Shown here piece after piece: positions 1 through 64,000 of a stretch of DNA of 64,000 bases; positions within the stretch are counted from its first letter, which is position 1; each line of letters starts with the position of its first letter. The notes below the pieces were generated by a model. The model was not told the DNA's origin and searched no databases. It saw nothing but the letters and a program-made list of their open reading frames with translations. The DNA comes from Chitinophagaceae bacterium (GTDB lineage Bacteria > Bacteroidota > Bacteroidia > Chitinophagales > Chitinophagaceae), in the NCBI GenBank assembly GCA_016702745.1, contig JADJDJ010000001.1, positions 547,463 through 611,462 on the forward strand, written 5' to 3'. A program made the position numbers and the translations under genes.

Positions 1-1640
1 TTAAAAGTTTTACCATTAATAAAGGGGCCAGCTTTAGCTGGCAAAACAGCCGTGATTATCATGATGTGGACAATGCAGTATTTTTCGATACGCCTTATCC
101 GCCAAGTATACAGATCCGTTTGGTGTTTGATGGTTATACAGATCCCTTTATTATTACCCGTAACCTGAAAATTTATAGCAATAACACATCAGGTAATGCC
201 TATGGTTTCCCGGGGCGGCTTTCCCACCTGAAAGAAGGAGAGTACTGGTATGCCTATGGCGGACATGGAGGCGGAGGTCAGTTCTATGCCTATGATTTTA
301 AAGTGGAAGGTTGGGACAGCAAGGCAAAAAAATGGTCCAACGTATTCCCTGGTAAAGATGGTTCTGCCAATGATCATTACCGGGCTTATGGAAAGGACAT
401 CATTGCCGTAGCAGATGGAAAAGTGCTCGACTTTTCTGATGGCGTGGCAGAAAACAAAGGAAATGCTGGTGGTGGAAGTGGCGGAGGAAACTGGTTCAAG
501 ATCAACAATGGGAAAGAAACGATCTGTTATTACCATATGCAACCAGGTTCGTTGAGCAGTCACTTGAAGAAAAAAGGAGCGAATGTAAAAAAAGGGGAAA
601 AGCTTGGCTTGCTGGGTAATTCAGGTAACTCAAGTGAACCACATGGCCATGTTCACGCCATTATTGATCCGGATGCTGATGGGGAAGGGCAGTGGGTTCC
701 GCTGAATTTTTCAGATATCTATATGATTGATAAAAATGAGCTGAGTGCAGGTCCCGATCCGGATGCCAGCTGGACAAAAGTAGAAAAGAAAGGTCTTCCC
801 TTTCTTCAGGGCCGCCGTTGTATGATCTGGCCTTCTGCCTCCAAACCCTGTTTATACCCAGGTGGTTTGGGTGAAATCGGCAGAAATGCAATCCCTGAAA
901 ATAAATACCAGCAGGAGTTTATGAAAATCTGGAATTGCGGCTATTATCCGGTTTGGGTCGATGCTTATGATGTGGCCGGAAAGACCTATTTCAATACCAT
1001 CTTCAGGTACAATACCGGAAATGTTGAAGTAGCTGTAAAGCATGATATGACCAAAGAAAGCTTCCAGCAGGAGTATCAGCAATGGGTAGGACAAAAAGGT
1101 TATCGCCTGCAGCAACTGGACAATTACAATGATAATGGTAAACTGAAATTTGCCGCCATTTTTATCAAAAAGAACAATCAGCCTGCTTCACAACCTGCCT
1201 ATCATGCACAATCAGCAGAAGAGCACCAGCAGCTGTTTGAGCAATACACCGGACAGGGATATGTTCCGGTCAATGTATCCGTAACATCGGTTGGAGGCAA
1301 GAAGTATTATTCTGCATTTTATGAAAAAAGAAATGTAGGTACAAGCATGCTCAAAAGTTCACTTACACAGCAGCAATACCAGGAACTTTTTGATGAGATG
1401 AAACAGAAAAAGTGGGAACAGGTCTATATCAATGCCTATCACCATGACGGTCAAATCCTGTTTTCAGTTATCTGGTACCAGGATGCAGGTTATAAATCTT
1501 ATACTGCTACCCGCAAATCAGATATAGATGGGTATCAGGAAAAATACACAGAAAGCCTGGCAGACGGATACCTTACCCGTTGTGTTACCGGTTATGAAGA
1601 AGGGGGCAAACATTGGTTTGCGGCTCATTGGTCGAAATAG
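1..1640 (+). CDS. M23 (LytM-type) metallopeptidase with five C-terminal aromatic tandem repeats; the 5' end is probably outside the window
   Basis: The frame is open from nt 3. The only start candidate is GTG at 66 and there is no signal peptide, so the N-terminus likely lies upstream. M23 signature: YYHMQPGS...GEKLGLLGNSGNSSEPHGHVHAI. About five 45-aa repeats end in FNTIFRY, KFAAIF, YYSAFY, LFSVIWY and WFAAHW (BTRD1-like, from memory). Confidence 0.75.
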   Translation, partial: KSFTINKGASFSWQNSRDYHDVDNAVFFDTPYPPSIQIRLVFDGYTDPFIITRNLKIYSNNTSGNAYGFPGRLSHLKEGEYWYAYGGHGGGGQFYAYDFKVEGWDSKAKKWSNVFPGKDGSANDHYRAYGKDIIAVADGKVLDFSDGVAENKGNAGGGSGGGNWFKINNGKETICYYHMQPGSLSSHLKKKGANVKKGEKLGLLGNSGNSSEPHGHVHAIIDPDADGEGQWVPLNFSDIYMIDKNELSAGPDPDASWTKVEKKGLPFLQGRRCMIWPSASKPCLYPGGLGEIGRNAIPENKYQQEFMKIWNCGYYPVWVDAYDVAGKTYFNTIFRYNTGNVEVAVKHDMTKESFQQEYQQWVGQKGYRLQQLDNYNDNGKLKFAAIFIKKNNQPASQPAYHAQSAEEHQQLFEQYTGQGYVPVNVSVTSVGGKKYYSAFYEKRNVGTSMLKSSLTQQQYQELFDEMKQKKWEQVYINAYHHDGQILFSVIWYQDAGYKSYTATRKSDIDGYQEKYTESLADGYLTRCVTGYEEGGKHWFAAHWSK

Positions 1641-1664
1641 CTATAAATCTTCAGCGAAAAAGAA

Positions 1665-2945
1665 CTATGAAACTGCTTTAATCAGGAAATAGTTCTTTTT
1701 CCCTTTTTGTGCCAGTAGATATTGTTCATGTAGTAGATGAGTTGCATCAACTATTAAATCAATCGCTTCCACTTTTTTACGATTGATGCTGATACCGCCG
1801 CCCTGAACCAGTTTACGGGCTTCTCCCTTGCTTGGAGCAATTCCGGTTTCTGCCAGAAAGGAAACGATATCAATGCCGGCACTGAGTTTTTCTTTATTGA
1901 AATCAATCTTCACCACACCTTCCATATTTTCAAGGTCTTCCGCACTTAAACTTTCGGCCGGGGCATGTTGATTGGCAAATAATTTCTCTGTGGTGCGTAT
2001 GGCTTCTTCCAATGCAGGCGCACCATGAACGAACCGGGTTACTTCTTCTGCAAGTCTTTTCTGTAATAAGCGGGCCGAAAGATTCAACTGGTGATTGGCG
2101 GTCAGTTCTTCAATACTGGTTTTATCCAGGAAAGTGAAAATGCGTATCCATTTCTCCGCATCCGAATCACTGGCATTCAGCCAGAACTGATAAAACTGAT
2201 ATGGACTGGTCCGTTGGGAGTCCAGCCAAACGTTCCCGGATTCTGTTTTACCGAATTTACCGCCATCGGCCTTTGTGATCAGCGGATTGGTGAATACAAA
2301 AGCATCTCCACCGCTTTTCCGTCGGATCAGTTCGGTGCCGGTAGTCATATTACCCCATTGATCACTGCCACCCATTTGCAGCTTACAATTCTTATGGGTA
2401 TGCAGCCAGTAAAAATCATAGCCCTGCATCAGTTGATAGGCAAATTCTGTATAACTGATCCCGGTTTCCCCTTCTATTCTTTTCTTCACACTGTCTTTAG
2501 CCATCATATAATTTACCGTGATATGCTTCCCGGCATCCCGCAGAAAATCAATGAAGGAAATAGTTTTGAACCAATCATAATTATTGGCCATTTCTGCAGC
2601 ATTAGGCAATTCAGGATTAAAATCCAGGAACTGCTCCAGTTGGGCTTTCACGCCGGCCACATTTTTTTGAAGGGTCTCTTCACTGAGCAGGTTTCTTTCT
2701 TCGCTTTTACCACTGGGATCACCCACCATGCCGGTGGCACCGCCAACCAGGGCGATCGGTTTATGGCCGGCTTTCTGAAAATGGACCAGGAGCAGGATGG
2801 GCACGAGACTGCCAATATGCAGGCTGTCGGCCGTGGGGTCAAAGCCAATATAGCCCGTAGTCATTTCTTTTTTCAGTTGTTCCTCGGTTCCGGGCATGAT
2901 ATCCTGGATCATCCCTCTCCAGCGGAGTTCTTCGATCAAATTCAT
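1665..2945 (-). CDS. tyrS: Tyrosine--tRNA ligase
   Basis: MNLIEELRWRGMIQD N-terminus, HIGH-type motif (SLHIGSL), KMSKS-type motif (KFGKT) and a C-terminal S4-like domain. I trimmed the start to the ATG at 2945; the 29-codon upstream extension of the ORF track looks non-coding. Confidence 0.95.
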   Translation of the reverse strand: MNLIEELRWRGMIQDIMPGTEEQLKKEMTTGYIGFDPTADSLHIGSLVPILLLVHFQKAGHKPIALVGGATGMVGDPSGKSEERNLLSEETLQKNVAGVKAQLEQFLDFNPELPNAAEMANNYDWFKTISFIDFLRDAGKHITVNYMMAKDSVKKRIEGETGISYTEFAYQLMQGYDFYWLHTHKNCKLQMGGSDQWGNMTTGTELIRRKSGGDAFVFTNPLITKADGGKFGKTESGNVWLDSQRTSPYQFYQFWLNASDSDAEKWIRIFTFLDKTSIEELTANHQLNLSARLLQKRLAEEVTRFVHGAPALEEAIRTTEKLFANQHAPAESLSAEDLENMEGVVKIDFNKEKLSAGIDIVSFLAETGIAPSKGEARKLVQGGGISINRKKVEAIDLIVDATHLLHEQYLLAQKGKKNYFLIKAVS

Positions 2946-3178
2946 TTTAAACCAGTGATTTAGCGCAAAAGTAAGCCAGAAAAATAAAGGGAAAGGGTTC
3001 GGGCAATATTTTTCTAAAGAATTCGTTTTCAATAATTAGCCTTTTTGTCCAATAACCTATGAATTTCGGACCTTAAGGACTAATTTTATATGTCCGTTGC
3101 CGGTTTAAAACCCGGAACAGGGACATCCCGTACTTATGAAAGCGATCCGATTTTAAACGCTTATCGAAAATTGTCCGA

Positions 3179-4291
3179 ATGAAACCAACCACCCTCTGTT
3201 TGTCATTATTGACAATCCTCTTTTCCGTTAGTGCTACTGCACAATTCAGAAAGTATTCCAATGAATTTTTAAATATTGGGGCTGGTGCCCGTGGATTGGC
3301 CATGGGAGGAGCCCAGGTGGCATCTGTACAGGATGGCACAGCCGGCTACTGGAATCCAGCCGGTCTCACTGGTGTAAAAAACAATCCGCAGGTAAACCTG
3401 ATGCATGCCGAGTATTTTGCAGGTATCGGTAAGTATGATTATGTGGGTGTGGCTTTTCCTACCGCGAATAATAAACGTACCATTGGGATCACCGGTTTAC
3501 GTTTTGCAGTGGATGATATCATGAATACCCTTTTCCTGGTAGAACCTGACGGAACGATTAACTACAATAATATCCAGGCATTTTCATCAGCCGATTATGC
3601 CTTTATCTTTTCCTTCGCCCAGAAACTAAAGGAGTCTGAAAAAAAGAATATCAATTTTGGATTAAATGCCAAAGTGATTCACCGCAGCGTCGGAAAATTT
3701 GCAAAAGCCTGGGGTTTTGGTTTGGATGCAGGATTGCAAATACAGGCTAAGAACTGGCGTTTTGGTGTATCTGCCAGGGACATTACTACCACCTTCAATG
3801 CCTGGTCTTTTAGTTTTACCGAAAGAGAAAAAGAAGTACTCTACCTGACTAAAAATGATATTCCTGTTAAATCAACAGAACTGACAGCTCCCAGGTTGAT
3901 CCTGGGTATTGGTCATGAGTTCAATCTGGGTAAGAGTTCCAGCCTGTTGATAGAAGGAAATCTTGATCTCACTTTTGACGGACAAAGAAATACAGTGATC
4001 AGTACCTCTGGTTTTAGCGGGGATCCCAAATTAGGGCTTGAGCTCAATATCAAAAATGTATTCAGGATCCGGGGAGGTATTACCAATTTCCAACAGGCAT
4101 TATCCGATGGCGATACCCTGAATCAGAAAAAAGTCTGGATTTATCAGCCCTGTGCAGGAGCCGGGTTTAAAATCGGAAATGTTACAATCGATTATGCATA
4201 TAATAATCTTGCTAATCAATCCAACCCCTTATATACCCATGTGTTCTCGCTGAAACTGGATATGGTAAAAGCGAAAAAAGAAAACGACTAA
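3179..4291 (+). CDS. PorV/PorQ-family T9SS outer-membrane beta-barrel protein (putative)
   Basis: Signal peptide ending SATAQ. N-terminal motif FLNIGAGARGLAMGGAQVASVQDGTAGYWNPAGL resembles the PorV/PorQ signature. About 370 aa with beta-strand-like alternation, located directly upstream of the porU-like gene. Confidence 0.6.
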   Translation: MKPTTLCLSLLTILFSVSATAQFRKYSNEFLNIGAGARGLAMGGAQVASVQDGTAGYWNPAGLTGVKNNPQVNLMHAEYFAGIGKYDYVGVAFPTANNKRTIGITGLRFAVDDIMNTLFLVEPDGTINYNNIQAFSSADYAFIFSFAQKLKESEKKNINFGLNAKVIHRSVGKFAKAWGFGLDAGLQIQAKNWRFGVSARDITTTFNAWSFSFTEREKEVLYLTKNDIPVKSTELTAPRLILGIGHEFNLGKSSSLLIEGNLDLTFDGQRNTVISTSGFSGDPKLGLELNIKNVFRIRGGITNFQQALSDGDTLNQKKVWIYQPCAGAGFKIGNVTIDYAYNNLANQSNPLYTHVFSLKLDMVKAKKEND

Positions 4292-4321
4292 AACTTCTGT
4301 ACGCAATCTAAACTGCCTCAC

Positions 4322-7300
4322 ATGAAACGAATTATCCTCTTCTTCTTATTCATATCAGGCCTGCAGGCCGGAGCCCAATCCTTCAATAATGAATGGATTG
4401 ATTACAGCAAGACCTATTATAAATTCAGGATTGGGGCTACTGGTTTGTACCGGATCAACCAACCGGTTCTGGCCGGCGCTGGATTAGGCGCTGTACCTGC
4501 CGAGCAGTTCCAGCTCTGGCGTAACGGACAGCAAATTCCCTTGTTTACCTCCGTGCAAACCGGTCCTTTGGGAGGCGCAGATTATATTGAGTTCTGGGGT
4601 GAAATGAATGACAGCAAACCCGATAAAGACCTTTACCGGATTGCCGATCACCAGTTGAATGATAAATGGAGTATGGAAACAGATACCGCCTGTTTCTTTT
4701 TAACCGTGAATCCCGGTGCCGGTAACCTTCGGTTGTTGCCAACAACGAACTCACTACCCAGCGCCCTGACACCCGAGCCCTTTTTTATGCATAATGCCGG
4801 TAAATATTATAAAGAGAAATACCATCTTGGATATGCAGCGATCGTAGGCGATTATGTGTTTTCTTCCAGTTATGAAAACGGGGAAGGGTTTACATCCAAT
4901 GATTTAACAGCAAACCTTACCAGGACAGAAAACTTCACCAATCTTTTTCCCTATACCGGTGCGGGGGCCCCTTCAGCTGCCATTAAAATCAATGCAGCCG
5001 GCTATGCACTGAATCCAAGGAATTTTGAAGTAAAAGTGAATGGGACAGTGATTGCCACCCAAACAATGGATTTCTTTGATTATGTAAAAGTGAATTTCCC
5101 GGTAGCCATTTCTACTATCAGCAGTGGCAGCGCCCAGGTTGACATTAAGAACCTGAATACCATCCCCGACCGGATGGTGATCGCCCAAACTGAATTGATT
5201 TATCCCCGTCAGTTTAATTTTGGTGGGGCTAATAATTTCTTTTTTGAATTACCTGCGAATGCGGCAGGCAATTATCTGGAAATAACCGGGTTCAATTTCG
5301 GGTCTGTTAGTCCTGTCTTATATGATCTGACCAATGGAAAGCGCTATGTAGCAGACATCAGTGCTGCACCAATGGTTAAAATTGCTTTACAACCGTCTGC
5401 TACTGTGCGTAAACTAATACTGGTTTCTCAGGAGTCGGCATACCCGGTTGCCATCACAACTTTACAACAACGTAATTTTATTAATTATGCCCTTCCGGCC
5501 AATCGGGGAAATTATCTGATTATTTCTCACCCAAACTTTTTGGCAGGCAGTAACCCTGTTCAGGAATATGCCGATTACCGGTCTTCTGCTGTTGGTGGAA
5601 GTTATACCAGTAAAATCTATATGATTGATCAGTTGATTGATCAGTTCAGTTTCGGGATCAAACAACACCCGCTCTCAGTTCGTAATTTCATAAGATGGGC
5701 AAGGGCTAATTTTGGTCAACCCATAAAAGATGTATTTCTTATTGGAAAAGGGCTTCATTACCTCCATAATAATTTCTACCAGACAAATCCCGATATCAAC
5801 AGGTTATCCTTTATACCCACCTTCGGCTATCCGGCATCGGATAACCTGCTGGCGGCTGATCCGGGACTGGATGTAACACCGAAAGTAAATATTGGTCGTC
5901 TTTCCGTAATCAATCCGGAAGAAGTAAAGATTTACCTGGAAAAAGTGAAGCAATATGAAGCGAACCTGGCCTTTCGTTCTCCATTAATTGCAGATAAAGC
6001 CTGGCAAAAAAATGTAGTACAGGTAGTAGGGGCTGGTGATGGTACCCTGGGTACGATCCTCACCAATGCCATGAATGGTTTTGGTGATATAATCAAAGAC
6101 ACAGCCTATGGTGCCAATATTCATCAGTTTACAAAAGTTTCAACAGCTCCGGTAGAGCAATTGAATGCTGCCAGATTATATAATTTGTTCGAAGAAGGGA
6201 TCGGGATGCTTACCTATTTTGGTCACTCTTCGGCAAGTACGCTGGAGTTTAACCTGGATAATCCCAGCGGTTATAGTAATCAGGGGAAATATCCACTGTT
6301 TATATTGCTAGGTTGTAATGCCGGTAACTTTTATAATTTCAACCTGGCCCGTCTGAGCACCAAGGAAACAATTTCAGAAAGATTTGTGCTGGCTGATCAG
6401 CGGGGTAGTATTGCCGCCCTGGCCAGCACCCACCTGGGTATTGTACATTACCTGGATATTTATAATTCTAAAATGATGACCGCGACTTCCGTTGACAAAT
6501 ACGGTCAGTCCATGGGGGATATCATGCGGGATGCAGTAGCACAGGTGTACAACCTCACCACACAAAATGACTATTATGCCCGTTTCCATTGCGAACAAAC
6601 CACTTTACATGGTGACCCGGCTTTGAAAATGGCTATATCCGGCGATCAGCCTGATTATGTGATCGAAGATCCTATGGTGGAAATCAATCCATCCTTTATT
6701 TCTGTAGCCGAAAATTCATTTACGATCAAGGCTAAATTCATGAACCTGAACAAGGCAGTGAGTACCCCGATCGTGATTGAAATGAAAAGAACCTTCCCGG
6801 ATCTCAGTACCGAAATCCGCAGGGATACAATTCCCGGTATTCGTTATCTGGATTCTCTGACCTATACGATTCCGATTGTGGCTTCCCGCGATAAAGGACA
6901 ACACCGGGTTAGTTTTTGTATAGATGCAGATAATAAAGTAGCGGAGATCTATGAAACCAATAACTGTATCACGAAGGACTTTTTCATTTATGAAGATGAA
7001 ATCAGACCAATCTATCCATATAACTATGGTATCGTAAACCGGCAGGGTATTAAATTCCAGGCTTCTTCAGCAAATCCCTTTTCGGGTAGCCGCCTGTACC
7101 GGATGGAACTGGACACGACCCAACTATTCAATTCTCCGTTTAAGCGTTCACAGGATATAACATCCATCGGAGGTATTGTGGAATTCAATCCTGCAGTTAC
7201 TTTCACTGACAGTACGGTTTATTACTGGAGGGTGGCACCGATACCGCAAACAGGTTCGCCTAACTGGAATAAAGCTTCTTTTGTTTACCTGCCAGGTCCT

Positions 7301-9340
7301 GAAACCGGATTCAATCAGTCCCATTATTACCAGCATAAAGAGTCGTCACTGAACCGTATGCAACTGATATCCCAGAACAGAGAGTGGGTTTACGATTCTG
7401 TTCCCCATTTCATATTTGCCAAGAATGGTGTATTTGGTACGGCAGCCACCCAGGAAGGTGACCTGATTGTAGCTCCTGATGGATCTGCCTATATGCGAAG
7501 TGCCTGTGTGGGCTTTTCTCTGATCTTTAATATTCTTGATCCGAAAAGCTTCACTCCCACCACCAATCCCAGCAGTTATATGGGAAGTGCCGCAGTATGT
7601 GCAGCTTCCCGCTTATGGAATTTTGAATGGTCGCACCTGAATGCTACAGAAAGAAAGAAAATGATGGACTTCATGGATTCAATTCCCGCCGGCAAAATTG
7701 TTGTTGTCAGAAATATCCTGAACTCCGGATTGGCCAGCGGATTTGTCAATGAATGGATGAATGATACCCTGCTCTATGGTTCAGGAAATTCACTTTATCA
7801 TAAACTGAAAGCAGTGGGCATGAATGTGCTGGATTCTTTCAACTCGCCCAAGGCCATGATCTTTGCCTACCAGAAAGGTAATCCCAATTTTAATCCGCAG
7901 GGAGTGGTTTCAGCCGGTATTTATGACCTGGTTACATTAAATATTAATCTAAAAACACCGGATTCTATCGGTTACGTTACTTCTGCATTGTATGGAAGGG
8001 CCAAGGCCTGGAAGAACCTGAATTGGAGAGGATCAGCTGACCTGCCAACCGATACAGCAACCGTGGATGTGATCGGAGTGATGAACGATGCCACAGAACA
8101 TGTATTATTCAGCGGGCTGACCACCGCCCAGCAGGATGTTGATATCTCTTCGATCAACGCCATAGATTATCCTTTCCTGAAATTGAAATTGTATACCAAG
8201 GATAAAAGTAATTATACGCCTTACCAGTTAAGATACTGGAGAGTCACTTATGACCCCGTTCCGGAAGGAGCCATTGCGCCCAACCTTTTTGTGAGCCTGA
8301 AAGATTCAGTGGATGTGGGTGAACCGGTTGACTTCAGGGTGGCATTTAAAAATATCAGTGATGTGCCCTTTGATAGTATTAAACTGAAGATGGTAATCAC
8401 CAATCGAAATAACGTGCCTTACCAGATTCCGCTGCCCAAATCAAGGCCATTGCCCGTGAATGATACGATTCGTTTTGGATCAGTGATCAATACCACGGCC
8501 TTCCCGGGATTGAATTTTGTATATGTGGAAGCCAATCCGGATAATGATCAACCGGAACAATATCACTTCAATAATTTTGCATTCCGTAACCTCTATGTAA
8601 AACCAGATAGCCTGAATCCTTTGCTGGATGTGACTTTCGATGGTGCACATATCCTGAACAGGGATATCGTTTCAGCCAAACCGGATATCCTGGTGAAACT
8701 GAAAGATGAGGCCAAATGGATGATACTCGATGATACATCGTTGGTGACACTGCAAATCAGGTATCCTAATGGCAGCCTCCGCAGGGTTTACTTTAATAAC
8801 GATACCCTCCGGTTTACACCGGCAGGTCAGGCTCCGAACCCTGATAATACGGCTTCTATGCAGTACCGGCCTTACTTCCCGGTTGACGGAGAATATGAAC
8901 TGATCATCAGTGCTAAGGATCGCAGTGCCAATCAGGCAGGTAATATTGAATACAGAGTTGCATTCCAGGTGATCAACAAGCCAATGATCTCCAATATGCT
9001 CAACTACCCGAATCCGTTTACAACTTCCACCGCCTTTGTATTCACGATTACCGGATCAGAAGTGCCACAAAATCTCAAGATCGAGATCATGACGATAACC
9101 GGTAAGATTGTAAGGGAAATCACCAAGGATGAACTGGGCCCCCTGAATATCGGTCGCAATATCACCGAATTCAAATGGGATGGTACCGATCAGTTTGGCC
9201 AGAAACTCGCAAACGGAGTGTACCTGTATAGGGTTGTCACCAACCTGAACGGAAAATCGCTGGATAAATACAAGGCGGAAGGAGATAACACTGATAAGTA
9301 TTTTAATAAGGGCTATGGTAAGATGTACCTGATGAGATAA
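4322..9340 (+). CDS. porU: Type IX secretion sortase PorU-like C25 (gingipain-family) cysteine peptidase, 1672 aa
   Basis: Signal peptide. N-terminal NEWIDYSKTYYKFRIGATGLYRI is typical of PorU. C25 His/Cys dyad context: YFGHSSAS (His codon 6224-6226) and FILLGCNAGNF (Cys codon 6314-6316). The C-terminal FlgD-Ig/CTD-like segment is NYPNPFTT...NGVYLYRVV. Confidence 0.8.
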   Translation: MKRIILFFLFISGLQAGAQSFNNEWIDYSKTYYKFRIGATGLYRINQPVLAGAGLGAVPAEQFQLWRNGQQIPLFTSVQTGPLGGADYIEFWGEMNDSKPDKDLYRIADHQLNDKWSMETDTACFFLTVNPGAGNLRLLPTTNSLPSALTPEPFFMHNAGKYYKEKYHLGYAAIVGDYVFSSSYENGEGFTSNDLTANLTRTENFTNLFPYTGAGAPSAAIKINAAGYALNPRNFEVKVNGTVIATQTMDFFDYVKVNFPVAISTISSGSAQVDIKNLNTIPDRMVIAQTELIYPRQFNFGGANNFFFELPANAAGNYLEITGFNFGSVSPVLYDLTNGKRYVADISAAPMVKIALQPSATVRKLILVSQESAYPVAITTLQQRNFINYALPANRGNYLIISHPNFLAGSNPVQEYADYRSSAVGGSYTSKIYMIDQLIDQFSFGIKQHPLSVRNFIRWARANFGQPIKDVFLIGKGLHYLHNNFYQTNPDINRLSFIPTFGYPASDNLLAADPGLDVTPKVNIGRLSVINPEEVKIYLEKVKQYEANLAFRSPLIADKAWQKNVVQVVGAGDGTLGTILTNAMNGFGDIIKDTAYGANIHQFTKVSTAPVEQLNAARLYNLFEEGIGMLTYFGHSSASTLEFNLDNPSGYSNQGKYPLFILLGCNAGNFYNFNLARLSTKETISERFVLADQRGSIAALASTHLGIVHYLDIYNSKMMTATSVDKYGQSMGDIMRDAVAQVYNLTTQNDYYARFHCEQTTLHGDPALKMAISGDQPDYVIEDPMVEINPSFISVAENSFTIKAKFMNLNKAVSTPIVIEMKRTFPDLSTEIRRDTIPGIRYLDSLTYTIPIVASRDKGQHRVSFCIDADNKVAEIYETNNCITKDFFIYEDEIRPIYPYNYGIVNRQGIKFQASSANPFSGSRLYRMELDTTQLFNSPFKRSQDITSIGGIVEFNPAVTFTDSTVYYWRVAPIPQTGSPNWNKASFVYLPGPETGFNQSHYYQHKESSLNRMQLISQNREWVYDSVPHFIFAKNGVFGTAATQEGDLIVAPDGSAYMRSACVGFSLIFNILDPKSFTPTTNPSSYMGSAAVCAASRLWNFEWSHLNATERKKMMDFMDSIPAGKIVVVRNILNSGLASGFVNEWMNDTLLYGSGNSLYHKLKAVGMNVLDSFNSPKAMIFAYQKGNPNFNPQGVVSAGIYDLVTLNINLKTPDSIGYVTSALYGRAKAWKNLNWRGSADLPTDTATVDVIGVMNDATEHVLFSGLTTAQQDVDISSINAIDYPFLKLKLYTKDKSNYTPYQLRYWRVTYDPVPEGAIAPNLFVSLKDSVDVGEPVDFRVAFKNISDVPFDSIKLKMVITNRNNVPYQIPLPKSRPLPVNDTIRFGSVINTTAFPGLNFVYVEANPDNDQPEQYHFNNFAFRNLYVKPDSLNPLLDVTFDGAHILNRDIVSAKPDILVKLKDEAKWMILDDTSLVTLQIRYPNGSLRRVYFNNDTLRFTPAGQAPNPDNTASMQYRPYFPVDGEYELIISAKDRSANQAGNIEYRVAFQVINKPMISNMLNYPNPFTTSTAFVFTITGSEVPQNLKIEIMTITGKIVREITKDELGPLNIGRNITEFKWDGTDQFGQKLANGVYLYRVVTNLNGKSLDKYKAEGDNTDKYFNKGYGKMYLMR

Positions 9341-9345
9341 TTAAA

Positions 9346-9373
9346 AAGAACCAAATAGCAAGAACCAAATAAA
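9346..9373. repeat. Periodic tract AAGAACC-AAATAGC-AAGAACC-AAATAAA, left arm of an inverted pair with 9557-9618
   Basis: A 14-nt unit occurs twice, directly after the porU stop. CAAATAAATTAAAAA here is the reverse complement of TTTTTAATTTATTTG at about 9591-9604. Confidence 0.6.
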
Positions 9374-9385
9374 TTAAAAATTAAA

Positions 9386-9417
9386 AGGCCGCTGCGGAAT
9401 GCAGTGGCCTTTTTTAT
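9386..9417 (+). terminator. Rho-independent terminator after porU
   Basis: AGGCCGCTGC-GGAAT-GCAGTGGCCT forms a 10-bp stem with one G-U pair, followed by TTTTTTATT. Confidence 0.7.
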
Positions 9418-9531
9418 TGGAACAAGCCCGGGGATTGGAAACCGTTTACTGAATTTGTTATTTGATGGCAGGGTTGTATAAACGATTTTTGAATGTTTCT
9501 GATTTAGTAAACCCGGCAATTCCGGCTTTCC

Positions 9532-9539
9532 TATTTTTG
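9532..9539 (+). promoter_or_regulatory. Putative Bacteroidota -7 promoter box (TAttTTTG) for the hscA-like gene
   Basis: Exact TAnnTTTG match about 92 nt upstream of the ATG at 9631. Confidence 0.35.
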
Positions 9540-9556
9540 CTTTTTAGAGCGGGCAC

Positions 9557-9618
9557 TTTTTTGTTTCTTGTTATTTGTTTCTTTTTGGTTTTTTAATTTA
9601 TTTGTTTCTTGTTTCTTG
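9557..9618. repeat. TTTCTTG-type heptamer tract (reverse complement of the GAAACAA family)
   Basis: TTTTTTG TTTCTTG TTATTTG TTTCTTT ... TTATTTG TTTCTTG TTTCTTG, ending 12 nt before the hscA-like ATG. Same family as 57311-57371 and 57492-57519. Confidence 0.65.
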
Positions 9619-9630
9619 ATATTTTTTATA

Positions 9631-11487
9631 ATGGCAAAAATCGCAATCAATATAGCAACCGGCAGTCTGCAGCAACCCGAAATGGTAGTAGGGATCGATC
9701 TGGGTACCACCAATAGCCTGGTGGCCATCATTCACCCGGACACTAAACAACCAGTGGTGCTGAAAGAACATGATGGCAATGCCCTGGTTCCTTCGATCCT
9801 CCATTTTGCAGAAGGGGGAAATGTACTGGTTGGCGATGAAGCCAAGAAACACCTGATTGATGCCCCGCAGCAAACGGTTTTTTCGGTGAAAAGACTGATG
9901 GGCAAATCCTACAATGATATCCGTGACTATTCTTCTTTTTTTACTTATAAGGTAATCGATGACCAGACAGAAAGTCTGGTGAAAATTCAGGTGGGTGATC
10001 GCTTTTATTCTCCTGTTGAATTGTCCTCCCTGATATTGAAGGAACTGAAAACAAGGGCCGAACATATTTTGAAGACACCAGTCACCAAGGCGGTAATCAC
10101 CGTGCCTGCTTATTTTAATGATGCCCAGCGGCAGGCAACACGCGATGCCGGAAAACTGGCCGGTCTGGATGTGCTTCGTATTGTGAATGAACCCACGGCT
10201 GCCAGCCTGGCCTATGGTCTGGGTTTGAAAAAAGATGAAGTCAAAACGATTGCAGTTTATGATTTGGGTGGAGGAACTTTTGATATTTCCATTCTGCGGA
10301 TCAATGGCGGGATTTTCGAAGTGCTGTCCACCAATGGAGATACTTATCTTGGTGGAGATGATTTTGACCGTGCCATCGCTAATGAATGGGCAAAGAATAT
10401 CGGTATTTCTCAGGAGGAAATGCAAAGCAATCGATCAATTGCACAACAACTCCGGTTGACAGCAGAAGCAGCCAAGATCCATCTCAGTACCCATGATCAT
10501 TTTATGGCTGAAATAGCAGGAGAAAAGGTTACCCTGAGCCGTGCAGATTTTGAGGAACTGGCGAAACCATTCGTGGATCGTACCATGACCTGTTGTGCCA
10601 ATGCAATGAAGGATGCCGGTCTGCATATCGACGCGATAGAAGAGGTTGTATTGGTGGGAGGCTCCACCCGTGTACCATTGGTGAAGACCAGTGTACAAAA
10701 ATTTTTTAACAGGGTGCCACATGATGCCGTAAATCCCGATGAGGTAGTGGCACTGGGAGCAGCCGTACAGGCAGATATACTCGCTGGAAATAATAAAGAT
10801 TTTTTATTGCTGGATATTACCCCGCTTTCATTGGGTATTGAAACCATGGGCGGGTTGATGGATGTGCTGGTACCCCGCAATTCAAAAATTCCCTCCAAAG
10901 TGGCCCGGCAATACACGACTCAGAAAGACGGACAAAGCAGCATGAAGATCGCCGTGTTCCAGGGAGAAAGGGACCTCGTAAAAGATAATCGTAAGCTCGC
11001 CGAATTCAATCTCACCGGAATCCCGGGAATGCCGGCAGGTTTACCCAAAGTGGAGATTTCATTCCTGATCAATGCGGATGGAATATTATTGGTAAAAGCA
11101 AAAGAGATCCGCAGTGGCGTTGAGCAAACCGTGGAAGTGAAACCGCAATATGGTCTTACCGATGAGGAAGTAGAGAAAATGCTCATGGACTCCGTTACAC
11201 ATGCCAAAGAAGATATGGCTATACGTGCCTTGGTGGAAGCACGTACAGAAGCCCGGCAAATCCTGGATACCACATCCGGATTTTTACAAAAGAACGGATC
11301 AATACTAACTGTTGAAGAAAAGACAGCAACCGATGCGGCAATGACCAGCTTACAAAATTTAATGGAAAATGGTAACAAAGATGAAATCCATACCGCCATC
11401 GAAAAACTGAATGAAATTTCACGGCCCTATGCCGAAAGGCTGATGGATCATGCCATCAGTACCGCGATGAAAGGGAAGAAGATTTAA
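9631..11487 (+). CDS. hscA: Hsp70-family chaperone, HscA-like
   Basis: [14 protein letters not shown] phosphate-1 motif, [33 protein letters not shown], and a full substrate-binding and lid region. Start trimmed to the ATG at 9631 (MAKIAINI). No isc partner genes are nearby. Confidence 0.85.
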
Positions 11488-13483
11488 TGCGGTTTTTCCG
11501 TATCAGCCCTGCTATTTTAAGTAATACATAAATCAGTACAAATATGTGGATCAGCCAAAAAGCGATCTGCAGATCCTGGCGTTGATAACTGAAAATGATT
11601 TCATGTTGTCCGGCAGTTACTGCAACACTGATGCCGGGCCGGTCCCTCCTGACAAAGTCGGCGGTTACTCCATCTACAGTAGCCTTCCATCCCTTGAAAT
11701 AATTTTGCAATAAGCAGATACTATTATCCTGTGCACTCATTACCCTGACTTTCACTTCTCCGGGCTTTTGCGAAATCACCTGAATGCTGATTGTTGAATC
11801 AGCCTTTTCTGCAAATACGATTCCGTTAGTGCCTGCTTCGTTAAACTTTCCTTCTTTTTTAAGAACCAGGGGCCCCTTGTAAGATTCATTGGAACTTATT
11901 TCTTTCCGGTATACATTGATATTATGCCAGAGATTTCCGTTGGGATCAGTATAAGTGGCAGCTACAGCGGCCGGACTATTTGTTTGTACCGGGAAGCCCT
12001 GTTGTACAGCCATGATTTTGCTGACTGCCGAAGGAGAATACCGGCTCACGGAAAAATAAGGCGTACAGACCAATGTGTTGATCACCAGTTCGGCGACCAG
12101 CAAACTGGCAGCCATCTTCCATTTGTTTTGACGAATCAGCAAATAAAGCAATCCCAGCATTAAAAACTGGAACAGGGCCGCAACAAATAATGACTGAGAA
12201 GGACTGATTCCCTTTAATAATGCAGCGATAGCATTGAAATTAATATTGCTGAAACTGCCGGCATGCAGGAATCCAATTATCAGGCTGACAAGTAGCGCAA
12301 GTAGTATAGTGTACTTTGTCCTGATGTCAGATAATAAATCCTCCATTTTTTTTCCATCCAGACTGCTGCTGATAAAAAGAATCAGGGCGAAAATGAAAAA
12401 GTAACGGAAGATGGCCGGGTTCCTGAAATAGCTGAAACCCGGTAAAATATTCAGGGCTTCTCTTAACGGGGTAAAATTTCCAAAGGAAAGCAGGAGCATT
12501 ATTAAAGCGGTAGCCAGTAAAATATAGCTCACCCGTTTCTTTCCACGGAACATCTGAAATACGGCAACAGGTAGCATAATAAACGTAAAGAGCCCGCAGT
12601 AGGTATTCAACATCGTGCCTTCCGTATTGGGATAACGCATTCCCGTTGAGGAAAAAGGGAAGAGCATACTGCTGATGGCACCCGGATGGAGATAATTGGA
12701 ATTGAAAAAACTACTGCCGCTGGCAAGAGCGGTGCCCCGGTCCAGCTGACCCAGTAATTCCATCGTAAAATAAATCACGGGAAAACAAAGCAGGGTGGTG
12801 AAAAGAACTGTCAAAATCAAAAATGGGATCAGTCTTTTCAACACAGTCCGCTCTTTTCTGTTTTGCCAGATCCAGAGGCCAACAAAAAAGAGAATACAAT
12901 AAGTACTGATGATGTTGAAAGCAGCGTACACACTGGTAAACATCAGGAGATAAATCACAGCAGCCTGAAAGGCCGTCTTTAAACCGGGTTGCCGGAGCAG
13001 GGAAAGCAGGGCAGCTGCCATCAGTGGTACAAAGGCTGCAGCGGTGATATAGAGTAACCATTGAGTGGATCCAATCATGAATCCCGATAACATATAACAG
13101 AGGGCGAACAGCAATGAAAGATGTTCATCCCGCCCCAGTTTTCGTTGCAGGAGATAATACATGCTCCAGCCGGAAAGCAGTACAAAAAAAATAAACTCAA
13201 TATGAAGGGTGTAAATATTGTACTCAAAAATGGTATTGAAGAAAAGCTGGGGGCTACTGAAAATTCCCCAGGTGAGGTTGCTTTGCAAAGGAAAGCCCAT
13301 GTCCCAGGTATTGAACCAGACCGGTAATTCACCCTGGCGGATACACTGACTCATGAACTGGTTAATAGGATATTCCAGTGCCACGATATCATTCTTCAAC
13401 GCAAAAAGCATGAAACTTACAGGGGCAAAAGCAAGCAGACCGGTAACAGCAATGATCAGGTATGGCCGGAGTGTTTTTTTCAA
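11456..13483 (-). CDS. YfhO-like polytopic membrane protein (putative glycan or lipid-linked sugar transferase)
   Basis: 675 aa with more than 12 hydrophobic segments and a non-membrane C-terminal domain. The N-terminal [12 protein letters not shown]...[16 protein letters not shown] resembles the YfhO family from memory. The 3' end overlaps the hscA-like 3' end by 32 nt. Confidence 0.5.
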
Positions 13484-13497
13484 GCAGGATCAGGTTT

Positions 13498-14673
13498 TCA
13501 GTCTTTCATCAGTTGGCGGTAAGATTTCTTTTTTTCTGACTCCCACCAGTATTGTCCCAGTAATTTACGGGTAGCCATCCGGCCAAAGTATTTTTCAAAT
13601 GTCCTGAAAAGGATCACATCGTATTTACGGTGAAAATTAATCCAGCAGGCATTGCAGTTTTTCTGATAGTGCTTTTGTTTTTCAATAGCTCCGGGTCCGT
13701 TGAACACTTCGTCCAGACTATTAGTAAATACGTTGCCGATCAGTACATCCAGGTTCTGACAGATTGGTACATCTCCATTTGGGAGAATCACAAGACTATC
13801 CATGATACTGTTGCAACTGAGTTTGGTTCCGCCTCTGCGCCATTCATCATACAATACGAGGAAATCATAATTCTCCGGAAACTCTTTTACAATGGAAGGA
13901 ATTTTTTCCCTGATCCGCATCAGGTTTTCGCGGGTCGTTCCCGGCGGGTTGACTGTTGCCGTCACAGGTTCTTTAGCATCAATCAGTTTTTTCGCATCCT
14001 GATAGGAACGGATATCTGCCGATTGCAGGGAGCCTATATCATTATAATGGGCCGATTCAATGGTGTCAAAAAAAGAAATATCGTTGTATACGCCAATACG
14101 AAGATCAATATTGAACCGCTTTGCAACCGTGGCCACATGTTCCATATCCTTGAAATCATTGTAAGGAGAAAGTGTGAACATCAGGCTGATGGGTACCTTT
14201 TTATGTGTCTGTTCCAGTACCCGGATGATGCCATCGTATCCGTCCTTTCCCCGCATGTGCAGGTAGGCATCTTTGTCGCCATCCAGTGAAATGAATAAAC
14301 GCTTTGGAGGATTCCTGTCAACCGCTTCTACAATCGCTTCCGGTTTCAGGGCATTGGTGAGCAGGTCAAAATTGGGATGATGCTTTACAAACCAGGCCAT
14401 AATATCCATGGCATCAGGATGAAGCAGAAACTCTCCGCCTTCCAGTCCAACCGTTGTTTTTTTACTGATACAACGGCTTTGCATGATCTCTTTGATCTTA
14501 TCAAAGGGAAGATAATTAACCGGCCGCTTGGTCCAGATCAAACAATGCTTACAGGCAGAATTACAGAGATCCGTGCCATAGATCATCAGGGTTGATAATT
14601 TTTTGCGGGAAGGGAACCACCGGTTGTTGAGAAAGGTTAAACCCCTGTTGATATAATTGCTGGCTGCGTACAT
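13498..14673 (-). CDS. Radical SAM protein with a Cys-rich (SPASM/twitch-like) C-terminal region
   Basis: CX3CX2C motif CNSACKHC (codons at 14542-14565). The C-terminus carries CNS...PICQN...NCNACWINF cysteines. Confidence 0.8.
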   Translation of the reverse strand: MYAASNYINRGLTFLNNRWFPSRKKLSTLMIYGTDLCNSACKHCLIWTKRPVNYLPFDKIKEIMQSRCISKKTTVGLEGGEFLLHPDAMDIMAWFVKHHPNFDLLTNALKPEAIVEAVDRNPPKRLFISLDGDKDAYLHMRGKDGYDGIIRVLEQTHKKVPISLMFTLSPYNDFKDMEHVATVAKRFNIDLRIGVYNDISFFDTIESAHYNDIGSLQSADIRSYQDAKKLIDAKEPVTATVNPPGTTRENLMRIREKIPSIVKEFPENYDFLVLYDEWRRGGTKLSCNSIMDSLVILPNGDVPICQNLDVLIGNVFTNSLDEVFNGPGAIEKQKHYQKNCNACWINFHRKYDVILFRTFEKYFGRMATRKLLGQYWWESEKKKSYRQLMKD

Positions 14674-14714
14674 GCTGTTCTGAATAATAAAAGTAGTAAG
14701 AAAGGGGGAGGGGC

Positions 14715-15830
14715 TTATAAAAACTTTGACTTGAGTTGCAAAAATGGCTTCTCAAAAAAGCGGTAACTGAGCAGGCTCATGATCAGGGCTGCCAGCAATG
14801 CCAGGGTGGCGCTTCCGGTTGCTGCCCATTTGATGGACAGATGAAATTCCTTTACGATCCAGACCAGCAGGGGCTCAAAAAGGAGTAAGTATAGTGGCCA
14901 GTGCCATACATAAAGCCCATAAGATATCTTTCCGAAAAATTTCAGGATCCGGTTATTCAAAAGATTTTTCAACCAGTGGTTACTGCCATTCACACACTCA
15001 TACACTACTAATCCGAATAGAACTGCAAATGTGCTGTAACCCACAAAAGCCAGGTAAGGAAGGGTAAAACCTGAACGGATATTCATAAAGTAAAAACCAA
15101 AATTCACCAATGCCATCAGGAAAACGATCAGGGTGCTGTCTTTTTTTAACCACCCCGGCTGTAGTTTTTGCAGGATGGCAATCATGGAGCCGATACAAAG
15201 TCCGTCTATCCGGGTGAATGTATAGAGGCTGTTATAAGCCAGGTCTTCTACCTGCCTGTTCCAGACCAGGTAACGGGCAATCCCCACGCCAATTAAAATA
15301 AGAAGCATTAATACCAAAAGCTTACGCGGACTCCGGAATAATAAAATTAAAAGGGGCCAGACAAGATAAAACTGTTCTTCCACGGCAAGTGACCAGGTAT
15401 GCATCAGTAATTTGTCGCCATAAGGCTCATTGAAAATATATACCCAGCTCTGGAGATAAGCCCATTGCCAAACCTGGTGCTGGTCATAATACCGGGTATC
15501 AAGATGCAGGCTGCTGATCGCCGGCAGAATAAAAAGACAGATAACCAGTAATAAATAATACAAAGGGAAGATGCGCAGGAAGCGGCGGATATAAAATTTT
15601 TTCAGGAAACCGGGCTGGTTCATGGTATCCAGCAAGATCTCGGTGATCAGAAATCCTGACAACACAAAGAACAGATCCACTCCCAGCCATCCGAAAAAGA
15701 AATAATTCATGAACCCGAAATTGTGTACGAATAGTACCAGCAGGATGGCTACTCCCCGGAGACCATCTAAGGCTGGGTAGTGTTTCCTTTCTGCCTGCCC
15801 GGCTGTATGCGGGATAGTGGCCGGGTTCAT
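14715..15830 (-). CDS. Acyltransferase family 3 (OatA/WecH-like) membrane O-acyltransferase
   Basis: N-terminal ALDGLRGVAILLVLFVHN motif and about 10 TM segments over 371 aa. Confidence 0.85.
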   Translation of the reverse strand: MNPATIPHTAGQAERKHYPALDGLRGVAILLVLFVHNFGFMNYFFFGWLGVDLFFVLSGFLITEILLDTMNQPGFLKKFYIRRFLRIFPLYYLLLVICLFILPAISSLHLDTRYYDQHQVWQWAYLQSWVYIFNEPYGDKLLMHTWSLAVEEQFYLVWPLLILLFRSPRKLLVLMLLILIGVGIARYLVWNRQVEDLAYNSLYTFTRIDGLCIGSMIAILQKLQPGWLKKDSTLIVFLMALVNFGFYFMNIRSGFTLPYLAFVGYSTFAVLFGLVVYECVNGSNHWLKNLLNNRILKFFGKISYGLYVWHWPLYLLLFEPLLVWIVKEFHLSIKWAATGSATLALLAALIMSLLSYRFFEKPFLQLKSKFL

Positions 15831-15843
15831 AAGTCTTGGTTCG

Positions 15844-16455
15844 TTATTTTTTACGCTTAAAAGTGTCTTCAGACAAAGATAAACTTCTGAGCAAATACTT
15901 GCCGATCAGGTCGAACTCGATATTCACGGTATGCCCGGGGATCAAAGAGGAGAGATTGGTATGTTCAAAAGTGTAGGGAATGATAGCCACTTTGAATTGG
16001 TTCTTCTTCACGTCAAAGGCAGTCAGGCTGATCCCGTCGAGCGCAATTGAGCCTTTTTCTATGACCAGGGCAGCGAATTTTTTAGGGAAATCAAAGCTGA
16101 ATTCCCAGCTCCCGTCTTTTTGACGGAGCCTGCTGCAGGTGGCTATACAATCCACATGCCCCTGTACAATATGGCCATCCAGCCGGTCGTGTAACTGCAG
16201 ACATCTTTCCAGGTTCACCCGGCTGCCGGCTGTCCAGGCAGACAGGTTGGTTTTGGACAGGGTTTCGGCAATTGCTGTCACCCGGTGCTGATTCCCATTT
16301 ACTTCTTCAACGGTCAGGCAAACCCCGTTATGGCTCACACTTTGGTCGGGTTTCAGTTCCCCTGAAATGGGGGATTCTATCCAGAAACTGGTATTGGTTC
16401 CTGTTGAAAAAATCTGGCTGACCTTGCCTGTGGTTTCAATGATACCTGTGAACAT
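15844..16455 (-). CDS. ribE: Riboflavin synthase alpha chain
   Basis: MFTGIIETTGKV N-terminus and duplicated lumazine-binding halves (NGVCLTV and DGISLTA). Confidence 0.93.
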   Translation of the reverse strand: MFTGIIETTGKVSQIFSTGTNTSFWIESPISGELKPDQSVSHNGVCLTVEEVNGNQHRVTAIAETLSKTNLSAWTAGSRVNLERCLQLHDRLDGHIVQGHVDCIATCSRLRQKDGSWEFSFDFPKKFAALVIEKGSIALDGISLTAFDVKKNQFKVAIIPYTFEHTNLSSLIPGHTVNIEFDLIGKYLLRSLSLSEDTFKRKK

Positions 16456-16547
16456 GCCTGCAAATTAAGCAGTTATTGGGTTTCGGGGCAGGGAAGGGGT
16501 CTTGAAAACTTTCCGGCCCCGGGTTTTTTACTATAAAAAAATCATCC

Positions 16548-16555
16548 TATCTTTG
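16548..16555 (+). promoter_or_regulatory. Putative -7 promoter box (TAtcTTTG) upstream of rpsU
   Basis: Exact TAnnTTTG match 37 nt upstream of the rpsU ATG. Confidence 0.45.
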
Positions 16556-16591
16556 CGAGCCTAAAAAATACCAAAGGAGGTATCAACACAT

Positions 16592-16789
16592 ATGCTTATC
16601 ATTGATTCAAAAGATTGCGAAAACATTGACAAGGCGCTGAAGAAGTACAAGAAGAAATTTGAAAAATCCAAAGTACTGCTCCAGCTCCGCGAACGTCAGT
16701 CTTACACCAAGCCTTCGGTTAAACGCCGTGGTGCCGTGCTGAAAGCAATCTACAAGCAGCAGATTGCCAGCGGAAAAATTGAGGCTTAA
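16592..16789 (+). CDS. rpsU: 30S ribosomal protein S21
   Basis: 65 aa and basic: ALKKYKKKFEKSKVLLQLRERQSYTKPSVKRR. Confidence 0.93.
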   Translation: MLIIDSKDCENIDKALKKYKKKFEKSKVLLQLRERQSYTKPSVKRRGAVLKAIYKQQIASGKIEA

Positions 16790-16813
16790 TCCACCTCTGC
16801 TATAAAATATTAT

Positions 16814-16847
16814 ATAGCTGTTCCTCTCCGGAACGGCTATTTTTTTG
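16814..16847 (+). terminator. Rho-independent terminator after rpsU
   Basis: ATAGCTGTTCC-TCTCC-GGAACGGCTAT forms an 11-bp stem with one G-U pair, followed by a T7 run. Confidence 0.7.
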
Positions 16848-16880
16848 CCCATATTTCTTCTGTAGCTTTGAAAGAACAAT

Positions 16881-17783
16881 ATGGTCTTACTCAACCCGCA
16901 GGGCATACAGCCATTTCTCGATTACCTCCGTTACGAAAAAAGGTATTCGGCACATACGATCCTGGCTTACCAGGGTGATCTGGAAGAATTCATTTCATTT
17001 GCAACGCAACAATACGGATCAACCGGTCTCGGGGAAATCAGTCACCACCATATCCGGAGCTGGCTGGCCGTGATGAAGGACCGGGGTCTGACCGCCCGCA
17101 GTATCAACCGGAAGATTTCCACACTCAAATCATTTTTCAGGTTTTATATGAAGCAGGGAGAGCTGGAATTATCTCCCATGGCGAAGATCATCACGCCTAA
17201 ATCCGGCAAGAAATTACCTTCTTTTATCAGAGAGGAGGATACCGTGATGTTGATGAAATCCCTTGAGCGGTCAGCGGAAGACTGGAAAAGCCTGAATGCA
17301 AAAATGCTGATAACGATCTTTTATGCCACGGGAATGCGGTTGAGTGAATTGCTGGGACTCCGGGAACGACAGATCGATTTTGAAAAAGCCCAGATCAGGG
17401 TCCTGGGAAAGGGGAATAAAGAAAGGATCATTCCGGTGAGCCGGGAACTGCTGCGGCAGATCAGGGATTATGCTGATCAGAAAAAGGCGCTGTATGAAAA
17501 GGCGGAAGACTTTCTGTTGATAACAGAAAAGGGGAAGAAGCTATATCCCAAGTACGCCTGGCTACTGGTAAATACCTATCTCGGACTCACCACCACACTG
17601 GAAAAGAAAAGCCCCCACGTGCTTCGTCATAGTTTTGCCACCCACCTGATGAACAATGGTGCGGGATTGAATGCCGTGAAGGAATTACTGGGGCACAGCA
17701 GTCTGGCCGCCACCCAGGTCTATACCCATACCACCATTGGGAAGTTAAAAGATATTCATAAAAAAGCCCATCCGAAAGCCTGA
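16881..17783 (+). CDS. xerC: Tyrosine site-specific recombinase XerC/XerD
   Basis: N-terminal SAM-like domain plus the catalytic region ATGMRLSEL...HVLRHSFATHLMNNGAGLNAVKELLGHSSLAATQVYTH. It sits in the conserved rpsU-xerC-hpf context. Confidence 0.88.
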   Translation: MVLLNPQGIQPFLDYLRYEKRYSAHTILAYQGDLEEFISFATQQYGSTGLGEISHHHIRSWLAVMKDRGLTARSINRKISTLKSFFRFYMKQGELELSPMAKIITPKSGKKLPSFIREEDTVMLMKSLERSAEDWKSLNAKMLITIFYATGMRLSELLGLRERQIDFEKAQIRVLGKGNKERIIPVSRELLRQIRDYADQKKALYEKAEDFLLITEKGKKLYPKYAWLLVNTYLGLTTTLEKKSPHVLRHSFATHLMNNGAGLNAVKELLGHSSLAATQVYTHTTIGKLKDIHKKAHPKA

Positions 17784-17945
17784 AAAAAAAGTGGGCCGGC
17801 ACAATAAAATTTTAGCCTTTTTTTTTACGCATCATTTATTTTTTGCAGTAACTTACTACTGTTAAAAAAGAACCACCCTCTGAAAAGCCTCAATGCCTCT
17901 CTACCCAGGTAAGTTCTTTATTTATTGTTTCACAGATTAAAACCG

Positions 17946-18251
17946 ATGATTATGAACGTAAACATTCAATCTGTTCATTTCAGTGCTGACAGTAAGCTGA
18001 TCGATTATGTGAACCGGAAGCTGGAAAAGCTGTCTCATTTTACAGACAGGGTTATCCAGGTGAACGTATTTCTGAAGCTGGATAATGTGGTGCATGCCGT
18101 AAAAGACAAAATCGCAGAAATCCGGGTGCATATTCCCAGGCACAGTTTTTTCGTAAAATCTACAAGTAAATCATTCGAGGAATCATTTGACGAAGCATTT
18201 GATTCCCTGGTAGGCCAGATCAAAAAAAATAAGGCGCGCAAAGCCGCCTGA
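17946..18251 (+). CDS. hpf: Ribosome hibernation promoting factor (HPF/RaiA, short form)
   Basis: MIMNVNIQSVHFSADSKLIDYVNRKLEKL is typical of the sigma-54 modulation/HPF family. The start is ATG 17946 or ATG 17952; the TTG at 17925 in the ORF track is unlikely. Confidence 0.85.
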   Translation: MIMNVNIQSVHFSADSKLIDYVNRKLEKLSHFTDRVIQVNVFLKLDNVVHAVKDKIAEIRVHIPRHSFFVKSTSKSFEESFDEAFDSLVGQIKKNKARKAA

Positions 18252-18260
18252 ACTTAAACA

Positions 18261-18298
18261 AGGGCCCCGGTACCGAAAAGGACCGGGGCCCTTTTTTT
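18261..18298 (+). terminator. Rho-independent terminator after hpf
   Basis: AGGGCCCCGGT...ACCGGGGCCCT forms an 11-bp GC-rich stem, followed by a T7 run. Confidence 0.8.
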
Positions 18299-18358
18299 AT
18301 TTACTGATTTTCAGGATAAATTTCCCTCTTCAAAATTTTTCCAATATTCAAATTCCCT

Positions 18359-18366
18359 TACCTTTG
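18359..18366 (+). promoter_or_regulatory. Putative -7 promoter box (TAccTTTG) for the tRNA-tuf operon
   Basis: Exact TAnnTTTG match about 100 nt upstream of the first tRNA. Confidence 0.4.
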
Positions 18367-18466
18367 CCACCCCAAAACCTAAGCATGTCGAAGGTGGGGC
18401 TAGTTCTTTATTGCTTGGATCGACGAACTTCCCGGGCTAAATCCGGAGGGGCGGAGATGAAAAGTC

Positions 18467-18542
18467 GCCACTTTAGCTCAGCTGGTAGAGCAACTGATTT
18501 GTAATCAGTAGGTCGTTGGTTCGATTCCGACAAGTGGCTCCA
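18467..18542 (+). tRNA. tRNA-Thr (anticodon UGU)
   Basis: Cloverleaf by hand: acceptor GCCACTT/AAGTGGC, anticodon arm ACTGA-TTTGTAA-TCAGT, T loop GGTTCGATTCC, CCA encoded. Confidence 0.93.
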
Positions 18543-18594
18543 GGTATTTATCGGAAATGGGAGCTGGAAATGCTGCCAGCGTATTTCCGAAAAC

Positions 18595-18677
18595 GGGCAA
18601 GTAGCCAAGTGGCCAACGGCAACAGACTGTAAATCTGTCCTCTTACGAGTTCGGTGGTTCGAATCCATCCTTGCCCA
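18595..18677 (+). tRNA. tRNA-Tyr (anticodon GUA), long variable arm
   Basis: Acceptor GGGCAAG/CTTGCCC, anticodon arm ACAGA-CTGTAAA-TCTGT, T arm GGTGG-TTCGAAT-CCATC, 83 nt. Confidence 0.92.
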
Positions 18678-18681
18678 CAGC

Positions 18682-18709
18682 GCCCGCCATAGCTTTAGCG
18701 AAGGCGGGC
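18682..18709. repeat. REP-like hairpin GCCCGCC-ATAGCTTTAGCGAA-GGCGGGC
   Basis: 7-bp GC stem. Related copies are at 18871-18900 (inverted orientation, TACCCGCC-TTCGCAATGCTTC-GGCGGGTA) and 22918-22948 (ACCCGTC-ATAGCCTTTGGCGAA-GGCGGGT). Confidence 0.6.
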
Positions 18710-18722
18710 AGGATTTAAAAAA

Positions 18723-18825
18723 GCTTTAGCGAAGCGAGCTGATAAAAAGCTTTAGCGAAGCGAGCTGATAAAAAGCTTTAGCGAAGCGAGCTGATAAAAA
18801 GCTTTAGCGAAGCGAGCTGATAAAA
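18723..18825. repeat. 26-bp tandem repeat x4 (GCTTTAGCGAAGCGAGCTGATAAAAA) inside the tRNA-Tyr/tRNA-Gly spacer
   Basis: Unit starts at 18723, 18749, 18775 and 18801, all identical except the shortened A-run of the last unit. The unit shares AGCTTTAGCGAAG with the adjacent REP-like hairpin loop. Confidence 0.9.
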
Positions 18826-18908
18826 TTGAAGTTCTTTTAAAAATGATTCCTTCCATAGCAAACGCAATGCGGGTTTTACCCGCCTTCGCAATGCTTCGGC
18901 GGGTAAAA

Positions 18909-18981
18909 GCGGGAGTAGCTCATTTGGTAGAGCGGTAGCCTTCCAAGCTTCAGGTGGCCGGTTCGAGCCCGGTCTCCCGCT
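18909..18981 (+). tRNA. tRNA-Gly (anticodon UCC)
   Basis: Acceptor GCGGGAG/CTCCCGC, anticodon loop CTTCCAA, T arm GCCGG-TTCGAGC-CCGGT, discriminator U. Confidence 0.93.
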
Positions 18982-19018
18982 CACAGCCGCATAGCACCAG
19001 CGACAGCGGCTTTAAAAA

Positions 19019-19090
<72 letters not shown>

Positions 19091-19276
19091 CAAGCGTGTC
19101 TGACGACTCACCAGTCGTCTGACACATAATCTCTGACGACTGAAAATCGTCAGACATATTCAAAAAACGCGAAGGCGTTTTTACCAACCGGTCGCCAACG
19201 CTTCCGGTTAAAAAAAGGAAAATTGGGTTTGCCTTGCAAATCCGGACATATAAAACACAACCTAAAAACAGATAAC

Positions 19277-20467
19277 ATGGCAACTAAAGAGACCTTCAAA
19301 AGGGACAAACCACACGTTAACGTTGGTACTATCGGTCACATCGACCACGGTAAAACAACTTTAACCGCTGCTATCACTACCATTCTTTCTCAGAAGGGTA
19401 TGGCGGAAGCAAAAAAGTATGATGAAATCGATGCTGCTCCTGAAGAAAAAGAAAGGGGTATCACGATCAACACCGCGCACGTAGAATATCAGACGGCTAA
19501 TCGTCACTATGCGCACGTTGACTGTCCCGGTCACGCCGACTACGTAAAGAACATGATCACAGGTGCTGCCCAGATGGACGGCGCTATCCTGGTTGTGGCT
19601 GCTACTGATGGTCCCATGCCCCAGACAAAAGAACACATCCTGCTGGCCCGCCAGGTAGGCGTACCCCGTATGGTGGTGTTTATGAATAAAGTTGACCTGG
19701 TTGACGATCCTGAACTGCTCGACCTGGTTGAAATGGAGATCCGCGATCTGCTGACCTTCTACGGTTTCGATGGTAACAATACCCCAATCATCAAAGGTTC
19801 TGCTGCCGGCGCTCTGGCTGGTGAAGAAAAATGGGTGAAAGGTGTAGAAGAGCTGATGGAAGCTGTTGATACTTACATTCCCCTGCCTCCCCGCCCGGTT
19901 GATCAGGCTTTCCTGATGTCTGTAGAGGATGTATTCTCTATTACCGGTCGTGGTACAGTTGCCACTGGTCGTATCGAAAGAGGTCGTATCAAAGTGGGTG
20001 AAGCTGTTGAGATCGTAGGTCTGATCGAAAAGCCGCTCGCTTCTGTATGTACAGGTGTGGAAATGTTCCGCAAACTCCTTGATGAAGGTGAAGCTGGAGA
20101 CAACGCAGGTCTGCTGCTCCGTGGTATTGAAAAAACCCAGATCCGTCGCGGTATGGTTATCGTGAAGCCGGGTTCTATCACTCCGCACACTGAATTTAAA
20201 GCTGAAGTATACGTACTGAGCAAAGAAGAAGGTGGTCGTCACACTCCATTCTTCAACAAATACCGTCCTCAGTTCTACTTCCGTACAACTGACGTTACCG
20301 GAGAAGTTGAACTGAACGCAGGTACTGAAATGGTGATGCCTGGTGATAACACTTCACTCACTGTGAAGCTGATCCAGCCCATCGCGATGGAAAAAGGTCT
20401 GAAATTCGCGATCCGCGAAGGTGGCCGTACCGTAGGTGCCGGTCAGGTGACTGAAATCCTTAAGTAA
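19277..20467 (+). CDS. tuf: Elongation factor Tu
   Basis: [37 protein letters not shown] and NKVD G-motifs. Start trimmed to the ATG at 19277. Confidence 0.98.
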
Positions 20468-20545
20468 GAAGCTGTTAGCCCTGCCTGCCAGCCGGCAGGT
20501 TAAAGCAATAAAACGCTACGGGCAGGCTTTTTCAAAGAAGAATTG

Positions 20546-20553
20546 TATCTTTG
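20546..20553 (+). promoter_or_regulatory. Possible -7 promoter box (TAtcTTTG) for tRNA-Trp/secE/nusG
   Basis: Exact TAnnTTTG match. A strong hairpin begins about 10 nt downstream, so the assignment is uncertain. Confidence 0.3.
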
Positions 20554-20562
20554 TAACATAGT

Positions 20563-20600
20563 GCTAAAAGCTGTTCCGGTCAATCGGAATAGCTTTTAGC
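20563..20600 (+). other. 16-bp stem-loop (GCTAAAAGCTGTTCCG-GTCAAT-CGGAATAGCTTTTAGC)
   Basis: Pairing checked by hand: 15 Watson-Crick pairs plus 1 G-U, followed by TTTCTT. It could be the tuf terminator or a leader structure. Confidence 0.5.
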
Positions 20601-20662
20601 TTTCTTACCCCCCAGCCCCCTGAAGGGGGGCTGAAATTTTCCCCTTTAGGGGACAGGGGCTT

Positions 20663-21004
20663 ACGGGCGTAGTTCTCCCGATAGCTATCGGGAGGCAGAA
20701 TAGTTCTTTTTACGGGCGTAGTTCTCCCGATAACTATCGGGAGGCAGAATAGTTCTTTTTACGGGCGTAGTTCTCCCGATAACTATCGGGAGGCAGAATA
20801 GTTCTTTTACGGGCGTAGTTCTCCCGATAGCTATCGGGAGGCAGAATAGTTCTTTTTACGGGCGTAGTTCTCCCGATAACTATCGGGAGGCAGAATAGTT
20901 CTTTTTACGGGCGTAGTTCTCCCGATAGCTATCGGGAGGCAGAATAGTTCTTTTTACGGGCGTAGTTCTCCCGATAGCTATCGGGAGGCAGAATAGTTCT
21001 TTTT
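20663..21004 (+). repeat. Seven tandem 49-bp units derived from nt 1-26 of tRNA-Trp, each with an 18-nt palindrome
   Basis: Unit starts at 20663, 20712, 20761, 20809, 20858, 20907 and 20956. Unit = ACGGGCGTAGTTC + TCCCGATA(G/A)CTATCGGGA + GGCAGAATAG + TTCTTTTT. The next period begins at nt 1 of the real tRNA-Trp. Confidence 0.95.
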
Positions 21005-21075
21005 ACGGGCGTAGTTCAATGGCAGAATAGCGGTCTCCAAAACCGTTGATGGGAGTTCGAATCTCTCCGCCCGTG
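21005..21075 (+). tRNA. tRNA-Trp (anticodon CCA)
   Basis: Acceptor ACGGGCG/CGCCCGT, D arm GTTC-AATGGCA-GAAT, anticodon arm GCGGT-CTCCAAA-ACCGT, T arm GGGAG-TTCGAAT-CTCTC, discriminator G. Confidence 0.92.
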
Positions 21076-21124
21076 CAGATTAGTTAACTTGTTAATCAGT
21101 TGAAAAGTTGAAAAGGAAAACCCT

Positions 21125-21156
21125 GTCAACCGTTCAACTTGTCAACCTTTCAACTT
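21125..21156. repeat. Octamer tract GTCAACCG-TTCAACTT-GTCAACCT-TTCAACTT abutting the secE start codon
   Basis: The CAAC core recurs every 8 nt, four times. GTTGAAAA x2 at 21099-21114 lies in inverted orientation. This is the reverse-complement family of 22049-22096. Confidence 0.7.
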
Positions 21157-21157
21157 T

Positions 21158-21352
21158 ATGAGCAAAATCGCGAATTATTTCCGGGACTCTTATTTGGAGT
21201 TAAAAGACAAAGTGACCTGGCCTACCTGGCCCCAGTTGCAGCAATCAACCATGATTGTACTCGCAGCCACGATCGTCATTACTTTCGTTGTACTGGCGAT
21301 GGATTTTGTGTTCGGAAATGGTCTGAAGTTTATTTACAAACAACTTTTCTAA
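21158..21352 (+). CDS. secE: Preprotein translocase subunit SecE
   Basis: 64 aa with a single C-terminal TM helix: YLELKDKVTWPTWPQLQQSTMIVLAATIVITFVV. Conserved position before nusG. Confidence 0.92.
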   Translation: MSKIANYFRDSYLELKDKVTWPTWPQLQQSTMIVLAATIVITFVVLAMDFVFGNGLKFIYKQLF

Positions 21353-21355
21353 ACA

Positions 21356-21937
21356 ATGGATGCAGCTACAGCAAATACAGAAAATGTACAGCAGCAGGAT
21401 ACCAAGTGGTATGTATTGCGGGTTGTAAGCGGCAAGGAAAAGAAGGTAAAAGAATACCTGGATAAAGAAGTGAGCCGCGGCGGATGGGACCAGGTTAAAC
21501 AGGTTTTCCTTCCCGTAGAGAAAGTGTACAAAGTTGCCAATGGTAAAAAAGTAATGCGGGAGAGAAACTATTATCCCGGTTATGTGATGATCGAAATTGC
21601 CAATGGCAAACTGTCTGACGACCTGAAAGATATTATCAAGAATACCACCAATGTGATCCATTTTCTCGGGAAAGAAGATCCCATTGCCCTTCGCAAAGCC
21701 GAAGTCAATAAGATGCTCGGCAAAATGGACGAAATGGCCGAAAGCGGTGGCGTGAGCATGGTAGAACCCTTTATCGTGGGTGAAACCATCAAGATCATCG
21801 AAGGACCATTCAACGACTTCAATGGCGTAATCGAAGAAGTAAACGATGAGAAGAAGAAACTGAAAGTAACCGTGAAAATCTTCGGTCGCTCTACCCCTGT
21901 TGAATTGAACTATATGCAGGTGGAAAAGATCAGCTAA
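21356..21937 (+). CDS. nusG: Transcription termination/antitermination factor NusG
   Basis: NGN domain (KWYVLRVVSGKEKKV) and C-terminal KOW domain (GETIKIIEGPFNDFNGVIEEV). Confidence 0.96.
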   Translation: MDAATANTENVQQQDTKWYVLRVVSGKEKKVKEYLDKEVSRGGWDQVKQVFLPVEKVYKVANGKKVMRERNYYPGYVMIEIANGKLSDDLKDIIKNTTNVIHFLGKEDPIALRKAEVNKMLGKMDEMAESGGVSMVEPFIVGETIKIIEGPFNDFNGVIEEVNDEKKKLKVTVKIFGRSTPVELNYMQVEKIS

Positions 21938-21962
21938 AGAAAAGAAGCAGTTTAAATATTTG

Positions 21963-21996
21963 AACCATCAGTTTGAAAAAGCTGATGGTTTTTTAT
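21963..21996 (+). terminator. Rho-independent terminator after nusG
   Basis: AACCATCAG-TTTGAAAAAG-CTGATGGTT forms a 9-bp stem, followed by TTTTTATTT. Confidence 0.7.
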
Positions 21997-22016
21997 TTGG
22001 GGAGAGGATATTGAGA

Positions 22017-22096
22017 TATCAGGATATTGGGATATTAGTATTTTGGAAGTTGAAAAGTTGAGTAGTTGAACGGTTGAAAGGTTGAGAAGTTGAAAC
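22017..22096. repeat. Ten consecutive phase-locked octamers: GATATNNN x4 then GTTGANNN x6
   Basis: GATATTGA GATATCAG GATATTGG GATATTAG GTTGAAAA GTTGAGTA GTTGAACG GTTGAAAG GTTGAGAA GTTGAAAC, with no phase break. Confidence 0.9.
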
Positions 22097-22147
22097 GGAA
22101 CCGGTGTCGTGTACGATTGTTGTGACGGTCTTCGCTTCCGTTTTAAT

Positions 22148-22175
22148 GACTATCGACTAACGACTAACGACTGCT
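22148..22175. repeat. Heptamer tract GACTATC-GACTAAC-GACTAAC-GACTGCT (TAGTC family on the minus strand)
   Basis: Four in-phase heptamers overlapping the stop codon (22164-22166) of the minus-strand ORF. Confidence 0.8.
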
Positions 22176-22742
22176 CCCTCTGATCAACTTCACCATCACT
22201 TCAAATGAAACCAGCACCCCGTTCTTACTGCCATCGCGGATCTGGCGGTAATATTCTCCAGCTACATAGCATCTCCAGCCATAACCATTATACCCTAACG
22301 ATAAAAATTTAACACCGGCGATATCCCGGTTTCCTAAACCTTTCCAGTAAAAGATTTCAGTACCGACTGAAAATGCCGCACGATTGTATAACCCGACGGA
22401 CATGGGAAAATAAGCCGGGTTCCGGGGGTGAAAATAAGTGGAGTCAAATTGCTTTGCCTTACAAAATAGAAATCCACCCTGCAAGCTCAATACGATAAAA
22501 TGGGAGCCTTCTTTTTTCTTTCGCCAGGGCAGGGGATGATCATAACGCAAACCCGGTTGAATGGAAAGGGCATCTGCTTCGGTGACATAAAATTCATTGG
22601 CACCAAAGCGGATTTGGCCAGGTACCAGTTTGAGTGAAAGAGCCAGTTCGGGTTCCGGGAGATTTGATTGGGCCATTCCTGAAAGGGACAAAATCAGCAA
22701 AATCCCAAAACTGGCAGATATGGCTTTAAACAGCTGTTTCAC
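22164..22742 (-). CDS. Hypothetical secreted or outer-membrane protein (192 aa) lying between nusG and rplK
   Basis: Signal peptide ILLILSLSGMAQS, then alternating aromatic/Gly beta-strand-like segments. I recognise no catalytic motif. Confidence 0.55.
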   Translation of the reverse strand: MKQLFKAISASFGILLILSLSGMAQSNLPEPELALSLKLVPGQIRFGANEFYVTEADALSIQPGLRYDHPLPWRKKKEGSHFIVLSLQGGFLFCKAKQFDSTYFHPRNPAYFPMSVGLYNRAAFSVGTEIFYWKGLGNRDIAGVKFLSLGYNGYGWRCYVAGEYYRQIRDGSKNGVLVSFEVMVKLIRGSSR

Positions 22743-22886
22743 TCATTGATATTTTTGAATAGAGATGGTCTATCTCAAAACGACCCTTCAGCTTAATTAG
22801 TATTTTAGGTAAAGTAACTGAAAGTCAATAGATTGCGTATTGGAATCTTTTTCGAAATTTCTTATAAAAAATTCCTTTACAAAGCT

Positions 22887-22894
22887 TAGCTTTG
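22887..22894 (+). promoter_or_regulatory. Putative -7 promoter box (TAgcTTTG) for rplK-rplA-rplJ-rplL
   Basis: Exact TAnnTTTG match 147 nt upstream of the rplK ATG. Confidence 0.4.
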
Positions 22895-23040
22895 CAGCCC
22901 CAATTAGTTCTTTGTTACCCGTCATAGCCTTTGGCGAAGGCGGGTTGAAATTGAAATTCTGCCAAAGCGAAAGCAGCGGCTGAAAATGGGAGACCAAGTA
23001 GAATAAACGAAAGGTCGTTATAACCAAAAAAGATTTAGAA

Positions 23041-23484
23041 ATGGCAAAAGAAATCAGCGGCTTTGTAAAGCTGCAATGCAAGGGCGGCCAGGCCAACCCG
23101 GCACCGCCAATCGGTCCTGCACTGGGTTCCAAGGGTATCAACATCATGGAATTCTGTAAGCAGTTCAACGCAAGAACACAGGACAAACCTGGTAAAGTTC
23201 TCCCCGTATTAATCACCGTTTACACCGACAAGAGTTTTGATTTTATCATCAAAACACCTCCTGCAGCTGTACAGCTGATGGAAGCGGCAAAAATTCAGAA
23301 AGGTTCCAAAGAGAGCAACCGTATCAAAGTAGGTAAAGTGAACTGGGCACAGGTAGAAGAAATCGCTAAAGACAAAATGCCTGACCTGAACTGCTTTACT
23401 ATTGAAAGCGCCATGAAAATGGTTGCCGGTACGGCCCGCAGCATGGGCTTAACGGTAGAAGGAAAAGCTCCCTGGGATAATTAA
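23041..23484 (+). CDS. rplK: 50S ribosomal protein L11
   Basis: [43 protein letters not shown]. Confidence 0.98.
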
Positions 23485-23534
23485 TGCCCCTAAATCCCCT
23501 GAAGGGGACTTCAAAACTCTTAAACGAATTTATT

Positions 23535-24230
23535 ATGTCATTCATCAGTAAAAAAAGAAAAGTTGCCGACACCAAGGTGGACGGTAATAAATCATATTCC
23601 TTAAAGGATGCATCCACACTGGTAAAGCAAATCACTACCTGTAAGTTCGATGCCTCTGTTGACCTGCACGTACGTCTGGGTGTTGATCCCAAAAAAGCAG
23701 ATCAGGCGATCCGTGGTACCGTTACCCTGCCACATGGTACCGGTAAAACCAAAAAAGTACTCGTACTCTGTACACCAGATAAAGAAGCCGAAGCAAAAGC
23801 AGCCGGCGCTGATTATGTTGGTCTGGATGAGTATGTCACCAAGATCGAAGGCGGATGGGTGGATATCGATGTGATCATCGCTACCCCCAGCGTCATGCCT
23901 AAGATCGGTAAACTGGGTAAAGTGCTCGGTCCCCGTAACCTGATGCCAAACCCCAAAACCGGAACCGTTAGCAATGATGTGGCTGGTGCTGTTAATGAAG
24001 TAAAAGGCGGTAAAATCGCTTTCAAAGTTGACAAAGCCGGTATCATCCATGCTTCTATCGGAAGAATCAGTTTTACTCCGGAGAAAATTGCTGAAAACAG
24101 CCAGGAGTTGCTGAATGCAATTATCCGTGCCAAGCCGTCTAGTGCCAAGGGTACCTACCTCAGAGGCATCAGCATGGCCAGCACCATGAGCCCCGGTATC
24201 AATATCGACGCTAAAGCATTCGCACACTAA
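23535..24230 (+). CDS. rplA: 50S ribosomal protein L1
   Basis: [33 protein letters not shown]. Start trimmed to the ATG at 23535; the upstream 17 codons of the ORF track run through a CCCCTGAAGGGG hairpin. Confidence 0.96.
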
Positions 24231-24274
24231 GAACGGCGGACAAACAACATTAAAAAAAGTCAAATACCAATAAA

Positions 24275-24790
24275 ATGACTAAAGAGCAAAAAAATGAAGT
24301 GATCGAAGTACTGAAGGGTAAATTCTCCCAGTACAATAACTTCTATGTTACCGATACAGAAGCCCTGTCTGTTGAGCAGATAGGTAAACTCCGCCGGGCC
24401 TGTTTCGACAAGCAGGTGGAAATGAAAGTGGCCAAGAACACCCTGATCAAAAAGGCACTCGAGTCACTGGACAATGAAAAATATGCAGGCATGTATGATT
24501 CCCTGCATAAAGTAACGGCCCTGATGTTCTCTGAGAACCCCAAGGATCCGGCTTTAATCATCAGTTCTTTCCGCAAGGCAAGCAATGGTGAAAAACCCGT
24601 GATGAAAGCCGCCTTTATCAATGGTGATGTGTACATGGGCGACAACCAGCTGGTGACGCTTACGAAGATCAAGACGAAGAACGAACTGATCGGCGAAGTG
24701 ATCGGATTGCTGCAATCTCCTGCCAAGCGCGTACTGGCTGCATTACTGCACCACCACGAGCAAAAAGCAGAAGCACCTGCTGCAGAGTAA
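24275..24790 (+). CDS. rplJ: 50S ribosomal protein L10
   Basis: MTKEQKNEVIEVLKGKFSQYNNFYVTDTEALSVEQIGKLRRAC, in the conserved position. Confidence 0.95.
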   Translation: MTKEQKNEVIEVLKGKFSQYNNFYVTDTEALSVEQIGKLRRACFDKQVEMKVAKNTLIKKALESLDNEKYAGMYDSLHKVTALMFSENPKDPALIISSFRKASNGEKPVMKAAFINGDVYMGDNQLVTLTKIKTKNELIGEVIGLLQSPAKRVLAALLHHHEQKAEAPAAE

Positions 24791-24980
24791 TTTGAAAGTT
24801 TCAGGTTGGGCGTTTAAAATTTTAAATGACCAGCTCAAAAACATAATGACCCGGTCCCCCGGCCGGGTTTTAAAAACTCCCTTCACCGGGATGGGGACAA
24901 ACAAATTTTTTTAATCATCCGCCGGATGATGTACTCCGGAAAAAGTACAAAGAAATGAAGGCGGGAAAAATTCAAACAAA

Positions 24981-25355
24981 ATGGCAGACGTAAAAGCATT
25001 AGCAGAAAGCCTGGTAGGCTTAACAGTAAAAGAAGTACAGGAACTGGCTGACTTCCTGAAAACAGAGTACGGTATCGAGCCTGCAGCAGCAGCAGTTATT
25101 GTAAGCGGCGATGGCGGCGGTGGAGCTGCAGCAGTAGAAGAGAAAACTGCATTCAACGTAGTGTTGAAGAGTGGTGGTGCTTCTAAACTGAACGTAGTTA
25201 AAATCGTTAAAGACCTGACTGGTCTGGGACTGAAAGAAGCCAAAGACCTGGTTGACGGCGCTCCTAAGAACGTGAAAGAAGGTGTTTCTAAAGCAGAAGC
25301 TGAAGATATCGCAGCTAAGCTGAAAGAAGCAGGTGCTGATGTTGAAATCGCTTAA
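24981..25355 (+). CDS. rplL: 50S ribosomal protein L7/L12
   Basis: Ala/Gly hinge [20 protein letters not shown] and C-terminal domain [35 protein letters not shown]. Confidence 0.98.
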
Positions 25356-25378
25356 GACTACCAGCGAATAAAATTAAG

Positions 25379-25403
25379 AACCCTCCAAACGGAGGGTTTT
25401 TTT
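25379..25403 (+). terminator. Rho-independent terminator or attenuator after rplL
   Basis: AACCCTCC-AAAC-GGAGGGTT followed by a T7 run. Confidence 0.75.
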
Positions 25404-25540
25404 ATTTGGGATAATAGTATTCTTATCGGCGATTGATACGACAAGCTCCACTTCAACATGCTTAGTGTGACAAGGGCGAAAGAGCTTAATTCATCAAGGA
25501 GATGATTATCGCATAAACATTTAAGCAAGGCCTGGGTATT

Positions 25541-25570
25541 TTTATGTCACCCTGAGCTTGTCGAAGGGTG
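25541..25570. repeat. REP-like hairpin CACCCT-GAGCTTGTCGA-AGGGTG
   Basis: 6-bp stem. The GTCGAAGG motif also occurs at 18385-18400 (CATGTCGAAGGTGGGG). A similar hairpin, ATCCC-GAACATAGTGA-GGGAT, is at about 36220-36242. Confidence 0.5.
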
Positions 25571-25588
25571 TTTTAAAGTATTTCTTAG

Positions 25589-26542
25589 TTACTGTGTAGT
25601 CAGATAGGGGAACATTTTTTGAAATACATCTTCTGTAACTGCTGCAATTTTTTTCAAATCCTCCAGCCGGTTAAAAGGTCCATGTTCACTCCGGTACGCC
25701 ACAATGGGCCGTGCCAGCGTGAACCGGAGATAAGGATGTGCTTTCAATTCCTCCAGCGTAGCGGTATTGATATTTATTTTCCGCAACTGGGGTTGATCCA
25801 GTTTTAACCAGGACCGGATTTTCTGAAAGGTGGAATCCGCTAATCCAAATGTCTCTGCCACCTGACTGATTGCATAAAACCCGCCCAGCTTCTCCCTGAA
25901 ATTCACAATGCGTGCAGCTAATTTACTCCCGATACCGGGCAGGGCAATCCAGGCACTGGTATCGGCGAGGTTGATATCAATCACGGTAAAACGAGCAGGA
26001 GGGGCAGGTCTGGTTCTGGGTTTTTCCTCTGTACTGGCTTTTTCAGTATTTGCAGTTGTCAGCGCTTCAATCCGGATAAAAGGAACCAGTCTTTCGTATT
26101 CATCCGGGAACAGGCCATAGATTTTCTGAAGATCCTCCGCCTTTCTGAAGTGACCTCCCTTGCTTAGAAAATTCCGGATCGTTTTAATGGTTTTATCCCT
26201 CAAGCCCAATTCCCGCCAGCCCTCATCGTTTACCGTATTCGGATCAAAATAAAAAAGCCGGATGGAGCGCTTTGGTTCACGGTTGTATTGATCAGAGTTC
26301 CCTTTGTATGGCGACCTGTTGTTCTGATACCCGGGACCGGCTTCTTCCGGTTCGCCTGGCTGCTCCAATTGCCGGACGGCGGCCATCCAGCTGGTATCAG
26401 CCGGAACAGGAGCAGGGGAGCGGGTACCCAGGTAGGCAGGTACAAAAAAAATAACCAGTATTAAAAAGAGGAGGATCCCAATCGCCAGCCGGTCGCGGCG
26501 GCTGAAACTCAGATAATCGGACAGTATTTCTTTCCATTTCAT
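25589..26542 (-). CDS. ComEA-like helix-hairpin-helix DNA-binding protein with an N-terminal TM anchor
   Basis: TM segment LAIGILLFLILVIFFV. HhH repeats: DINLADTSAWIALPGIGSKLAARIVNFREKLGGF and ININTATLEELKAHPYLRFTLARPIVAYRSEHGPF. Confidence 0.7.
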   Translation of the reverse strand: MKWKEILSDYLSFSRRDRLAIGILLFLILVIFFVPAYLGTRSPAPVPADTSWMAAVRQLEQPGEPEEAGPGYQNNRSPYKGNSDQYNREPKRSIRLFYFDPNTVNDEGWRELGLRDKTIKTIRNFLSKGGHFRKAEDLQKIYGLFPDEYERLVPFIRIEALTTANTEKASTEEKPRTRPAPPARFTVIDINLADTSAWIALPGIGSKLAARIVNFREKLGGFYAISQVAETFGLADSTFQKIRSWLKLDQPQLRKININTATLEELKAHPYLRFTLARPIVAYRSEHGPFNRLEDLKKIAAVTEDVFQKMFPYLTTQ

Positions 26543-26656
26543 GCCCCAATTTTAGTCCGTTTGCGTGGGCTGCGTATGGGATAAAAACCGGTTCCAGACG
26601 TTGTTTTGGCCGGATTATTGTGAGCAAAGTTTTCTTGGCCAAGAACATAAAATCCT

Positions 26657-26664
26657 TACCTTTG
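26657..26664 (+). promoter_or_regulatory. Putative -7 promoter box (TAccTTTG) with an upstream TTG, for rpoBC
   Basis: TTG at 26635-26637 lies 19 nt upstream of TAccTTTG. The box is about 145 nt upstream of the rpoB ATG. Confidence 0.45.
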
Positions 26665-26807
26665 CCATCCTTTATTTTGGCCAAATATATTTTGACATCC
26701 CAATCCATGTGTAAGTGACTGAAATTCACAGTGTTTTGTTTTTTCAAAAATGAAACCCTGGGTGTGATTGGTATGTTCGCAACGTTGTAAAAAACCGGTT
26801 TTACGCT

Positions 26808-29800
26808 ATGTCTTCAACAAAAGTGAACTCAAGGGTGGATTTCGGTAAGATTAAGCACTTAGCTGACGCTCCCGACCTACTTGAAGTGCAAATCCAGTCT
26901 TTCAAAGAGTTTTTCCAGCTGGAAACCACACCTGACAAACGAAACATCGAAGGTTTGTTCCGTGTGTTCAAAGAAAATTTTCCGATAACTGATACCCGGA
27001 ACATCTTCGTTCTGGAGTTCCTGGACTATTTTATTGATCCGCCCCGTTATACCATCGAAGAGTGTATGGAGCGGGGGCTTACCTATGCAGTTCCCCTGAA
27101 AGCCAAACTGCGCCTCAGCTGTAATGATGAGGAGCACGTGGATTTCCAGACGATTGTTCAGGACGTATTCCTTGGAAACATTCCTTACATGACTCCCCGT
27201 GGTACTTTCGTTATCAACGGAGCTGAAAGGGTGGTGGTATCCCAGTTGCATCGTTCTCCCGGCGTATTCTTTGGTCAATCTGTTCACCCGAACGGCACGA
27301 AGATTTATTCCGCCCGTGTGATCCCCTTCAAGGGCGCCTGGATGGAATTTGCAACCGACATCAACAATGTGATGTACGCATACATCGACCGGAAGAAGAA
27401 ATTCCCGGTGACCACGCTGTTGCGTTCTATCGGCTATGAAATTGATAAGGATATCCTTGAACTCTTCGGCATGGCCGATGAAGTAAAGGTGGAGAAGAAA
27501 AACATGGGCAACTATGTAGGCAAACGCCTCGCTGCCCGTGTACTCCGTACCTGGGTAGAGGATTTTGTGGATGAAGACACCGGTGAAGTAGTATCCATCG
27601 AAAGGAATGAAATCGTGATGGAAAGGGATACTGTTCTGGATGAAGAAGCCCTGAACACGATCCTGGATATGGAAGTGAAGAGCATCTTTATTCAGCGTGA
27701 AGATGTAGGTGGTGATTATGCAATCATCTACAATACCCTGAACAAGGATACTTCCAACAGTGAACTGGAAGCGGTTCAGTTTATCTATCGCCAGTTACGC
27801 GGTGCAGATGCTCCGGATAATGAAACTGCCCGTGGTATCATTGATAAATTATTCTTCAGCGACAAACGTTATGACCTCGGTGAAGTAGGCCGTTACAAGA
27901 TCAACCGCAAACTGAATCTGGACCTGCCGCTGGATAAGAAAACATTAACCCGTGAGGACATCATCCTCATCATTAAATACCTGGTGAAACTCACGAACGG
28001 TAAAGCAGAGATCGATGATATCGATCACCTGAGTAACCGTCGTGTACGTACCGTGGGAGAGCAGCTCTACGCTCAGTTCGGCGTAGGTCTGGCCCGTATG
28101 GCCCGTACGATCCGTGAAAGAATGAACGTAAGGGATAACGAGGTGTTTACCCCGGTTGATCTGATCAACGCAAGAACACTTTCTTCTGTGATCAATTCCT
28201 TCTTTGGAACCTCACAGTTATCGCAGTTCCTGGATCAGACCAACCCACTCTCTGAAATCACACACAAACGCCGTATCTCCGCCCTCGGGCCCGGAGGTCT
28301 GAGCCGTGAGCGTGCCGGTTTCGAGGTTCGTGACGTACACTATTCCCACTACGGTCGTCTTTGTACGATTGAAACACCGGAAGGTCCGAACATTGGTCTG
28401 ATCTCCACACTTTGTGTGCATGCCAAGATCAATGATATGGGCTTTATTGAAACCCCTTACCGCAAGGTGAAGGAAGGTAAAGTAAACATGAAGGAACTGT
28501 CCTTCCTCAGTGCAGAAGAAGAAGACCTGGCTAAAATTGCCCAGGCCAACTCGCTGCTGAATGAGAAAGGAGAGTTTACTGAAGATAAAATTGTGAGCCG
28601 CCAGACCGGTGACTTCCCGATTCTTGAAAAAGATGAAGTGGAATTCATGGACGTAGCCCCCAACCAGATTGTGGGACTGAGCGCCTCCCTGATTCCGTTC
28701 CTTGAGCACGATGACGCCAACCGTGCCCTGATGGGATCAAACATGCAACGCCAGGCCGTTCCGCTGATCCGTCCTGATGTACCGATTGTAGGTACAGGTC
28801 TGGAAGGAAAAGCGGCCCGGGATGCAAGGATTCAGATTCACTCTGATGGAAACGGTGTGGTTGAATTTGTGGATGCGAATGAAATTCATGTTCGCTACGA
28901 CAGGGATGAAGATGAGAAACTGGTGAGCTTTGAAGATGATCTGCGTATCTATCGTTTGACCAAATTTATCAAGACCAACCAGGAAACCTGTATCAACCTG
29001 AAGCCTGCTGTGAAGAAAGGCCAGAAGGTGAAGCGCGGTGACTTCCTTACAGAAGGTTATGCCACTCAGGGTGGTGAACTCGCCCTTGGTAAAAACCTGA
29101 AAGTGGCCTTCATGCCATGGAAGGGTTACAACTTCGAGGATGCGATTGTAATCAGTGAGAGAGTGGTGAAAGAAGATATGTTTACTTCTGTACACATTTC
29201 CGAATATGAACTGGAAGTAAGGGATACCAAACTGGGTGAAGAAGAACTGACCCCGGATATTCCGAACGTATCAGAAGAAGCCACCAAGGACCTCGATGAA
29301 AACGGTATCATCCGTATCGGCGCCCAGGTGAAAGAAGGTGATATCCTGATTGGTAAGATCACGCCGAAAGGAGAAAGTGATCCTACACCGGAAGAAAAAC
29401 TGCTGCGCGCCATCTTTGGTGATAAAGCAGGTGATGCCAAAGATGCTTCCCTGAAAGCACCAAATGGAGTAGAAGGGGTGGTGATCGGTAAGAAGTTATT
29501 CCAGCGTGCCAAGAAAGATAAGAATGCCAAAGTAAGAGAGAAAGCGGCGATGGAAAAGCTGGAGAGAATGCACGAGAAGAATGAGAATGACCTGAAAGAG
29601 GTGTTGCTGGAAAAACTCACAACCCTGCTGGCCAACTTTACTTCTGCCGGTGTGAGCAACAACTTCGGTGAAATGCAGATTGGTAAAGGGGCCCGTTTCA
29701 CAGATAAAAATCTGCGCGGACTGGATTATGCCAATATCAATCCGCTGGGCTGGACCAGTGACAAGAAAACTGATGACGCGATCAATACCCTCCTGCACAA

Positions 29801-30611
29801 CTATAATATCAAGTTCAACGAAGAACTGGGTCGTTACAAGCGGGAGAAATTCAACATCAGCATTGGTGATGAATTACCAGCCGGTGTATTGAAACTGGCC
29901 AAAGTATATCTCGCTGTGAAGCGTAAGCTGAAAGTGGGTGATAAAATGGCCGGTCGTCACGGTAACAAAGGTATCGTCGCCAAGATCGTGCGTCAAGAGG
30001 ATATGCCGTTCCTGGAAGATGGAACACCAGTGGATGTGGTTCTGAACCCACTGGGGGTACCAAGCCGTATGAACCTCGGTCAGATCTACGAAACCATCCT
30101 TGGATGGACCGGAGAGAAACTGGGACTGAAATTTGCGACGCCGATCTTCGACGGAGCATCTGTAGAGGAAATTGCCAGCTATTGCGAACAGGCGAATATT
30201 CCGATGTACGGTCACACTTATCTGAGTGATGGAGAAACCGGAGAGCGTTTCCACCAGAAAGCAACCGTAGGGATCATCTATGTGATCAAACTGCACCACA
30301 TGGTGGATGACAAGATGCACGCCCGTTCCATCGGACCCTACAGTCTTATTACACAGCAGCCGCTGGGTGGTAAGGCACAGTTCGGTGGTCAGCGCTTCGG
30401 AGAGATGGAGGTTTGGGCACTCGAGGCTTATGGTGCTTCCAACATCCTGCAGGAACTGCTCACGATCAAGTCCGATGATATTATCGGCCGTGCAAAGACT
30501 TACGAGTCGATTGTAAAAGGTGATAATGTTCCTAGGGCAGGTGTACCGGAATCATTCAATGTACTGGTGCATGAACTGAGAGGCCTTGGACTTGACCTGA
30601 AATTTGACTAA
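26808..30611 (+). CDS. rpoB: DNA-directed RNA polymerase beta subunit
   Basis: 1267 aa with [45 protein letters not shown] and [18 protein letters not shown]. Confidence 0.99.
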
Positions 30612-30669
30612 GGACAAACGGCTTTGCGGAATCGATCAACAACAATTTTAACGACAACAGACAAATAAC

Positions 30670-33600
30670 ATGGCAATCAAAAAAGAAAATCGTCCAAAAG
30701 CAGGTTTTTCACAGATCACCATCGGACTGGCTTCACCGGATACCATCCTGGAAAGAAGCTATGGCGAGATCCTGAAACCTGAAACGATTAACTACCGTAC
30801 TTACAAACCTGAAAGAGATGGTTTGTTCTGCGAAAGGATCTTTGGCCCTGTAAAAGATTATGAGTGCGCCTGCGGTAAGTACAAAAGAATCCGTTACAAA
30901 GGAATTGTGTGTGACCGCTGCGGTGTGGAAGTAACAGAAAAGAAAGTGCGTCGCGAAAGAATGGGACACATCAAACTGGTGGTACCTGTGGTGCATATCT
31001 GGTATTTTAAATCACTGCCAAATAAAATCGGTTACCTCCTGGGAGTTAGCTCCAAGAAACTGGAGACCATCGTATACTATGAAAGGTATGTGGTGATCCA
31101 GCCTGGTATCCGTGTGGACAAAGGACAGAATTACGGCGATCTGCTGACCGAGGAAGAATACCTCGATATCCTGGAAACTTTACCAAAGGATAATCAATAC
31201 CTGCCTGATGATGATCCGAATAAGTTCATTGCCAAGATGGGTGCAGAAGCTGTACATGATATGCTGCAGCGCATCGATCTGGATCAGTTATCATTTGACC
31301 TGCGTAATGCAGCCGCTACTGAAACTTCACAGCAAAGGAAAGCCGATGCCCTGAAGCGTTTGAGTGTGGTGGAAGCATTCCGTGATGCCAATACAAGAAT
31401 CACAAACCGTCCGGAATGGATGGTGATGCAATACATCCCCGTTATTCCTCCGGAACTGCGTCCGCTGGTTCCTCTGGATGGTGGCCGTTTCGCCTCTTCT
31501 GATCTGAACGACCTTTATCGTCGTGTGATCATTCGTAATAATCGTCTGAAGCGTTTGCTGGAAATCAAAGCACCTGAAGTCATCCTTCGTAACGAAAAAA
31601 GGATGTTACAGGAAGCCGTTGACTCTCTCTTTGATAACAGCCGTAAATCCAATGCCGTGAAGGCAGAGGGTGGAAGGGCCCTGAAATCACTGAGTGATGT
31701 ATTGAAAGGTAAGCAGGGACGTTTCCGTCAGAACCTCTTGGGTAAAAGGGTTGACTACTCCGGTCGTTCTGTAATCGTGGTAGGTCCTGAACTGAAACTG
31801 CATGAGTGCGGTCTGCCAAAAGATATGGCGGCCGAACTGTTCAAGCCGTTTATCATTCGTAAACTGATTGAAAGGGGTATCGTTAAAACCGTGAAGTCTG
31901 CCCGTAAACTGGTAGACAAGAAGGAAGCGGTGGTATGGGATATCCTTGAAAATATTCTGAAAGGTCACCCGGTCATGCTGAACCGTGCCCCAACACTGCA
32001 CCGTTTATCAATCCAGGCCTTCCAGCCCAAACTGATTGAAGGAAAAGCGATCCAGTTGCACCCGCTCGTATGTACGGCCTTCAACGCCGACTTCGATGGT
32101 GACCAGATGGCGGTACACGTACCTCTGAGTCATGCGGCTATTCTGGAAGCGCAGTTACTGATGCTGGCCTCTCATAATATCCTGAACCCGCAGAATGGTA
32201 CACCAATCACCCTTCCTTCTCAGGACATGGTGTTGGGTCTGTACTATATCACCAAGGGTAAGAAAACAACAGATAAGGAAATTGTAAGAGGTGAAGGAAA
32301 GATCTTCTATTCTGCAGAAGAAGTAATCATTGCCAATAACGAAAGAGTAGTAGACCTGCATGCATGGATCAAGGTGAAAGCCAATATCCGGAATGCGGAT
32401 GGGCTGCTCGAACATAAATTAATTGAAACTACGGTTGGTCGTGTGATATTTAATCAGCACGTACCGGCAGAAGTTGGATTTGTAAATGCCCTGCTCACCA
32501 AGAAAAACCTCCGGGAAATCATTGGTGACATCATCCGCATCACCAACGTTCCCAAAACAGCCAAGTTCCTGGATGATATCAAGCAGCTCGGATTCCGTAC
32601 TGCCTTCCAGGGTGGACTGTCGTTCAACATCAATGACCTGATCATTCCAGATGTGAAGGAAGAAATGCTGGACAACGCCAAATTGGAAGTTGATGAAGTG
32701 TGGGAAAGCTATAACATGGGTCTGATCACCAACAACGAACGTTATAACCAGATTGTGGATATATGGAGCCGTGTGGATACCCGAATCACTGAAACCCTGA
32801 TCCGTGAACTCGCGAATGATAAGCAGGGCTTTAACTCTGTTTATATGATGCTGGATTCCGGAGCCCGTGGTTCCAAACAGCAGATCAAACAGCTGGCTGG
32901 TATCAGGGGATTGATGGCCAAACCAAGGAAGTCCGGTTCAACCGGTTCCGAGATCATCGAGAACCCGATCCTTTCCAACTTTAAAGGTGGTCTGAACGTA
33001 TTGGATTACTTTATCTCCACCCACGGTGCCCGTAAAGGTCTGGCGGATACGGCCCTTAAAACAGCCGATGCCGGTTACCTGACCCGTCGTCTGGTGGATG
33101 TGGCCCAGGATGTGGTAATCACTGAAGAAGATTGCGGTACCCTCCGTGGTATCGGTACTTCTGCCCTGAAGGATAATGAAGATGTCATCGAACCGCTCAG
33201 CGACAGGATCTGGGGACGTACCTCATTACATGATGTATATGACCCAATGTCCGATAACCTGATCATTGCGGCCGGAGATGAGATCACTGCAGATATTGCA
33301 CGTAAGATTGAAGAAGCAGGTATTGAGATCGTGGAGATCCGGTCAGTACTGACTTGTGAAAGCAAGCGTGGTGTGTGTGTGAAATGTTATGGTAAGAACC
33401 TGGCCAGCGGTAATCTCGCACAGAAAGGAGATGCCGTGGGTATCATTGCGGCTCAGTCCATCGGTGAGCCGGGTACACAGCTGACCCTCCGTACCTTCCA
33501 CGTGGGTGGTGTTGCGGGTTCTGCATCTGTTGAATCAACCTTACTGGCGAAATTCGAAGGTACCATCCAGTTCGATGGTCTTCGTACCGTAATCGTAACC

Positions 33601-34962
33601 AATAACGATGGTGGTAAAGCACCTGTGGTTATTGGTCGTACCGGTGAGGTAAGGATCATTGATACCAAGAATGATCGTCTCCTGATCACGAATAATATCC
33701 CTTATGGTGCCACGTTGAACGTGAAAGACGGTCAGAAGGTCAACAAAGGCGATATCCTCTGCTCATGGGATCCGTTTAACAACGTTATCATGGCCGAGAT
33801 TGACGGAGCTGTGAAGTTCGACAACGTAATTGAAGGTATCACTTACCGTGAAGAAGCGGATGAGCAAACCGGTCACCGTGAGAAAGTGGTTATTGAAACC
33901 AAGGATAAAACAAAGATCCCATCCATCATTGTTCAAGGCAAGGATAATAAATCCTATAACCTCCCAACCGGAAGCCATATCATTATGGAAGAAGGGGAAG
34001 AGGTGAAGGCCGGACAAGTGATCGTGAAGATTCCGCGTGTACTGGGTAAACTCCGTGATATCACCGGTGGTCTGCCCCGTGTAACAGAACTCTTCGAAGC
34101 CCGTAACCCAAGTAACCCAGCGGTTGTATCTGAAATTGATGGTGTGGTTATCATGGGTGCTGTGAAGAGAGGTAACCGGGAAATTCTGATCGAAGCAAAG
34201 GATGGGGTACAGAAAAAATACCTCGTGCCTTTAACCAGACAGATCCTGGCACAGGATGGCGACTTTGTGAAAGCAGGTGTTGCACTCAGTGATGGTCAGA
34301 TCGCGCCTTACGACATTCTTTCTATCAAAGGACCGTTTGCGGTTCAGGAATATGTGGTAAATGAAATCCAGGAGGTTTATCGTTTACAGGGTGTGAAGAT
34401 CAATGACAAACACATTGAAGTAATCGTTCGCCAGATGATGCGTAAAGTAAACATCGTGGATCCGGGAGATACCCGCTTCCTGGAAGATGATCTGGAAGAC
34501 AGGTTCGACTTTGTACAGGAGAACGACTATATCTTCGATAAAAAAGTGGTAACGGAAATAGGTGACAGTGGCAAGCTCCGCGCCGGTCAGATTGTTAGCC
34601 TGCGGGAAGTAAGGGAAGAGAATTCCGTACTCCGCCGAAACGACAAGAAACTGGTAGAATACAGGGATGCCAAACCTGCCACATCTTCACCGACCCTGCT
34701 GGGGATCACCAAGGCCTCACTGGGTGTTCAGAGCTGGATTTCGGCGGCCTCCTTCCAGGAAACCACCAAAGTACTTTCTTCTGCTGCCATCAACGGTAAA
34801 ACAGATGAAATGCTCGGCCTGAAGGAGAATGTGATCACTGGTCACCCGATCCCTGCCGGTTCCGGTCTCCGCGAATTCGACAATATGATCGTGGGTAGCA
34901 AGGAGGAGTACGAACTCCTGCAAACGACCCGTGAAGCCATGGCTTTCGACGAAGAAGAATAA
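30670..34962 (+). CDS. rpoC: DNA-directed RNA polymerase beta-prime subunit
   Basis: 1430 aa with Zn finger [23 protein letters not shown], catalytic [12 protein letters not shown] and the trigger-loop region. Confidence 0.99.
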
Positions 34963-34982
34963 TTTTTGGGTAATGGGGCTTT

Positions 34983-34996
34983 GGCAAGTGGCGAGT
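34983..34996. repeat. Heptamers GGCAAGT-GGCGAGT (AGTGG family) just after the rpoC stop
   Basis: AAGTGGCGAGTAGG is the near reverse complement of CCTACTAGCCACTT at about 35087-35100, on the other side of the terminator. Confidence 0.55.
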
Positions 34997-35032
34997 AGGA
35001 AAACCTGAAAATCAGTGTAAATAATTAGTTAA

Positions 35033-35063
35033 AGGAGCAAGTTAAAACTTGCTCCTTTTTTTT
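35033..35063 (+). terminator. Rho-independent terminator after rpoC
   Basis: AGGAGCAAG-TTAAAA-CTTGCTCCT followed by a T8 run. Confidence 0.85.
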
Positions 35064-35085
35064 AGACAGAGACTGAATGGTCAAT

Positions 35086-35127
35086 CCCTACTAGCCACTT
35101 CCCACTAACCACCCCCCACTAGCTCCC
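35086..35127. repeat. Six in-phase heptamers NNCCACT (CCCTACT AGCCACT TCCCACT AACCACC CCCCACT AGCTCCC)
   Basis: Read directly from the sequence. Same family as 44983-45066 and 43648-43668. Confidence 0.8.
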
Positions 35128-35159
35128 TGTTAACTGTTTCATAAAGTAAACCGATTCCC

Positions 35160-35167
35160 TATATTTG
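35160..35167 (+). promoter_or_regulatory. Putative -7 promoter box (TAtaTTTG) for the skp/ompH-like gene
   Basis: Exact TAnnTTTG match 37 nt upstream of the ATG at 35204. Confidence 0.4.
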
Positions 35168-35203
35168 CGGGCCATTCGTTTTTACTTTGCAAAAAGAAGC
35201 CTG

Positions 35204-35809
35204 ATGAAAAATGGTATGATGATATGGAATGTGTTGCTGAGCCTGGTGGCCGGCTTCCTGTTGTTCAAACAACTGAGCCCCTCCGGTAAAGGATCAGGTA
35301 CGTCTAAAAAACAGGGCCATGATTCCGTGGGTAACGGATCAGATTTCCGGATGGCTTATTTTGAAATGGATTCTGTGGCGGCCAGTTTTGACCTGGTAAA
35401 AGAAGTAAAGACCGAACTGGCGAAAAAGGAAAATGCCATCAATGCAGAAGTGGAAAAAATGACCCGGACTTTCCAGCAACGTTATGGTGAATTACAGAAC
35501 AAGGCACAGGCAGGTACGATGAACCAGGGAGAAGTTGACGCCGCCAGTCAGGAGCTGAAGAAAATGGATGATGATATTAAGATCCGTAAATCACAGCTGG
35601 ATCAGGAATACAGTGACCTGATGGTTCGTCGCCAGACAGAAATCAAGAACAAAATTGAAGACTTCCTCAAAGATTATAACAAGACCCGTAAATACTCTTA
35701 TATCATTTCTTACGAACAGGGTCTTTTCTACTTCAGGGATTCAGCGTACAACATCACGGTAGATGTGGTAAAAGGGCTGAACCAGTTCTACAAAAAGAAG
35801 GATAAGTAA
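35204..35809 (+). CDS. OmpH/Skp-family periplasmic chaperone
   Basis: N-terminal TM/signal segment, then a long coiled-coil KE/Q-rich region, then the C-terminus YSYIISYEQGLFYFRDSAYNITVDVVKGLN typical of OmpH. Start trimmed to the ATG at 35204. Confidence 0.8.
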   Translation: MKNGMMIWNVLLSLVAGFLLFKQLSPSGKGSGTSKKQGHDSVGNGSDFRMAYFEMDSVAASFDLVKEVKTELAKKENAINAEVEKMTRTFQQRYGELQNKAQAGTMNQGEVDAASQELKKMDDDIKIRKSQLDQEYSDLMVRRQTEIKNKIEDFLKDYNKTRKYSYIISYEQGLFYFRDSAYNITVDVVKGLNQFYKKKDK

Positions 35810-35838
35810 TCAAATTTATTGTAAGCTTGGTTTAGAGT

Positions 35839-36370
35839 GATTCACCGCGGAGAACAAGAGAACGCAGCGTCTTCGCCCGCAGGGCCCGCAGAGAAACTTA
35901 ACCGCTATGACGCGATGGCGCTAAGAGGGATTCACCGCCCGAAGGGTCCTTTGGACCGAGGTGCAGAGACCGCGGAGTTTTCGCCCGCAGGGCCCTGTGG
36001 GCAGAGAGACTTAACCGCTATGACGCGATGGCGCTAAGAGGGATTTACCGCCCGAAGGGTCCTTTGGACAGAGGTGCAGAGATCGCGGAGTTTTCGCCCG
36101 CAGGGCCTTGTGGGCAGAGATTTTTTGTCCAAAGGACTCTTCGAGCGTTCTTAGCGGGAAAAAATTTGTATTTCGAGCGAAGCGAGAAATCTTGTATTCT
36201 TTCACTTCCCCTGAACTGTCATCCCGAACATAGTGAGGGATCTTGTATTTCAGACTTCTTTGTGGCCTTAGTGTCTTTGCGGGAAAAATTCACCGCGAAG
36301 TACAAGAGAACGCGGAGTCTTAGAGAGGTATTTTTTGTCCAAAGGACTCTTCGAGCTTTCTTAGCGGGAA
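35839..36370. repeat. Repeat-rich non-coding island: 113-bp tandem duplication plus dispersed and inverted sub-repeats
   Basis: Units start at GATTCACCGCCCGAAGGGTCCTTTGGAC (35928) and GATTTACCGCCCGAAGGGTCCTTTGGAC (36041). TTTTTTGTCCAAAGGACTCTTCGAGC occurs at 36120 and 36331 and is inverted relative to GTCCTTTGGAC. A TCACCGCG(G)A(GA/AGT)ACAAGAGAACGC motif occurs at 35841 and 36289. Confidence 0.85.
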
Positions 36371-36436
36371 ACTGAGGAAACTTGCTGGAAACCGCTTTGC
36401 GTCCGCCGCTCCGTAGCGTCCGTTGCGGGAAATCTT

Positions 36437-36444
36437 TACATTTG
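36437..36444 (+). promoter_or_regulatory. Putative -7 promoter box (TAcaTTTG) only 4 nt upstream of the kinase ATG (leaderless-type arrangement)
   Basis: Exact TAnnTTTG match ending at 36444; the ATG is at 36449. Confidence 0.35.
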
Positions 36445-36448
36445 CAAC

Positions 36449-37439
36449 ATGATTGATTTCAGGAAATTATTCGCTTCTTTTTCCGGAATGAAAACCGGGA
36501 TCATCGGTGATGTAATGCTGGATACTTATATGTGGGGCCGGGTGGAAAGAATTTCCCCGGAAGCACCAGTGCCCGTTGTTTCCCTGAATAAAAAAGAATA
36601 CAGGATCGGAGGAGCCGGCAATGTGGCCCTGAACTGTCAGTCACTGGGTGCTGATGTTTCCATACTGTCTGTAACCGGTAATGATACCGACGGACTCCTG
36701 CTGAAAGAATTATTTGAAAGTAATAATATCGATACTTCCTTCCTGGTTCAAAGCAATGAGCGCCGCACCACCAGCAAGACCAGGATCATCAGCCGTAACC
36801 AGCAAATGATGCGGCTGGATGATGAAATTACCAGCAATCTCAATGAAGAAGATGAGGGGGCATTGCTTGAGCAGGTCAGAAAGTATATCGAATCTGAAGA
36901 TCCTGATATTATCATCTTTGAAGATTATAACAAAGGAGTGCTCACTGAATCATTGATTCATGAAGTGACCAAACTGTGCCGGAAGGCCGGGGTGCTGACT
37001 GCTGTAGATCCAAAACGCAAGAACTTCTTTGCCTACCGCAATACAGATATATTTAAACCCAATCTGAAAGAAGTGAAGGAGGCCCTGAACCTGATTGCTG
37101 ATGGCATTTCCCAACCCATGCTGGAAGAAATCCATGCTGAATTAAAGCAACAGCTTGATCACCGGATATCTTTTATACACACTCTCTGAAAAAGGGGTGT
37201 TTTATCAGTTGGATCAGCAAACTGCCATCGTTCCATCTCATCTCAGGAATATTGCCGATGTATCAGGTGCAGGGGATACCGTGATCGCTGTTGCGGCCCT
37301 CGTTTATGCCGCTACCCAAAATGTTCACCTGATGGCTGAAGTGGCAAATATAGCAGGCGGACTGGTTTGCGAAGTGGTAGGTACTGCTTCCATCTCCAAG
37401 GAGCAGTTGCTTCACGAATGTGAACTGTTACTATCCTGA
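36449..37439 (+). pseudogene. D-glycero-beta-D-manno-heptose-7-phosphate kinase (RfaE/HldE domain I, PfkB family), frame broken near 37146-37189
   Basis: The N-terminal part (36449-37189) has GIIGDVMLDTYMWGRVERISPEAPVPVV. The C-terminal part (37155-37439, the frame one nt ahead) has LLYTLSEKGVF...DVSGAGDTVIAVAAL. Together they give about 330 aa, the normal length. Confidence 0.8.
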
Positions 37440-38113
37440 TCTTTTTCAGCTGACTCCATAGCCCTGGCATACAGGTTATTCAACGGAAAATAGACTTCGG
37501 TAACGATTTTTACCAGGGCAAATACCAATACAAAAACAGCTCCCAGTTTAAAGGTCAGGAACATACTGCCCAGGATAACCGTGAATTGCTGAATGATAAT
37601 CCTTCCGTAGGGTTGAAACATCAGCATCAGCATCGGTGCATGCAAATATTCTTTTCGGATTAAAAAAGGCAGCAGATCCCGAAGCAGGTAACTCAGCACA
37701 AATATCAGGAGCATGATCCCGATGTCCTGATTGATGAATTCCCAGAAATGAAAGAAGAAGTATTCAGGACTTTTGCCGGAAGGAGTGATGCCGCTGACTC
37801 CGGCAAAAATGGAGGTTTGAACCAATGTAAAAATGCCATAATGCATGACAAAGAAAACAATGAAGAATAGTCCGCTTACCTTCGATTGCTTTCCCTTATT
37901 ATACCAGGTATCTGTACCCCGGGCCAGAGTAGCCATCAGTAATTTGAAAACGGTCAGGATGCCCAGGATCAGTGTTTCCATTGCATAAACGATAAACACT
38001 TCCACGGCACTCCAACCCATAAACCATACACCATAAACCGGTAACAGGTTGGCCAGGATGATGATCCAGTCATTCCTGCTGAGCTTTTTCTGAAACAAAG
38101 AAGTAGAAGGCAT
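37412..38113 (-). CDS. Hypothetical polytopic membrane protein
   Basis: 233 aa with about 6 hydrophobic helices and no recognised motif. It overlaps the kinase 3' end by 28 nt (convergent). Confidence 0.5.
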   Translation of the reverse strand: MPSTSLFQKKLSRNDWIIILANLLPVYGVWFMGWSAVEVFIVYAMETLILGILTVFKLLMATLARGTDTWYNKGKQSKVSGLFFIVFFVMHYGIFTLVQTSIFAGVSGITPSGKSPEYFFFHFWEFINQDIGIMLLIFVLSYLLRDLLPFLIRKEYLHAPMLMLMFQPYGRIIIQQFTVILGSMFLTFKLGAVFVLVFALVKIVTEVYFPLNNLYARAMESAEKDQDSNSSHS

Positions 38114-38162
38114 GCTACTAAAATAACTAAATTCGCCTTTTCAAATATACCGTATAACACGT

Positions 38163-39128
38163 ATGTCATTATTTACGATTGCCGTGCATGGGGGAGCAGG
38201 GACTATCCGAAAGGAGGATATGAGTCCCGAAATGGAAATAGCCTATAAACAGGGTTTACAGCATGCACTGGAAGTCGGTTATGCCGTTCTTTCTGCCAAA
38301 GGATCTGCTGTTGATGCAGTGCAGGCAGCCGTTGTTTCCCTGGAAGATAATATCCTGTTCAATGCAGGCAGGGGATCAGTATTTGGCAAAGATGGCAAAC
38401 ATGAAATGGATGCCGCCATTATGGATGGAAGCAACCTGGCAGCCGGTGCTGTGGCAGCCGTAACCTCCGTTCGCAACCCGGTAAAACTGGCAAGGGCCAT
38501 CATGGCCGAGAGCCCGCATGTGATGTTATCCGGCGCAGGGGCACTTGAATTTGCAAAGCTGAAAGGGTTGGTTTTAGAAGATGAAAGCTATTTCTACTCT
38601 CCATTCCGCTTCCGGCAATGGCAGCAAATAAAGGGTACTGATGAAACAGCACTCGATCATGATGTAAAGCTTACGGATCATGCTGCGGGCAAAGCAGCTG
38701 CAGAAAAAAAGTTTGGAACCGTTGGCGCAGTGGCCACCGATATGAATGGTAATATCGCCGCCGCAACCAGTACAGGGGGCATGACTAATAAACAATGGGG
38801 CCGTATCGGAGATAGTCCCATCATAGGGGCCGGCACCTATGCCAATAACCAAACCTGTGCCATCAGTTGTACCGGACATGGCGAGCCTTTTATCCGTGCC
38901 GTGACGGCATATGATGTCAGTTGCCTGATGGAATACAAGGGACTCACGCTGGAGCAGGCGATGCAGTTGGTGGTGCATGATAAACTTTTAAAAATTGACG
39001 GAGAAGGAGGGATGATCGGAGTGGATGCCCAAGGCAATGCATCAATGGTATTCAATAGTGAAGGGATGTACCGGGGAGTGAAAAATAGCAAGGGTTTGAA
39101 TAATGTTTTAATCTATCGGGAAGCATGA
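38163..39128 (+). CDS. iaaA: Isoaspartyl peptidase / L-asparaginase (Ntn hydrolase)
   Basis: HGGAG N-terminus, autocleavage/nucleophile site GTVGAVATD, GDSPIIGAG. Confidence 0.9.
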   Translation: MSLFTIAVHGGAGTIRKEDMSPEMEIAYKQGLQHALEVGYAVLSAKGSAVDAVQAAVVSLEDNILFNAGRGSVFGKDGKHEMDAAIMDGSNLAAGAVAAVTSVRNPVKLARAIMAESPHVMLSGAGALEFAKLKGLVLEDESYFYSPFRFRQWQQIKGTDETALDHDVKLTDHAAGKAAAEKKFGTVGAVATDMNGNIAAATSTGGMTNKQWGRIGDSPIIGAGTYANNQTCAISCTGHGEPFIRAVTAYDVSCLMEYKGLTLEQAMQLVVHDKLLKIDGEGGMIGVDAQGNASMVFNSEGMYRGVKNSKGLNNVLIYREA

Positions 39129-39799
39129 AGAAATATGCAGTGATTGTAGCCGGAGGGGCTGGATTGAGAATGGGAGGCTCCCTTCCCAAACAGTTTCTTT
39201 TATTGAAAGACAAACCGGTTCTGTATTATACCATTAAAACTTTCCTCGAAGCTTATTCAGATCTTCAGGTGATCTTGGTATTGCCGGTTGATTATACCGA
39301 TATGGGACAGGAAATCATTGATGCCTGGTTTGATAAGGATAGAATCAGAATCACCGCCGGCGGAGAAACAAGATTTCATTCGGTGCAGAACGGACTTTCA
39401 CAGATTGAGGAAGAGTCCATCATTTTTGTCCACGACGGAGTCCGCTGTCTGCTCAGCACCGACCTGATCCATCGTTGTTACCAGCAGGCTGTTGAAACAG
39501 GCACAGCCATTCCAGCTATTCCTTCTAAAGATAGTATTCGCCTGCTGACCGATGAAGGCAATGAAGCTTTCGACCGGAACAAAGTCATGCTGATACAAAC
39601 CCCGCAAACCTTTCACAGCAAAATACTGATCCCCGCTTTCCAGATTGATTACAAAGACAAATTCACAGATGAAGCTACTGTTGTGGAAGCTTTCGGTATG
39701 AAGGTTTCGCTGGTAGAAGGAGAGGAAAGGAATATTAAAATCACGAGGCCCGTAGATATTGTTATCGCAGAACAATTGCTGAATGAAACTGCCTCGTAA
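39125..39799 (+). CDS. ispD: 2-C-methyl-D-erythritol 4-phosphate cytidylyltransferase
   Basis: VIVAGGAGLRMGGSLPKQFL P-loop-like motif, 224 aa, ATGA overlap with iaaA. Confidence 0.9.
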   Translation: MKKYAVIVAGGAGLRMGGSLPKQFLLLKDKPVLYYTIKTFLEAYSDLQVILVLPVDYTDMGQEIIDAWFDKDRIRITAGGETRFHSVQNGLSQIEEESIIFVHDGVRCLLSTDLIHRCYQQAVETGTAIPAIPSKDSIRLLTDEGNEAFDRNKVMLIQTPQTFHSKILIPAFQIDYKDKFTDEATVVEAFGMKVSLVEGEERNIKITRPVDIVIAEQLLNETAS

Positions 39800-39817
39800 C
39801 AATCCGGATTCTTCAAT

Positions 39818-40726
39818 CTATTTCTTCAGCCATTTCAGGAAAAAAGGCAGCCGGTTGATCTTTAGTGCCGGATATGGCTCTTCAACGGCGCCAAAGGCCC
39901 GGTAATAAGCGGCCAGTCCGGGAATATCTGACCCTTCAAAATCCAATATTTGACCGGTTCCTGCCTGCTCGCGAATCAACGTATCAATTAAAGCATGGGA
40001 AGCGCCCATTTCCCTTCCTGATGGATGATTGCCCACCAGTATATAATAAAGTCGTTGGTGTGATAAGAAGAATACAGCAGAAGCTCCCAATTGCTCACCT
40101 TGAAAAATACCATAGGTCCGGGCCATATTTTTTTCCTGTAAAACGGTAAACAGATTCCGGAACCGGTTAATATTATCTGCCGACTCATGTCCGTGTTCCC
40201 GCATTTGTGCTGCAGCCAGCCGGATCACTAACTCCACATCAATATTGGTTTTAAGCGTCAAACCAGCCTGTTCAGATTTTTTGATATTTCTTTTCAGATT
40301 CTCATTGTACTGATCGGCGATTGTGTCATAAGGCCTGTTCAACGGAAGGATATAATTACTTCTCCGGCTAACTGCAGTTGACAGGGGATGATTGCCGGCA
40401 TTCAGCAATATATCAATATAGCGGAAAGAAGGGGGGATGGATTTTATAAAATCATCGGTAAGTGCAGGTGTTACTGATTGGCCATATATGCCGAGTTGAG
40501 CTGTGATAAAGGGCTGATATAAGTATTTAATACCCCAGCGGCTGTTCCAGGTCAGGGGCATCACCGCCTCATAGTCATTTATTACCAGTGCATCCCAGTG
40601 AACGGCCATCTGATCCAGATAAAAGGAATAACCATAGATCAGTCCATTAGTTGCTTTCTCAATACATTGATCCCATTTGTATGTGTCAATGTCCTGCTGC
40701 GGGATATATCGGATATCCTTTGCCAT
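39818..40726 (-). CDS. GNAT/FemAB-like acyltransferase-fold protein (putative)
   Basis: 302 aa with a pattern typical of Bacteroidota GNAT-family hypothetical proteins. The start overlaps the stop of the upstream M1 peptidase gene by 1 nt (TGATG). Confidence 0.5.
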   Translation of the reverse strand: MAKDIRYIPQQDIDTYKWDQCIEKATNGLIYGYSFYLDQMAVHWDALVINDYEAVMPLTWNSRWGIKYLYQPFITAQLGIYGQSVTPALTDDFIKSIPPSFRYIDILLNAGNHPLSTAVSRRSNYILPLNRPYDTIADQYNENLKRNIKKSEQAGLTLKTNIDVELVIRLAAAQMREHGHESADNINRFRNLFTVLQEKNMARTYGIFQGEQLGASAVFFLSHQRLYYILVGNHPSGREMGASHALIDTLIREQAGTGQILDFEGSDIPGLAAYYRAFGAVEEPYPALKINRLPFFLKWLKK

Positions 40727-43578
40727 CAGAAATTCAGGTTGCGGTCAATCTTGCGAAAACTGAAATTGGACATATCAATAGAGAAAGAAATCTTTTTCCA
40801 GAATCTTTGTTTCTTCTCAATGGTGGACTGGATATATTCTTTGTACACATTGCTGTAAAGGAGCGGGATGTAGATATTAATGGTTTCCCGGAACAAAGGA
40901 ATCTGTAGTCCTGCATCAAAAAGGAAACGGTCAGATTCGGCATTGGGCTTCCAGGCTTCGGACTGTGTGCCCAGATCAAAGAAAACTTTCAGGGGAATCT
41001 TTACCGGTAAAACGGAGAGTGGATTCACTTCATCAGGGATCGTTGTGCTGAAATTTGCCGCAATCAGCCAGTCATCTGTTTTTCCCACTTTATCAGCCAG
41101 TAAATCTGTTCTTACTTTAAAAGCTCCATCCCTCACCATGATCTGCTGACTGGCAAAGCCTTCAAATTTATTCCGGCCTATGAAATACTCATTATAAGTG
41201 TAATCCTCATACCCGTTGGCTCCGGTCATGTTCAAATGATAACGATCGGTGGCAAATTGTTTGGTAAAAGTTTTAGCACCATTATAAAAAAACTTACCGG
41301 CAAATAAGCGGACATCCAATCCTCCTTTTTTGGGATAGTTGAAAAAGTAGTTACCTGTAAAAGCAGTTCTCACAAAGTCCTTTCCCTGCTCAATTTTCAA
41401 TTCTCCCTTATAGGGATAGAGTACCCGGTTATTCTCAATCACGATCCTCAGCTGGTTCAGGGTCCGGTTATTATCCGTGATCCGGTATTTGGTGCTGATG
41501 GTAGTATCAATTCCACTGATCGTGGTGTCCCGGTAAAAACCAAGTCCATCTTCATTAATCAGGAATGATTTGAATTGGATGAAACGATTCAGGCTGCTGC
41601 GTGGATTTTTTTCTTTTAATGTAAGTTTAATACCCGGTACTATTTTCCGGAAACCGAGATACACTTTTTTATTGTCGCTATCAGTATAGGTATCAGCCGT
41701 AAATGTGGAAGCATTAACTCCGAATTCTATTTTACGAAACAGCTGATTGGGATACAAACTATAATAAAGGAATCCCAGTCCGGTTAGTTTTTTACTGCTG
41801 GTGGCATACATGGGGGCCATCAGGAATTGTAAGCGGGGTGGGGGGAATTTCATATTGGTGACAAAGACACCGGCCATGAATTTATCATAACTGTTCGCCC
41901 CTAATGCAGGCCCGAATAAAATCAGGTCCTTGGTCGGTTTTTTACTCCATTGCTCCAGTGATTTGATATCGCCGATAAAGGCAGTTTTCAGTCCTTTGCT
42001 TTGTTGCTGGGGGAGTAGTCCTTTCTGATTTAATAATTCAAATTCCTTATCCAGATTTTTTTCACTCACTTCTTCCAGTACAATTTTAAAATCCTCCGGC
42101 TCGGGATGTTTGAACTGCCAGCGCTGAAAATATTTTTGCATCGCAAGCTGAAAAGCAGAAGCACCCAGTACCGATTCCAGGTACTGCATCCAGGCTGCTG
42201 TTTTGTAATAGGCGATCATGGCATAGTTGAGCAGGCTCAGACTATCGGAACTGGTTCGGATCGGCTGATCCAGTTTTTCAACAACCTGTGTTTCAAAAAG
42301 CAATTGTTCCAATTTAGGGGAAGCACCATAGTAGCGTTCGCTGTATTTGTTCTCATAAAAACTGTTCAGCCCTTCATCCATCCAGGGATGCTTTCTTTCA
42401 TTGCTGGCAAGGATGCCATAAAACCAGTTATGTCCGATTTCATGGGCAATAACCTTATCCAATGATTTCTGATTATCTACCGGACTGATCACCGTAATAG
42501 TGGGATATTCCATGCCTCCGCCAAAACTTTCAGGTCCCTGTACCACCTGTACTACCGGATAAGGATATTCTCCTACCAGGGACGAATAATGGTGGATGGC
42601 CTGTTTGGCATAGGTAGTGCTTTTGCTCCAGTTCTTTTTCTGATCAGGGGTGTAATAGGTAATAACATCAACTGTTTTTCCTGAGGCCAGGATACAGCTG
42701 TCCATATTCACTATAAAACGTTTATCGGCAAACCAGGCAAAATCATGGATATTGCCTTGTTTATATTGCAGGGTCTTGGTCGCCGGCTCAGAATCTGGGA
42801 AGGACTGATAACTGGTTTTATATTGACCGGCTGCATTTTTTGTTCTTTGTTTCACTGGTTCCCAGCTAAACTGAGTTCTTGTTCGCAGCCATGCTTTTTC
42901 ATTGTCATCCTGCAAGGCTCCGGTAGCGGCTACCACATAGTTTTTGGGTAAAGTGATACGGACATCAAAGCTGCCGAATTCGCTGTAAAATTCTCCCTGG
43001 TCCAGGTAAGGCATCGGATGCCAGCCATTCTTATTATATACCGCCGGCTTGGGATACCATTGGGTAGCCTGGTAGCTTTGTCCTTCATGTCCGCCCCTTG
43101 AAAAATTAAATGGCAGCTGTACATGAAAAGGCGTGCTGAGTGTGATTTTTTGTCCGGGTGGAAGCGGGGTTGGAAGATTGACTTTTACAATATCAATATA
43201 CTGCGGATGATCTTCCATGGGGGCCGTGCTCCCGTTCACTTTAAAATCAAGTTGATTGATATATCCTTTTTCTTCTTTGGAGGAAAAATAAAAACGGGTG
43301 CTGCCATTTTCCAGTTGCTGATCAGTAAAAGCTGTTTTATCGTTCTTGTAAGCATTGGGCCAGCAATGGAACCAGATAAACTTTAATGTGTCGGGGGAGT
43401 TATTGATGTAGTCAATCTTTGCAAAACCATTCAGCGAATGTTCTTTATCGTTCAGGCTTACATCAATCCGGTAATTGACTTCTTGCTGCCAGTATGGCCG
43501 TTGGCTATTGACAATCGTCAACAAACAATAAGTAGTCAGGAAAAGAAGGAATTTCTTCAATGGGATATAGTTTCTCAA
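40726..43578 (-). CDS. M1-family (aminopeptidase N-like) zinc metallopeptidase
   Basis: Gluzincin motif VIAHEIGHNWFYGILASNERKHPWMDEGLNSFYE (HExxH-18-E) and an N-terminal signal-like segment. The apparent start is TTG at 43578. Confidence 0.88.
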   Translation of the reverse strand: MRNYIPLKKFLLFLTTYCLLTIVNSQRPYWQQEVNYRIDVSLNDKEHSLNGFAKIDYINNSPDTLKFIWFHCWPNAYKNDKTAFTDQQLENGSTRFYFSSKEEKGYINQLDFKVNGSTAPMEDHPQYIDIVKVNLPTPLPPGQKITLSTPFHVQLPFNFSRGGHEGQSYQATQWYPKPAVYNKNGWHPMPYLDQGEFYSEFGSFDVRITLPKNYVVAATGALQDDNEKAWLRTRTQFSWEPVKQRTKNAAGQYKTSYQSFPDSEPATKTLQYKQGNIHDFAWFADKRFIVNMDSCILASGKTVDVITYYTPDQKKNWSKSTTYAKQAIHHYSSLVGEYPYPVVQVVQGPESFGGGMEYPTITVISPVDNQKSLDKVIAHEIGHNWFYGILASNERKHPWMDEGLNSFYENKYSERYYGASPKLEQLLFETQVVEKLDQPIRTSSDSLSLLNYAMIAYYKTAAWMQYLESVLGASAFQLAMQKYFQRWQFKHPEPEDFKIVLEEVSEKNLDKEFELLNQKGLLPQQQSKGLKTAFIGDIKSLEQWSKKPTKDLILFGPALGANSYDKFMAGVFVTNMKFPPPRLQFLMAPMYATSSKKLTGLGFLYYSLYPNQLFRKIEFGVNASTFTADTYTDSDNKKVYLGFRKIVPGIKLTLKEKNPRSSLNRFIQFKSFLINEDGLGFYRDTTISGIDTTISTKYRITDNNRTLNQLRIVIENNRVLYPYKGELKIEQGKDFVRTAFTGNYFFNYPKKGGLDVRLFAGKFFYNGAKTFTKQFATDRYHLNMTGANGYEDYTYNEYFIGRNKFEGFASQQIMVRDGAFKVRTDLLADKVGKTDDWLIAANFSTTIPDEVNPLSVLPVKIPLKVFFDLGTQSEAWKPNAESDRFLFDAGLQIPLFRETINIYIPLLYSNVYKEYIQSTIEKKQRFWKKISFSIDMSNFSFRKIDRNLNF

Positions 43579-43647
43579 AAATATAAAAACAATTCGTCAA
43601 TTCTTGACATTCTATAAGCAATCTTATTTGTCATTCTGCTCCCAAAT

Positions 43648-43668
43648 AGCCACTCTCCACTTGCCGTC
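43648..43668. repeat. CCACT heptamers (AGCCACT CTCCACT TGCCGTC) left of the IS insertion
   Basis: CACT recurs at a 7-nt interval, continuing the family seen at 44983-45066 on the other side of the IS. Confidence 0.5.
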
Positions 43669-43725
43669 TTTTCAACTTTCATGTCACGTCCTAATAAAAG
43701 TTGTCACTATTTGCTACGTTTTTAC

Positions 43726-44585
43726 TCATGCTGCCGTATGAACTTTAGCCGGTATTTGAAGTCCCAGTGACCAGTGAGGTCTTTGTTCATTATATGCGTT
43801 GATCCCCTCTTTTACAGCCTGTCTGGCTTCTTTCTCATCTCTATATGTATCCTCCAGTCCGTATTCACCTTTCAATATTCCATTCACCCTTTCAGCCATT
43901 GCATTCTCATAACAATTACCCGCCTCCGACATACTAATCTTTATCCCTCTGGCTTTTAAGATATTTACGTACTCATGGGAACAATATTGAAAACCTCTGT
44001 CTGAGTGAGGGATCAATCCATTGGATGACGGGCATTGTTTTAATGCCCTTTTTAAGGCTTGTATCGCTCCTGCCAGGCCTAGGCTATTACTCAACTCCCA
44101 GCCTACTATCTTGCGACTATATGCGTCAGTTATCAAAAACAGATATACAAACCCTTTTCTTACACGTACATAGGTAATGTCACACACCCATGCCTGGTGT
44201 GGCCGACTTGCTTTAAAATCCAGCATCCTGTTTTGGTAGACACGGTACCAATGTTGAGATTGAGTCGTAATCGCGTACTTACGCCGACGATGCACCAATA
44301 ACCCCCTGCTCCGTAGCAAATCAAAGAACTTATCCCGCCCCATAGAGGCGTCTATCCCATGTATATCTGTTTCCAGTATGTGGTACAGCTTTTTCCCACC
44401 CATCTTCTTATTACTCCTTCTGATCTGCTGCACTAGCTCTATTATCAACTCATGCTGAATTGATTCTCTCACTTCGTTTCAACCCCTTATAATAGGCCTG
44501 CCGGGTTACACCAAAATATTTACATAAACCCCTAATACTTAACTCTTCTCTGAGCCGGCCGATGCTGACTCTCCAAAACTTTTTT
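43726..44585 (-). pseudogene. IS3-family transposase OrfB (DDE/rve), apparently frame-disrupted
   Basis: The DDE core (WVCDITYV...LITDAYSRKIVGW...HSDRGFQYCS...CYENAMAE) is in the same frame as orfA. The expected OrfB N-terminus LCKYFGVTRQAYYKGLKRSE is in the -1 frame and ends at a TGA near 44455, so a further 1-nt shift is needed near 44460-44470. Confidence 0.7.
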
Positions 44586-44922
44586 TTAAATCTGTTTTAT
44601 ACTCCTTATTCGCCTCGTCTATCACCACTTCAAGGCTTCGTTGCGCTAGCATCGAATCGGCCAAAGCCAGTTTCAGCTTTTTAACCTCAGCTTCCAAATG
44701 CTTGATTCGGTCCTTTTCTTCCATCGTTTCTATTCTAATTATCTGCTTTATCAAATGGGATTTACCAAATTTACGAAGCCACTTTTGTATCGTTGAACTT
44801 CCCTTTATCCCATATTTTCTTCTTACAAAATCTAACCCAAGCCCATTTTGTTCAATCTCCCTAACTACCTGATGCTTAAAGCTAAGACTGTACCGAATTG
44901 TTTGATTAATGATTCCTGTCAT
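44539..44922 (-). CDS. IS3-family transposase OrfA (HTH plus leucine zipper)
   Basis: 127 aa: FKHQVVREIEQNG...STIQKWLRKF HTH and a coiled coil (KHLEAEVKKLKLALADS). An A8 run, A-AAA-AAA-AG, in codons K-K-S at about 44580-44590 is the usual IS3 -1 slippery site. Confidence 0.85.
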   Translation of the reverse strand: MTGIINQTIRYSLSFKHQVVREIEQNGLGLDFVRRKYGIKGSSTIQKWLRKFGKSHLIKQIIRIETMEEKDRIKHLEAEVKKLKLALADSMLAQRSLEVVIDEANKEYKTDLKKSFGESASAGSEKS

Positions 44923-44982
44923 ATTTAAACTGATTTTAGGTTGATTTAATATGACAACCTATATCAGGACATGACATCAATT

Positions 44983-45066
44983 CCCCACTCCCCACTAGCC
45001 GAACCCCACTAACCACTTGCCACTTGCTACTCGCCACTTGCCTTTCCCCACTAGTCGAACCCCACT
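44983..45066. repeat. Twelve in-phase heptamers of the NNNCACT/CCACT family (AGTGG on the minus strand)
   Basis: CACT (or TACT) ends at 44989, 44996, 45010, 45017, 45024, 45031, 45038, 45052 and 45066, all congruent modulo 7. The tract lies directly 3' of the minus-strand sugar transferase stop (45075). Confidence 0.85.
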
Positions 45067-45074
45067 CGCCCTCC

Positions 45075-46492
45075 CTACTTTCCTTTCCCCTTAAAAATAA
45101 TCCTCAACGTATGAATCATGATTCTGAAATCAAGTGCCAGTGAAATATTTTCTATATACACCAGGTCATACTTGCTTCTTTCGATCATTTCTTCCACATT
45201 TTCGGCGTAGCCAAACTGTACCATTCCCCAGCTGCTGAGACCTGGTTTTACCTTGAGCAGGTATTTGTAAAAAGGATGACGGGGAATAATCTGGTCAATA
45301 TAATAGCGGCGTTCTGGCCTTGGACCAACCAGACTCATTTGTCCGATCAGGATATTCCAGAGTTGGGGTAACTCATCCAGCCGCCATTTGCGCATCAGCC
45401 GGCCCCATTTGGTAATACGGGGGTCCTGGTCTGATGATAAGGATGGGCCTTCCTTTTCTGCTCCATCCACCATCGAACGGAATTTAAACATGGTAAAGGG
45501 CTTGCCTTTATAACCAATTCTTTCCTGTGCAAAAATGATGGGTCCGGGAGAAGATAGTTTGACGCGGATTGCTGCATAGAGCATGAGGGGAGATAGCATG
45601 ATCAATCCAAGTAAGGAGAGGCCAACATCCAGCAGTCTTTTAATGTTTTGCTGCCACTGGGGCATGAGTCCGGTTTGCAGATCAATAAGTGCGGCGCCCA
45701 TTACATTGCTGGTCTTTACCGAACCGGAAAGAATATCCAGGGTATCGGGCAGGATCTTCACTTCCACATCTTTTTCACTCAGCCGGTTGATCAGGGATTC
45801 CAGTAATTCTTTTTTTGACTTATCGATGGCCAGTACTACCAGTCTGATCTGGTCGCGGTCAATGATGACTTCCAATTCTTCGAGGTTGCCGGACTTTGGT
45901 AGTAATTTGGATAGTCCGTTTTTGTTATCCGGCTCAGTGGGGATAAAACCGGTATAATGATAGCCACCATCGAGCAGGCTTTTGCCAGTTTCGCGAAAGA
46001 TGCGGGTAGCGGTATCACAATTTCAAGGAGCAGGGTATTGAACTGTACTTTCCCGCTGAGCAATTGTTTTTTCACCCGGCTCAGGATCAGCCAGCGGCCA
46101 AAAAAAGTCAGTCCGAAATGGAGGGTGAATAAAACCAGGAAGGCGGAGTAATAATAGCGATAATCATTTTCGGCATCATCCAGCAGGAAGGCAAAGAACA
46201 AGATGATGCATCCCAGTAAACTGCAGATAAATGTACTGGTGAACTCGTCCAGTCTTGATTTACTGTACAGAGAATGATAAGCACCCAATATCGTATACAA
46301 GATCAGCCATCCCAGTGGTATAAAAACAATACCCAGCCAGAACTTATTATCTGTTTGTAAAACACCGGTATCAGTCACCGGTTGTCCTAATATGGCTCTG
46401 CGAATAAAAAAGAAAAGAGCCCAGGCCAGGGAGGCCATCATAAAATCAATGATGGTATACCAGGCAATGGATATTTTCTTTCGGGAACTCAT
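45075..46492 (-). pseudogene. Polyprenyl-phosphate sugar phosphotransferase (WbaP/EpsE-type bacterial sugar transferase), 1-nt frameshift at about 46022-46027
   Basis: The N-terminal TM part is in one frame down to LLSGKVQFNTLLL. The remainder ([26 protein letters not shown]...[17 protein letters not shown]...[26 protein letters not shown]...LVGPRPE) is in another frame that opens right after a TGA at 46023-46025. A single missing base restores about 472 aa (minus strand CTTGAAATT versus expected CTTGGAAATT). Confidence 0.85.
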
Positions 46493-47466
46493 GAACGGCT
46501 GATGATATTATTCCCGATTTTTTCAAGAATCTGGTGGGCCACATCCATGGCCATCAGTCCGTCTACTTCTGTAACCGTGGTACGGGTGTTTTGCTGAATG
46601 GCGTTTTTGAAAGCGGTCAGTTCCTCTTTGATGGCATTTACTTCCGGGATCAATGGATTGGCCATGGCAATTGTTTTTTTGCCGCTGGGGGTTTCAATAT
46701 CGAAGGCAAATACATTGGAGTCCTGAGGCTCTTTAAGTTTGATGACCTCTGTTTTTTTATTGAGGAAATCAATACCGATATAGGAGTCTTTCTGAAAGAG
46801 ACGGATTTTGCGCATTTTCTTCATCGATATCCGGCTGCTGGTAAGATTGGCTACACAACCATTATTGAATTCAATCCGCACATTGGCAATATCAGGAGTT
46901 TCTGTCATCACGGCCACACCGCTGGCAGAAATACTTTTTACATCACTTTTTACAATACTGAGGATGATATCAATATCATGGATCATCAGGTCCAGGATCA
47001 CACTTACTTCGGTTCCTCTGGGATTGAATTGTGCCAGTCGATGCACTTCAATAAACATGGGGTTTAAGGGCATGCCCTTGATGGCGAGAAAGGCGGGGTT
47101 AAAACGTTCCACATGTCCCACCTGACATTTAATACCGGATTCTGCTGTGAGCTTTACCAGTTGCCGGGCTTCATCCATGGTATTGGCCAGGGGTTTTTCT
47201 ACAAAAACATGTTTCCCTTTTTTGATGGCTTTTTCGCAGAGTTCGAAATGATAATTGGTGGGGGCTACCACATCAATGGCATCACAGGCATCGATCAGGC
47301 TATCGGCATCAAGGAAGCGGGGGAGTTGGTATTTATCGGCCACTTCAAGAGCCGTATCATCGTTGGGGTCATAAAAACCTACGATCTCGGTTCCGGGGAT
47401 TTCCTTCCAGTTATTCAGGTGGAATTTGCCCAGATGACCAACGCCAAATACGCCTACTTTGAACAT
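46489..47466 (-). CDS. Gfo/Idh/MocA-family NAD(P)-dependent oxidoreductase
   Basis: Rossmann N-terminus MFKVGVFGVGHLGKFH, EKPL motif (HVFVEKPLA), 325 aa, 4-nt overlap with the downstream transferase start. Confidence 0.88.
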   Translation of the reverse strand: MFKVGVFGVGHLGKFHLNNWKEIPGTEIVGFYDPNDDTALEVADKYQLPRFLDADSLIDACDAIDVVAPTNYHFELCEKAIKKGKHVFVEKPLANTMDEARQLVKLTAESGIKCQVGHVERFNPAFLAIKGMPLNPMFIEVHRLAQFNPRGTEVSVILDLMIHDIDIILSIVKSDVKSISASGVAVMTETPDIANVRIEFNNGCVANLTSSRISMKKMRKIRLFQKDSYIGIDFLNKKTEVIKLKEPQDSNVFAFDIETPSGKKTIAMANPLIPEVNAIKEELTAFKNAIQQNTRTTVTEVDGLMAMDVAHQILEKIGNNIISRS

Positions 47467-47535
47467 AACAATGAATTAATCAGCAAAGATAAACATTCAA
47501 TGTTCTGGCAAAGAAGGAATTATAAACAGATGTGC

Positions 47536-48294
47536 TTAGAGAATCGCCGACCGGTTCACATAGGCGGGGTGATAGATAAACATACAGGAACCATTGCGGA
47601 TGGTGTTGATCACCGGGATGGCCAGGTTACTGGGAACCGCTGGACAACCCTGACTGCGGCCGATATAACCCTGATTCTGTACATAGGAATCGTTGACATA
47701 AGGGGCACCATGGACCACGATTCCTCTTTCGTATGCATTGTCATTGATACCGGGTTCAAGCCCTTCCAGTTTGAGTGAATAACCATTCTTGCCTTCATAG
47801 GTTTCCCGGGTAATATAGAAACCCGGACTGCTCATATAGGAAGAATGCTGATTGGAAAACTGGTTGGCCATTTCTTTTCCGGAATTGCGGCCATGGGACA
47901 CGAGGGTATTGTAGATCACCCGGTAATTTTTCATATCGAGGATAAACAATCTTTTTTCGCTGCTGGGTTTGCTGAAATCAATAATGGAAATAATAGAGTC
48001 GTTCAGTAAACGACCTTCTTCCAGTAAGCGTTCAAAGCCTTTTTTGGCATATTCAAATGCATCCCGGCTTAAGCCGCGTAACTGTAATTGCAGGCTATCG
48101 TAAACTGATTTTCCGGGGCTATAAAGCAGGAGGGAGTCGGCAATATGACTGCTGTTTGATCCGGCCGGAGGATGTAAAAACAATTTGCTGCCGGTGGCAG
48201 ATTTCGCAAAAGCAAAGGGTAAGTGGAGGATCCCGATGACCAGGGAACTGATAAATAAATAGAATGCCTTAACTCTTTTCATAGTGCTACTCAT
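47536..48294 (-). CDS. L,D-transpeptidase-fold (YkuD_2-like) protein
   Basis: Signal peptide. SHGRNSG...VVHGAPYV...GRSQGCPAV shows the catalytic His/Cys context typical of murein L,D-transpeptidase catalytic-domain family proteins. Confidence 0.75.
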   Translation of the reverse strand: MSSTMKRVKAFYLFISSLVIGILHLPFAFAKSATGSKLFLHPPAGSNSSHIADSLLLYSPGKSVYDSLQLQLRGLSRDAFEYAKKGFERLLEEGRLLNDSIISIIDFSKPSSEKRLFILDMKNYRVIYNTLVSHGRNSGKEMANQFSNQHSSYMSSPGFYITRETYEGKNGYSLKLEGLEPGINDNAYERGIVVHGAPYVNDSYVQNQGYIGRSQGCPAVPSNLAIPVINTIRNGSCMFIYHPAYVNRSAIL

Positions 48295-48612
48295 CCCTGT
48301 GTTGGCAGGGCGCCATTAACCGTGATTATTTAACGCAGGGTTTTGGGATTTCGTATCAGCGCAGTAGTGGTTGTGGAAAAGTCTGAATAACGGGGCTAAT
48401 CAGACTGCAAATTTACTGAATAAGCGGGGAGGGCTCTTGTTAAATCGGGTTAGTTGTCCTATTTATTGAGTCAGATCATCAAACCCCTGATTTGGGAGCT
48501 CATACAGGGTCCATTTTGAACAAAAACCCGTGTTTGGATTTTCGAATACTTTCCGGCCTTCCCGGGAACCCTGTTAAAAACAAAAACATTTGGATGAAAA
48601 ACCTCCGGCTGT

Positions 48613-48620
48613 TATCTTTG
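48613..48620 (+). promoter_or_regulatory. Putative -7 promoter box (TAtcTTTG) for tRNA-Asp
   Basis: Exact TAnnTTTG match 45 nt upstream of tRNA-Asp nt 1. Confidence 0.5.
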
Positions 48621-48665
48621 CACTCCTTAAAAAAGCGACTGTTTACAGTGGCTGATAAGGTAAAC

Positions 48666-48739
48666 GGATCGGTAGTTCAGTTGGTTAGAATGCCGCCCTG
48701 TCACGGCGGAGGTCGCGGGTTCGAGTCCCGTCCGGTCCG
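48666..48739 (+). tRNA. tRNA-Asp (anticodon GUC)
   Basis: Acceptor GGATCGG/CCGGTCC (one G-U), D arm GTTCAGTTGGTTAGAAT, anticodon arm CCGCC-CTGTCAC-GGCGG, T arm GCGGG-TTCGAGT-CCCGT, discriminator G. Confidence 0.93.
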
Positions 48740-48744
48740 CAGAA

Positions 48745-48776
48745 AGCTCCACAGCAATGTGGGGCTTTTTGTTTTT
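48745..48776 (+). terminator. Rho-independent terminator after tRNA-Asp (repeated with every array unit)
   Basis: AGCTCCACA-GCAA-TGTGGGGCT forms a 9-bp stem with a GNRA loop, followed by TTTTTGTTTTT. The same hairpin recurs at about 48925, 49105, 49265, 49379 and 49903. Confidence 0.8.
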
Positions 48777-49480
48777 AAAGTAGTTCAGGAAGTATTGGTC
48801 GTACAGTAGGTGAAATTGCCGCACTGTCATCCCCACAGCATTGTGAGGACGGGTCCCGACGCTACGGTCGGGATGCCGACAAGCGAAGCTTCGTCGTCAT
48901 TCGAGTCCCGTCCGGTCCGCAGAAAGCTCCACAGCAATGTGGGGCTTTTTGTTTTTAAAGTAGTTCAGGAAGTATTGGTCGTACAGTAGGTGAAATTGCC
49001 GCACTGTCATCCCCACAGCATTGTGAGGACGGGTCCCGACGCTACGGTCGGGATGCCGACAAGCGAAGCTTCGTCGTCATTCGAGTCCCGTCCGGTCCGC
49101 AGAAAGCTCCACAGCAATGTGGGGCTTTTTGTTTTTAGTAGATCATTTGGTTAGAATGCCGCCCTGTCATCCCCACAGTATTGTGGGGACGGGTCCCGAC
49201 GCTACGGTCGGGATGCCGACAAGCGAAGCTTCGTCGTCATTCGAGTCCCGTCCGGTCCGCAAAAAGCTCCACAGCAATGTGGGGCTTTTGTTTTTAGTAG
49301 ATCATTTGGTTAGAATGCCGCCCTGTCATCCCCACAGCATTGTGGGGACGGTGTTCGAGTCCCGTCCGGTCCGCAGAAAGCTCCACAGCAATGTGGGGCT
49401 TTTTGTTTTTAGTAGATCATTTGGTTAGAATGCCGCCCTGTCATCCCCACAGTATTGTGGGGACGGTGTTCGAGTCCCGT
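48777..49480 (+). repeat. Array of five tRNA-Asp-derived partial copies (180, 180, 159, 115 and 70 nt), each carrying inserted hairpin modules
   Basis: U1 (48777-48956) and U2 (48957-49136) are 180/180 identical. U3 is 49137-49295, U4 is 49296-49410, and U5 is 49411-49480 (truncated after TTCGAGTCCCGT). All keep D-arm/anticodon-5' sequence and U1-U4 keep the 3' 22 nt TTCGAGTCCCGTCCGGTCCGCA, but none has the 5' acceptor strand or the 3' anticodon-stem strand. Confidence 0.92.
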
Positions 49481-49523
49481 ACGATTTTGATGAAGAATTG
49501 AGAAATCTTTGATTTTTGTATGG

Positions 49524-49799
49524 ATGGCTTATTATGTGTATATCATCCAGAGTGCAAAAGATATGAGTTATTATAAAGGGTACTCTTGTGATCCTGTTAT
49601 CCGATTACAACAGCACAATAACAGGGAATCATCTTATACATCTGGAAAATGCCCTTGGAAACTCGTTTATGTGGAAGAATTGGGTTCGAAAAAAGAAGCG
49701 TTGATCCGGGAAAAAAATCTAAAGAAAGCTACAAGGGAACGAATTGAAGCGTTAATTAATCACCCTAAAAACATAGTGGAGCGTTTTCTAGGGAATTGA
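49524..49799 (+). CDS. Small GIY-YIG nuclease-superfamily protein (COG2827/UPF0213-like, 91 aa)
   Basis: MAYYVYIIQS...SYYKGYS (GIY...YIG), RLQQHN (conserved Arg) and KKEALIREKNLKK (conserved Glu). Embedded between tRNA-Asp-derived units U5 and U6. Confidence 0.85.
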   Translation: MAYYVYIIQSAKDMSYYKGYSCDPVIRLQQHNNRESSYTSGKCPWKLVYVEELGSKKEALIREKNLKKATRERIEALINHPKNIVERFLGN

Positions 49800-49831
49800 A
49801 GAGTTTAACTCACGGTTCATTTTTCCAAAAT

Positions 49832-49934
49832 GGGATTAATTGCCGCCCTGTCATCCCCACAGCTTTGTGGGGACGGGTTCGAGTCCCGTCCGGTCCGCAG
49901 GAAGCTCCACAGCAATGTGGGGCTTTTTGTTTTT
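49832..49934 (+). repeat. Sixth tRNA-Asp-derived unit (U6) downstream of the GIY-YIG gene
   Basis: GGGATTAATTGCCGCCCTGTCA + TCCCCACAGCTTTGTGGGGA + CGGGTTCGAGTCCCGTCCGGTCCGCA + terminator hairpin. The T arm ACGGG/CCCGT is intact here. Confidence 0.9.
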
Positions 49935-50078
49935 AGAGAATCTCCTGTTTAAAATGTTGCATCTCAGAAAAAAGTGATTAAGCAACGATAACCGCTTTTT
50001 GTCCCTGATTATCAATTATTAGCCCCTAAAACCGCTATTATCATATAATCCTTAATTTAGCCCCTCATTTTTAAGCCT

Positions 50079-51050
50079 ATGCCAACTGATGCCAACAGGC
50101 AATTCCTGGATTTTGAGAAGCCGATCAAGGACCTCATTGATGAGATCCAGACGATGCGGCACCGCCAGGAAAAGACCAAGATCGACTTTTCAGATTCCAT
50201 TCAGAAACTGGAAGCAGGGATTCTTGAGAAAAGAAAGGAAATCACCCAGCATCTCAGTAGCTGGCAAAGAGTTCAGCTCAGCCGCCATCCCGATCGGCCT
50301 TATACCATGAAGTATATCGATAAAATGACCACACAGTTTGTGGAGTTATATGGGGATCGGAATGTAAAGGATGATAAAGCCATGGTCGGTGGATTTGCCT
50401 CCCTGAACGGAGAAACGGTGATGATCATTGGTCAGCAAAAAGGAATCAATACCAAGATGCGTCAGATGCGCAATTTCGGTATGGCCAACCCCGAAGGTTA
50501 CCGCAAAGCACTCCGCCTGATGAAACTGGCTGAGAAATTTAATAAACCGGTGATCACTTTGATTGATACGCCCGGTGCCTATCCCGGACTGGAAGCAGAA
50601 GAAAGAGGACAGGGGGAAGCCATTGCCCGGAATATTTATGAAATGATCCGTCTGAAAGTACCCGTGATCTGTGTGATCATCGGAGAAGGAGCCAGTGGTG
50701 GTGCATTGGGTATTGGTGTAGGCGATAGAGTGTACATGATGGAAAATACATGGTACACCGTTATCTCTCCCGAAAGCTGCTCCTCTATTCTCTGGCGCAG
50801 CTGGGATAAAAAGGAAGTAGCGGCAGAACAACTCAGACTGACCGCTGAAAAAATGAAGGGCTTCGGATTGATTGACGGCATTATCCCCGAACCATTCGGT
50901 GGTGCACATTGGGATTACCAGGAAGCAGCCACTATTCTTAAAGATTTTCTGGTCCCCGTGCTCAAAGAATTAAAAACCATTCCGCCAGAACAAAGAGTGA
51001 GCAACCGGATTGAGAAGTTTGGGAAGATGGGTTTTTGGGAAGAAGTGTAG
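50079..51050 (+). CDS. accA: Acetyl-CoA carboxylase carboxyltransferase alpha subunit
   Basis: [54 protein letters not shown]. Confidence 0.96.
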
Positions 51051-51052
51051 AG

Positions 51053-51087
51053 GAGTCGTGAGTCATGAGTCTTGAGTCAAGAGTCAG
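51053..51087. repeat. Five in-phase heptamers GAGTCNN (GAGTCGT GAGTCAT GAGTCTT GAGTCAA GAGTCAG)
   Basis: Starts 3 nt after the accA stop codon. The core is invariant and the last two positions differ in every unit. Confidence 0.9.
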
Positions 51088-51139
51088 GAATTGAAACAGG
51101 CTACAATATTCAGGCAACAATAAAAAAGAAAGGACAATA

Positions 51140-52027
51140 ATGTCACTAAGGGAGAAATTTACAGGTACGGGAATTGCTATCGTGACCCCTTTTCATGAAG
51201 ATGGGAGTATTGATTGGGAGAGTTACAGTAAGCTTATCGAATTCTGGATCAGCAGCGGAGTGGAATACCTGGTGGTATTGGGTACCACCGGCGAAAGCGC
51301 AACCATTCATGGTCAGGAAAAACAGGAAGTATTTTCTTTTGTGGCCAGAGAAGTGGCCGGCCGTTTGCCCCTGATGGCAGGTATTGGTGGTAATGATACC
51401 CATGAAGTGATTCAGGCTATCACCGGATTTGATCTGAAAGGTTATGAAGCCATTCTTTCTGTGAGTCCTTATTATAATAAACCCAATCAGGAAGGAATTT
51501 TCCAGCATTATAAAGCATTGGATGCGGCAACACCCCTGCCCATTATGATGTACAATGTGCCTTCCCGTACCGGGATGAGTGTATCTGCTGCCACACAACT
51601 GCGTATTGCCCGTGAACTGAAAAATATCTTCGGTACCAAGGAAGCCAGCGGCAATTTTGATCTGCTGAACCAGCTGATCAAAAACAAACCAGATGATTTC
51701 CTGGTGGTCAGTGGTGATGATCCGATCACGCTGCAAATGATTGCACAGGGTGCAGATGGTGTAATCTCCGTTGTAGCCAATGCTTATCCAAAAGATTTTT
51801 CAGAGATGGTTCGTCTTTGTTTAAAAGGAGAATTTAAAAAAGCTTCGCCCCTTCATTATAAATACATCGACATCATTTCTTCCCTGTTTGCGGAAGGCAG
51901 TCCCAGCGGGGTTAAAGCCTATCTTGCTGAAATGGGCCTTTGTAAAAATACTTTCCGCTTACCTGTGTACAAAGTCAGTGATACACTGATGGAACAAATC
52001 AGACAATTGATGAAGGCAGTTCAATAA
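51140..52027 (+). CDS. dapA: 4-hydroxy-tetrahydrodipicolinate synthase
   Basis: GTGIAIVTPF, VVLGTTGESATI, YNVPSRTG, and an active-site Lys context (FGTKEASG). Confidence 0.95.
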   Translation: MSLREKFTGTGIAIVTPFHEDGSIDWESYSKLIEFWISSGVEYLVVLGTTGESATIHGQEKQEVFSFVAREVAGRLPLMAGIGGNDTHEVIQAITGFDLKGYEAILSVSPYYNKPNQEGIFQHYKALDAATPLPIMMYNVPSRTGMSVSAATQLRIARELKNIFGTKEASGNFDLLNQLIKNKPDDFLVVSGDDPITLQMIAQGADGVISVVANAYPKDFSEMVRLCLKGEFKKASPLHYKYIDIISSLFAEGSPSGVKAYLAEMGLCKNTFRLPVYKVSDTLMEQIRQLMKAVQ

Positions 52028-52036
52028 TCAGAGTAT

Positions 52037-53179
52037 ATGATGCGGCGGTTACTCATAATATTATTTTTTTCCTTTTCAACCGCCTTTGCACAATCTGTAC
52101 GATTCCTGCTGACATCATTGCCAGCCAATCATCCAACGGGCTCCACCATTTTCCTCGCCGGTTCCTTTAATCAATGGAATCCCGCTGATTCACAATATAA
52201 ATTCCAACAGGATGCCGGTGGTCAGTATTTATTGCAGGTTAATCTCCCTCAAGGAAATCATGCTTATAAAATCACCCGTGGCAGTTGGGAGAAAGTAGAA
52301 TGTACGGGAACCGGCGCCGCTATCGGGAACCGGCAATTGAATCCGGCAACAAACAGCGAAATAAAATTATCAGTAGCGGGCTGGCAGGATTTGCTGGGTG
52401 TAAAAGAAAAATTACCGACGTTCAGTAAGCAAGTAAGCATTCTCGATACTGCATTTTATATACCACAGTTAGACCGTAAGCGAACGATCCGGATCTATCT
52501 GCCCGCTGAGTATGCCGGGTCGAAAAAAAGATACTCAGTGATGTATATGCATGATGGTCAGAATTTGTTTGATGACCGGACTTCTTATGCCGGGGAATGG
52601 GGAGTGGATGAATACCTGGATTCAATGATCAAAAAACCCTGTATTGTAGTGGCGATTGATAACGGCGGCTCTTATCGGATGAATGAATATTGTCCTTTCG
52701 ACTTTGTACTCGGCCAGGATCAATCCAAAAAGCAAAAAGGAGAGGGCAGGGACTATGTTTCATTTATTGTGAATACCCTGAAACCTTTTATTGATAAAAA
52801 ACTGCGGACCAAAAAAGAAAAGGGACATACGTTTATTGCCGGTTCGTCTATGGGCGGACTGATTTCACTCTATGCAACACTGGCCTATCCCAAAATCTTT
52901 GGCGGTGCCGGTGTTTTTTCTCCTTCTGTCTGGATCTGTAAAAAAGAATTACTGGCCTTTACAAAAGCAAAGGGTACGTCTGTACGCTCCCGTATCTTCT
53001 TTTACAGCGGCAAACAGGAGAGCCGGGAAATGGTGTCTGATATGCTGACGGTATTTGAAACACTACAAAAGCAATCGAAGTCGAAAATGACAGTAATCAT
53101 CAGGGATGAAGGTCAGCACAACGAAACGACCTGGAGAAAAGAATTACCTGGTTTTTTCCAATGGATACTACGCGATTAG
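52037..53179 (+). CDS. Secreted alpha/beta-hydrolase (esterase family) with an N-terminal carbohydrate-binding-like domain
   Basis: Signal peptide. A CBM20/48-like segment (IFLAGSFNQWNP...HAYKITRGSWEKVE). The esterase part has MYMHDGQNLFD and the nucleophile elbow AGSSMGG. Confidence 0.75.
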   Translation: MMRRLLIILFFSFSTAFAQSVRFLLTSLPANHPTGSTIFLAGSFNQWNPADSQYKFQQDAGGQYLLQVNLPQGNHAYKITRGSWEKVECTGTGAAIGNRQLNPATNSEIKLSVAGWQDLLGVKEKLPTFSKQVSILDTAFYIPQLDRKRTIRIYLPAEYAGSKKRYSVMYMHDGQNLFDDRTSYAGEWGVDEYLDSMIKKPCIVVAIDNGGSYRMNEYCPFDFVLGQDQSKKQKGEGRDYVSFIVNTLKPFIDKKLRTKKEKGHTFIAGSSMGGLISLYATLAYPKIFGGAGVFSPSVWICKKELLAFTKAKGTSVRSRIFFYSGKQESREMVSDMLTVFETLQKQSKSKMTVIIRDEGQHNETTWRKELPGFFQWILRD

Positions 53180-54078
53180 ATTTCATAACAAACCCCTTCG
53201 AGTGCCAGGCTGGTCTCGGGAAATACTTCTCTTGCTTCCTGTTCAAATTCCTCCAGTGTATCATATTTACTGCTGAAATGTCCGATCAGTAATTTTTTAA
53301 CACCTGCTTTTACAGCCATCTCAGCCGCCTGTTTACTGGTAGAATGAAACCGGGCTTCGGCTCTTTCCCGAAGGTTATCGAGATAAGTGGTTTCATGATA
53401 AATCATATCAAAACCTTCAATATGCGGGATCAAAGATTCATCATACCGGGTATCGGCACAAAAAGCGTAACGCCGGCCGGGTTCGTCAGGAGCCGTTACC
53501 CATTCGTTTTTGACCAGGGTGCCGTCTTTGCGGGTATAATCTTCACCATTTTTAAGCCGGTCGTAAAAGGATTGTGGAATTTCATAGGCCCTGGCCTGCT
53601 CGGGCAGGAGGGAGCGGGCTTTTTTCTTTTCTGTAAAGCTGAAACCGTAACACTCAATCCGGTGATTGGTCCGGAAGCATTTCACAGTCAATTTATCGGT
53701 GTCAACGAGGGTAGCCGGTCCGGAAATGGTATGTAATTGCAAAGGGAAACAAAGCTGGGTATCGGCCACTTTCAGTTGTAATTCGATGATTTCTTTCAGT
53801 GGTGAAGGTCCGAATACATGCAATTCCTGCTGATGACTTAATAAGCCAAGGGTATTGAGCAATCCGATCAGTCCGAAGTAATGGTCACCATGCAGGTGAG
53901 AAATAAAAATGTGCGAGATTTTACTCCGGCGAATCTTGTAATTGATCAGTTGGATCTGGGTGCCTTCTCCACAATCAACAAGGTAGTTCTGGCCGTCAAG
54001 AGTAACTACCTGACTGGTCGGGTGACGGTCGAAGGCGGGAACTGCAGAGTTATTGCCAAGAATTGTAACTGAAAACAT
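53176..54078 (-). CDS. rnz: Ribonuclease Z (tRNA 3' endonuclease)
   Basis: MFSVTILGNNSAVP...LVDCGEGTQ...ISHLHGDHYFGL metallo-beta-lactamase motif, 300 aa. Confidence 0.92.
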   Translation of the reverse strand: MFSVTILGNNSAVPAFDRHPTSQVVTLDGQNYLVDCGEGTQIQLINYKIRRSKISHIFISHLHGDHYFGLIGLLNTLGLLSHQQELHVFGPSPLKEIIELQLKVADTQLCFPLQLHTISGPATLVDTDKLTVKCFRTNHRIECYGFSFTEKKKARSLLPEQARAYEIPQSFYDRLKNGEDYTRKDGTLVKNEWVTAPDEPGRRYAFCADTRYDESLIPHIEGFDMIYHETTYLDNLRERAEARFHSTSKQAAEMAVKAGVKKLLIGHFSSKYDTLEEFEQEAREVFPETSLALEGVCYEI

Positions 54079-54125
54079 CAGGTGCCGGGTTTAGGTGTGG
54101 TCGGGCTGTAGGAACAAATCTAAGA

Positions 54126-54548
54126 CTAAACCGGGTTCTCATTCGCTGCATCTTCGTCGCCGAACATTTCTCTTTCCATTTCCTCCATCTGCACAATATC
54201 CCAGGCCTCGGATTCGGTCGGGGTTACGTTGATTAACTCCAGCAATTCCTGCTGGTCCAGGTAGTCCTCCACAGCCTGTTGCAGTTCGCAGATGACAAAG
54301 GAAGCGCCACTTTCGTAAAATTGCTGTTGAATTTCCACCAGTTTTTCTGCGGCAGCCGGTTCTACCGAACCTACCTCAGCCATGCGGAGTACCAGGTTTT
54401 TGACCTTCGCTTCAGCCGCTTGGGCGTCATTTTGCAGGTAAGAAAGCAGGTATTTCTCCATTTCCCCTGTCATACTAGCAGATAAAACAGGTTCTGACAG
54501 TGTTACAACATGGAATTTTTCTTTGGTATCAGATTTGACATTCATCAT
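54126..54548 (-). CDS. STAS-like (anti-sigma antagonist fold) small acidic protein, putative
   Basis: 140 aa. FHVVTLSEPVLSASMTGEMEKYLL resembles a STAS N-terminus, with an acidic C-terminal tail. Weak, memory-based call. Confidence 0.45.
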   Translation of the reverse strand: MMNVKSDTKEKFHVVTLSEPVLSASMTGEMEKYLLSYLQNDAQAAEAKVKNLVLRMAEVGSVEPAAAEKLVEIQQQFYESGASFVICELQQAVEDYLDQQELLELINVTPTESEAWDIVQMEEMEREMFGDEDAANENPV

Positions 54549-54718
54549 ATGTAATGGGTTTCAGCATTTAACAGCACCCGGGGGAGCTGCCGGTAAAATG
54601 GAAAGCTGTTAAAACTGTGAGGTAAAAACAACTTAACTTATCAACATTCCGTTTATAATAACGGGTAAACCCGAACCGATTTTATTTGTTAATATTGTAG
54701 CACAACCAATTATCTTCA

Positions 54719-57247
54719 ATGGATAACAATTTTTCAGCACAGGTTAAAGAGATTATTTCTTTCAGTCGGGAGGAGGCACTCCGCCTGGGAAATGATTTTA
54801 TCGGCACCGAACACCTCCTGCTCGGACTGATCAGAGAGGGTGATAATACCGCCGTCAAGATCCTCAAAAGTTTCAATGTTGACCTTTATGAACTTCGAAA
54901 GGAGATTGAACTGGCCGTGAAAGACAAGACCGGTAAGAATATCGCCAATATCAATAGCCTGCCTTTAACCAAGCAGGCCGAGAAAGTGATTCGTGTGACC
55001 GTACTGGAGGCCAAGGCCCTGAAAAGTACAACAGTGGAAACGGAACACCTGATGCTGTCGATCCTCAAAAACAAGGAGAATATTGCCACCCAGATACTGA
55101 ACCAGTTTGATGTGGATTATGACCTGTTCCGTCAGGAACTGGGAATTGTAAAATCCAATGATCCCCGTGCTGAATTTCAGGATGAGAATGAAGATGATTT
55201 TGATGAGGAAAAGAAATATTCTCAGTCGAAGGGCAGTGCCAAACAAGGAGCATCCAAAAGCAAGACTCCTGTCCTTGATAATTTCGGCCGCGATATTACC
55301 AAGATGGCTGAACTCGGCGCCTTGGATCCAATTGTCGGCCGTGAATCTGAAATTGAAAGGGTGTCGCAAATCCTTTCCCGTCGTAAAAAGAATAACCCCA
55401 TCCTTATCGGTGAGCCCGGTGTAGGTAAAACCGCCATTGTGGAAGGCCTGGCGCTTCGCATTGTACAAAGAAAAGTATCCAGGGTTTTATTCGATAAGCG
55501 TGTGATCTCGCTTGATCTGGCAGCCCTGGTTGCCGGAACCAAGTACCGCGGACAGTTTGAAGAGCGGATGAAGGCCATCATGAATGAGCTGGAAAAAAAC
55601 CGGGATGTCATTCTTTTTATCGATGAACTCCATACTATTGTCGGTGCAGGTGGTGCGAGTGGATCACTGGATGCCAGCAATATCTTCAAGCCGGCCCTGG
55701 CCAGAGGAGAGTTGCAATGTATTGGTGCATCCACCCTCGATGAATACCGGATGTATATTGAGAAAGACGGAGCATTGGATCGTCGTTTTCAGAAAGTGGT
55801 GATTGATCCGCCCAGTGTGGAAGATACCATCAAGATCCTCAATAATATCAAATCCAAGTATGAGGATTACCATAATGTCAATTACGATGATGAGGCGATT
55901 GATGCCTGTGTGAAACTGAGTGATCGTTATGTTACAGACCGCCTGTTGCCGGATAAAGCCATTGATGTAATGGATGAAGTGGGAGCGAGGGTGCACCTGA
56001 AAAATATCAATGTACCGCAGACCATCGTGGATTTGGAGCAGAAGATTGAAGATGTGAAGAATGAAAAAAACAAAGTGGTGAAGAGCCAGAAATTCGAAGA
56101 GGCGGCTTCCCTGCGTGATACGGAGAAAAGATTACAGGAAGAACTGGAAAAAGCCAAGTCTGACTGGGAAGAGGAAAGCAAACACAAAAGATTCCCGATC
56201 GGAGAAGAAGATATTGCTGAAGTGGTGAGCATGATGACCGGTATTCCTGTGAAGAGAATGGTTCAGGCTGAAACTGATAAACTGCGCCGGATGGCAGAAG
56301 AAATGCGCGGCATGGTGGTGGGTCAGGATGAAGCGATACAGAAAGTGGTAAAAGCCATTCAACGGAACCGGGTAGGATTAAAAGACCCGAAAAAACCGAT
56401 AGGTACTTTTATTTTCCTCGGACCAACCGGGGTGGGTAAAACTGAACTGGCCCGTGCATTGTCACGCCATATGTTTGATTCCGAAGATTCACTGGTCAGG
56501 GTTGATATGAGTGAATACATGGAGAAATTCACCGTAAGCAGACTGATCGGTGCGCCTCCCGGCTATGTGGGGTATGAAGAAGGCGGGCAGCTGACCGAGC
56601 GGGTTCGCCGCAAGCCATATAGTGTGATCCTGCTGGATGAGATTGAAAAAGCACACCCGGATATCTACAATATTCTGTTGCAGGTACTGGATGATGGGCA
56701 GTTGACAGATGGACTGGGTCGTAAAGTGGATTTCAAAAATACCCTGATCATCATGACTTCCAATATCGGTGTAAGACAGCTGAAGGATTTTGGAACAGGG
56801 GTAGGATTTACCACCAGTTCTAAAATGGAAAACGAAGATGAGGCTAATAAAGCAGTGATTGAAAAAGCACTGAAGAAAACCTTCTCACCGGAATTCCTGA
56901 ACAGGATTGATGATGTGGTGATATTTAACAGTCTTTCCAAGGATCATATTTTCAGCATCATTGATATCCTCATGAAGGGTGTAATGAAAAGACTGGCCAA
57001 CCTGGGCTTCAGTCTGGAATTAACCGAAGCAGCCAAAACCTTCCTGGCAGATAAAGGATACGACCAGCAGTTTGGTGCCAGGCCTTTGCACCGGGCCATC
57101 CAGAAATACCTGGAAGATCCGCTGGCGGAGGAAATCCTGAACCTGAATGTAAAAGCAGGAGATGTGCTGATCGCAGATGCTGATACAGAAAATGGAAAAC
57201 TCAGGTTTTCTTTCAAAACAAAATCAGAGGAGCCAACCAAGGCTTAA
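54719..57247 (+). CDS. clpC: ATP-dependent Clp protease ATP-binding subunit ClpC (class I AAA+)
   Basis: Two Clp_N repeats, Walker A motifs GEPGVGKT and GPTGVGKT, UVR-like linker (QKFEEAASLRDTEKRLQEELEK), 842 aa. Confidence 0.95.
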   Translation: MDNNFSAQVKEIISFSREEALRLGNDFIGTEHLLLGLIREGDNTAVKILKSFNVDLYELRKEIELAVKDKTGKNIANINSLPLTKQAEKVIRVTVLEAKALKSTTVETEHLMLSILKNKENIATQILNQFDVDYDLFRQELGIVKSNDPRAEFQDENEDDFDEEKKYSQSKGSAKQGASKSKTPVLDNFGRDITKMAELGALDPIVGRESEIERVSQILSRRKKNNPILIGEPGVGKTAIVEGLALRIVQRKVSRVLFDKRVISLDLAALVAGTKYRGQFEERMKAIMNELEKNRDVILFIDELHTIVGAGGASGSLDASNIFKPALARGELQCIGASTLDEYRMYIEKDGALDRRFQKVVIDPPSVEDTIKILNNIKSKYEDYHNVNYDDEAIDACVKLSDRYVTDRLLPDKAIDVMDEVGARVHLKNINVPQTIVDLEQKIEDVKNEKNKVVKSQKFEEAASLRDTEKRLQEELEKAKSDWEEESKHKRFPIGEEDIAEVVSMMTGIPVKRMVQAETDKLRRMAEEMRGMVVGQDEAIQKVVKAIQRNRVGLKDPKKPIGTFIFLGPTGVGKTELARALSRHMFDSEDSLVRVDMSEYMEKFTVSRLIGAPPGYVGYEEGGQLTERVRRKPYSVILLDEIEKAHPDIYNILLQVLDDGQLTDGLGRKVDFKNTLIIMTSNIGVRQLKDFGTGVGFTTSSKMENEDEANKAVIEKALKKTFSPEFLNRIDDVVIFNSLSKDHIFSIIDILMKGVMKRLANLGFSLELTEAAKTFLADKGYDQQFGARPLHRAIQKYLEDPLAEEILNLNVKAGDVLIADADTENGKLRFSFKTKSEEPTKA

Positions 57248-57269
57248 GTCAGATATTTAGAACAGGAGA

Positions 57270-57298
57270 GGAGCAGCTGAAGAGTTGCTCCTTTTTTT
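57270..57298 (+). terminator. Rho-independent terminator after clpC
   Basis: GGAGCAGC-TGAAGA-GTTGCTCC forms an 8-bp stem with one G-U pair, followed by a T7 run. Confidence 0.8.
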
Positions 57299-57310
57299 AT
57301 GAGAAAAAAA

Positions 57311-57371
57311 GAAACAAGAAACAAGAAACAAGATACAAGAGACAAAAAAAGATACAAGAAACAAGAGACAA
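57311..57371. repeat. GAAACAA-family heptamer tract (5 units, A5 spacer, 3 units)
   Basis: GAAACAA GAAACAA GAAACAA GATACAA GAGACAA aaaaa GATACAA GAAACAA GAGACAA. AAGAAACAAGATACAAGAGACAAA is the perfect inverted repeat of 57495-57518. Confidence 0.9.
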
Positions 57372-57491
57372 ATAAGCACCGAAATGAAAAATTAAAGGGT
57401 ACCCGAGAGTTAATGGTTTCTTGTCATTACGCATTTGCGTAAAATCAACAACCTGATGGTCGCGGAGGCCCTTTGGTTTTAGATTTTTAAT

Positions 57492-57519
57492 TTATTTGTC
57501 TCTTGTATCTTGTTTCTTT
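57492..57519. repeat. Inverted arm of the GAAACAA tract (TTATTTG TCTCTTG TATCTTG TTTCTTT)
   Basis: Reverse complement of 57324-57347. It lies 40 nt upstream of the cmk ATG and shares TTTTTAATTTATTTG with the tract upstream of the hscA-like gene. Confidence 0.85.
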
Positions 57520-57559
57520 ATTCAGATACTCCATTAATCTTATTTTTGTTCCTCAACAG

Positions 57560-58255
57560 ATGTCCAAAAAAATCATCATAACCATTGACGGCTGGAGTAG
57601 TTGCGGCAAGAGCACACTGGCTAAACAATTGGCCAGGGAGTTGGGATATGTGTATGTGGACAGCGGGGCCATGTATCGTGCCATTACACTTTATTTTCTG
57701 CGAAACCATATTGATTGGACTGAAAAGAAAGAAGTACAACAGGCTTTGAAAGATATTAATCTGGAGTTTGTTTACAATCCTTCCAAAAATGTGAGTGAGA
57801 TTTATTTGAACGATGAAAATGTGGAATACGTGATCCGTGACCTGGTAGTGGCTGAAAAAGTAAGTGATATTGCTGCCATCAAAGAAGTGCGGGATTTTGC
57901 GGTGGCCCAGCAGCAGAAAATGGGGGCGAAGAAGGGAATTGTTATGGATGGAAGGGATATAGGTACCGTGGTATTCCCCAAAGCAGAACTGAAAATATTC
58001 ATGACCGCAGATAACAGCATAAGGGTAGAAAGGCGCTTCCGGGAATTATACGATAAAAACCCAAATGTCAGCATTGAAGAAGTAAAGAATAACCTGGAAA
58101 TGCGGGATTATATAGACTCTCACAGGGAGGTAAGCCCCCTTAGACAGGCAAAAGATGCATTAGTCCTGGATAATACCCATCTCAATGAAAAAGAACAATT
58201 TGAGAAAGCCTTAAACTGGGTGAAAATAAAAATAGTAGAAAAAAATGCAGGCTAA
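57560..58255 (+). CDS. cmk: Cytidylate kinase
   Basis: IIITIDGWSSCGKSTLAKQLA P-loop, YVDSGAMYRA, DGRDIGTVVFP. Start trimmed to the ATG at 57560. Confidence 0.93.
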   Translation: MSKKIIITIDGWSSCGKSTLAKQLARELGYVYVDSGAMYRAITLYFLRNHIDWTEKKEVQQALKDINLEFVYNPSKNVSEIYLNDENVEYVIRDLVVAEKVSDIAAIKEVRDFAVAQQQKMGAKKGIVMDGRDIGTVVFPKAELKIFMTADNSIRVERRFRELYDKNPNVSIEEVKNNLEMRDYIDSHREVSPLRQAKDALVLDNTHLNEKEQFEKALNWVKIKIVEKNAG

Positions 58256-58555
58256 AGCTTGCATATCCGAAAAACACGAAGTAGTTTTACACCCTCAATT
58301 ACAATCCGTACCAGTAGTCCTCCGTTAAAGCCACCTATTTCAATCCAACTATTTTTCTATGTAAGGAACCGCCCCCGGGCTGTTTCAAACCAGTTTGTAT
58401 TATCCAATCCCTCTGTACCACCAGCTGATTCCATTCTATCCTCAAAGCCGCAAATTCAATCCTTCTGATGGCCTGTTCCAGTAACTGTGATCACCGTTAA
58501 CGCGGATGAATCAAATCGTCATATTTACTTAACAAGCACTATTAAAACTTTGAGC

Positions 58556-61141
58556 ATGAAAAAAATTGTCTATTTATTAATTATCGCAGTATTTGCGAAT
58601 GTTTTCCTTGCCCCTCAGGTATTTGGGCAGATTACACAAGTAACTGGGTCTCCACAGACCAATACCACTACCACAACTTCGCTTTCCATAACAAAGCCTT
58701 CAGGACTGGCAGCTGGTCATGTTTTACTTGCTAACATTATCCAAAGTGGTGATGGAAATACAATTTCCGATGCAACAATTTCAGGATGGACTGAAATAGC
58801 CGGAAGTAATTTGACAAGCACGGGGGGAACAAGATACCGGGCCACATTGTTGTACAAAATTGCAGATGGTACAGACGTTGCAGCAGCTAGTTTTTCAGTA
58901 GGTCTGGATGCAGATGCTGATGATGCTTCTGGAGCAATTCTGGCTTTTGCCGGAGTTGATATAACAGGTGGAGTTGATGATGCCGGCGGAGCGGGCGGAC
59001 CATTTGATGTAGATCCGGCGAATGCCTTTCAGAATATCGCTGCTGATAATACACTTGACGCTTCAACAATTACTACAGCTAGTGCTGATGCGGCTGTTAT
59101 CATGTTTGGTGCCCTTCAGGATAATCAGTTGCTTTCAAATTGGACAACAACTTCTCCCGGAGTACTTACGGAAATCTATGATTTGCCCTTTGATGCTTTA
59201 ATGGATATGGGTAGCGGCGCAGCCTGGGCTATAAAATCTACTGCCGGTGCTACAGGAACGGGTAATGCCACCATTGCAAATGCTGCAGTTCCGACAAATG
59301 GATCCATATTAATTGCTTTAAAAAAGTTTGTGCCACCAGCACCCCCAACACCAATTGGCTGTAACGGTCAGTACTATGTAAGTTATGGTTCTGCCAATGG
59401 TGCAGCTTCTACCACTTCAATGGTAAAACTGGGTTTTGCCGGTAGTACGATCACTTCAAATCCATTTGCAACTAGTCCTACAGGAATAGGTTTCAATGCG
59501 ATCGGTATCAGCCCGGTTGATGGCTTCCTGTATGGTGTTCGTTATGCTCCGCTGCAACTGGTAAGAGTAAGTGCCAATGCCACTAATAACGTAACTGCCA
59601 TTGGTAATGTTACCGGTACAAATATTACTGGTACGGACAATGCTTATGCAGGTTGTTTTGATGCAAATGGTGATTTCTATTTTATGACAGAGGATAATAA
59701 TTTCTATGTAATTGCTGGTATCAATTATCCCACTGCACCACTTGCCGCTACCCGTATTGGTTCTGTGACTCCTGGCAGCGGATTTTTTGTAGATATGGCC
59801 GTTGATCCTACTAACGGCGACTTATATGGTGTTGCAGGTGTTAGTGGAACTGGTAAGAACCTCTATAAAATCAATAAAGCCACCGGTGCATTGACCCTGA
59901 TTGGCGAGTATTCCGGTACACAATACATTGCTGCATTGTTTTTCAATGAAACCGGTACACTTTATGGCTATCGCCAGGATGGTACCTACCAGCAAATTGA
60001 CAAAACAAGTGCAGCACAGGTACAGGTTGGTACTGCTCCTAACTATACCTATGCAGACGGTTGCAGTTGCAGCTTTGGCCGGGTATTCCACGATCTGGAC
60101 TTTACCGCTAACCCCGGTAACCAGCTTTGCCCGACAATCGCTAACCCGAACCCAACGTTCCCGCTGGTAGTGACTGTAACCAACCAGTCAAATAGCCAGA
60201 AAACAGGATTAACCTATACACTGAATATCAGCGATATTAAAAAGCGTTTCCGCTTTACTGAATCTGCAGCTACGATCAAGACAAATCTGATTGCTGCGGG
60301 ATTAGCTACTGCTGGTTCAACTGTTACCCTTTCAACTGAAGCTCCGGCTACAGGAACCAACTACAACAAAATTGTAGTAACTGGTTTCCAAACCGGTGGC
60401 GTAAATGCCGTGAATAACTTCACTGTTCAGGTTCAGTTGTACACACTTGGTGGTATTTATGATCCCGTTCCCCTGCAGTCTGAAATTTCTGGTCTGCCAG
60501 CCATTATCGGTAGTGTGGATTTGTCCAACGACCCCGGTACTATTGCTCCGGATGATGCAACCGTGATTGCTTTCTGCCCTGGTATCACCTTGCCGGTTGA
60601 ATTCAAATCATTCACAGCCGTAAGAAACCGTTCTAACGTGTTACTGACCTGGGAAACTTCTATGGAAAAGAACAACAGCGGTTTTGCTGTAGAAAGAAAT
60701 ATCAATGGCAGCTGGCAGCAGATTGCCTGGGTACCTTCACAGGCCCTGGGTGGTAACAGTGATGTTGCACTGGTGTACACACTGTCAGACCTGAACAATA
60801 TCAAAGGAGTTAGCCAGTACCGTATCCGTCAGGTTGATTTTGACGCGAAGTCAAAATACTCTGAAGTACGCTCAGTACGTGGCGACGGACAGCTGGGACA
60901 AACTATTGTTTATCCTAATCCGACTAATAACGGTAAAGTAAATATCATTTTTGAAGAAGGATCATTAAAAAGAGATATTTCCGTATACGATATGAGTGGA
61001 CGTGAGATTCAACAGATGAAAGCAGTTACGACGAACAATATTACAATCGAGAACCTGAACCCGGGAATGTACATGGTACGGATCATTGCAGTAGAAACCG
61101 GTGAGCAGGTGGTGGAGAAGGTAGTGGTGAATAAACGCTAA
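58556..61141 (+). CDS. Large secreted protein with a T9SS C-terminal sorting domain (function unknown)
   Basis: Signal peptide MKKIVYLLIIAVFANVFLAPQVFGQ. C-terminal about 80 aa: VYPNPTNNGKVNIIF...NLNPGMYMVRII...VEKVVVNK (Por secretion tail type). Start trimmed to the ATG at 58556. Confidence 0.8.
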   Translation: MKKIVYLLIIAVFANVFLAPQVFGQITQVTGSPQTNTTTTTSLSITKPSGLAAGHVLLANIIQSGDGNTISDATISGWTEIAGSNLTSTGGTRYRATLLYKIADGTDVAAASFSVGLDADADDASGAILAFAGVDITGGVDDAGGAGGPFDVDPANAFQNIAADNTLDASTITTASADAAVIMFGALQDNQLLSNWTTTSPGVLTEIYDLPFDALMDMGSGAAWAIKSTAGATGTGNATIANAAVPTNGSILIALKKFVPPAPPTPIGCNGQYYVSYGSANGAASTTSMVKLGFAGSTITSNPFATSPTGIGFNAIGISPVDGFLYGVRYAPLQLVRVSANATNNVTAIGNVTGTNITGTDNAYAGCFDANGDFYFMTEDNNFYVIAGINYPTAPLAATRIGSVTPGSGFFVDMAVDPTNGDLYGVAGVSGTGKNLYKINKATGALTLIGEYSGTQYIAALFFNETGTLYGYRQDGTYQQIDKTSAAQVQVGTAPNYTYADGCSCSFGRVFHDLDFTANPGNQLCPTIANPNPTFPLVVTVTNQSNSQKTGLTYTLNISDIKKRFRFTESAATIKTNLIAAGLATAGSTVTLSTEAPATGTNYNKIVVTGFQTGGVNAVNNFTVQVQLYTLGGIYDPVPLQSEISGLPAIIGSVDLSNDPGTIAPDDATVIAFCPGITLPVEFKSFTAVRNRSNVLLTWETSMEKNNSGFAVERNINGSWQQIAWVPSQALGGNSDVALVYTLSDLNNIKGVSQYRIRQVDFDAKSKYSEVRSVRGDGQLGQTIVYPNPTNNGKVNIIFEEGSLKRDISVYDMSGREIQQMKAVTTNNITIENLNPGMYMVRIIAVETGEQVVEKVVVNKR

Positions 61142-61196
61142 ATGCTCAGGGTTTTTTAAATCCTACGGGGATGGCCTTTTGGTCGTCCCCTTTTTT

Positions 61197-61245
61197 TAGT
61201 CATTAGTCGATAGTCTTGAGTCGAGAGTCAAGAGGAGAGAGTAGA
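61197..61245. repeat. Seven in-phase heptamers of the (T/G)AGTCNN family
   Basis: TAGTCAT TAGTCGA TAGTCTT GAGTCGA GAGTCAA GAGGAGA GAGTAGA. AGTCGATAGTCTTGAGTCGAGAGTCA is the near-perfect inverted repeat of 61508-61537. Confidence 0.9.
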
Positions 61246-61260
61246 AAGGCTTTAGCCAGT

Positions 61261-61306
61261 AAAAAAAAGGATCGTTGCATTTTATAAGCAACGATCCTTT
61301 TTTTTA
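61261..61306. terminator. Bidirectional Rho-independent terminator between convergent genes
   Basis: A8-GGATCGTTGC-ATTTTATAA-GCAACGATCC-T9: a 10-bp perfect stem flanked by A and T runs. Confidence 0.8.
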
Positions 61307-61505
61307 AGTGTTATGAGTATAACTTTTCTATTCAGGAAGTAAAAGCTCTTATAGAGCTTTAGTAAGCAATCTCTTTTGGTTTAAAATAGTGAAAATGTTC
61401 CATTGATGCGACACGTTCCTGCAGGTATACAATTTTTTAGGGTCTAAAAACTGTTAGTGCAAAATTGAATCCATTAGACAGGAGCCCTTTTTTTATTTTG
61501 TCCCT

Positions 61506-61547
61506 GACTCATGACTCTCGACTAAAGACTATCGACTTTCCTCTACT
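61506..61547. repeat. Six heptamers GACTNNN (GAGTC family on the minus strand) abutting the FKBP gene stop
   Basis: GACTCAT GACTCTC GACTAAA GACTATC GACTTTC CTCTACT. The minus-strand stop codon is at 61543-61545. Confidence 0.88.
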
Positions 61548-62253
61548 GTCCTTTCTTCACCTCCAGCAACTCTATTTCAAAAAGGAGCGTTGAGCCACCC
61601 GGAATCGGACCATAGTCAAATGCACCGTAACCAAGATTATGCGGCACAACAAATTTGTATTTAGAGCCAGCTGGCATGAGTTGAAGACCTTCGGTCCAGC
61701 CAGGGATCACACCAGTCAATGCAAATGTAATCGGCTGACCACGGTCGTATGAATTGTCAAACGGCGTACCGTCAATCAGGGTGCCTCTGTAATGACAGGT
61801 TACACTGTCTTTGACCGTTGGCTTTTCACCGGCTCCCTGAATCAGTACTTCATACTGTAATCCGCTGCCGGTTGTTTTTACCTCAGGTCGGGTTTTGTTC
61901 TTGGCACAATATGCAATACCGGAATCAATCCGGGGTTTGGATTTTTCTTCCTGCACTTTCGACATATAATTGTTCATCACATTGTTCGCCACTGTTTCAT
62001 CGAAAATGGTCTTCTTGCCACCCATTACATCATTGATGCCCTGGGTCACCAGACTGGCTTTTATATTCTTGATGCCTTGTTGCTTGTAAAAATTAGCCAC
62101 ACTGAGTCCGATCGCATAGCTGGCAGAATCAGTTAAATTCTTCAGCAGGGGAGCAGCGGGTTTAGGGGCGGGTTTAGGGGTCGGTTTTCCAGGTTGAGCC
62201 ATTGCGACCGTCATAGCGGCCATTCCAAGACACAATAAGGTTGTTTTTTTCAT
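61543..62253 (-). CDS. FKBP-type peptidyl-prolyl cis-trans isomerase (Mip/FkpA-like, lipoprotein or secreted)
   Basis: Signal peptide, N-terminal dimerisation helix region, and C-terminal FKBP domain (GLQYEVLIQGAGEKP...YRGTLIDGTPFDNSY...VIPGWTEGLQLMPAGSKYKFVVPHNLGYG). Confidence 0.92.
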   Translation of the reverse strand: MKKTTLLCLGMAAMTVAMAQPGKPTPKPAPKPAAPLLKNLTDSASYAIGLSVANFYKQQGIKNIKASLVTQGINDVMGGKKTIFDETVANNVMNNYMSKVQEEKSKPRIDSGIAYCAKNKTRPEVKTTGSGLQYEVLIQGAGEKPTVKDSVTCHYRGTLIDGTPFDNSYDRGQPITFALTGVIPGWTEGLQLMPAGSKYKFVVPHNLGYGAFDYGPIPGGSTLLFEIELLEVKKGQ

Positions 62254-62343
62254 TTGATCTTTTGATTATTGTCGCCAAAAATACAGGAAGCTGTCTGAAA
62301 ATGATGCCCAACAAATGCTAATTTTCAGGTTCAAACCCGGAAT

Positions 62344-62781
62344 ATGCCAATTTTTGAATTGCCTCTTCAGATCCGATGGTCCGACCTGGACCCGAATTTT
62401 CACCTGCGGCACTCGGTTTACTATGACTGGGCTGCGATGTGCAGGATGGAATTTTTGACCCGAAACGGGCTGACCCCCGCTCTGATGCAACAAATGCAGT
62501 TTGGTCCGATCATTTTCCGGGAAGAAGCCATTTTCAGAAAGGAAATTAAATACGGGGAGGAAATCAGTATCAATATGATCCTGGTCAAAGGCCGTAGGGA
62601 TTTTTCGCGGTGGACCATTGCCCATGAAATCCGTAAAGCAGATCAGACCCTATGCGCCACCGTTAGTATTGACGGCGCCTGGCTGAATGTGGCTGAACGA
62701 AAACTATTTATTCCACCGGATGAGGTCAAGACTGTGTTCAGTCAGATTCCTTTTGGGGACAATTTTGAATGGCAGGACTGA
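62344..62781 (+). CDS. Acyl-CoA thioesterase, hotdog fold (4HBT/YbgC-like)
   Basis: 145 aa: LQIRWSDLDPNFHLRHSVYYDWAAMCRMEFL is typical of the 4HBT family. Confidence 0.75.
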   Translation: MPIFELPLQIRWSDLDPNFHLRHSVYYDWAAMCRMEFLTRNGLTPALMQQMQFGPIIFREEAIFRKEIKYGEEISINMILVKGRRDFSRWTIAHEIRKADQTLCATVSIDGAWLNVAERKLFIPPDEVKTVFSQIPFGDNFEWQD

Positions 62782-62855
62782 ACTGAGGGTTTCTCCGGGA
62801 CTCATTGCTTTAAGCAAGGAATGAGACCATTTTTATAATCGAATTTAAATGGTCA

Positions 62856-64000
62856 TTAGAAATAAATAACCTTATCCGGAAACCGGGCAGCATACCCGTT
62901 TACCAAGTTCCGGATAAAACTGTTCTCCCTGTATTGCGTAAGCCGGGGTTTGAGTATCTCCACTGATTCAGCGCTGGTATTTTCCGGCAGATACCCCATT
63001 CCGTAAAATTTTCCTTCACAAACCAGGATACAGGATTGGTCATTCGCTTCCAGGCCCTTGTCGACAATGGCAAAACTGGGTTCCGCCTGAAGGGTGGCGC
63101 AGGCCATTTTAACCCGTTGGTTGTAGCTATCAGCTGACTCATTTAATTCACAGGCCCCGAGGCATTCCCCCGTTTTGATTCCTTCACAGGCCTCTTCTCC
63201 TTTTTGCAAAAAACAGAGTTTGGGGCAGAGCTGGTATTCCCGGATCAGTTTACGGATCATCGCATGGCCATCCACGAGATAGTGAAAAGTATAAACAGGA
63301 TGCAGGCGTTTCCGGTTCTTATCAATGGCCAGCCGCAGGTAACCTCTGCGGTCTTCGTATAAAAAAATACCGTAAATATCTTCCCATCTTTTTTGAGAGC
63401 TATTAAAGACCGGCCATCTTTTTTTGATCTCTGCTGATTCGAGGATACAGGCCATCAGTTCAGTGGCACAGGGCTGGTAACTGATGGCATACACATGCTG
63501 CATGAAATTCTGTTTCTGCCGGCTCTCGGAATTATTGCTGAAATGACTGTTCACCCGGTAGCGGATATTCGTAGCCTTGCCCACATAAACCACTTTTCCT
63601 TTCTCATTATGAAAATAATAGACCCCGGGGCTGTAGGGGAGGGCATCAAAATGTTCTTTGGGAACATTGGGGGGCAATATCCATTCTTTGGAATTTCGTT
63701 GCAGGCTTTTCTGGATATGCTGCTCTTTGTCATTCGCCATCAGTAAATGAAAGATACTCGCAGTTGCCGCCGCATCACCTGCAGCCCGGTGACGGTCGGT
63801 GATTTCAATTCCAAGTGATCGGCTCAGTTTGCCCAGGCTATAGGAGGGCAGACCAGGAATAATTTTCCGGCTCAGCCTTACCGTGCATAGTTTTTTTGTG
63901 TTGAGGTCAAAACCTGCTTCCCGCAAATGACTTTTTACAAATGAATAATCAAAGCTCACGTTATGGGCAATAAAAATCCGGTCCTGCAAGAGTTGGTAAA
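62856..64000 (-). CDS. DnaQ-like 3'-5' exonuclease fused to a UvrC-type GIY-YIG domain; the 5' end is outside the window
   Basis: Exo II/III motifs IFIAHNVSFDYSFV and HRAAGDAAATASIF, then the GIY-YIG segment PGVYYFHNEKGKVVYVGKATNIRYRVNSHF. The frame is still open at nt 64000. Confidence 0.8.
   Translation of the reverse strand, partial: YQLLQDRIFIAHNVSFDYSFVKSHLREAGFDLNTKKLCTVRLSRKIIPGLPSYSLGKLSRSLGIEITDRHRAAGDAAATASIFHLLMANDKEQHIQKSLQRNSKEWILPPNVPKEHFDALPYSPGVYYFHNEKGKVVYVGKATNIRYRVNSHFSNNSESRQKQNFMQHVYAISYQPCATELMACILESAEIKKRWPVFNSSQKRWEDIYGIFLYEDRRGYLRLAIDKNRKRLHPVYTFHYLVDGHAMIRKLIREYQLCPKLCFLQKGEEACEGIKTGECLGACELNESADSYNQRVKMACATLQAEPSFAIVDKGLEANDQSCILVCEGKFYGMGYLPENTSAESVEILKPRLTQYRENSFIRNLVNGYAARFPDKVIYF

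Follow-up and report, generated by a model that had tools for sequence, protein, structure and literature searches.

Tandem repeats that carry a piece of the neighbouring tRNA gene have a precedent in Escherichia coli, where the tyrT locus reportedly contains 178-bp repeats, each with the last 19 nt of tRNA-Tyr. In cyanobacterial genomes, very small mobile repeated elements are said to be about 20 nt long, non-coding, palindromic or hairpin-associated, and sometimes nested or located within existing hairpins. We know of no preference of these elements for redundant tRNA copies, nor of their tandem amplification with tRNA flanks, as is seen here. The REP clusters described in 2013 (PMC3733652) are likewise built from short palindromes. 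The array described here lies immediately upstream of a tRNA-Trp gene, in a 64-kb stretch of Chitinophagaceae DNA (hereafter the window, meaning the whole stretch that was analysed). It looks like an instance of a more general tendency in this family, in which broken tRNA copies marked by a hairpin stand beside real tRNA genes.

The array and its place in the leader

All features of the locus lie on the + strand. Upstream is tuf (19277..20467; open reading frame and translation), whose product, EF-Tu, was read as an identical protein on 23 public contigs. It is followed by TATCTTTG (20546..20553, read directly), a putative -7 promoter box of the Bacteroidota type for the tRNA-Trp-secE-nusG unit, and by a conserved leader hairpin, GCTAAAAGCTGTT...AATAGCTTTTAGC (20563..20600), of 17 pairs. 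A TAnnTT(T/C)G box is found at the equivalent place in most related loci, followed by the leader hairpin and then by tRNA-Trp; in many relatives the hairpin stands directly 5' of the tRNA gene and its inner pairs covary. The interval between leader hairpin and array (20609..20662) holds two small GC hairpins, CAGCCCCCTGAAGGGGGGCTG (20613-20633) and TCCCCTTTAGGGGA (20640-20653), which have a variant form in the contigs with identical EF-Tu and are missing from most other relatives. Downstream of the array come the intact tRNA-Trp(CCA) gene (21005..21076 by ARAGORN; Rfam RF00005 at 66.5 bits over 21005-21075), in which the CCA end is not encoded, then secE (21158..21352; open reading frame, with Pfam SecE on contigs that have the identical protein) and nusG (21356..21937; open reading frame, 85 to 94% identical to Chitinophagaceae NusG). 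The spacer from tuf to tRNA-Trp measures 537 nt, against 61 to 381 nt, mostly about 110 to 120, in 69 related species. That the array lies in a transcribed leader, as the sequence-only reading had proposed, is supported by the presence of TATCTTTG, followed by a perfect hairpin of about 40 nt, immediately before tRNA-Trp in most relatives: the array sits between a conserved, presumably active promoter with its leader hairpin and the tRNA-Trp-secE-nusG genes.

The array itself (20663-21004) consists of seven head-to-tail units of 49 or 48 nt, in phase with the intact tRNA-Trp gene and abutting it. Each unit comprises tRNA-Trp nt 1-13 (ACGGGCGTAGTTC), an 18-nt palindrome (TCCCGATA(G/A)CTATCGGGA) in place of AAT, nt 17-26 (GGCAGAATAG), and the tail TTCTTTTT, which reads TTCTTTT(T) across the units. 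The units differ solely by the base at the loop centre and by one T. Read directly and covered by the repeat finder TRF, they are unit 1 (20663..20711, centre G), unit 2 (20712..20760, A), unit 3 (20761..20808, A), unit 4 (20809..20857, G), unit 5 (20858..20906, A), unit 6 (20907..20955, G) and unit 7 (20956..21004, G). All are 49 nt long except unit 3, of 48 nt, whose tail is one T shorter, and unit 7 ends with the 22 nt GGGAGGCAGAATAGTTCTTTTT. Successive periods are thus 49, 49, 48, 49, 49 and 49, and the following one falls on 21005. TRF reports a single array at 20661-21017 (period 49, 7.3 copies, 98% matches, zero indels scored) and also a higher-order period of 146 nt. Every detail given earlier from the letters alone, namely the unit starts, periods, composition, distribution of G and A and short tail of unit 3, proved correct by direct reading, TRF and ARAGORN. 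As the units are nearly uniform, the array is probably recent.

With its flanking C and G, the palindrome extends to a perfect 20 nt, CTCCCGATAGCTATCGGGAG, and a folded unit has a 9-bp stem (-15.5 kcal/mol). With up to three mismatches allowed, and both strands counted, the 18-mer is matched 15 times in the window, where shuffled sequence predicts 0.06 matches. All but one weak match are in the array. No open reading frame of at least 50 aa overlaps the array.

Hairpin-marked tRNA copies in relatives

The array is absent from independent assemblies with identical EF-Tu, which come from several samples and assemblers. Seven such contigs, aligned over the spacer, contain no palindrome; only ...GGGGC-A-GGGAGGCAGAATAGTTCTTTTT-ACGGGCG is found between tuf and the tRNA, so that what they share with the array is the last 22 nt of unit 7. 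One of them, L211, is without the array, yet its tRNA-secE spacer is the same as that of the window. Since these assemblies keep only the 22-nt remnant of a unit, the array seems to be lineage-specific and dispensable, and its absence, L211 included, argues against an essential function. Head-to-tail copies whose number differs, seven in the window versus a 22-nt stub in the identical-EF-Tu contigs, are what is expected of a minisatellite (VNTR). No array-bearing assembly other than the source came to light; there is no record of the exact NusG, and the contigs with the exact SecE are short.

More distant relatives have, in the corresponding position, one to three 5' pseudo-fragments of tRNA-Trp that all bear a TCCCG...CGGGA hairpin. 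In most relatives the leader hairpin is directly followed by tRNA-Trp. A Flavisolibacter relative (L025) has just one pseudo-fragment, not amplified, whose D-loop bears the very same palindrome in the position seen here. Variant hairpins are found in three copies in L031 and in one copy each in L037, L040 and L071; L019 and L046 have a version with two hairpins, the copy in L046 being in decay, and L015 has at least two copies in which the anticodon arm is replaced. Because L025 and other relatives hold one to three copies, the element appears older than the array. The origin proposed from the sequence, a palindrome entering a duplicated 5' part of the tRNA, then amplification, gains support from the single copy in L025, from the one to three variants of other relatives, and from the 22-nt remnant in the identical-EF-Tu assemblies.

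Other tRNA genes are concerned as well. By manual count, about 26 of 67 species-level related loci have pseudo-tRNA copies beside tRNA-Thr, -Gly or -Trp, most of them with a GC-rich hairpin in place of the D-loop, the anticodon arm or the T-loop, and hairpin-marked fragments also flank tRNA-Thr and tRNA-Asp, some of them downstream. Of 62 listed clusters, some of them fortuitous 11-mer matches within coding DNA, 23 contain a CCCG...CGGG hairpin and several more have degenerate forms of it. In L044 (L044:1092), a pseudo-tRNA-Thr has the palindrome, with one mismatch, in place of the corresponding three bases of its D-loop. Our literature searches on tandem repeats of partial tRNAs, and on GIY-YIG genes with tRNA in Bacteroidetes, returned no description of this pattern.

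A link to the tRNA-Asp array of the window had also been suggested, and a two-hairpin module does occur both in the pseudo-tRNA-Asp units of the window and in the pseudo-tRNA-Trp of L019. Among these pseudo-tRNA-Asp copies, which are themselves hairpin-marked, lies a GIY-YIG gene (49524-49799; Pfam E = 3e-14), 784 nt from tRNA-Asp, the corresponding distance being 170 to 1208 nt in five related contigs. About nine pseudo-tRNA-Asp units are found in L216, and these sister arrays thus resemble the tRNA-Trp array in their behaviour. Paraflavitalea and Danxiaibacter have four GIY-YIG cassettes after tRNA-Asp: every cassette of Paraflavitalea precedes a recognisable pseudo-tRNA-Asp, whereas those of Danxiaibacter precede several related hairpins in a row, where no more than a short stub resembles a tRNA. 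All sampled homologues of the GIY-YIG gene, in six further contexts, come after tRNA-Asp only, and a link of this gene to the tRNA-Trp fragments therefore finds no support.

The palindrome is also dispersed beyond tRNA genes, and the earlier view of it as a local peculiarity finds no support as it was put: further genera, further tRNA pseudo-copies and viral contigs contain it too. Exact copies of the 18-mer occur in the related loci L025:78 and L046:824, in addition to the near-copy at L044:1092; within the 64-kb window it is confined to the array. In IMG/VR, 46 stretches contain the exact 18-mer, whereas two control palindromes of matched composition occur in only 2 and 1; some of the copies of the 18-mer are nested within other copies, and some sit at the tips of hairpins, including those of terminators. 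Flanks pair better at palindrome sites than at random positions when assessed by an offset-tolerant duplex energy (7 of 44 beyond the first percentile of the controls; Mann-Whitney p = 5e-4), but the enrichment is modest, with only about a fifth of the sites clearly at a hairpin tip, and a count of flank complementarity in strict symmetric register gave no enrichment. Related hairpins retain pairing and vary in sequence away from the base. A search of metagenomes with the loose pattern ACGGGCRTRGTN{0,3}CCCGN{3,24}CGGGA was set aside: it returned 120 stretches, and those inspected seem to be fortuitous matches in DNA of high GC content that mostly has the look of coding sequence.

By itself the array serves to mark a strain, is probably a by-product and matters little. 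Of broader interest is the clean replacement, across Chitinophagaceae, of a loop or whole arm by a hairpin with a conserved TCCCG/CGGGA base in partial tRNA copies that flank real tRNA genes. If the palindromes are mobile, they would be among the smallest mobile DNA elements, with an unusual structural target, the tips of hairpins; if selection maintains them, they would suggest a means of neutralising dangerous tRNA duplicates. On the practical side, hairpin-marked tRNA copies can break short-read assemblies at tRNA loci and give rise to spurious tRNA calls, such as the ARAGORN 'tRNA-Thr(AGT)' in L016.

Origin of the array and competing explanations

The question arises as to how such an array could be generated. 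We consider it reasonably probable that it is a lineage-specific reiteration, of the minisatellite or REP-cluster type, of a dispersed palindrome together with the flanking partial duplicate of tRNA-Trp, and that it is probably neutral. As the comparisons suggest, a tandem duplication would first have placed a second copy of the 5' flank and of nt 1-26 of tRNA-Trp ahead of the gene. In this redundant copy, the D-loop then gained the 18-nt palindrome TCCCGATAGCTATCGGGA in place of nt 14-16, as the comparison with relatives shows; the palindrome belongs to a family with an invariant TCCCG/CGGGA base whose members occupy pseudo-tRNA-Trp, -Thr and -Asp (in a loop or an arm), inter-tRNA spacers, hairpin tips and viral contigs. 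Finally, the seven 49-nt copies could have come about through strand slippage or unequal exchange between the direct repeats, perhaps helped by palindromes extruding as hairpins. In the identical-EF-Tu contigs, the same element would have been truncated instead to a 22-nt stub. As a consequence, about 343 nt of structured RNA would be added to the leader and cut off by RNase P at 21005; most likely this has no effect, or makes the maturation of tRNA-Trp slightly less efficient.

Two features are consistent with more than one explanation. The tRNA parts of the units match the tRNA of their own lineage (G at position 7 here; relatives behave likewise), which fits a recent origin or gene conversion, and also fits selection for pairing or mimicry. 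Similarly, the polymorphism is confined to the hairpin loop and the T-run, and a constrained structure would yield the same. A point against our explanation is that pseudo-fragments have persisted in this part of the leader in several genera. The array could act as a regulatory leader, in which seven ACGGGCG strands would compete for the single CGCCCGT strand and slow RNase P, or couple tRNA-Trp maturation to secE-nusG, copy number being a tunable throttle; we regard this as unlikely. It would account for an array that is in phase and downstream of a conserved promoter and hairpin, for decoy strands that match the cognate tRNA in every lineage examined, and for a stem spared by sequence variation. 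In an equilibrium folding model, the 3' strand of the tRNA prefers the first decoy (p ~0.9) to the true strand (p ~0.05), and minimum-free-energy structures agree, but this is expected of identical 7-mers, which must compete in a model that leaves out co-transcriptional order and kinetics, tRNA tertiary structure and proteins. Moreover, the identical-EF-Tu contigs have neither the array nor any decoy strand, the tRNA comes straight after the leader hairpin in most relatives, the L046 copy is decaying, and the same fragments are found at tRNA-Thr and tRNA-Asp, including downstream positions, where the decoy logic cannot apply. An array of iteron- or operator-like sites for a dimeric regulator of the operon seems to us extremely improbable, even though seven perfect palindromes of 18 to 20 bp are evenly spaced at 49 bp between a promoter and essential genes: the palindrome also occurs singly in unrelated contexts (terminator tips, viral contigs), it is missing from the identical-EF-Tu contigs, and related hairpins keep their pairing while varying away from the base, which points to a structural feature, or one of single-stranded DNA or RNA, rather than to a fixed operator.

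Alternatively, a selfish nuclease or recombinase element may target tRNA genes, as GIY-YIG cassettes do at tRNA-Asp; the pseudo-fragment would then be an immune or scar copy, and the array would result from repeated cleavage and repair. The GIY-YIG gene of the window amid hairpin-marked copies, the cassettes of Paraflavitalea and Danxiaibacter trailed by pseudo-tRNA-Asp or hairpin runs, and the module common to pseudo-tRNA-Asp here and pseudo-tRNA-Trp in L019 all speak for such an element. We nevertheless hold it to be quite unlikely: the sampled GIY-YIG homologues are at tRNA-Asp and never at tRNA-Trp, no examined spacer between tuf and tRNA-Trp (at most 381 nt) contains an open reading frame, and the Trp fragments are 5' parts located upstream, whereas the Asp fragments are 3' parts located downstream. 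Mis-assembly of a repeat, giving a wrong copy number or even an entirely spurious array, is very unlikely in our opinion. No independent assembly bearing the array was found, and three of four short-read contigs with identical SecE stop in or near tRNA-Trp; however, the variants are ordered and non-uniform (G, A, A-short, G, A, G, G), which is unusual for assembler loops, genuine versions with one to three copies exist in relatives, and comparable tRNA-Asp arrays are present in several independent assemblies. A bolder extension, which we advance as doubtful, is that Bacteroidota and their viruses may harbour 'nano-palindromes' (16 to 20 nt, master sequence TCCCGATAGCTATCGGGA, base TCCCG/CGGGA) that insert at hairpin apices, prefer the D, anticodon or T loops of redundant tRNA copies, mark or disable these systematically and make them hot spots of recombination; the seven decoys here would then throttle tRNA-Trp maturation and secE-nusG expression to a measurable degree that varies with copy number.

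Likeness to known systems

Some known systems can be set aside. An integrase att site would leave, as attL/attR remnants do, a tRNA fragment adjoining the intact gene, as is seen here. However, the fragments left by integrases derive from the 3' part of the tRNA and mark the distal end of a large element, whereas those here are 5' parts (nt 1-26), upstream of the gene and 49 nt apart, with no open reading frame of at least 50 aa in the spacer and no integrase gene or island between them. A recombinase gene (16881-17783) is in the same position in the identical-EF-Tu contigs. The units are not intrinsic terminators or attenuators: the distance from the 18-nt palindrome to the start of the U-run is 13 nt (11 nt from the extended stem), and the terminator scan flags the leader hairpin (20563-20600) and none of the units. 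Nor is the array a CRISPR array, the sequence between palindromes being the same tRNA-derived 31 nt in every unit and not a series of unique spacers. With Rfam, at gathering and permissive thresholds (E up to 1), the interval 20468-21160 gave only the true tRNA-Trp and a chance miRNA match on the leader hairpin.

The closest likeness among palindromic repeats is to the REP clusters (PMC3733652). Like them, the palindrome is short, clusters with other small hairpins, is reiterated in tandem along with flanking DNA, and varies in copy number, as between the window and the identical-EF-Tu contigs. Its copies in relatives and in IMG/VR suggest that it may be dispersed over intergenic DNA as well. 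The stem-loop of REP and BIME sequences has its counterpart in the perfect 18-mer (20 nt with its flanking bases). Unlike REP, the palindrome here is just 18 to 20 nt long, is also common in viral contigs and often replaces loops or arms of tRNA pseudo-copies. The tetranucleotides GTAG and CGTC do not form a conserved end, being found in 1 and 4 of 92 half-site flanks, respectively, and the flanks are merely C-rich. The REP class goes with RAYT, a Y1 transposase; none was identified for the palindrome here, in the 64 kb of the genome that the analysis covered.

The small dispersed repeats of cyanobacteria resemble the palindrome in their length of about 20 nt, their lack of coding capacity, their association with hairpins and the nesting of some copies, and differ in phylum and in sequence. 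At E. coli tyrT, as here, tandem repeats beside a tRNA gene hold a fragment of it, and they have been ascribed to unequal recombination. Those repeats, however, are downstream, carry the 3' end and have no palindrome; the units here are upstream, 49 nt long, and carry the 5' 26 nt. The tRNA-Asp array of the window is the closer analogue of tyrT. The array upstream of tRNA-Trp, built from a palindrome-interrupted 5' fragment, is probably a harmless, strain-specific repeat expansion.

The tRNA-Trp array and its setting

Read directly, the sequence at 20663-21004 matches exactly the array described in the sequence-only reading: seven head-to-tail units, a copy number taken from one assembly, each of 49 nt except unit 3, which has 48 nt. 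The next period begins at base 1 of the intact tRNA-Trp(CCA) at 21005, on whose identity ARAGORN and Rfam (66.5 bits) agree. TRF reports a single array (20661-21017, period 49, 7.3 copies, 98% matches). Each unit consists of tRNA nt 1-13, an 18-nt palindrome TCCCGATA(G/A)CTATCGGGA replacing the AAT of the D-loop, tRNA nt 17-26 and TTCTTTTT. From unit 1 to unit 7 the central base of the palindrome is G, A, A, G, A, G, G, and the perfect palindrome grows to 20 nt when the adjoining C and G are counted. Palindrome matches number 15 in the window versus 0.06 in window shuffles. No ORF of at least 50 aa overlaps the array. Canonical terminators were considered and rejected, the U-run beginning 13 nt past the 18-nt palindrome (11 nt past the extended stem) and the scan flagging no unit.

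The genes run in the order tRNA-Thr, -Tyr, -Gly, -Thr, tuf, spacer, tRNA-Trp, secE, nusG, rplK, rplA, rplJ, and the NusG protein shares 85-94% identity with its counterparts in Chitinophagaceae genomes. The spacer between tuf and tRNA-Trp measures 537 nt, versus 61-381 nt, mostly about 110-120 nt, in 69 related species. Most relatives have a Bacteroidota-type -7 box (TAnnTTTG) and, after it, a perfect hairpin of about 40 nt, with no more than five or six bases (TTTCT or TTTCAT) between this hairpin and tRNA-Trp. Both box (20546-20553) and hairpin (20563-20600) recur in the window, which places the array between a conserved promoter and leader hairpin and the tRNA; on this ground, it would be transcribed as leader RNA.

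In most Chitinophagaceae this hairpin is flanked immediately by the promoter box on one side and tRNA-Trp on the other (equivalents in loci L005-L084). At least three sequence families, unrelated to one another, can be told apart (GCTAAAAGCTGT...; CAAAAGTCATTGGT...; CAAAGTACTTAGG...), with covarying inner pairs, and the hairpin is a candidate 5' stabiliser, attenuator or operator. Its motif AGCTTTTAGC recurs just past the tuf stop codon. There are short direct repeats both upstream of secE (21077-21157, TGTCAACCKTTCAACT, 2.1 copies) and downstream of nusG (22005-22095, AAGTTGAA, about 6 copies). Other repeats in the window are a perfect 26-nt repeat between tRNA-Tyr and tRNA-Gly (18718-18825, 4.2 copies, AAAAAGCTTTAGCGAAGCGAGCTGAT), another tandem array in a tRNA spacer of this genome, with a small GCGAAGC-type hairpin in each unit; an intergenic GC-rich 113-nt repeat (35888-36120, 2.1 copies, 95% identity) with several small hairpins, for example CGCCCGAAGGG and GGTCCTTTGGAC; and the heptanucleotide AAACAAG (57305-57371, 9.9 copies, 82% identity).

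Pseudo-tRNAs in close and distant relatives

The EF-Tu of the window recurs without change on twenty-three public contigs. The spacers of seven, from several samples and assemblers, were aligned: all run unbroken from tuf into the tRNA and lack the palindrome. Their junction reads ...CCCCTTTAGGGGACAGGGGC-A-GGGAGGCAGAATAGTTCTTTTT-ACGGGCG (tRNA), so that a unit survives in them only as its last 22 nt, among them the GGGA that ends the palindrome; contig L002, with an identical SecE, starts with the same 22-nt stub. Because the junction GGGGCAGGGAGG does not occur in the window's array, the array-less alleles are real rather than collapsed assemblies, and their presence beside an identical EF-Tu indicates that the array is lineage-specific, dispensable and variable. 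One of these array-less contigs, L211, is very close to the window, since it has the same tRNA-secE spacer; a 42-nt block of this spacer, common to both, is missing in most identical-EF-Tu contigs (the L205 group).

More distant relatives carry tRNA-Trp fragments in the same place, between leader hairpin and tRNA-Trp. Locus L025 (Flavisolibacter) has one copy, ACGGGCATAGTT-TCCCGATAGCTATCGGGA-GCAGAATAGCGG, whose palindrome is identical to the window's. The form ACGGGCATGGT-[CCCGCC...GGCGGG]-ATACGGGTC occurs once each in L037, L040 and L071 and three times in L031, while L019 and L046 combine tRNA nt 1-11, two hairpins and the remainder of the D-arm, and L015 has at least two copies with TCCCGGCTGAGCCGGGA in place of the anticodon arm. 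All of these fragments share the hairpin base T-CCCG...CGGG-A, and their tRNA-like parts agree in sequence type with the tRNA-Trp of the organism concerned. As far as sequence comparison can tell, the tRNA-Trp pseudo-fragment predates the array and is not unique to the window.

Nor is the pattern confined to tRNA-Trp: to judge by a scan of 67 species-level loci, each for partial copies of its own tRNA genes, it is family-wide. True pseudo-copies lie beside tRNA-Thr, -Gly or -Trp in about 26 of the 67, mostly with a GC-rich hairpin replacing the D-loop, anticodon arm or T-loop; of the 62 clusters listed, chance matches among them, 23 contain a CCCG...CGGG hairpin. In a typical pseudo-tRNA, GGTAGAGCA-TCCCGA(loop)TCGGGA-AGGTCG, the 17-nt anticodon arm is cleanly replaced. 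In the pseudo-tRNA-Thr of L044, TCCCGATAGTTATCGGGA, the reverse complement of the window's A-variant palindrome, replaces the same three D-loop bases as in the window units. Upstream copies retain the 5' part and downstream copies the 3' part in the cases examined (L016, L082, Asp arrays), an arrangement that partial tandem duplication would yield.

The 'tRNA-Thr(AGT)' called by ARAGORN at L016:272-346 is a pseudo-tRNA: its acceptor stem is broken, and the hairpin TCCCGATGAGTTATCGGGA stands in for the anticodon arm. Hairpin-marked copies can thus give spurious tRNA annotations. Three species (L008:800-863, L029:483-538, L083:698-754) have 3' parts of pseudo-tRNA-Thr(TGT) in whose T-loop they share a conserved insert (CCTGCCCGACTGAAGTCGTTCAGGCGGGG and variants, about 27-29 nt), so some hairpin-marked copies outlast speciation.

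Dispersed palindromes and the tRNA-Asp cassette

Its distribution indicates that the palindrome is a dispersed element. The exact 18-mer also occurs in inter-tRNA spacers of L025 and L046, and in 46 IMG/VR stretches (44 distinct sites once overlaps and reverse-complement duplicates were merged), with as many as five copies in several of the contigs; two control palindromes of equal composition give 2 and 1 stretches. Viral contig UViG_3300009870_000707 carries at least five copies of the 18-mer amid AATTGATA-type simple repeats. Among matches to TCCCGAT-NNNN-ATCGGGA, AGCT is the most frequent centre, in a tally biased by an earlier scan. Some copies cap an existing hairpin, as in AAAACCCG[pal]CGGGTTTTTTT, one lies within what looks like a phage tRNA-like sequence, and others in IMG/VR are nested inside another copy or fused to half of one (L233:245, L259:9037, L264:8158; for example ATCCCGATAG-TCCCGATAGCTATCGGGA-TCGGGA). 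Complementarity between the flanks shows a modest but significant enrichment (7 of 44 sites past the control 1st percentile, p = 5e-4), and no GTAG or CGTC tag was found at palindrome sites.

Another nano-hairpin of dispersed type, (G)CCCCTAAA-TCCCCT(R)AAGGGGA-CTT, occupies various intergenic spacers in several genera (window 23484-23510; L006:4586, L032:2498, L054:2489, L064:2504, L071:6161, L077:3316), its sites including the start of the window's predicted rplA-region ORF and relatives' tuf to tRNA-Trp spacers.

After the true tRNA-Asp (48666-48740, in a region extending to 49935) come five pseudo-tRNA-Asp units, then a GIY-YIG gene (49524-49799, 91 aa, Pfam E = 3e-14) and one further unit. 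The five units each have their own terminator and, in place of tRNA nt 38-49, the hairpin TCCCCACAG(c/t)(a/t)TTGTGGGGA, which is present in all pseudo-tRNA-Asp units, two differing by one base. GIY-YIG homologues, arranged in as many as 5-6 tandem cassettes, directly follow tRNA-Asp in Chitinophagaceae, Mucilaginibacter and Saprospiraceae, and together with the pseudo-tRNA-Asp look like a tRNA-Asp-specific selfish cassette. Related contigs differ in the distance from tRNA-Asp to GIY-YIG (170 to 1208 nt) and in their amount of pseudo-tRNA-Asp; locus L216 has about nine units. Three window units (48853-48899, 49033-49079, 49193-49239) contain a two-hairpin module of about 47 nt (GTCCCGACGCTACGGTCGGGAT GCCGACAAGCGAAGCTTCGTCGTCA) that is missing from the units of L216, a close relative, and has a homologue in the L019 pseudo-tRNA-Trp and, in L046, a degraded counterpart; in its behaviour it resembles a small mobile insertion.

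Origin and possible function of the array

The likeliest reading is that a dispersed nano-palindrome was reiterated in tandem along with the DNA on either side of it, which was a partial copy of tRNA-Trp. The direct repeats would have multiplied by slippage or by unequal exchange, possibly aided by hairpin formation, and the near-identity of the seven units suggests a recent expansion. The variable distance between tRNA-Asp and GIY-YIG, and the units of L216, fit this reading.

The sequence-only reading proposed that the acceptor 5' strand ACGGGCG in each unit serves as a decoy. In equilibrium folding, computed alongside MFE structures, p for pairing of the tRNA's 3' acceptor strand is ~0.9 for the first decoy and ~0.05 for the true 5' strand, values that make the idea physically conceivable within the model. 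However, identical 7-mers are bound to compete in such a model, which leaves out transcription order, tertiary structure and RNase P. The identical-EF-Tu contigs and most other relatives have no decoy at all, and the L046 copy is in decay. Given these points, we regard a regulatory role as improbable, and somewhat favour the array being a neutral or slightly costly by-product.

An Rfam search returned no family besides tRNA, and in a literature search we found no account of the 18-nt palindrome or of hairpin-substituted pseudo-tRNAs flanking tRNA genes. Tandem repeats with tRNA fragments, and REP-like clusters, are already known.

Follow-up and report, generated by a model that had tools for sequence, protein, structure and literature searches.

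A GIY-YIG nuclease gene among hairpin-bearing partial tRNA-Asp copies in Bacteroidota: a probable tRNA-linked version of the Ssn/hairpin-repeat system

What surrounds an intact tRNA-Asp gene with fragments of itself and sets a small nuclease gene among them? In the 64,000-nt stretch of Chitinophagaceae DNA analysed here (the window), five partial copies of tRNA-Asp (U1-U5) come directly after an intact tRNA-Asp(GUC), then a 91-aa GIY-YIG gene and a sixth partial copy, U6 (Table 1). The intact gene was called as tRNA-Asp(GTC) by ARAGORN at 48666-48740 and by Rfam at 48666-48739. An earlier note, made from the letters of the window, had described the array and read it as the work of a homing nuclease. 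Its description of the repeats was reproduced almost entirely. An exact-pattern search found the 22-mer TTCGAGTCCCGTCCGGTCCGCA at 48720, 48900, 49080, 49240, 49354 and 49878, with an additional match to its truncated 12-mer copy at 49469. The terminator hairpin AGCTCCACAGCAATGTGGGGCT stands behind all six full 22-mers (repeated as exact matches at 48925, 49105, 49265, 49379 and 49903), and a terminator scan picked up three of these copies. The inner hairpin TCCCCACAG[CT][AT]TTGTG[GA]GGA starts at 48830, 49010, 49170, 49329, 49444 and 49854, the sequence GTAGATCATTTGGTTAGAATGCCGCCCTGTCA recurs at 49138, 49297 and 49412, and the 5' acceptor strand (GGATCGGTAG) was found only once, within the intact tRNA. 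The claim that every unit keeps the D-arm was upheld for U3-U5 but not for U1 and U2, where unrelated sequence interrupts it, nor for U6, which starts at about tRNA position 23.

Table 1. Features of the tRNA-Asp and tRNA-Trp loci (window coordinates)
Feature	Position	Strand	Basis
7.3 tandem 49-bp units directly 5' of intact tRNA-Trp (21005-21076)	20661..21017	+	hairpin scan, Tandem Repeats Finder
Putative Bacteroidota -7 promoter box TATCTTTG, 5' of tRNA-Asp	48613..48620	+	sequence reading; presumed function
Intact tRNA-Asp(GUC)	48666..48740	+	ARAGORN; Rfam tRNA 68.1 bits
Terminator hairpin AGCTCCACAGCAATGTGGGGCT and T-run	48745..48776	+	exact matches; terminator scan; DNA fold
U1: disrupted D-arm, anticodon 5' strand and loop (GCCGCACTGTCA), hairpin A 48830-48849 (one mismatch), TCCC..GGGA hairpin 48854-48873, third hairpin, T-loop, 3' acceptor strand, terminator	48777..48956	+	
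U2: identical to U1 (180/180); hairpins 49010-49029 and 49034-49053	48957..49136	+	Tandem Repeats Finder period 180, 100% matches
U3: tRNA ~8-37, hairpin A 49170-49189, second hairpin 49194-49213, T-loop, 3' end, terminator	49137..49295	+	
U4, minimal unit: tRNA 8-37, hairpin A 49329-49348, CGGTG, T-loop, 3' end, terminator	49296..49410	+	
U5, truncated after TTCGAGTCCCGT; hairpin A 49444-49463; putative upstream recognition-type hairpin of the nuclease gene	49411..49480	+	
43-bp lineage-specific leader of the nuclease gene; possible weak promoter (TTTG ... AATCTTTG)	49481..49523	+	sequence reading
91-aa single-domain GIY-YIG nuclease gene (Ssn-like)	49524..49799	+	Pfam PF01541, E 3e-14
U6: tRNA ~23-37, hairpin A 49854-49873, CGGG, T-arm, 3' acceptor strand, terminator	49832..49934	+	

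In every partial copy the 20-nt hairpin substitutes tRNA positions 38-49, and U1-U3 carry two extra hairpins (TCCCGACGCTACGGTCGGGA and GACAAGCGAAGCTTCGTCGTC) between it and the T-loop. U4 gave a DNA fold z-score of -3.9 with both of its hairpins predicted. The arrays detected by Tandem Repeats Finder repeat every 180, 160 and 115 bp (matches of 96-100%, scores 459-836), a degree of repetition far beyond chance. Promoters of Bacteroidota have the -7 consensus TAnnTTTG, and a box of the form ..TATCTTTGC.. also lies ahead of the tRNA or the arrays in other loci (L060, L080, L089 and L096-L099; L numbers denote loci). A truncated U5-type unit precedes the nuclease gene in all sister strains, and the leader between them, with its putative weak promoter, is kept in L004, L007 and L011. 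U6, the probable downstream recognition-type hairpin, resembles the pseudo-tRNA found 3' of the gene in the large majority of the related loci that we read.

The array is not an assembly artefact, because ten independent sister-strain assemblies share its layout with different unit numbers, and it does not collapse in them. Strains encoding the same, 95%-identical protein differ in array length, from 1 to 9 units: the sister strains have 1, 2, 3 or 9 units between tRNA and gene and the window has 5. The name of the contig in the 9-unit assembly (tig...) suggests that it was built from long reads. The minimal form (L004) consists of tRNA, truncated hairpin unit, gene and hairpin unit; this hairpin-gene-hairpin order is the layout published for Ssn nucleases (see below). 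In L034 the nuclease gene itself is arrayed in up to 5 copies with a period of 365 bp. Plain homologous recombination between direct repeats would alter copy number without a nuclease.

Are the partial copies tRNAs or other known RNAs? Searches with ARAGORN and with Rfam, at permissive and gathering thresholds, returned the intact tRNA only, and none of the units was classed as a tRNA by either program (Rfam at gathering score). The units do not score as cloverleaves and lack the 5' acceptor strand, in agreement with the earlier note. Sub-threshold Rfam matches to BjrC68, mascRNA and SpF41 merely mirror the terminator and T-arm, and the 85-nt tRNAs called by ARAGORN in L058 and L077 have mispaired anticodon stems.

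The nuclease gene was correctly assigned to the GIY-YIG family. The Pfam domain spans residues 3-72 of the protein and no further family was matched, which does not fit the Seg-type homing endonuclease that the earlier note had proposed: the protein has a single domain without a DNA-binding domain, and its nearest characterised relatives are the Ssn proteins. We found 178 homologues of 85-100 aa (E <= 1e-5), and an alignment of 30 sequences contains 22 invariant residues, including Y17, R27, H31, E51, E63 and N65, with Y6 nearly invariant (at least 90%). Ssn nucleases form a family of hairpin-directed, site-specific single-stranded-DNA nucleases, exemplified by SsnA, which acts with NTS/dRS3 in Neisseria, and by enzymes that act elsewhere with the Ssn-related motif, SRM (Chenal et al., Nat Commun 2025, PMC11893778). 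Our comparison set (A2) consisted of genes flanked by SRM-matching motifs (L090-L093), and these are considered genuine Ssn genes because the motifs match the published SRM search pattern (12 copies in L090, canonical CGTCATTCCCGCGAAGGCGGGAATCCAG in L091-L093). The nuclease family aligned to these proteins with an hhalign probability of 97.6% (E 4.5e-12) at about 30% identity, and Y6, Y17 and E63 of the window nuclease align with their Y7, Y18 and E65. The nuclease activity of SsnA is abolished by mutation at Y6, Y17 or E64 (PMC11893778). The Bacteroidota family scores about 43 bits to Ssn-type and 42-50 bits to UPF0213, whereas Ssn-type proteins score 34 bits to the Bacteroidota family against 16-25 bits to UPF0213. 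The best matches among solved structures were the UPF0213 proteins 1zg2 and 1ywl (PDB; E 2.5e-12 and 5.8e-10), with SLX1 also among them; UPF0213/YhbQ/YazA and SLX1 share the size of the nuclease and the motif HN.G...YT...P..LVY. NCBIfam and PADLOC returned no named family for it, viral contigs contained no relative, so that a phage origin is unsupported, and the two matches in the plasmid database, both Firmicutes yazA-type genes, were of no help in linking the protein to Ssn. On sequence evidence, the nuclease is homologous to the Ssn family and a candidate member of clade cd10448, with UPF0213 as close as Ssn-type proteins by HMM score.

The site bound by an Ssn nuclease is a hairpin repeat, cleavage falls a few nucleotides to its 5' side, and ssn genes typically sit between such repeats (PMC11893778). 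The 20-nt hairpin of the tRNA-Asp units is therefore most likely the recognition element of the enzyme and not the passive repair scar that it was first taken for. Several features are shared with Ssn systems. The GIY-YIG protein has one domain, is about 90-95 aa long and contains identical catalytic residues; the hairpin repeats that flank the gene are of the 20-nt class, and each has TCCC...GGGA as its core, a 5' flank of the GTCA type and a 3' C; and tandem hairpin arrays stand beside the gene, as at the canonical ssn gene in L090. The NTS repeat recognised by SsnA reads ..GTCAT-TCCC..GGGA-ATC, and the tRNA-Asp units read ..GTCA-TCCC..GGGA-C; for SsnA, binding depends on the C after the palindrome more than on any other base, and cleavage is decided by the 3 nt upstream of the hairpin (PMC11893778). 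In the tRNA-Asp units, GTCA is the anticodon loop, G34-U35-C36-A37. Among 111 unique hairpin contexts, C directly follows the palindrome in 95 and GTCA directly precedes it in 61. Hairpins in pseudo-tRNA-Ser, -Trp, -Arg and -Leu lack the GTCA flank, and this flank may be a by-product of where the hairpin sits in tRNA-Asp, namely in the anticodon loop.

The published SRM search pattern, HGTCWYN(0-2)YYVSBRHN(0-5)WNVSBRGN(0-2)RNCYNB (PMC11893778), matched the control loci L090-L093 but none of the 79 Bacteroidota loci and nothing in the array. The mismatch lies in the stem, where A or T stands in place of the required G or C; the flanks (GTCA before, C after) are retained. Since the strict pattern had no matches, flank statistics were compared instead. 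Nearly all of the 47 distinct inserts between TGTCA and GGTTCGA, defined by position alone and not by the hairpin scan, form hairpins, and their pairing at stem pairs 5, 7 and 8 exceeded that of every one of 2000 shuffles. On the sense strand, type-B stems contain an A.C mismatch. Both orientations of the loop are found among the hairpins, some of which are antisense to the tRNA (L110). In a metagenome scan, 36 of the 61 matches to hairpin A were preceded by [CTA]TGTCA, the tRNA-Asp anticodon-loop context, and 25 were not. As in Ssn systems, the enzyme varies together with its hairpin. Identity to the window protein is 65-76% for proteins from loci that share the hairpin class of the window and 57-64% for those from other classes (Mann-Whitney p 1e-4); the hosts of the two groups are at matched distance by AccA (median identities 78.1% and 78.8%), but the comparison is not phylogenetically independent. 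Across all pairs of proteins the contrast between hairpin classes is weak and confounded by phylogeny (63.5% vs 57.4%).

The link between the nuclease gene and tRNA genes, suspected in the earlier note, was borne out across related loci. An intact tRNA lies directly upstream of the gene, at 27-98 nt, in 49 of the 65 testable loci (79 related loci in total); 48 of these tRNAs are tRNA-Asp and one is tRNA-Ser, and Asp(GTC) makes up 61 of the 63 tRNAs detected in the testable loci, counts that are not phylogenetically independent. Many nuclease homologues lie on contigs of about 500-1000 bp. The linkage spans many genera of Chitinophagales and Sphingobacteriales as well as Saprospiraceae. By reading, the large majority of the 79 loci have a pseudo-tRNA with a hairpin downstream of the gene, and hairpins flank the gene on both sides in the window and all sister strains. 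The partial copies derive from the local tRNA and change with it: L085 has a pseudo-tRNA-Ser beside tRNA-Ser, and the partial copy in L081/L082 carries Mucilaginibacter acceptor and T-loop variants. In most loci the gene begins right behind the tRNA terminator with no space for its own promoter, and the hairpins would therefore be transcribed. In L026, L030, L081 and L087 only the last 13-17 nt of the tRNA lie upstream of the gene; these copies were considered as evidence of transposition and set aside, since insertion into the upstream tRNA 3' end explains them better. None of the three outcomes that the earlier note had named as counting against its reading (nuclease genes at unrelated loci free of tRNA fragments, collapse of the array, units scoring as functional tRNAs) was encountered.

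Both empty and occupied versions of one tRNA-Asp locus were found. In the close relatives L096-L098, the tRNA-Asp is followed by a plain terminator, and L099, whose flanks are about 90-92% identical, contains a 459-bp insert framed by a 15-bp direct repeat (tRNA positions 1-15). Related species thus either have or lack the cassette, and its junctions fall within tRNA sequence. L031 and L032, initially counted as two independent loci of one genome, are allelic copies of one locus and are therefore uninformative on transposition.

Partial tRNA copies disrupted by hairpins are not limited to tRNA-Asp. Each 49-bp unit 5' of tRNA-Trp in the window copies a 5' portion of tRNA-Trp, with TCCCGATA(G/A)CTATCGGGA, a hairpin, in place of the D-loop (Tandem Repeats Finder score 686-700, DNA fold z-score -4.6), and similar arrays flank tRNA-Arg, tRNA-Leu and tRNA-Ser outside the window. 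The part replaced differs: positions 38-49, the T-arm or the D-arm of tRNA-Asp, positions 27-34 of tRNA-Ser, the D-loop or anticodon arm of tRNA-Trp, positions 28-34 of tRNA-Arg and the D-loop of tRNA-Leu; the hairpin is also found within terminators. The make-up of the units varies greatly between genera, and the hairpin and its flanks alone are retained. The system departs from known Ssn systems in several respects: identity to the comparison set is low, UPF0213 is equally close and the SRM pattern is unmatched; the gene is almost always directly 3' of tRNA-Asp, usually without a promoter of its own; the hairpins are embedded in partial copies of the local tRNA; and those of the window are restricted to two tRNA loci and not dispersed around virulence-type genes.

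Our results suggest that the locus is probably a tRNA-Asp-linked version of the Ssn/hairpin-repeat system, for which we propose the following biochemistry and mode of spread. The TCCC...GGGA hairpins of the pseudo-tRNA units would be the recognition sites of the nuclease, oriented by the 5' GTCA (the copied anticodon loop) and the C immediately 3'. The enzyme would nick the tRNA-sense strand in the pseudo-anticodon stem whenever the DNA is single-stranded, be it through transcription from the strong tRNA promoter, through replication or as incoming DNA. Unequal recombination, driven by breaks between direct repeats of 60-180 bp (tRNA 3' end and terminator), would expand and contract the array. 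The tRNA-derived flanks would offer universally conserved homology, such that the cassette could be gained by recombination inside a tRNA gene, always with one intact tRNA kept.

The homing model holds that the enzyme makes a double-strand break in a cassette-free tRNA-Asp and that repair copies in the cassette and stacks pseudo-tRNA scars. Free-standing GIY-YIG homing endonucleases include the Seg proteins of phage T4 and mobile ORFs of fungal mitochondria that carry a replacement gene end. Like them, our nuclease gene lies beside an essential conserved gene, its presence varies among relatives and part of the target is duplicated, such that function is kept and a pseudo-copy is left. The cassette is bracketed by tRNA-Asp sequence on both sides, with the hairpin exactly between a left arm that runs to position 37 and a right arm that runs from position 50; the presence/absence polymorphism with a target-bounded insert, the relatedness of the proteins, which does not follow that of their hosts, and the switch of target to tRNA-Ser in L085 are also as expected of homing. 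Yet homing endonucleases have DNA-binding domains, cut double-stranded DNA and lack cognate hairpin repeats and tandem arrays, and the intact tRNA adjoining the gene would stay a target. In Pedobacter agri (L072) a second tRNA-Asp about 300 bp downstream of the cassette pseudo-tRNA is unoccupied, phage homologues did not appear in viral contigs and the conserved, covarying hairpin is left unexplained. A separate DNA-binding domain, which GIY-YIG homing enzymes need, is absent from the 91-aa protein, a catalytic domain only, and characterised Ssn relatives did not cut double-stranded DNA (PMC11893778). Homing is unlikely. We regard as quite unlikely a related model that overlaps with the Ssn reading and adds true transposition: small mobile palindromes akin to REP/RAYT, mobilised by the nuclease, would prefer the loops of spare tRNA copies, and the arrays would record insertions. 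The same hairpin replaces different parts of different tRNAs and enters terminators, it is inserted in either orientation, and metagenome matches fall both inside and outside the anticodon-loop context. The authors of the Ssn study themselves draw an analogy with insertion sequences and REP/RAYT (PMC11893778). As in REP/RAYT and IS200/IS605, a small nuclease gene has short palindromes of its own on its flanks; these would be recognised in single-stranded form, as hairpins next to a short 5' guide or target motif, and they multiply and cluster. However, the fold of those enzymes is HUH/Y1 and not GIY-YIG, and REPs are dispersed genome-wide and not inside tRNA fragments. Here tRNA sequence is replaced rather than cleanly interrupted, target duplications and defined ends are not visible, and gene conversion between related units could equally spread the hairpins. 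GIY-YIG enzymes hydrolyse DNA, and none is known to rejoin it.

The units could also be functional RNAs, namely tRNA-like decoys, processing signals or a structured 3' UTR of the nuclease mRNA. Their strand is the transcribed one, downstream of a strong tRNA promoter, in most loci they would be co-transcribed with a gene that has no promoter space, and they show a weak, sub-threshold Rfam likeness to mascRNA (23.5 bits). Nevertheless, the absence of the 5' acceptor strand, the failure of any unit to reach gathering score, the very different composition of units among genera beyond hairpin and flanks, the occurrence of hairpins in either orientation, even antisense to the tRNA, and the lack of RNA binding by the characterised relative (PMC11893778) make this very unlikely. 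Decayed attachment scars of integrase-type islands at the tRNA-Asp 3' end, with the nuclease as leftover cargo, are less credible still. Direct repeats of a tRNA 3' end beside one intact tRNA are the classic signature of such islands, and the loci with only the last 13-17 nt of the tRNA look as if an island had split them. But, as the earlier note had stated, the flanks hold no integrase, and YkuD, accA and dapA are the neighbours in all sister strains. The units also hold D-arm and anticodon-loop sequence, the repeats thus including 5' and middle parts of the tRNA, arrays made of 5' fragments lie upstream of tRNAs too, the period is 115-180 bp and not kilobases, and the layout is conserved across orders. 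The integrase-island explanation is highly improbable and largely refuted.

We return to the Ssn reading. The pairing of enzyme and hairpin was already described in 2025, so that the earlier statement that no bacterial element of this form had been described does not stand for the nuclease and hairpin-repeat layout; it does stand for the tight link to tRNA genes and the pseudo-tRNA arrays, which are not in that paper (0 occurrences of 'tRNA' in the main text of PMC11893778). Beyond it, our literature search did not find a tRNA-linked GIY-YIG or Ssn element. A more tentative proposal is that nuclease and hairpins jointly make up a kind of selfish element not recognised before, one that is specialised on tRNA genes. 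The nuclease would nick single-stranded tRNA-gene DNA beside a hairpin, and repair would copy tRNA fragments that carry the hairpin, either alone or along with the nuclease gene, to a place in or next to the tRNA, the universally conserved tRNA sequence acting as portable homology arms. If true, this would account for the arrays at tRNA-Asp, -Ser, -Trp, -Arg and -Leu across Bacteroidota and would offer a first view of how Ssn-type hairpin repeats multiply.

Repeat-rich, variable tRNA loci of this kind will break short-read assemblies and can yield spurious tRNA calls. Moreover, an entire branch of nuclease-hairpin pairs, at the level of a phylum, escapes the published SRM pattern. It was only in 2025 that Ssn nucleases were characterised (PMC11893778). 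In the Bacteroidota lineage every hairpin sits inside a recognisable tRNA fragment, and each event has readable breakpoints in the tRNA positions replaced, the joins between units and the differences between empty and occupied sites. Since copy number differs among strains that share one protein 95% identical to that of the window, both the origin and the dynamics of these repeats are experimentally accessible.

An exact-pattern search of the window reproduced the coordinates that the earlier note had given for the 22-nt tRNA 3' end (six copies and one truncated copy), for the six copies of the terminator hairpin, for the six inner 20-nt hairpins and for the three copies of the 32-nt D-arm/anticodon segment. 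U1 and U2, the first two of the six partial tRNA-Asp copies (U1-U6), are identical in sequence, as had been claimed. The D-arm was said to be kept in every unit; this is the case for U3-U5, and it is not intact elsewhere. We also correct the start of U6, which lies at about tRNA position 23, and add two hairpins within U1-U3, one of which belongs to the TCCC...GGGA class. The array has periods of 180, 160 and 115 bp with 96-100% identity (Tandem Repeats Finder), and neither ARAGORN nor Rfam called any of the units U1-U6 as a tRNA. The tRNA-Asp terminator of the window (48745-48766 and copies) has its core, CCACAGCAATGTGGGG, in common with the recognition-type hairpin CCCCACAGCATTGTGGGG. The sequence CACAGCAATGTG is shared by the tRNA-Asp terminators of several other Chitinophagaceae (loci L012, L017, L023 and L076), and a hairpin is located within a terminator in the related locus L081. 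One of these two structures may be derived from the other.

Features and tandem repeats of the window with their coordinates
Feature	Position	Details
26-bp repeat	18718-18825	unit AAAAAGCTTTAGCGAAGCGAGCTGAT, 4.2 copies, 100% identity, between tRNA-Tyr and tRNA-Gly
49-bp repeat	20661-21017	7.3 tandem units, directly upstream of intact tRNA-Trp(CCA)
113-bp repeat	35888-36120	G+C-rich, tandem, 2.1 copies, 95% identity
tRNA-Asp(GUC)	48666-48740	single call by ARAGORN and Rfam
GIY-YIG domain protein ORF	49524-49799	

The tRNA-Asp array is real and variable, and it is not peculiar to the window. Protein P0001, which shares 95% identity with the nuclease of the window, is encoded on at least 24 public contigs, and ten of these were fetched. 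Nine of the ten share the same neighbourhood: a YkuD-like gene, tRNA-Asp, the array, the nuclease gene and accA. The tRNA and the gene are separated by 1 unit in contig L004, 2 in L007, 3 in L001 and others, 5 in the window and 9 in L002, whose name (tig...) suggests a long-read assembly. The minimal arrangement consists of one truncated hairpin unit, the gene and one complete hairpin unit. Contig L005 encodes P0001 next to the same array and presents a 492-aa gene and a response regulator on the right-hand side instead of accA; the strain may be rearranged or the assembly chimeric.

The tie between the nuclease gene and tRNA-Asp is general rather than specific to the window. Scanning one genome per species yielded 79 related loci distributed across many genera of Chitinophagales and Sphingobacteriales, in addition to Saprospiraceae and one Flavobacteriales genome bin. 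Adjacency was counted where 200 nt or more of sequence preceded the gene (65 loci): an intact tRNA on the same strand ends 27-98 nt upstream in 49 of them, most commonly at 35-38 nt, and a tRNA is found within 1.5 kb upstream in 56. Across the 402 kb of the loci, 61 of the 63 tRNAs are Asp(GTC); in locus L085, a tRNA-Ser(GCT) occupies the position otherwise held by tRNA-Asp. The usual order is tRNA, terminator, T-run, ATG, gene, pseudo-tRNA and terminator, with no space for a promoter between the T-run and the nuclease ATG, and the stop codon of the nuclease is often the TAG within the D-loop sequence GGTTAGAAT. The downstream pseudo-tRNA is composed of positions ~20-37 of the local tRNA, the hairpin, CGGG, the T-loop and the 3' acceptor strand. 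It mirrors variants of the local tRNA, such as the acceptor CCATTCC and T-loop TTCGAAT of Mucilaginibacter and the pseudo-tRNA-Ser of L085. Two to five tandem copies of the gene were found in 20 loci. Species that carry the gene and have a complete genome include Terrimonas rubra, Danxiaibacter flavus, Sediminibacterium roseum, Paraflavitalea soli, Pedobacter agri and Mucilaginibacter ginkgonis.

Two 85-nt 'tRNA-Asp' calls made by ARAGORN (L058, 3259-3343; L077, 2782-2866) correspond to hairpin-bearing pseudo-tRNAs with mispaired anticodon stems, and such sequences probably give rise to erroneous tRNA annotations in the genomes concerned. Bacteroidota-type tRNA-Asp and nuclease loci were also found in bins named Brevundimonas vancanneytii, Citrobacter freundii and Bosea thiooxidans (L014, L062 and L063). 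The accA of L014 resembles that of the Sediminibacterium loci, and its product is 78% identical to the AccA of the window. These three bins are probably mislabelled or contaminated.

The conserved element is the hairpin. We delimited the hairpin inserts by position alone, between TGTCA and GGTTCGA, which gave 47 distinct sequences, nearly all of them with a 7-8-bp stem whose base is TCCC...GGGA. Stem pairs 5, 7 and 8 have undergone concerted base changes (observed pairing 34/41, 41/41 and 40/41), a level of pairing matched by none of 2000 shuffles, and the predicted ssDNA folds have z-scores of -3.5 to -4.6. Among 111 unique contexts, a C lies immediately 3' of the palindrome in 95 and GTCA immediately 5' in 61. 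This GTCA of the pseudo-tRNA is the tRNA-Asp anticodon G34-U35-C36 followed by A37.

Hairpins and repeats are not confined to tRNA-Asp. Each 49-bp unit of the tRNA-Trp array consists of a tRNA-Trp 5' fragment whose D-loop is replaced by the TCCC..GGGA hairpin TCCCGATA(G/A)CTATCGGGA; no nuclease gene adjoins this array, and the 64-kb window holds only one GIY-YIG gene. Many related loci present arrays upstream of tRNA-Asp, with units made of a leader, tRNA positions 1-37, the hairpin and positions 50 to ~63. Hairpin A, the 20-nt hairpin that replaces tRNA positions 38-49 in the units of the window, had 61 matches in a metagenome scan, and 36 of them carry the 5' flank [CTA]TGTCA, i.e., the anticodon-loop context of tRNA-Asp. 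The 25 others include terminator-like long palindromes, pseudo-tRNA arrays of tRNA-Arg(CCG), tRNA-Leu(TAG) (antisense) and tRNA-Trp, and a 135-bp tandem array with neither a tRNA nor a nuclease gene on its contig (contigs L105, L110, L101 and L111/L116). The 26-bp repeat is the third tRNA-locus repeat array of the window and lies outside the TCCC..GGGA class. The 113-bp repeat, which had no Rfam match at gathering score, starts in the gap that follows ORF 35165-35809 and extends over the beginning of ORF 36028-36375.

The accA/tRNA-Asp neighbourhood is kept across genera. Loci L096-L098, whose AccA is 89-90% identical to that of the window, present tRNA-Asp with a plain terminator and neither a nuclease gene nor a hairpin. 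The flanks of locus L099 are ~90-92% identical to those of L097 and L098, and it carries a 459-bp insert between 15-bp direct repeats of tRNA positions 1-15. The insert encodes an 87-aa nuclease and also includes a hairpin and a pseudo-tRNA built of positions 1-37, a hairpin and positions 50-66; all of it lies upstream of the intact tRNA, so the cassette can occupy either side of the tRNA. The cassette junctions fall within the tRNA, an intact copy of which is retained in every case, as expected from acquisition by recombination within tRNA homology. The tRNA-Asp points away from accA in L096-L098 and toward accA in the window lineage (48300-50078); the tRNA segment is inverted between these lineages.

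These features resemble those of Ssn, single-domain GIY-YIG proteins of ~94 aa that bind hairpin repeats in ssDNA form only and cut a few nt upstream (Chenal et al. 2025, PMC11893778). The repeats are the NTS/dRS3 of Neisseria (core ATTCCC-N8-GGGAAT), named SRM elsewhere; binding depends above all on the C that follows the palindrome, the three upstream bases are critical to cleavage, and genes are usually arranged as repeat-ssn-repeat (PMC11893778). The main text of that study mentions neither tRNA nor Bacteroidota. The Ssn/NTS consensus CGTCAT-TCCC...GGGA-ATC aligns with GTCA-TCCC...GGGA-C of the window system, and the native tRNA-Asp loop TGTCAC agrees with HGTCWY, the opening six positions of the search pattern given in that study. 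The comparison set was a large family of proteobacterial-type proteins (95 aa), confirmed as true Ssn by SRMs of the published pattern next to the genes (L090, 12 in tandem; L091-L093, canonical NTS). Profile-profile comparison aligned the Bacteroidota family with this set (probability 97.6%, E 4.5e-12, 30% identity), including the catalytic residues (two Tyr and one Glu); the scores of the Bacteroidota family against structurally solved UPF0213 proteins were equally good. The strict SRM pattern matched 0 of the 79 Bacteroidota loci because their stems are A/T-richer. By every sequence criterion applied, the window system works like Ssn; its protein family may formally belong either to the Ssn clade or to that of UPF0213. 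In L090 (Parashewanella spongiae), ssn lies between two flagellin genes amid the SRM repeats, spaced by ~100-140 bp, which shows that tandem hairpin arrays belong to canonical Ssn loci too. In the Nitrosomonas-type contigs L091-L093, canonical ssn and its NTS-type repeat are located between hsdR and hsdM of a type I restriction-modification operon.

Enzyme and hairpin were compared in two sets of loci matched for the distance of their hosts from the window (median AccA identity 78.1% and 78.8%). Where the adjacent hairpin is of the window's class (stem CACA), the nuclease shares 65-76% identity with that of the window, and where it is of another class 57-64%, two fully separate groups (Mann-Whitney p 1e-4, samples not phylogenetically independent). 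The most divergent proteins belong to the three AccA-closest hosts (85-88%). Within the limits of such non-independent samples, this fits putative cognate enzyme-hairpin pairs that are exchanged by horizontal transfer while the locus itself is conserved.

The earlier note had proposed a Seg-like GIY-YIG homing nuclease at tRNA-Asp, with the pseudo-tRNA units as repair scars. This is not the best filing. The nuclease is an intact-looking, strongly conserved single-domain protein, the hairpins are of the cognate type with the right flanks, direct repeats measure 60-180 bp, copy number is polymorphic, and the insertion polymorphism has its junctions inside the tRNA. By analogy with Ssn (PMC11893778), the protein would bind the ssDNA hairpin and nick the tRNA-sense strand within the pseudo-anticodon stem, a few nt to the 5' side of the hairpin. 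The locus would be recombinogenic through ssDNA exposure during heavy tRNA transcription (the sense strand being the non-template strand), at replication forks or in incoming DNA. Such ssDNA would make the arrays grow and shrink and would promote gene conversion among the tRNA-derived units, and the tRNA-derived flanks would provide portable homology. Copy number could also change without the nuclease, by plain recombination between direct repeats. The locus is genuine and is best filed as a tRNA-linked form of the Ssn/hairpin-repeat system described in 2025 rather than as an entirely new type of element. The system is of interest as a readable record of how hairpin repeats arise, and the finding widens the Ssn/hairpin system to a phylum-level branch missed by the published motif.
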